Shown one piece after another: positions 1 through 23,749 of a DNA stretch of 23,749 bases. The position numbers were made by a program, and so were the translations under genes. Origin of the DNA: Dehalococcoidia bacterium (GTDB lineage Bacteria; Chloroflexota; Dehalococcoidia; Lucifugimonadales; UBA3495); contig JASLXV010000012.1 of the NCBI GenBank assembly GCA_030740155.1, forward strand, positions 1 to 23,749, given 5' to 3'. Each line of letters begins with the position of its first letter. The first letter of the stretch is position 1. A model generated the notes under the pieces. The model worked only from the letters and a program-made list of their open reading frames with translations, did not search any database and was not told the origin of the DNA.

Positions 1-159
1 GGCCGTCAGCGCCGACCGGATGGCTTTGCGTTGGACTTTACTGGAGGGTCTGCACCGGTGGTTGCCGGTTATTATGTTCATGCTAATGTCTATTTATATT
101 CGAGGGCTTATTTAAAGCCCATTGTTCTCTCATCGGCACCCCCCCCAACCCGGTTCCGG

Positions 160-350
160 TTCCAACGGCCCCATCAGGCTCTGGGCTACCGAACGCCAGC
201 CGAGGTGTTCGGCCTGGTTTCGGTGGAACCACCAAGACGACCCACTACGACGGGGTGGTCACCCAGACAAGCAGTGGTAAACTGTGGCGGGACAGCAGGA
301 CTCTCTCTTAACTTAGCCCCGATCCTGTCCAAATGATGGGATCCACCTCA
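160..350 (+). mobile_element. IS3-family remnant: transposase C-terminal tail plus right terminal inverted repeat
   Basis: The frame encodes RPHQALGYRTPAEVF (integrase-core C-terminal motif), then LSLNLAPILSK*. It ends in TGTCCAAATGATGGGATCCACCTCA, which reads TGAGGTGG...TTTGGACA on the minus strand and is typical of IS3 ends. No upstream DDE region is present. Confidence 0.7.
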
Positions 351-425
351 GGAAGGCCCTCCCTCCTGAGGAACCTTGTTGAACGTCGTGGATGCGGCAT
401 CACTGGCTACAGATAAGGAGGGGCG

Positions 426-780
426 ATGATCGATATAGATTTCGATTTACTCGCATCCAAGATCCGCGCTTCTTTCCGACGCATTCTTCCAATAGTGGCT
501 ACAAGATTTCCCGTCTTGCTAGCACGAGTGACTCTCTTCGCTGCGGCGATCTTCATTGGTCTTGTCACAAGCCAAGATGCATACGCAGCAGATTTCGATG
601 CCGCAGCAATAGACATTTGGCTAGAACCATCCACTCCAGAGTATGGGGATACTGCGGACATCAGAGCCCAATTCAAGAATCTCTCGTCTTCGTCAGGTCC
701 CTATGGCGGTGAAGCTACTTTTGACGCTGCCATAGTCGTTGTCCGGCCCAACGGTGCCGACGATCGATACTCCATCGATG
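426..780 (+). pseudogene. Secreted/surface protein N-terminus (signal peptide plus possible Ig/CARDB-like start), interrupted by an element at 781
   Basis: Strong RBS TAAGGAGG before ATG 426, hydrophobic stretch ending AYA|A, then PSTPEYGDTADIRAQFKN. From 781 the ORF reads into repeat sequence that is also present at 1328. Confidence 0.55.
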
Positions 781-1029
781 TGTTGGCAACCAGCACAAAT
801 GGGACAGTTTGGGACCCGAGAGATCAGGGGTGGGGAAGGGCTTGGGTGAACTCCCTGAGGATCAGTAGTGTAGTCTTCACCTCGACGGCCGTGCCCTTGC
901 TGATTTCTGACTGGGACACATCTGCTCCTTTCTGGAAGTAATTTACCTTCACTCCAGGAGCTCACGCCACCGCCCTTCTCTCGGGGTTTCTTGCCCCCCG
1001 ATGTGTCCCATTATCGCTGACGGTCTACA
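781..1029 (-). mobile_element. Internally deleted IS derivative (MITE-like), copy 1
   Basis: Imperfect terminal IRs TGTTGGCAACCAGCACAAATGGGACAG and rc TGTAGACCGTCAGCGATAATGGGACAC. About 80 bp of one end recurs at 1328, and about 117 bp of the other end recurs at 9181-9297. Confidence 0.7.
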
Positions 1030-1238
1030 GTCGGGGGCCGCAAGCCCCAAGTCATCTGCGGTCCCGTGGCCGCGGTTCAGCATGCCATCCCACAGTCAGC
1101 AGATGGCTACCTGTCCGAACCTTATAGGCTATCACAGGACTCCGCTAATGCCGTCGATTCGCCTGTCGTCACACTTTATCCGGGATCCCCCAGGTCAAAC
1201 CGACTTTCCTGGATATAGCTCCCTCTGGGATACCGCCA

Positions 1239-1267
1239 ACTATAATCTCGCATTCCAAGGGCGTCAA
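1239..1267 (-). promoter_or_regulatory. Sigma70-type promoter TTGACG-17-TATAGT with no obvious downstream ORF
   Basis: The minus strand reads TTGACG cccttggaatgcgagat TATAGT. Confidence 0.5.
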
Positions 1268-1327
1268 ATGCGGCCTGATTCACTCGGATTCCCCGCTTTC
1301 ATGGGGCAACCACCGTGCTGCCAAGCG

Positions 1328-1650
1328 TGTTGGCAACCAGCAAAAGTGGGACACATTGGGACCCGAGAGATCAGGGGTGTGGAAGAGCCTGGGCGAACTC
1401 CCTGAGGGTCCGGTTATGAAGTCTGATTGATGCACGTCCCGGGTTGTCCGCCAACGTCCATTTTGTATCTAATAGACCCTTGCTCGTTCCGCCAGCGTCC
1501 GCCGAATTATGCTGATGTGTTTCGGTGTGGCTGTCAAAATGGCTGTCAATGTTCATACCTGGCTCAGATACGGACACCCTGCCACTAACACGGCCTCATT
1601 GCCGACTTGTGTGGCCCCCCGATGTGTCCCGTTATCGCTGACGGCCTACA
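1328..1650 (-). mobile_element. Internally deleted IS derivative (MITE-like), copy 2, with a different internal segment
   Basis: 1328-1407 matches 781-860, and 1614-1650 matches 993-1029. The ends are TGT...ACA. Confidence 0.7.
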
Positions 1651-1744
1651 ATCACACGTGGCGGCATAGAACATGACGACTATCCTCGAATCCGCGCTTC
1701 AGGTAACCTGGAGGCTGGGCCCGCCATCGAGGGGCGGTGCTCGG

Positions 1745-2245
1745 TTACAGCAGGACCAGTTGCCGGACTGGATCGGCCGGCCCGTACTTCGCTCCGCGTT
1801 TGCCAGCCTTGCGTCGTCGCTTTGGAGCCTGGTTCGTGGTGTCGCTCGCGGCTATTTCCGCGCGGGCTTGGCGGGCCAGTTTGAGGTTGAGCCTCCGGTT
1901 GTCGGGGTCTCCGTGCATCGCCACCCTTCGGATCACCTCCTCGGGTCGCGGTTTGGCGCTCGGCGGGAAGGCCCATTTCACCGCGAGCCTATTGTCTCGC
2001 AGGAATCGGTCTTTAAGAAAAGCCAACTCGTCGGGAGCGAGGTCCCCGGCCCAACCGGGCTGGCGCAGCCGCCGGTCACCGCGCGGCCGCCCCTTGAGCT
2101 TGGGCGGCTTGGGCAACCCAAGAGCAGGCTTGGCGATGAGGATTCCAGGGAAACCGATCTGCCGAGGTCCAACGGCGCTTGCCACGCTACTCTCCACACT
2201 TAGACTGCGGCACAGGGCCGGTCCAACAACCCCGAAGGAGGCCAA
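1745..2245 (-). CDS. Hypothetical basic protein (start uncertain)
   Basis: 166-aa ORF with a plausible composition (DELAFLKDRFLRDNRLAVKWAF...) and a K/R-rich tail. No family recognised, and competing ORFs lie on the other strand. Confidence 0.4.
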   Translation of the reverse strand: MASFGVVGPALCRSLSVESSVASAVGPRQIGFPGILIAKPALGLPKPPKLKGRPRGDRRLRQPGWAGDLAPDELAFLKDRFLRDNRLAVKWAFPPSAKPRPEEVIRRVAMHGDPDNRRLNLKLARQARAEIAASDTTNQAPKRRRKAGKRGAKYGPADPVRQLVLL

Positions 2246-2252
2246 TCTCGGT

Positions 2253-2384
2253 CCTTCGACAAGCTCAGGACGAACGGATTGCCCCCGTTAGTACGGACTG
2301 TCCCAGTCGGTACGGATTGCCCCCGGTTCGCGTTGAACTCCGATTCCATCGAGAGTCCCGACGAAGCCGGACCTGTCGAACCAC
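2253..2384. repeat. REP-like repeat CCTTCGACAAGCTCAGGACGAACGG, followed by three 19-bp tandem units and a degenerate inverted partner
   Basis: REP-like unit at 2253-2277. Tandem units at 2272-2290, 2291-2309 and 2310-2328. Partner CCTGTCGAACCACG near 2372. Related copies lie at about 19345 and 23295. Confidence 0.65.
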
Positions 2385-2679
2385 GGAGGCCGGTTATTGG
2401 ACAGGCGCTCAACGGCGTTCAGATGCCGCCATTCTACACAACACATTGTTGGCCCAATCGGGCAAGAATGCAAGGGGTTACAGGGCCTCATCGAAAGAAC
2501 TGGGAGCCCTCCGGCCGGGGATAAGCCACGAGAGCTTTCGAGTCATGTTGACCGGACGGCCGGCCACTAAACCTCTCCCCCGGGTGACGCATGAAACATT
2601 CTTGGAAACCGGTGAACCGGTTTGGGTTGGCGCCGGCCTTCTCAAGAAGGGTGCGGGGTATCTTGGCTGACTGTCGGCC

Positions 2680-3099
2680 CTACTCCTGCCACTTCTTGCC
2701 CAATTCGTCAGGCTTCTTGACCTCGTAGGAGCGGAATATTTCCAGCAGCCGCCCGTCTTCGTCGATGGCGGTGGCCTCGGTCACCAGGTAGGGTTTGCCG
2801 CGCCGCCAGTATTTGTCGGCGATCCGCGCGGTTACCAAGATCTTCTTGCCGGGTATGGGCGCGTTGTAGAACTCCACTTCGGCACGGGCGAGGATTCCGC
2901 CGACCTGGTCGTCATAGGCCATATCGAGAGCCGTGGTGTCGTGCTTGACCCCGATGGTGACGAAAGGCGCGCCGGGGTCCTCCACGGACGCCCGGTAGCT
3001 GTCCACTGTCCTCTGGCTCAGGACGTAATCGTAGGAACCCAGGTCCTCGCCTATCTCGGCCTTTTCGAAATCGAACTCCCTTTTCGGTGAGTCGGCCAT
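2680..3099 (-). CDS. Hotdog-fold / MaoC-like dehydratase family protein
   Basis: ATG 3099 is preceded by GGAGGT. The motif EVEFYNAPIPGKKILVTARIADKYWRRGKPYLVTEATAIDEDG is typical of MaoC-like proteins. Confidence 0.75.
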   Translation of the reverse strand: MADSPKREFDFEKAEIGEDLGSYDYVLSQRTVDSYRASVEDPGAPFVTIGVKHDTTALDMAYDDQVGGILARAEVEFYNAPIPGKKILVTARIADKYWRRGKPYLVTEATAIDEDGRLLEIFRSYEVKKPDELGKKWQE

Positions 3100-3154
3100 G
3101 CGTCTTACACCTCCCTGGTCCATGTACAAACTACCTGTGCCACGCCCCTCAAGG

Positions 3155-3171
3155 GGGGTCAAATTGACCCC
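3155..3171. promoter_or_regulatory. Palindrome GGGGTCAA-A-TTGACCCC, candidate operator
   Basis: Perfect 8-1-8 inverted repeat about 55 bp upstream of ATG 3099. Confidence 0.4.
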
Positions 3172-3267
3172 GGGGCGGAACCGCGGCACTTCGATTCTCA
3201 ACCTTATCCCCGGCGATGGGTCTCCGCGCCGCGCGTTTGAGATGCTTCGCGCAGAAACCGGATGGAT

Positions 3268-4188
3268 CTAACTTCCGAACCGGGCCCCCGGCCGCAGGTC
3301 GATGCTCCCGGTCCATTCCGGCGCGGAGACCTTGCGCCCGCCTTCGGGTTGGACCCTGGCGATGAACACGGTCCCGCCCTTCACGGCCACGGCGAAGCCG
3401 GCGTCGGTGACCTCGGTTACCTCCCCAGGGCTCTTCCCGCTGTCGCCTTCCCGTTTTTCCGCCTTGTAGAACTGAACCGTCTTCCCACCAAGTGTGGTCC
3501 CGGCGCCGGGACTCGGATCACTCCCCCTGATCAGGTTGTAGATCTGGTCGACCGATCCGCTCCAGTCGATAATGACCTCCTGGGCGCCGCACCACCCCTC
3601 ATAGGTGGCCTGGTCCCCGTCTTGCACGATGCAGGGCGCCGTGCCGGCCTTGACCATCGCCACGGCTTCCGCCATCGCCTCGACGCCCATGGGAAAGAGC
3701 CTGCCGAAGTACACGGAACCGAGGGTGTCGTCGGGGCCGATCTCGATCTCTTTCTGAAGGAGCACCTCGCCGGTATCGAGGCCCGCGTCGGGCCAGAAGA
3801 TGGTGAGCCCCGTCTTCGTCTCGCCCTGGATGATGGGCCAGCTGATGGAGCTGGGGCCCCGGTGCTTCGGGAGCAAAGACGGATGGTACTGGATAGTCCC
3901 TTTCGTCGGCGCCGTCAGGATCGCATCGGGTACGATGTCAGTGACGAAGGCCATCACGCACAGGTCGGTGTTCAGGCCTACGAAGGCGTCGATGGCCGGC
4001 TGAGTTCGCATTCGGCGAAACTGAAACGTGGGGATGCCGTGAGTCTCGGCCGCCGCCTTGATCGGGTCCGGGGGCCGTCCCTCTCGGTCGGGGGGGCAGA
4101 ACACCCCGACGATGTCTTCTCCACCCTCGACCAGAGCGTTCAGGACGCTCTCGCCGAAAGCTGCCTGGCCAATCAGGGCAATGCGCAT
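3268..4188 (-). CDS. Fmt-fold formyltransferase, 10-formyltetrahydrofolate hydrolase (FDH-N)-like
   Basis: Motifs MRIALIGQAAFG, YHPSLLPKHRGPSSI and IFWPDAGLDTG, plus a C-terminal Fmt_C-like domain. RBS GGGAGG and extended -10 TGgTATATT at 4245-4253. Confidence 0.88.
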   Translation of the reverse strand: MRIALIGQAAFGESVLNALVEGGEDIVGVFCPPDREGRPPDPIKAAAETHGIPTFQFRRMRTQPAIDAFVGLNTDLCVMAFVTDIVPDAILTAPTKGTIQYHPSLLPKHRGPSSISWPIIQGETKTGLTIFWPDAGLDTGEVLLQKEIEIGPDDTLGSVYFGRLFPMGVEAMAEAVAMVKAGTAPCIVQDGDQATYEGWCGAQEVIIDWSGSVDQIYNLIRGSDPSPGAGTTLGGKTVQFYKAEKREGDSGKSPGEVTEVTDAGFAVAVKGGTVFIARVQPEGGRKVSAPEWTGSIDLRPGARFGS

Positions 4189-4458
4189 AGCGCCAGCCTC
4201 CCTATTTGCAAGTTTTTACCGTTGCCGCCGCTGAGGTCGTCCCGAATATACCACCAGATTGGGCGGGCGGCAACGGGGCATCATAGGTTCCCGCTGGGGG
4301 CCATGGACCGGCTGGGTGTCTGAGGCCAGGGGATGAGGCGTCCGGAGGGTAGACGGTGCTCCGGACCTGTTCTCGCTTCCTCGAAGCCCGGAGGGTGCAG
4401 CGGCCGGATACGAGGGTTGGCACCTGGTCTGGTATTAAGCACTGTAATCGGCTACTAT

Positions 4459-4489
4459 CGATCTCGGGCCAGGCGATCTCGGGCCAGGC
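4459..4489. repeat. Perfect 15-bp tandem duplication CGATCTCGGGCCAGG x2
   Basis: Seen directly, upstream of the permease gene. Confidence 0.8.
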
Positions 4490-4541
4490 AAAGGGCCCGG
4501 CCGGCCCACGGCGATAACCACGAAGAACAGGGAGCCACATT

Positions 4542-5495
4542 TTGCGTCAATATGCGGTGAAAAGGGTCATCCTGTTTCCACCCACGGTCCTTTTGTTGAC
4601 GATTGTCGCCTTCGTTGTGATGCAGGTGATGCCCGGTGACCCTGCACTGGCCATCCTCAGCGAAGGGGATGCAAATTATACCCAGGAAGAGCTGGTGAGG
4701 CTACGCCACAAATTGGGTACCGACCGGCCCGTGGCCGTTCAGTATCTTAGCTGGATTAGTGGGGCGGCGAGGGGAGACTTCGGTGATTCTCTGTGGTTCA
4801 ACGCCCCGGTCATGACGGAACTCAAGTCCCGAGTGCCCCGAACCACCCAACTCGCGCTCATGGCCATAATCCTGGCCAGTTTGTTCGCGGTGCCCTTGGG
4901 GATCATCTCGGCCATCAAGCCGGAGAGTTGGCTCGACTACGGCGCCCGGACTTTCACCCTGGTCGGTATCGGCATTCCCAACTTCCTCGCCGCCGTACTG
5001 ATTATCCTGTTCCTGGTCCGGGTATTTAATTGGCTGCCACCCCTGGGGTACGCCGAACTGTGGGAGGACCCGCTAACCAATCTGCAGCAGATGATCTTTC
5101 CCTCCGTCGCCCTGGCCTTCTACGATATGGCCTTCATCGGCCGGGTAGCACGCTCCTCGATGATGGAGACTCTTCGGGAGGACTACATGAGGACTGCCCG
5201 CGCCAAGGGGCTGTCCGAGCGGGTTGTGCTGGCCCGGCACGGTCTGAAGAACGCCTTGTTGCCCATCCTCACCGTGACCGGGTGGCAATTTGGCCGCCTG
5301 TTCGAAGGCACGGTCATCATTGAGACCATTTTCCTGGTGCCCGGCATGGGCCGGATCTTGATCGAAGCGGTTTTCCACCGGGATTTCACGATGATCCAGG
5401 CCGTCATCGTGATCATTGGCGTGGCTATCCTGACCATCAATCTGCTGGTCGACCTCATGTACGGCTGGCTCGACCCCAGGATCCGCTACTCATGA
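4542..5495 (+). CDS. Peptide/nickel ABC transporter permease (DppB/OppB family)
   Basis: Motifs MPGDPA, GDFGDS, the EAA loop EDYMRTARAKGL and C-terminal LDPRIRY. TTG start after GGGAG. Confidence 0.92.
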   Translation: MRQYAVKRVILFPPTVLLLTIVAFVVMQVMPGDPALAILSEGDANYTQEELVRLRHKLGTDRPVAVQYLSWISGAARGDFGDSLWFNAPVMTELKSRVPRTTQLALMAIILASLFAVPLGIISAIKPESWLDYGARTFTLVGIGIPNFLAAVLIILFLVRVFNWLPPLGYAELWEDPLTNLQQMIFPSVALAFYDMAFIGRVARSSMMETLREDYMRTARAKGLSERVVLARHGLKNALLPILTVTGWQFGRLFEGTVIIETIFLVPGMGRILIEAVFHRDFTMIQAVIVIIGVAILTINLLVDLMYGWLDPRIRYS

Positions 5496-5758
5496 CAGCC
5501 GCGGCCGGGGTGAACCGGGGGCTTCGACCGCGCGGTGCGCCACGGCCCCATTAGATTTGGGTCTGACCCCCACGGTTGAACTGTGGTACATAGCTTGACA
5601 AAGTATTATCATGGTTAACATCAGAGGACGGATTAAGCAGCGTCCGGCCTGATTCTCAAGCAGCACGGGTGGTGTTCAATCGGTTGACGCCTCGCTGTGG
5701 GTCAGCCCCTTCCGCAATCGTCAAGCTTCTACATCCCGCTCGAATAAGGATTAGCCAC

Positions 5759-7045
5759 ATGACCAAGGAGGCAAAACGCCTCGGCATACTGGTGGGGGGC
5801 GGTCCGGCGCCGGGTATCAACAGCGCCATCGGCGCCGCTACTATCGAGGCGGTCAATTCCGGCCTCGAAGTTATTGGAATCCTTGACGGCTTCGAGCACC
5901 TGGCCGCTGGGCGGACCGACATGGTCGAGCGTCTGGTGATCAGCGCCGTGTCCCGCATTCACACCTCGGGCGGTTCCATCCTGCGCACCTCGCGGACCAA
6001 TCCCACCCGTAACCCGCAGGATCTCTGGCGGGCGCTTCAGGCTCTCCAGGACATGGGCATCAAATACCTGGTAACCATCGGTGGCGACGATACCGCCTTC
6101 GGCGCCGCGGAACTGGCCAGGGCCGCCCAGGGGGGCCTATGCGTGGCCCACGTGCCCAAGACGATCGACAATGACTTGCCGCTGCCCGGCGGCATGCCGA
6201 CTTTCGGCTTCGAGACCGCGCGGCACGTGGGTACCGAGGTAGTGCTGAGCCTGATGGAGGATTCCCGTACCACCAACCGCTGGTTCTTCGTGGTGGTGAT
6301 GGGGAGGGAAGCGGGCCACCTGGCCCTGGGGATCGGCAAGGCTGCTGGGGCGTCACTGGCCCTCATACCCGAGGAGTTTCCCCAAGAGCGCATCGGCCTG
6401 GACCTGGTTTGCAAGGTGCTGGAAGGGGCCATGCTCAAGCGCCGGGCAATGGGGCAGAAATACGGACTGGCGGTGATCGCGGAAGGGATCGCTGAAAAGC
6501 TGGACCCGGAAGAGTTGGCCCAAATTCCCGGAGTGGTCATCGAGCACGACTCCTATGGCCATCCCAACCTGAGCGAAATCCCCCTGGCGACGATCCTCCG
6601 GCGGGCGGTGCGGCAACGCTTTGCCGACCGTGGGGAGCGCTTGTCGATGGTGGAGGTGACCCTGGGCTACAACTTGCGGTGCGCCCCGCCTATTCCGTTT
6701 GACATCGACTACACCCGAACCCTGGGCTACGGCGCCGTCCGGTTCCTGCTGTCGGAACCAAAGGACGAAGAGCAACGCGATGGGGGTCTGATCTGCCTGC
6801 AAGACGGACACCTTCGGGTTGTCCCCTTTCAGGACCTGCGCGACCCTGAAACCGGCCGCACCCGGGTCCGCAAAGTGGACGTCGAATCGGAGCACTATGC
6901 CGTGGCTCGCAAGTACATGATCCGCTTGGAGCGCCGGGACCTGGAAAACCCTGAAATGCTCGGCAAGCTAGCGGGAGCCGCCAGCATATCCCCCGAGGCT
7001 TTCAGCCGGACCTTTGGGCCGGCGGCCGGTCTGCTACCCCCATAA
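5759..7045 (+). CDS. pfp: 6-phosphofructokinase family, probably pyrophosphate-dependent
   Basis: Motifs GGGPAPGIN, GGDD, PKTIDND, MGR and LGYNLRC. GGDD together with the Lys of PKTIDND is the established PPi-type signature. ATG 5759 follows AAGGA. Confidence 0.9.
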   Translation: MTKEAKRLGILVGGGPAPGINSAIGAATIEAVNSGLEVIGILDGFEHLAAGRTDMVERLVISAVSRIHTSGGSILRTSRTNPTRNPQDLWRALQALQDMGIKYLVTIGGDDTAFGAAELARAAQGGLCVAHVPKTIDNDLPLPGGMPTFGFETARHVGTEVVLSLMEDSRTTNRWFFVVVMGREAGHLALGIGKAAGASLALIPEEFPQERIGLDLVCKVLEGAMLKRRAMGQKYGLAVIAEGIAEKLDPEELAQIPGVVIEHDSYGHPNLSEIPLATILRRAVRQRFADRGERLSMVEVTLGYNLRCAPPIPFDIDYTRTLGYGAVRFLLSEPKDEEQRDGGLICLQDGHLRVVPFQDLRDPETGRTRVRKVDVESEHYAVARKYMIRLERRDLENPEMLGKLAGAASISPEAFSRTFGPAAGLLPP

Positions 7046-7318
7046 GCCGTTCCCCAAACATGATTGCCCCGAAGATTTGACGGGCCTGCCCCAAGAGCTG
7101 CGTTCAGCATCCCGCTTGCGAGGCCCCATGAAGTTGAGATTGGGCTGAGTTATCCCACCTTTGCCGGGGGGACTAGGGAGCCTGCTCTCCAGCATCCGGC
7201 CTGCGTTGGACGGGGGTGCTGTCCGGAGTTCCTCCCAGGGTGTGGGAGTCGGGAATGAGCCGAGATGCCGACGGGCCAGCCGGGCGCCGGAGGCTGAAGA
7301 TGCCAACGAGGTGAGAGA

Positions 7319-8107
7319 ATGCCCGTTTCCGGTAAAGTAGTCATCGTAACCGGCGCCAGCCGGGGGATCGGCAAGGCCGCCGCCGTGGGCTTGGCCCGCG
7401 AGGGCGCCAAGGTCGTCGTGGCCGCCCGCTCGGAGACCGAGCGCCCCGGTCTGCCCGGCACCATCCACGCCACCGTCGCGGAGATCGAGAGCTTCGGAGG
7501 CACCGCGCTGGCCGTCCGCTGCAACCTGCGAGAGGAAGCGGACATCACCGCCATGGTGCGGCAGACCATGGGCGCCTTTGGCCGCGTTGACGTGCTGGTG
7601 AACAACGCCGGCGTGGGCAACTACAAGTCCTTCCTGAAAACCAGCCTCAAAGAGTGGGACCTGGTTGTGGACATCGACCTGCGGGCCCCCTTCATCTGCT
7701 GCAAAGCGGTGGCGCCCATAATGGTCGATCAAGGAGGGGGCAGCATCATCAACGTGTCGTCCCAGGCCGCCAACAACATCTTTTCCTCCACCCGGGGGAT
7801 GGAGCCCGGCGTCCGCATCGAGATGATGGGCCAGGTCTATGGGACCGTCAAGGCGGGTCTGGAGCGGTTCACCTGGGGGCTGGCCACCGAGTTGGGGCGG
7901 TACAATATCGCGGTCAACGCGCTGAAGCCGATGCGGCCGGTGGTCACCGAGGGGTTTCTGGCCCAACGCCCCGACGCTGACTACTCCAGTTGGGTCACCC
8001 CGGAAGCCATGACCAAGGCGATCATTTTCCTCTCCCAGCAGGACGCCAACGGCCTCACTGGGACCAATGTCACCGACGAGGAGTTGGTCAAGAGGCACCG
8101 GCTGTAG
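7319..8107 (+). CDS. Short-chain dehydrogenase/reductase (SDR)
   Basis: Motifs TGASRGIG, NNAG, catalytic Ser (NVSS) and YGTVK. RBS GAGGTG. Confidence 0.93.
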   Translation: MPVSGKVVIVTGASRGIGKAAAVGLAREGAKVVVAARSETERPGLPGTIHATVAEIESFGGTALAVRCNLREEADITAMVRQTMGAFGRVDVLVNNAGVGNYKSFLKTSLKEWDLVVDIDLRAPFICCKAVAPIMVDQGGGSIINVSSQAANNIFSSTRGMEPGVRIEMMGQVYGTVKAGLERFTWGLATELGRYNIAVNALKPMRPVVTEGFLAQRPDADYSSWVTPEAMTKAIIFLSQQDANGLTGTNVTDEELVKRHRL

Positions 8108-8135
8108 TAAAAGAAGTCGCCGCGGATTGCACCGC

Positions 8136-8153
8136 ACGTCTGAATCCAGACGT
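8136..8153. terminator. Hairpin between convergent genes, possible terminator
   Basis: ACGTCTG-aatc-CAGACGT stem-loop. There is no adjacent long U-tract. Confidence 0.3.
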
Positions 8154-8214
8154 CCGCGCCCTCCGCGTTTTAGCAACAGGGACTGTAGAAGCCGATGTGC
8201 TCGGGGTGGCCCGG

Positions 8215-9045
8215 CTACACCTCCAGGGGCGTGTCTTCCATATTGGCCCACTCGCCCATGGAGCCATCGTAGTTCTTGGCCTCGCCGTAGCCGAGGAGCT
8301 TCAGGACCATCACACCGTGCGCCGCACGGATGCCGCCCTGTCAATAGGCGAAGATGTTCTTGTCCGGAGTAATGCCCTTCTCCGAAAGGATCCGCCGAAT
8401 CTCTTCCGGTGACTTGAACCGGTGGGTTTCCCGGTCCATGGTCTGCCACCAATCCAGGTGAACGGCCCCGGGCACGTGCCCGACCCGCTTGTTGCCTCGG
8501 CTGTTGGTGCCGTTCCACTCACCCGTGCTCCGGACGTCCCAGATCACCGCGCCATCAACGTTGCAGGCGGCCTTGATGTCGTCGACCCGAGCCATCATCG
8601 TGTCGTCGGCCTTGGGGGTGAACTTCACGCTGGAGTCGGGATGGGCCCTGTCGAAGCTGACGGCCCGGCCCTCGGTGACCCAACGCCGCCAACCGCCGTC
8701 CAGCACCTTGACGTTGCCGTGGCCGTGGGTCTTGAGCGCCCACCAGAACCGTGCGGAATAGTTGCTTTGGTTGTTGTCGTAGGCGATCACCAGGGTATCG
8801 TCGCCGATGCCCAGACCCTGGCACATGGCCGCGAACTGGCCGGGATTCATCAGGTGCACCCGTCCGGTGTCCGGGTTCTTCTCGTAGTTGTCGGGCACCA
8901 GCACCGCCCCGGGGATGTGGCCCCGGAGGAAAGCCGGCTCCACCTCGCAATCCACCACCACCAGATTGGAGTCGTCCTTGTGGGCTTCCACCCAAGCGGC
9001 ATCAACCAGGAATTCCGGATGGGCGAAACCTTCTCCCGTCGTCAT
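8215..9045 (-). CDS. Two-domain rhodanese / sulfurtransferase (SseA/TST-like), probable selenoprotein (276 aa, UGA=Sec at 8341-8343)
   Basis: Motifs GHIPGA, LDGGW, DVRS and GHVPGA, then ...IFAY-TGA-QGGIRAAHGVMVLKLLGYGEAKNYDGSMGEWANMEDTPLEV-TAG in one frame. The TGA sits at the catalytic Cys position, and the C-terminal signature YDGSxxEW lies beyond it. Confidence 0.88.
8302..8340 (-). promoter_or_regulatory. Candidate bacterial SECIS element
   Basis: Directly after the UGA the strand reads CAGGGC GG CATC CGTGC GGC GCACG GTGT GATG GTCCTG. CAGGGC/GTCCTG, CATC/GATG and CGTGC/GCACG can pair. A G-first apical loop begins 17 nt after the UGA. Confidence 0.7.
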
Positions 9046-9124
9046 GCTCCCTCCTGAAATGTCCGTAGCCTGGAGAACTGCCAGAAAAGCCGGCCGGGTT
9101 GCACTCGCCGGCTGGCGTCACTCA

Positions 9125-9153
9125 ATTGTAGGGTACGGCTTAGGCGGGGTCAA
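9125..9153 (-). promoter_or_regulatory. Sigma70 promoter of the sulfurtransferase gene, TTGACC-17-TACAAT
   Basis: Near-consensus boxes with a 17-nt spacer, 80 bp upstream of ATG 9045 (RBS AGGAGG). Confidence 0.7.
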
Positions 9154-9180
9154 TCGAGCGTCTTGTATATTTATGGCCTC

Positions 9181-9297
9181 GGACACATCTGCTCCTTTCG
9201 GGAAGTAACCTACATTCACCCCAGGAAATAACGCCGCTTCTAGCCTCTCGGGCTTTCTTACCCCTGCATGCGGCCAGTTATCACTGACGGTCTACAG
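9181..9297 (-). mobile_element. Isolated end of the same IS-derived element as at 914-1029
   Basis: GGACACATCTGCTCCTTTC.GGAAGTAA...TTATCACTGACGGTCTACA is a diverged copy of 914-1029. Confidence 0.7.
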
Positions 9298-9509
9298 CCT
9301 CGAACATGACTTGCTCCTTCTCGGTTGAGCGTTTAGGGCTGCAGCGCGGCAACAGCGCGATGCTACCAACTCGCGAGCACCTGCATATCCCGCAAAACCC
9401 CGCATAGGCTGTAGATAGGCTGGACTGGGCCGTAGAACGTAGACTAGAGATAGGATTTGGTGGACAAGCAGATACTTAGAGTCTCGCTAAACCAGCCACA
9501 GGAGACCAT

Positions 9510-9782
9510 ATGCAACCAGTAGGTATTGCCGAGAAAAGCGTTGAGCTGGGCCTAAGCCCGGATACGGTCAGGAGTGGGCTACGCACGGGCCAGATCATCG
9601 GCCACCAGGAAACCTTTGCCGGAGGGTTCGAACGGCTGGCGGAAGTCGACGAGGAGCCGATTTTCATAAAGATGCTAAAAGCCGAGCTGGAGCGCCTACA
9701 CGTGGGAATCAGCCAGCTTCACCAACTCCCAGCGCATAGACCGCCGCCACCAGCTCTCTCACGACGGCGGTCGTGGGCGTAG
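9510..9782 (+). CDS. Small helix-turn-helix (MerR/excisionase-like) plus coiled-coil protein, possibly degenerate
   Basis: RBS AGGAG. VGIAEKSVELGLSPDTVRSGLRTGQI resembles an HTH, followed by MLKAELERLHVGISQLHQL and a C-terminal RRRSW. Confidence 0.5.
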   Translation: MQPVGIAEKSVELGLSPDTVRSGLRTGQIIGHQETFAGGFERLAEVDEEPIFIKMLKAELERLHVGISQLHQLPAHRPPPPALSRRRSWA

Positions 9783-10199
9783 CAACCGTAGTCCCAGTCA
9801 GAGCAACACGGACCCCCGCGAGGCAGCTGGGGCTTTGCTCCAGAGCCCAAGATTTGTCCGGACTTTGACCGCGTAATAGAGAAGGCCGCCCAAGAGACAT
9901 GTATCCCTCGGACGGCGCCAGGTCGTCGGCTCACGGCTAGGTTCTCATCTGTCCACTCAAGCTTTGGTGGGAGGTCTACGTCGTGGTGACGAAAGAAATG
10001 GACCGAGTATTCGGTGAACGTAAATACCTCTTGTTATCCCAAGTGCGCGAGCTTAGCCGCACGTATGCGGTTGACGAGATAGCTGAGGCGGTCGAGCAGC
10101 TGTTCGACAGTCGGCGTTAGTGCATTTGGCAGCACCGGGTATCTATGTGAGCATGGAATATGTAGCGGGCATTTGCACTGCCACCGGTGTCTCCTGAGA

Positions 10200-10460
10200 G
10201 GCAGTCTTCGACGCCTGCATCGCAATCAGGGACAGATAGCAGTGGGGCGTAACCTTCCGTAGCCGCCGAACCGTGATGTGGTTCAGAGAGCGTCTTCCCT
10301 TCGGGCGTATTCCGGACACCGTAGCCGGTAAGTAGCTTCGGGTGTGTGGGGTTCAGGTTCACCACCGGGTGGGTACTGTATTGCCAGCGCACGAGCGAGA
10401 GGAACTTCCGGCCAGAATATCCCGCATCCGCCATAATCGAGGGCGCGACTTACCCCCGCC
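10200..10460 (-). pseudogene. Degraded DDE transposase (IS4/IS5/IS1182-like)
   Basis: MADAGYS at 10434 is the second-Asp motif. A shifted frame at about 10302-10212 reads KGRRSLNHITVRRLRKVTPHCYLSLIAMQA, resembling a transposase C-terminus. The Glu-bearing segment is missing. Confidence 0.6.
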
Positions 10461-10610
10461 TTGGCCACGGGGCCAGAGATTGGGGGGAATTCGAGCAGTA
10501 GCCGGCGCTCCGCCATCGGCAGTCAGGCCAAAGCCCAGCACTGGGTCAGGACCAGTGTGGCCTAGCCTCGCTTTGATGGTCGAGGCGGTGTCGCCCAAAC
10601 TGGCCGTTGA

Positions 10611-11603
10611 TCAGCGGCGGGCGGGGCTCTTGATGTTCACGTCGACCCAGTTGCTCTGTATGGTTGCCCGGGCCTCATCCTCGCCGATCCCGCTGGCGGC
10701 GGCGCAGGCGCTAGTCTCTTCCCAAATGGCGTCGGCGTCACCCATCATCAAGTACTTCTTGTGCTGGTCCTCGTGCTCGATGCCCAGGGCCCTTCCCACC
10801 AGAGTGAGGTAGTGCTCCACCTTTAGCGGATAGTCCATCTCGTAGCGGCACAGGCCCCGCTGGCAGCCGTGATAGAGCGTGCAGTAGACGTCAGCGTTGG
10901 CATCCACGGCGTCACGGAAGGTCTTGCCGAGGGTTTCTTCAAACCCGTCCTCGCCCAGGCTTGCCAGCAGCGCCGGGGTGCACTGGCGCCCCAGTTTCTT
11001 GTTGACACCCAAGTCCAGCGGGTTCACCCCGGGCAACGCGGAAAGGATCTGGATGACGCTGCGGGCCTCCGCATCCGACTGGGCGCTGCCAGTGTGGTAA
11101 TGTACGGCCACGTCCACCGCCGGTTGCGGCTGGAAGTCCAGCTTGTCCAGGTTCTCCACCAGGAACTCGGCAACGTGCTGGAAGAAAAACTCCTCCCGCA
11201 TCTCCATGATTTCGTCGTAGAACATGATGCACGAGGGGCACCACATCACCACCCGTTTCGGGCTGAACTTCATGAAGTTCCGGGCCGTGGCCGAGGCGAC
11301 GGAGTAAGCGGGTTTGGTGTCGCCCCTCCGGTGGTGCTGGATGCCGCAGCAGTAGGCCGCACCGGCCACTGCCACAAAGTCGACATTCAGCAGCTTGAAG
11401 ATGTCCATCACCGTGCGCACCAGATGGGTCGTCTTCAGCACGTTGCATCCCAGGAAGAGGACCACCTCGGCGGGCTTCACTTCGCCCTTGGGCGCGGCCA
11501 TCAGCCATTCCCGCTCCTCGGGCACCGACTGCAGGCCGTGGAGGACCGTCCCCTCCCTGAAATACTTCGCGTAAAATGATCTATCTTTATTCCCTTGGGA
11601 CAT
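10611..11603 (-). CDS. CCG-domain Fe-S protein (heterodisulfide reductase B / GlcF-related)
   Basis: FLGC...YCCG...WCPSC forms the first CCG motif. The second is degenerate (RQCT...YHGC). Confidence 0.8.
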   Translation of the reverse strand: MSQGNKDRSFYAKYFREGTVLHGLQSVPEEREWLMAAPKGEVKPAEVVLFLGCNVLKTTHLVRTVMDIFKLLNVDFVAVAGAAYCCGIQHHRRGDTKPAYSVASATARNFMKFSPKRVVMWCPSCIMFYDEIMEMREEFFFQHVAEFLVENLDKLDFQPQPAVDVAVHYHTGSAQSDAEARSVIQILSALPGVNPLDLGVNKKLGRQCTPALLASLGEDGFEETLGKTFRDAVDANADVYCTLYHGCQRGLCRYEMDYPLKVEHYLTLVGRALGIEHEDQHKKYLMMGDADAIWEETSACAAASGIGEDEARATIQSNWVDVNIKSPARR

Positions 11604-11779
11604 TCTCTCTCTCCAATTCGGGGCCTAGCTGGGTTCTCCGGTCCGGACTAGGGAGCCGCGTGCTTCAGTCGCGGTTTCCACCGGCCGTAAGGGCTTGAGA
11701 TGGGCGCTCGCCGGCCGGCGCCGGTACGGGAAAAGAGGGCGCCCACTATCATCTGATAACGGCCCAGATGGGTGAGAGT

Positions 11780-14090
11780 TTAGTTTGCGGTGCCGCCGGT
11801 GTCAACGTCGGCCGCGGTGCGGTGGGCCGGGGTTGTCCAGTCGCCGTGTTTCAGCGCCGTTTTGATGCGAGCCAGGCGCTGTCGCGCCTGCTTAGCAAGC
11901 CCGGCGGGCAGCTCGCCGGGGTTGTAGGCCGCCTGCCAGACGGCCTCGGTAAACCAGACGAGCTGCCGCCGGACCTTGGGGTTGCCGGCGGTGGCCGCCC
12001 CGGCGTAGTCTCCCACGGTCTGCCACGGCTTCCGGCGGAGGCCGGTCTTCCGCTGCAACAGTTTTTCCAGCCGGCTGTACAGCTTCAGCAGCTCCCGGCG
12101 GCCCTCCCCGGACATCGCGCCACGATAGGTCAGGGGCGCCCACGGGCTAATTGCCTTCCGCTGGGACCGGGCGCGCGCCCAACGGAGCAACAACACCGTC
12201 AACAGTATCACCGGTCCAACCAACGAAAATACGGGGTTGCGCAGCCCATCCAGCAACCGGCCCGCGAGTTCGGACGGGGCCGACTTCACCGCATCGTAAA
12301 CGTCATCGCCAACGCCTCCCTGGAACAGATAACCAACGCCGGAGTCGACCCCGCCCGTGATTACCTCCTCCTGACGGGGACTGCTGTCGAACGGGACCCA
12401 GCCGTGATTGGCGAAATACACCTCGGCCCAGGCGTGGGCATCCCTCTGTCTCACCTTGTAAGCGCCGGACAGCGGGTCCCGGACGCCCGGAAGGTAGCCG
12501 ACGGCGAGGCGGGACGGCAACCCGGAGGCCCGGGCCAGCATCACCGTGGCGGTTGCGTAGTCCATGGCGTTGCCGGGCTTCCCCTCGACCAGGAACTCCT
12601 CCAGCGTCACCGAAGGGGTTAGCTCGGAGGGCCTCGCCGGGTCGTAGCTCGCCTGCCGGGACAGATGGCCGACAATGCGCTCCATCGCGTCGAAGTCACT
12701 ACCTGCTCCGATGGTGATTTGACCGGCCAGCAGACGGAGGGCCCGCTCCGAGCTTGGCGGCAGACTGATTAGGTGGGGGTCCGCCACCCAGGTGGAGTCC
12801 CGGCGCAGCCGCTCCGGACTGTGCCTGGGATAGGCCGAAAGCACCCGGTAGGAGTTACCCTGATGGACCCCGAGTTCATCCAGAGAACCGTCTTCGGCGG
12901 AGAGGCGCAAAGCTCGATAGCCCATGAAGACCGCGTCGGGATGGTCCCGTTGCACGTAGAAGGTCTGGTAATACAGTATGCGATTGTCACGGTCAAAGCT
13001 GTCCCGGTTGAACCAGACGCCTTCCTCTTCGGTCGAAGGTGCCAGGTTTTTGGGGGTAGGATCGATCCGCCAGGTCCCGCCATCGAAGTGCTCCAGGGTC
13101 CGGCCCTGCCAGTAGCTAGAAACCTTGCTGCGGACGAAGAATGCCGTGCCGCCGTTGGAATAGGTTCCCGGTTCGGTCCCGAAAACGTTCGGCTTAGGCT
13201 GGCCGGGCCCGGCTCCCTGGCCTGCCGGCGTCCCCGACGTACCCCTACTTTCAGAAGGTCCATCCGGCCCGCCCGACGCCACGTCATCCCCCGGGCCGGC
13301 GCCGGATCGAGAGAGGTCACTTGGGAACAGTTCGCCACCGTTTTCCGGATTGAGCGTTCGCGCGATCTCGGCGAGGCTTGCTTCGCTCGGGGCATCTCTT
13401 TCGCGAAGGGAGGCGCCGGCGTAAGGCACGACGGTCACCTGAGGTGGGCCGATGAGGTTGAGTTAGCCCCGGGGCATCAGCCAGAAGGCCAACCCGGCCA
13501 GGCCGAACACCGCACAGGCAACCCCTATCCAATAGGGAATCATGGCCGGGCGGGCGGGCCGGTGGTGAATCCAGTGTACTTTGGCGCCCCTGATCCCGTC
13601 CTCCAAGAAGGACACGGTCAGAAAAGCCAGGAGCGCCACCACGAACCCCATCACGAACACGCCGAAGCTGGGATCAAAAGCCTGCTGGCTGGCGAAAAAC
13701 AAGGCGCTCCCGCTGAGGACCATGCCACCGTACAACCCCCCCTCGGGTCCGGAAGTCGAAGCTGGCCAGGGCCTGCACCAACACCAGGAAGTGCCCCATT
13801 GGTAGCCAGTTGCCGTTAATCGCCTCCAGCATCTGGGACCGCATGAAGAGAAAGAGGGCCATCACCAGGCCGGCGATGAACAGCGACCGGATGAGAGACC
13901 CCTGGTGGCGCCAGCGCCATCCCAGCCCGTTGCCAAGGGTCCCGAGACCCCCGCCGATCAGGGACAGCCAAAGGTTGCCGCCCACCCAGGCCAGCGCTAG
14001 TGCCGCCAGCCATAAGGAGAAAACGGTCAGGACCCGCAGCCGCAGCGAGTCCTCTATCCGGGGGGAGAACAACCGGGACGCCCAGTTCAT
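11780..14090 (-). pseudogene. Membrane-anchored transglutaminase-like protein (TgpA/DUF3488 type), disrupted
   Basis: Three collinear pieces. A multi-TM N-terminus starts at ATG 14090, with a +1 frameshift in the G7 tract (13736-13742) and an in-frame TAA at 13463-13465. The rest contains YWQGRTLEHFDG, RLAVGYLPG, AHAWAEVY and WVPFD. Confidence 0.8.
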
Positions 14091-14118
14091 GGCTGCCGGT
14101 CTCGTTCGTCGAGTTCCA

Positions 14119-15459
14119 TCATCGAGGCCGCCTTTCTTCGGAGGGCCCGTTGGTGGAACTGGAGACTTGAGGGATTTGGCCGCCGGTCCCAAGCCTGCCA
14201 GAGGGTATCTGCTTGGAATGTGAAGGCCCGTTCAGGTTTCCCAGAGATTGCAACGCCTCGCCCAGCTTTCCCTTCGCACACCGGGCCACCGGAATCTTGG
14301 CCAGGTGCAAGGGCTTCAATGCATCGGCATCGGCCTCGCCGCCGTTCTTCCGGTCGCCAAACTCGTCGAAGGCCACCACCACCAGCCGGTGCAGTTTCGG
14401 GGCCGCCCGGACGATTGCCTGCACCGCCGCCGTATCGGCGAGGGACACCGCCACCAGTGCGCTGGAACCGCGGGGCAACTCGGCCAGAGTCTCGGGAAGC
14501 CCGAGGCCGTCACCGGGGGCGACCCGGGCCAGGCTCTCGAGAAGCGGCGCCCGCGATAACGCCGCCAGCTCGCCGCGGCTGATCCCCGGGCCAGGATCCT
14601 TGCCGCGAACGCCGCCGCCCAATACGTGCACCGGGACCCGATGCCGCCAGGCGTAATCGGCGACGCTGGCCACTACCTTGATCCCATACTCCAGGGTAGT
14701 CTCCTTGCCCTCTCCCCAGACGTGAGTGGCGTCGAAGGCCAGGTAAAGGGTGGCGTCGGCCGGGTCTTCGAATTCCTTGACCATCAACCGGCCCAATCTG
14801 GCGGTGTTGCGCCAATGGATGCGGCGCTGGGGGTCGCCGGGGAGGTAGTTGCGGGAGCCGGCCAGGTCGGTGCCGGTCGCGGACTTGCGGGAGTGAGGCG
14901 ATTCTCCGGACGCCCCGTCGGCCAAGGCCATGCGCTGCAAGGGATACACCTTGGGGTAGACCAGGACCGGCTGGGGCGCCGTCAGGCGGACCCGGCGCCG
15001 GAAAAGGCCGAACGGGGCCGATGACTCGGCCACCAAAGGACTCAGGTGATGCATTCCCCGCTGGAAGGCCTCGACGGTGGACACCATGGAAACTTGGCCC
15101 GATGTTGATACCTCGGTGACGAAGAAGCGTCGCAGGCGGCTGCCCGGCGCCGCCAGCGGGCAATCATAAAACAGGCTGAGCACGTAACTGGGCCACGGCG
15201 CGCGGCCCCGCAGAGTTATCTTGATCCGGACCGGGTCATCCTCGGCCGGCCCGGCGCGGCCTCGTTTGGCATCGGGCCGTTCTACGCTTCGCTCGGCCGC
15301 CAGAAACGCCACTCCCAACCAGGGGAAAGCTGCCGAGAGGAGGACTATTCCCCATAGGACCGCGTCAACCAGGTAGAGCCAACCCACCTGGGTCGGGCGG
15401 GCCAGCAGAAACAACACCACGGCGGCGGCAAGAAAACCAACCCCCTTGGCGGTAATCAT
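14119..15459 (-). CDS. DUF58 domain-containing protein
   Basis: Motifs PFGLF, VLVYP and RNYLPGDPQRRIHWRNTARLGRLMVKEFE. It lies directly downstream of moxR. Confidence 0.9.
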   Translation of the reverse strand: MITAKGVGFLAAAVVLFLLARPTQVGWLYLVDAVLWGIVLLSAAFPWLGVAFLAAERSVERPDAKRGRAGPAEDDPVRIKITLRGRAPWPSYVLSLFYDCPLAAPGSRLRRFFVTEVSTSGQVSMVSTVEAFQRGMHHLSPLVAESSAPFGLFRRRVRLTAPQPVLVYPKVYPLQRMALADGASGESPHSRKSATGTDLAGSRNYLPGDPQRRIHWRNTARLGRLMVKEFEDPADATLYLAFDATHVWGEGKETTLEYGIKVVASVADYAWRHRVPVHVLGGGVRGKDPGPGISRGELAALSRAPLLESLARVAPGDGLGLPETLAELPRGSSALVAVSLADTAAVQAIVRAAPKLHRLVVVAFDEFGDRKNGGEADADALKPLHLAKIPVARCAKGKLGEALQSLGNLNGPSHSKQIPSGRLGTGGQIPQVSSSTNGPSEERRPR

Positions 15460-15475
15460 CGAAGGGGGAACTCCA

Positions 15476-16447
15476 TCACAGTGGTACTCGAACCTGCTCT
15501 AAGATGCGGGATATGGCCTCTCTCCCGGTTTCTATGTCCTGGTCCGATCCGATCATGACCCGGTGGGACCACACGTAGGGCGCCAAATCTTGCACATCCT
15601 CCGGCACGATGTAGGAGCGGCCGGCGAAGGCAGCCCAAGCCTGGCAAGCCCGAAGCAGGGCCGCCGATCCCCTGGGGCTCACGCCCACGGAAACCATGTC
15701 GTCCGCTCGCGAGGCGCCCGCCAGATTGACGATGTATTCCCGCACCGATGGGGCCGACTCTACTTTTGCGACGCTCTCCTGCATCTCCACCACCGCGGCC
15801 TTCGACAGTATCGGGGACAGCTGAGCATACTCCTGCCCCGACCGGCTGAGGATCTCCAGCTCTTGCTCCGGCCTGGGCAGGCCCAGGGTCATCGAGATCA
15901 TAAACCGGTCAAGTTGGGAATTGGGCAAGGGGAATGTCCCATAGCTCTCGATCAGGTTCTGGGTGGCGATGATCATGAAGGGCCGGGGCAGGGGCCACAC
16001 GTTCCCATCGGCGCTGACCAGCCCTTCGGCCATGGCCTCCAGGAGCGCCGATTGGGTACGGGGCCCGGTCCGGTTAAGCTCGTCGGCCACCACAACGTTG
16101 GCGAAAATTGGGCCGGGGACAAACTCGAACGCCTGCTTTCGCATGTCGAATATCGCCGCCCCGGTGATATCGCTGGGCAGCAGGTCCGGCGTCAACTGGA
16201 TACGGGAAAATTCGCCGTCAATGGAGGCGGCGATGGTCTTGGCCAGCAGAGTCTTGCCGACGCCGGGCAGGTCTTCCAGGAGAACGTGCCCTTGGGCGAA
16301 GAGCCCCAGCAGGGCCAAACGGATATTGCGCCGGGAGGTGACGACCACACTGCCTATCTTGTCCACCAGCCGCTCAAACCGGTCCTAGAAGGAATCCTGA
16401 GCACGGAAACCGTTGGTGGATGCGTGAGAATCATGTTGCAACAGCAT
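15476..16447 (-). pseudogene. moxR: MoxR-family AAA+ ATPase with an in-frame TAG at codon 21
   Basis: RBS AGGAGG plus ATG 16447 gives MLLQHDSHASTNGFRAQDSF*DRFERLVDKIG. Motifs LLEDLPGVGKT, DELNR, QSALLEAM, ATQN and QLDRF follow. A 296-aa product from GTG 16366 remains possible. Confidence 0.8.
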
Positions 16448-17005
16448 GGAAACTGCCCTCCTAATCCGGCGAGAACATCTTTGAAGTCACTGCTTTGTCT
16501 GTACCAAATACGTTCATTGAGCCCAGCGCCCACAGGTGGTCTCAGGGCGCCCGCCGGTAAACAAGGTACACACCTTCAACGTAAGCTGAGGGTGTCCCGG
16601 CCAGACCCGGGTATCGTTGGCGTCATGGCCTTTCCGGGCTTCTGAGACCGTGGCCCAAGGTCTGGACGGCCTCCTGGTCTCCGGCCTGCCGTTGCGGGCC
16701 GGATCGGAAGCTGTTCCTTTTCTTCCCAACGAAAACGAGGAGTACACTCCTATTGATGCTACGGTGGGGAGGTTGACCGGACAAGGGTGCTGCCTCCTAC
16801 TGCGATTGGGAGTGGGCCTGTTCAGTGTGGGAGATACGGCCGAAGGAGGGGGGCCTTTCCCTGAAGGCAGCGGCCACGGGTGAGGCGAAACGGGAGGCCG
16901 GAGCGGTGGAAGGGGTGACGGAGGGGAGATCGGTCAGAAAGAGTTAGGGGCGGTTCGTGACCGCCCCACGCGATGCGATAGGCCGAATTTGGGCTGGAAG
17001 CCGGG

Positions 17006-18607
17006 CTACCAGCCGACGGCGCAGCCGTCCTTGCGAGGCTCCGAAGCGCCCCGCAGCACGCCGGTCTCACGGTCCCGCTGGATTAGCTGGGCGCCGCCGA
17101 ATCCCCCCAGAATCAACTGCTGGTATCCCCGGGCGATGCCCACCCGGTGGCCCCGGCGTTCCAGATCCCCAACCACTTCGGCTGGGATGCCTTCTTCCAG
17201 AGCGACCGAGTCCTCGGTGACCAGGAACCGGAGAGCATTGAGGGCCGGCTGGGGGTCCATGTCGAAGTCCACCATGTTGCTGATCACCTGCATGTGGCCC
17301 TGGGGCTGCATGAGGCCCCCCATCACGCCGTAACACAGGTACAACTCCCCGTCCACCGTGGCCATGGCCGGAATAATGGTGTGGTACGGCCTCTTGTTGG
17401 GGGCCAGGGCGTTGGGGTGGGCCGGGTCCATGGAGAACAGGGCCCCCCGGTTGTGCAGCACGATGCCGGTGTCCGGCACCACCATGCCGGTGCCGAAGTT
17501 GACGAAAATGCTGTAGATGAACGAGCAGGCGTTGCCCTCGCGGTCCACGGTGCTGATGTAAACGGTGTCGCTGCCGCGGCCGACCTCGCCGTAAGGAGCC
17601 GAGGCCATGGCCCGTTGCGGGTCGATGAGCGCCCGGCGGGCCTGGGCGTAGCTCTTGGAGGCCAGTTGGCTGGTGGGGACCTGGGCTTTGCTCGGGTCTG
17701 CCACGTAGTGAAAGGCGTCGGCGAAGGCCAGCCGCATCGACTCGATCAGGTGGTGATAAGCGTCGGCGCTCTGTGCGCCCATGCCGGCGATGTCGAAACC
17801 CTCGGCGATGTTCAGCGCTTCCAGGGCGGCGATGCCTTGGCCGTTGGGGGGACATTCCCAACAGGTGACCCCCCGGTAGTCCGTTGAGATGGGTTCTTCC
17901 CAGTCTGAGGTGTGGCCGGCCAGGTCCTCGGTGGACAGCCAGCCGCCCTGCTCCTGAACGAAGGCGGCCATCTTCCGGGCAATCTCCCCATGGTAGAAGG
18001 CTTCGGAGCCTCCCTCGGCGATGGTGCGAAGGGTCCGGCCCAGGGTGGGCACGCGCATTACCTCGCCGTGGGCCGGCGGACGGCCGTCCCGGAGCCACTC
18101 CTGGCCCGAGGGCAGCCGGGCTAGCTTATCCTGCTGTTTGGACCACTGGAAGGAGATGATGTCGGAGACCGGGAAACCCTCTTCGGCGTATTGGATGGCC
18201 GGCTTTAGCAACTCCGAAAGGGGCATGGTGCCGCAGGCTTTCAGGAGGGTCTCCCAGCCGTGGACCGCGCCGGGGACCGTTATGGAGTGGACCCCGGTCT
18301 CCGGAATCTGATCATGCCCCTGGGACCGGAGCGATTCCAGGGAAGCCGCCGCCGGGGAACGCCCGCTCCCGTTGATGGCCCGCACCGTCTTCTCTTTATT
18401 GTTCCAGACCAGGGCGAACATGTCGCCGCCAACACCGGTGGACACGGGCTCGACAACGTTGAGTACCGCCGCGCTGGCGATCGCCGCGTCCACGGCGTTG
18501 CCTCCGTCGATCAGAACGCGCAGCCCAGCCATCGCCGCCAGGGGCTGGCTGGTGGCCACCATCCCATTGGTTGCCAGGACCGTTGAACGCCGGGAATCGA
18601 AGAACAT
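17006..18607 (-). CDS. ggt: Gamma-glutamyltransferase family (Ntn hydrolase)
   Basis: Motifs GMVATSQPLA, GGNAVDAAIA, PPNGQG, nucleophile Thr in SDTVY, KRPYHTIIP, GVMGG and EPRKDG. Confidence 0.95.
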   Translation of the reverse strand: MFFDSRRSTVLATNGMVATSQPLAAMAGLRVLIDGGNAVDAAIASAAVLNVVEPVSTGVGGDMFALVWNNKEKTVRAINGSGRSPAAASLESLRSQGHDQIPETGVHSITVPGAVHGWETLLKACGTMPLSELLKPAIQYAEEGFPVSDIISFQWSKQQDKLARLPSGQEWLRDGRPPAHGEVMRVPTLGRTLRTIAEGGSEAFYHGEIARKMAAFVQEQGGWLSTEDLAGHTSDWEEPISTDYRGVTCWECPPNGQGIAALEALNIAEGFDIAGMGAQSADAYHHLIESMRLAFADAFHYVADPSKAQVPTSQLASKSYAQARRALIDPQRAMASAPYGEVGRGSDTVYISTVDREGNACSFIYSIFVNFGTGMVVPDTGIVLHNRGALFSMDPAHPNALAPNKRPYHTIIPAMATVDGELYLCYGVMGGLMQPQGHMQVISNMVDFDMDPQPALNALRFLVTEDSVALEEGIPAEVVGDLERRGHRVGIARGYQQLILGGFGGAQLIQRDRETGVLRGASEPRKDGCAVGW

Positions 18608-18675
18608 ATCCAGACCGCTTCGCCGGTAGTTTTGCGTTCACCTCGGGCCTTCCAGCCGGGGGTGAAGGCTGGGCC

Positions 18676-18728
18676 ATTCTAACATATCTAACATAGAGGG
18701 AGTGCGGCCGGATACGCTGTGATAAAAT
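18676..18728. promoter_or_regulatory. Divergent promoter region for ggt and the peroxiredoxin
   Basis: Extended -10 TGtTAGAAT on the minus strand (18676-18684) and TGaTAAAAT on the plus strand (18720-18728). Tandem TCTAACATA x2 at 18678-18695. Confidence 0.5.
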
Positions 18729-18812
18729 TATCTGGACCCCTTCCCCATACTCTAACTCTATTCAACCGGCCGGCAATTGGCCGGTTGTTGTTGGCTATTA
18801 GGAGGCTACACC

Positions 18813-19286
18813 ATGGCTGTGGATGTTGGACAACCGGCGCCCGAGTTCTCCTTGTATGACACCGATCGCGGCCGGAGGTCGTTGGGCGAATTCAAGGGAA
18901 AGAACGTGGTCCTCGCTTTTTTCCCCGGGGCATTCACGGGAACCTGCACCACCGAGATGTGCGCCCTGCGGGACCGGGCGGACCAATTCAACTCCTTGAA
19001 TGCCCAAGTGCTGGGCATCAGCGTCGATCCCCCCTTTTCCCAGAAAGTCTGGGCCGAGAACAATGAGTTGAATTTCCCGGTCCTGAGCGACTTCAACCGG
19101 GAGGTGGTAAACCTGTACGACATCGCCCTCCAGGACCTGGCGGGGCTGGAAGGTTACGTGGCCGCCAAACGGGCCGTGTTCGTGCTGGACAAGGGCGGCG
19201 TGGTCCGCTACAAGTGGGTGGCCCCGGCTCCCGGCAAGGAGCCGCTGTATGACGAGATCAAGGAAGCCCTGGACAGGCTGGCCTAA
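18813..19286 (+). CDS. Peroxiredoxin (AhpE/BCP-like)
   Basis: Contains FFPGAFTGTCTTEMC (PxxxTxxC), GISVD and RAVFVLD. RBS AGGAGG before ATG 18813. Confidence 0.93.
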   Translation: MAVDVGQPAPEFSLYDTDRGRRSLGEFKGKNVVLAFFPGAFTGTCTTEMCALRDRADQFNSLNAQVLGISVDPPFSQKVWAENNELNFPVLSDFNREVVNLYDIALQDLAGLEGYVAAKRAVFVLDKGGVVRYKWVAPAPGKEPLYDEIKEALDRLA

Positions 19287-19445
19287 CGGCGCCGGCAGCG
19301 CCGGCGGGACGTGCCGGTTCCTCCGGGAGGGTTTCCCCGGCCCGGTCGAAGGATGAATCGTCTCGGAGCCCGTGGCGGGTCTCTTTCCCAAGGGCCGGGA
19401 ACCGCCGCGTTGCGCGGAATCCGGCTGACGACAGCTAGAATGCGC

Positions 19446-19454
19446 TGCTATAAC
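19446..19454 (+). promoter_or_regulatory. Extended -10 promoter for the pst operon
   Basis: TGcTATAAC, with CTGACG 18 nt upstream of the hexamer. Confidence 0.45.
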
Positions 19455-19525
19455 GCGAGTTGCTGACCATAAGCTCTAGCGGTGGTAGACTGAAACCGGC
19501 AAGTGTGAAGCGCGGCAAGGGGAGA

Positions 19526-20533
<1,008 letters not shown>

Positions 20534-20655
20534 TCCGCCGGCGGGTTCCCCGCTGGACCTACTTGTAAACTGAGGAGCGTGGACTTATCCTAGGTGGGGA
20601 AGGTTCGCGGACCCTCCCTGCAGCTAACGCCTCCTCTAAGGAACGGGAGACAACC

Positions 20656-21606
20656 TTGGCAAGGGATGAACCGATCGGCCAGCAGGCCGCCGCCGCGGAT
20701 TTGCGCCGGTCCTTCCGGCCCAAATGGCGAAAGCTCCTCCCTGAACGCATTGCCCGGACTATTCTCCTTCTCTGTAGCGGCGTCTCGATCTTGACCACCG
20801 CCGGCATCGTCTTGGTGCTGGTATTCGAGGCCTTCCAGTTCTTCAGGGAAGTTTCAGTCCTTGAGTTCGTCACCGGCACCAAGTGGACGCCCCTCTTCGC
20901 CTCAAAGCAGTTCGGCGTGTTGGCGTTGGTGGCGGGCACCACGCTGGTGGCGATCGGGGCGATGGTGGTGGCGTTGCCGCTGGGGCTCCTGAGCGCCATT
21001 TACCTTAGCGAGTATGCACCGGACCCCATCCGGCGGACCGTCAAGCCGATCCTGGAGATACTGGCCGGGATACCCACGGTGGTGTACGGGTACTTCGCGC
21101 TGCTGTTCGTGACGCCGCTGCTGCGGGGAATCTCCGAGGACATCGCGGTCTTCAACGGCCTCAGCGCCTCCATCGTCATGGGCATCATGATACTGCCCAT
21201 GGTTTCCAGCCTCAGCGAAGACGCCATGCGCGCCGTGCCCCGCGCTTTGCGGGAGGGGGCCTACGCGCTGGGGGCCACGAAGCTGGAGGTCTCCACCGGG
21301 GTGGTCATCCCGGCGGCTCTGTCGGGGATCGTGGCGTCCTTTATTCTGGCTGCCTCTCGGGCCATCGGGGAAACGATGATCGTAACCATCGCGGCCGGCC
21401 AGAACCCCAGCTTCACCCTCAACCCGCTGGTCCCCATCGAGACCATGACCGCCTACATCGTGCAGGTTAGCTTGGGGGATACGCCGACCGGCACCCTGGA
21501 GTACAAGACTATTTTCGCGGTGGCGTTGAGCCTATTCGCCATTACGCTGCTGATGAATCTGCTGAGCCAGTATGTCGTTCGCCGGTTCCGGGAGGAGTAC
21601 GAGTAA
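20656..21606 (+). CDS. pstC: Phosphate ABC transporter permease
   Basis: Motifs [10 protein letters not shown] and [10 protein letters not shown]. Operon position fits. Confidence 0.95.
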
Positions 21607-22490
21607 TGGCGGCGATCACTCCCTCTGAATTCAGGAAGAGGATGGCTCGGCGCAAATGGCAGGGCCGGGTGTTTCATGGCTTGTGCCTGCTGGCCGTGTG
21701 TATCGCCCTCACCATGCTGGCGGTGATGTTGATCTACATCGTCGCCCAGGGTTGGTCCAGGGTGAGCTGGAGCTTTATCACCAGTTTTCCCTCCCGGCAT
21801 CCGGACCGGGCCGGCATTCAGGCCGCGCTGTTGGGCAGCATCTACTTGGTGGCCATCGCCGGGGTGGCGTCCTTCGTGTTGGGGGTGGGCGCCGCTATCT
21901 ACCTGGAGGAGTACGCCGCCCGCAGCCGGTTTGCCCGGATCGTGCAGATCAACATCTCCAACCTGGCCGGAGTTCCGTCCATCGTCTACGGGATACTGGG
22001 GTTGGAGGTGTTCGTCCGCAGCATGGACCTCGGCAAGAGCGTTCTAGCCGGCGGGCTCACGTTGGCCCTCTTGATCCTGCCCATCATCATCATCGCCGCC
22101 GAAGAGGCCATCCGCGCCGTGCCTCCATCCCTTCGGGAAGGCGCCTATGGGTTGGGGGCCACCCGGTGGCAGGCGATCTGGCACCTGGTGTTGCCCCAGG
22201 CCTTCCCGGGCATTCTGACCGGGGTGATTTTGGCGGTGAGCCGGGCCATCGGGGAGACCGCTCCCCTCATCGCCATGGGGGCTTTGACCTTCGTGCCCTT
22301 CGCGCCCGACGGCCTCCTCAGCCGGTTCACGGCGCTGCCCATCCAGATTTTCAACTGGACCTCCCGTCCTCAGGCCGGGTTCCACGAAGCCGCTGCCGCC
22401 GGTATCATCGTGTTGCTGGTTGCCCTGGTAATCATGAACGGGGCGGCGGTCATCGTCCGGAACAAGTTTCAAGGCCCAAACGCAGGGTGA
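21606..22490 (+). CDS. pstA: Phosphate ABC transporter permease
   Basis: Motifs NLAGVPSIVYG and RAIGETAPL. TAATG coupling to pstC. Confidence 0.95.
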   Translation: MAAITPSEFRKRMARRKWQGRVFHGLCLLAVCIALTMLAVMLIYIVAQGWSRVSWSFITSFPSRHPDRAGIQAALLGSIYLVAIAGVASFVLGVGAAIYLEEYAARSRFARIVQINISNLAGVPSIVYGILGLEVFVRSMDLGKSVLAGGLTLALLILPIIIIAAEEAIRAVPPSLREGAYGLGATRWQAIWHLVLPQAFPGILTGVILAVSRAIGETAPLIAMGALTFVPFAPDGLLSRFTALPIQIFNWTSRPQAGFHEAAAAGIIVLLVALVIMNGAAVIVRNKFQGPNAG

Positions 22491-22493
22491 CAA

Positions 22494-23267
22494 TTGCAGC
22501 AGGATGATTCGATACTGCGCACCGAGGAATTGTGCGTGTTCTACGGCCCCAAGCGGGTGGTGACCGAAGTCACCCTCGACTTTCTCCGCAACCGGATCAC
22601 CGCCATTATCGGGCCCTCCGGCTGTGGCAAGAGCACCCTCCTGCGGTGTCTCAACCGCATGAACGACCTGATTCCCTCCTTTAACCTGACCGGCAAGGTG
22701 TTGTTCGAGGGGCAGGACCTGTACGCTCCGGGGATTGACCCAACCGAGATACGCTACCAGATCGGCATGGTTTTCCAGCGGCCCAATCCATTCCCCAAAA
22801 GCATCTACGATAACGTTGCTTTTGGCCCGCGCATCAACGGTTTCAGCGGCAACCTGGCTGAGTTGGTGGAGCGGTCACTTCGCCGGGCCGCCTTGTGGGA
22901 TGAGGTGAAGGACCAGCTCAAGGGGAGTGCTCTGGCCCTGTCCGGAGGCCAGCAGCAGCGGCTCTGTATCGCCCGGGCCCTGGCCGTCGAACCCAGGGTC
23001 ATCCTGATGGACGAACCGTGCTCCGCCTTGGACCCGATCGCTACGCTGGCCATCGAGGAGTTGATGCGGGAACTGTCGGAGCGGTATTCGATCGTCATCG
23101 TGACCCACAACATGCAGCAGGCGGCGCGGGTATCGAACTACACCGCCTTTCTCATGGCCACCCAGGACCGGATTGGCGAGCTGATCGAGTACGGCGAGAG
23201 CCGGCAGATGTTCACCAACCCCAAGGACGAGCGGACTGAGGCCTACATCACGGGCCGGTTCGGCTAG
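22494..23267 (+). CDS. pstB: Phosphate ABC transporter ATP-binding protein
   Basis: Motifs [39 protein letters not shown] and YITGRFG. Confidence 0.97.
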
Positions 23268-23294
23268 CTACGCCGATACAATAGGCAGCCGCTG

Positions 23295-23395
23295 TGGTTC
23301 GACGGGCTCACCACGAACGGGGAATCCTCGACGAACGGGGAAATCCAGGTCAGCGGGGAGATTCCGTACCAAAGGGGAGTATCCGTTCGTCCTGA
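23295..23395. repeat. REP-like doublet: TGGTTCGACGGGCTCACCACGAACGG with truncated inverted partner CCGTTCGTCCTGA
   Basis: Same family as 2253-2277. ACGAACGGGGAA is duplicated at 23313 and 23331. Confidence 0.65.
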
Positions 23396-23616
23396 CGAGC
23401 GTTACGCAATTAAACCTTTCCGCTTCACCTTAGAGCGAGAGTTGGTACGGCGGTAGGCTGAGATGCTCTCCGAGCCGAGAGACATCGATGAGGCGACGAG
23501 CCTGATTCACCGCCAACGGTGGACTGAGGGGTTGCCGGTACTTCCCCTCAGGATCAAGTAATCCACCGATGGTGTGGCCCAGGGCGGCCCTTTTTTTTTG
23601 TACTTCTCCTGTCGCC

Positions 23617-23660
23617 GTCAAGGGAAAATGTCAGGGTTTTCGGTCAAGGGATTATGTCAG
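23617..23660. repeat. 18-bp direct repeat GTCAAGGGAWWATGTCAG x2
   Basis: Copies at 23617-23634 and 23643-23660 are 16/18 identical. Confidence 0.7.
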
Positions 23661-23749
23661 TTGCGTTTACTCCGGTGGTTACGCTGGGCTGGTGTTTAGG
23701 ATAGGTGGGCGGAATGGTAGCCGCAGCATACTTGCGGGCAGTGTTCCGA

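Follow-up and report, generated by a model that had tools for sequence, protein, structure and literature searches.

Rhodaneses with selenocysteine (Sec) at the active site have been catalogued as predicted selenoproteins since 2005, when a Sec-containing 'rhodanese-related sulfurtransferase' assigned to COG2897 was described from the Sargasso Sea on the basis of three sequences with a predicted SECIS element (PMC1088965); the initial annotation of the locus studied here had noted, rightly, that such selenoproteins were predicted from metagenomes. The family recurs in the GOS survey, in whose table cd01449 and COG2897 are entered separately (PMC2398784), and among the symbionts of Olavius, again as a Sec rhodanese-related sulfurtransferase (PMC1976440). 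A 2022 review lists the Sec rhodanese family as COG2897 (SseA) (PMC9312934), and in a 2026 review it appears as 'form 4', with a UxxG motif and one Sec, 'predicted with high confidence' and without experimental verification (PMC13188914). Among the papers listed by a literature search, with most subscription journals outside its coverage, none dealt with a native Sec rhodanese to judge by title and abstract opening.

We analysed a stretch of 23,749 nt (the window), in which a minus-strand gene encodes a tandem-domain rhodanese with an in-frame TGA. It resembles the published Sec rhodaneses (COG2897/form 4) in being of the SseA/TST tandem type, in its single Sec, in the UxxG motif (here UQGG), in the presence of a predicted downstream SECIS element and in its marine source; a PF00581/SseA-type protein with one Sec in UxxG is what the translation gives, with UQGG at a single TGA. 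The gene likely belongs to this published family, a placement made from family, motif and habitat and not from direct sequence comparison. The published representatives AACY01016424, MQG53192.1 and MCY3690685.1 were not among the members listed for 10 clusters. The available text of the 2026 review has no mention linking the Sec rhodanese family to SAR202 or Chloroflexota (PMC13188914), and a search of the literature, with most subscription journals outside its coverage, found no paper that pairs SAR202 with the term selenoprotein.

Gene structure and expression signals

On the minus strand, a frame of 276 codons runs from ATG at 9045 to TAG at 8217-8215 and contains one internal stop on translation. 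This single in-frame TGA lies at 8343-8341 (codon 235, context AY-stop-QGGIRAA) and is followed by 41 sense codons, which include the C-terminal rhodanese signature YDGSMGEW (residues 259-266, 8271-8248). The ORF lister ends the gene at 8341, giving a product of 234 aa; translation confirms the earlier observation that the ORF track halts at TGA 8341-8343 and that the frame runs on for 41 codons to TAG. The full coding sequence (8215..9045, minus strand) is assigned from translation, Pfam, AlphaFold and Foldseek to a 276-aa tandem-domain rhodanese with a predicted Sec235 (P0001).

A sigma-70-like promoter, TTGACC-17-TACAAT, is predicted at 9125..9153 on the minus strand (10/12 matches; one found versus 0.3 expected in shuffles), and an AGGAGG ribosome-binding site (RBS) lies 4 nt 5' of the ATG at 9050..9055 (minus strand). 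Resembling TTGAC...TACAAT sites can be seen by eye upstream of many orthologues, and the rhodanese gene likely has a promoter of its own. Promoter, RBS and both domains had been described as intact, and all were found, the domains as two Pfam PF00581 stretches. No terminator was found near the gene, and Rfam gave no match over the whole window. A GC-rich leader hairpin in the promoter-RBS interval was considered as an attenuator and rejected; by eye it is kept in the same-genus relative alone. In this genome (G000), TTGAC-N-N17-TACAAT occurs 28 times versus 37 for TACAAT and TATAAT together, so that TACAAT seems to be the favoured -10 hexamer of the organism.

Gene neighbourhoods were compared in 15 six-kb loci, which include two from a single MAG and several from genomes that are also in the relatives set described below. 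Recurrent neighbours are an SDR on the opposite strand (11/15), a divergent acetate-CoA ligase (9/15), a CCG-domain Fe-S protein on the same strand (8/15), an acyl-CoA dehydrogenase (7/15) and luciferase-like monooxygenases; because the loci overlap in genome origin, this recurrence is to be read as family-level synteny. No operon with a sulfur pathway was found among the neighbours in these 15 loci. In the window, the CCG-domain Fe-S protein, whose function is unassigned, is encoded at 10611-11603 (minus strand), upstream of the rhodanese and on its strand as in 8/15 loci; its gene stands immediately 5' of the rhodanese in some loci (e.g. L051, L076 and L077) and has no in-frame TGA. Between it and the rhodanese promoter is a 1.5-kb region of probable gene remnants (~9300-10600), in which a short ORF at 9510-9782 (plus strand) is 75% identical over 65 aa to a sequence in the same-genus relative only. 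Elsewhere in the window, ARAGORN calls a 96-nt tRNA-Gln at 4082-4177 (minus strand) within the 5' end of a formyltransferase gene (3268-4188), a call that is probably spurious since Rfam finds nothing there, and the phosphofructokinase at 5669-7045 (plus strand) exceeds the cut-off of NF041103, a model for PPi-dependent enzymes of the Thermotogales type.

Protein fold and active-site loop

Pfam PF00581 matches the protein in two rhodanese stretches (E 3.5e-35). The best of these corresponds to the N-terminal domain (residues 16-124; 8674..9000, minus strand), which is predicted to be non-catalytic; the C-terminal catalytic domain occupies about residues 153-270 (8236..8589, minus strand), its approximate bounds being taken from the secondary structure of the model. 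An AlphaFold model computed with Cys in place of Sec from a 56-row alignment has a pLDDT of 96.3 and a pTM of 0.93, and Foldseek aligns it at a TM of 0.88 with both the top match, RhdA of A. vinelandii (1e0c), and the Thermus protein 1uar, at 30-35% identity. In the alignments to PDB rhodaneses, U was entered as C.

The codon of interest falls on a conserved Cys of the homologues. Alignment with Cys-containing proteins, proposed in the initial annotation as a check, places the TGA on the catalytic Cys of the YCRI loop—YCRIAER in 1uar (Thermus), YCRIGER in 3hwi and 3aax (Mycobacterium)—and, in the catalytic domain, D170, R172, U/C235, R240, D260 and S262 are invariant. In the C-terminal signature, 3' of the TGA (8248..8271, minus strand), D260, S262 and W266 are invariant in 54/54 aligned rows, and the signature agrees with the ydgsw.ew/ey motif of PDB rhodaneses. 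At the probable N-terminal loop position stands Asp90 (51/54 aligned rows); by the Cys/Asp loop rule (PMC10135228) the N-terminal domain is for this reason predicted to be inactive, and thus structural. No further Cys is conserved, with C33, C75 and C161 each present in only 35-37 of 54 rows. The two domains, the C-terminal catalytic residue, the Cx4R/T loop, the DxR motif and the signature are those by which a tandem rhodanese is defined (PMC10135228), and the protein has them all; no sulfurtransferase model of NCBIfam reaches its cut-off with this protein.

The UQGGIR loop had been described as unusual, a view that does not survive comparison: it fits the common pattern CxxGxR, and CQGGIR occurs in Cys homologues. 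Among 150 profile matches, 136 cover column 235, and of these 90/136 have CxxGxR and 19/136 have CQ[GA]G[ILV]R; 13 of the remaining 14 end one residue before the column. In a quick tree of 111 rows, CQGGIR Cys forms are placed in the region occupied by the Sec forms and away from the CRIGER clade; Sec requires six changes on this tree, of which strongly supported branches force only one. Many genomes of the SAR202 order also hold a Cys paralogue of the CRIGER clade. In this genome the rhodanese is the sole match to its own protein at E<=0.001 (6 candidates scored). Six genomes of the family carry a tandem second Sec copy with a UQAGLR loop, ~55-60% identical to P0001 (L036, L038, L039, L040, L042 and L046).

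Conservation of the in-frame TGA

The named relatives of the gene are SAR202 cluster bacteria and Dehalococcoidia, and the host organism is therefore likely a member of SAR202. We compared the gene across 61 genomes (its own and 60 relatives), taking matches at E<=1.5e-68 as the orthologue tier. There are 58 such matches in 50/61 genomes, 56 with one TGA and two without; the remaining 11 genomes have distant paralogues or nothing. Codon-level reading of 56 of the 58 (the gene itself included) gave TGA at column 235 in 54 and TGT in two, so that the codon is conserved in other organisms and is not private to the strain, a point that the initial annotation had asked to be checked. The TGA forms mostly end 40-45 codons past the TGA, with one at 52 and one, in a locus with masked bases, at 309. 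A phylum-wide draw of 301 genomes yielded more TGA forms, both elsewhere in the class and in two families that do not belong to it; two unpublished genomes of the draw, G241 and G222, contribute to this tally alone. In 80 metagenome loci the aligned codon is TGA in 13 and a Cys codon in 67. Relative to the same-genus orthologue, codons 246-276 have 6 synonymous and 3 non-synonymous differences (31 codons) and codons 1-234 have 50 and 26, respectively; by this comparison, the post-TGA tail is constrained equally to the gene body.

Independent sequencing runs carry the same codon. At least half of the sampled words of the stretch are present in 16/24 listed sequencing runs, and the DNA runs among those 16 are all seawater or marine metagenomes. 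Contigs were compared for four runs from four studies, all of them free of any flag as a potential source of the sequence. Those of run X13 span 8100-9144 with zero differing letters, those of X14 and of the RNA-library run X15 span the TGA and are identical at the codon, and those of X17 stop short of it. A sequencing error, the other concern raised initially, is thus countered by contigs of three studies (X13, X14 and X15) with the same bases at the TGA. Contigs of the RNA libraries (X15 and X17; two studies) lie over parts of the gene, and such contigs show presence, not expression, strand or level.

Truncation in databases

The best 120 database homologues are all 231-237 aa in length, and 119 of these 120 close with [T/A/S]Y and so stop immediately ahead of the TGA position; the expectation that pipelines would annotate the gene as truncated was therefore correct. 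These lengths are also what would be expected if the TGA were a true stop that leaves a pseudogene or a shortened protein, but gene callers treat TGA as a stop, which explains the short entries. A true stop would remove the catalytic residue, and it is difficult to reconcile with a TGA that is common across the order and beyond and with 41 downstream codons that are conserved and under purifying selection; assembly error is opposed by the agreement among the contigs of three studies. We regard a true stop or an assembly error as highly improbable.

A search with the C-terminal region found no full-length Sec-bearing record; its four matches are two truncated proteins and two Cys forms. Since the database copies end before the catalytic residue, surveys of SAR202 sulfur metabolism can misjudge the family, and the active-site peptide is absent from metaproteomic searches. 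The 13 profile matches that end just before the catalytic position are distinct representatives of 50%-identity clusters (P0273, P0278, P0279, P0281, P0286, P0287, P0290, P0325, P0328, P0340, P0362, P0363 and P0378) and are probably also truncated Sec genes, which suggests that more lineages of distant Sec rhodaneses are concealed in this way.

Selenocysteine machinery and the genetic code

The assembly of this genome is 93.7% complete and 7.65% contaminated, and its sel genes are on contigs other than that of the rhodanese. A search of the genome for selA, selB, selD and tRNA-Sec, as had been recommended at the outset, found all four: selA (E 7e-134), selB (above cut-off), selD, which has its own in-frame TGA within a CAG-stop-AAK motif, and a tRNA-Sec with anticodon TCA. 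Matches to selA are present in 56/60 relatives and in 46/47 relatives with the TGA form; G020 is the sole TGA-form relative without one, and selB and selD are present there. In the Cys-form genome G051 (85% complete), none of selA, selB and selD was found. All three are present in the Cys-form genome G053, so the switch from Sec to Cys does not always come after loss of the machinery.

A changed code in the organism, with TGA read as Trp or Gly, or a UGA read as Cys, would account for the open frame without Sec. ARAGORN called no tRNA-Trp in the assembly, as a changed code might have it, but such an absence is consistent with 93.7% completeness, and the sole TCA-anticodon tRNA called is the tRNA-Sec. 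TGA terminates 6/15 window genes checked, all 15 use TGG, internal TGA codons are absent from the remaining 14, and the residue aligned to the TGA is Cys, neither Trp nor Gly. We consider a changed code or Cys reading scarcely credible as the general explanation; as a minor route under selenium starvation, Cys-loaded tRNA(Sec) may act at the UGA.

The predicted SECIS hairpin

The consensus bacterial SECIS has a loop of 3-9 nt with G in its first two positions, a stem of 4-16 bp, a spacing of 16-37 nt and an MFE <= -7.5 (PMC13188914). All of these limits accommodate the hairpin CCGUGC-GGC-GCACGG at 8329-8315 (minus strand), which has 6 bp, a GGC loop and a spacing of 17 nt from the UGA to that loop; the 50-nt segment after the UGA folds at -21.9 kcal/mol. 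From folding and comparison, this is the apical hairpin of a predicted bacterial SECIS (8302..8340, minus strand), set on a longer, variable lower stem. The hairpin alone is weak evidence. In single-sequence folding its stability is unremarkable against shuffles (z -0.6 to -1.7), a loose G-loop hairpin filter lets through 8801 of the 92814 TGA triplets of this genome (~9.5%), and RNAalifold on 54 post-UGA segments returned no consensus structure.

The comparative signal is strong. A 5-bp core is intact in 56/66 TGA genes versus 0/45 Cys genes (0/13 among Cys genes with the CQ loop), and our own implementation of the published consensus model passes 65/66 TGA genes versus 7/45 Cys genes; in the metagenome loci the core is intact in 10/13 TGA versus 1/67 Cys genes. 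The codon for Arg240 is CGT in 49/54 orthologues versus 8.6% in long ORFs of the genome, and that for Ala242 is GCG in 51/51 versus 25%; judged by these frequencies, synonymous choice is frozen beneath the hairpin. Two stem pairs are altered on both sides (8 cells), G-C to U-A in five distinct sequences and C-G to G-C in three. The covariation score was reached by 0/500 shuffles and the count of both-side pair changes by 72/500, values that kinship inflates in both cases. The proposed pairing is 94.7% paired, versus 17-60% for slid pairings.

Ten TGA genes are without the core, and eight of them (L026, L031, L032, L048, L049, L074, L081 and L082) form one branch (support 89). There the spacing-17 hairpin is lost with His243 to Asn, and a new hairpin of 7-8 bp with a G-containing loop is found at spacing 24-25; the SECIS of this branch has apparently been relocated ~8 nt downstream. 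The hairpin of L082 looks intermediate between the spacing-17 and shifted forms, and the same shift is noted for L142-L144. In L041, L044, L050, L051, L056 and L069, a compensatory change of G-C to U-A accompanies Ala241 to Ser and His243 to Asn beside the active site, a both-side pair change by which RNA structure would drive amino-acid change. A Cys form (TGC) on metagenome contig Ga0101943_1000111 (L145) has an entire SECIS-like hairpin and is possibly a recent Sec-to-Cys reversion. The selD Sec codon of this genome (C32:19124-20044, L012) has no spacing-17 hairpin and its downstream fold differs, indicating that this genome has more than one type of SECIS. Scanning the whole genome for a TGA with a hairpin behind it was discarded as a selenoproteome list because it is too noisy; selD is missing among the strict matches shown.

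A UGA that stands at the catalytic Cys in the majority of relatives, with a conserved hairpin behind it, is very likely Sec. Together with alignment, conservation and the independent contigs, this leads us to annotate the TGA at 8341..8343 (minus strand) as a predicted Sec235, and we judge it very likely from these comparisons that UGA235 is read as Sec. The Sec-dependent sulfurtransferase with UGA at the catalytic Cys, as initially proposed, is a reading on which the machinery, the conservation and the independent contigs all agree.

Proposed mechanism

In the mechanism that we propose, the hairpin 17 nt after the UGA would recruit SelB with its Sec-tRNA(Sec), and the product would be a protein of 276 aa whose loop U-Q-G-G-I-R holds Sec235. 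Catalysis would proceed by double displacement (ping-pong), as in other tandem rhodaneses: the selenolate would attack a sulfane donor to form an enzyme Se-S intermediate, and the sulfur would then be passed to a thiol, thioredoxin or sulfite acceptor. Sulfane-sulfur transfer through such an intermediate is, by analogy with these enzymes, the probable activity. As a nucleophile Sec is more reactive than Cys, and it is also the better leaving group. In the rhodanese fold the choice of substrate depends on the loop, and the CxxGxD/R loop of MOCS3 goes with weak thiosulfate activity (PMC10135228); for these reasons our best guess is a persulfide as donor and a thiol or thioredoxin as acceptor. 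Among donors, thiosulfate and the persulfides of small thiols or of proteins would be the most likely, ahead of 3-mercaptopyruvate. Purely as context, a response of TST genes to thiosulfate is described for a different Chloroflexota bacterium of the deep sea (PMC11005417). The role of the enzyme would be general sulfane-sulfur and redox housekeeping.

Sec could also be inserted into an enzyme that is mainly a redox catalyst, reducing polysulfides, disulfides, thiyl radicals or oxyanions, and not a sulfur carrier. The top structural match, RhdA, is a reported scavenger of glutathione thiyl radicals (PMC3458005), the 2026 review assigns likely redox functions to most uncharacterised selenoproteins (PMC13188914), and the weak thiosulfate activity that accompanies the MOCS3 loop points in the same direction (PMC10135228). 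The protein is, however, without a second conserved Cys (C33, C75 and C161 being variable, as noted above), and its six-residue loop has the length found in sulfurtransferases, not that of the Cx5R loop of phosphatases and arsenate reductases (PMC10135228). E-Se-S chemistry is common to redox turnover and sulfur transfer, so that the two readings overlap. A mainly redox role, the chief alternative, is in our estimate unlikely, and sulfur transfer is the reading that we prefer.

The initial annotation had also offered a selenium transferase, for which no specific support emerged. A selenium carrier or transferase supplying SelD or detoxifying selenite would be in keeping with the description of rhodaneses as sulfur and selenium transporters (PMC9369223) and with the weak likeness of the protein to ExtH, which is encoded in operons for selenite/tellurite reduction (64 bits versus a cut-off of 200). 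Yet sel genes are absent from the recurrent neighbours annotated in the 15 six-kb loci and lie on other contigs in this genome, the Cys form persists in G051, where no sel genes were found, and a supplier of selenium that itself requires Sec is circular. We hold such a role to be very improbable.

More speculatively, and with considerable doubt, the gene, which encodes the only tandem rhodanese found in this genome, could represent the ancestral selenium-dependent sulfane-sulfur enzyme of SAR202, with Se-S chemistry beyond that of Cys rhodaneses, e.g. fast thiol-driven turnover of polysulfides or persulfides. If this were true, a step of dark-ocean sulfur cycling would be tied to selenium supply, the enzyme would be hidden in omics surveys, with its active site missing from every database copy, and its natural Cys twins and the natural relocation of its SECIS would make it the first Sec rhodanese in which Sec and Cys could be compared directly.

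Comparison with known systems

The solved Cys rhodaneses RhdA of A. vinelandii (1e0c), T. thermophilus rhodanese (1uar) and CysA2/CysA3/SseA of M. tuberculosis (3hwi, 3aax and 3hzu) have the same fold, with TM 0.87-0.89 (by query length) and an rmsd of ~2-3 A, and they are alike in the position of the catalytic residue and in the C-terminal signature. They differ in having Cys for Sec, in sequence (30-35% identity) and in the loop, which is CRIAER in 1uar and CRIGER in 3hwi and 3aax versus UQGGIR here. The 3-mercaptopyruvate sulfurtransferase SseA and the bovine and human TST share the two-domain architecture and, presumably, the ping-pong chemistry. The 3-MST model NF008557/PRK11493 scores 120.1 bits with our protein versus a cut-off of 250. 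The MST loop is CG[S/T]GVT, unlike the UQGGIR found here. The loop of bovine and human TST is CRKGVT (PMC10135228), which also differs from UQGGIR. Sec rhodanese form 3 (NF041203, with a CxU motif), a listed selenoprotein (PMC13188914), and ExtH (NF040901) have the rhodanese fold in common with our protein, which falls short of both models (31.6 versus 115 and 64 versus 200, respectively); the Sec motif of form 3 is CxU, versus UxxG here.

In the 2026 catalogue, Sec rhodanese forms are listed as predicted only (PMC13188914). Natural pairs of QGGIR-loop enzymes, with Sec and with Cys, offer a clean test of the contribution of selenium to sulfur transfer, and the sub-clade with the apparent 8-nt shift of its SECIS provides, on a modest scale, a natural test of SelB spacing. 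It is well supported that the rhodanese gene is real, and it is likely another member of an already predicted Sec family, not a new kind of system; to what is known of that family we add its prevalence across the order, a SECIS quantified against Cys controls, a branch with a relocated SECIS and the scale of truncation in databases.
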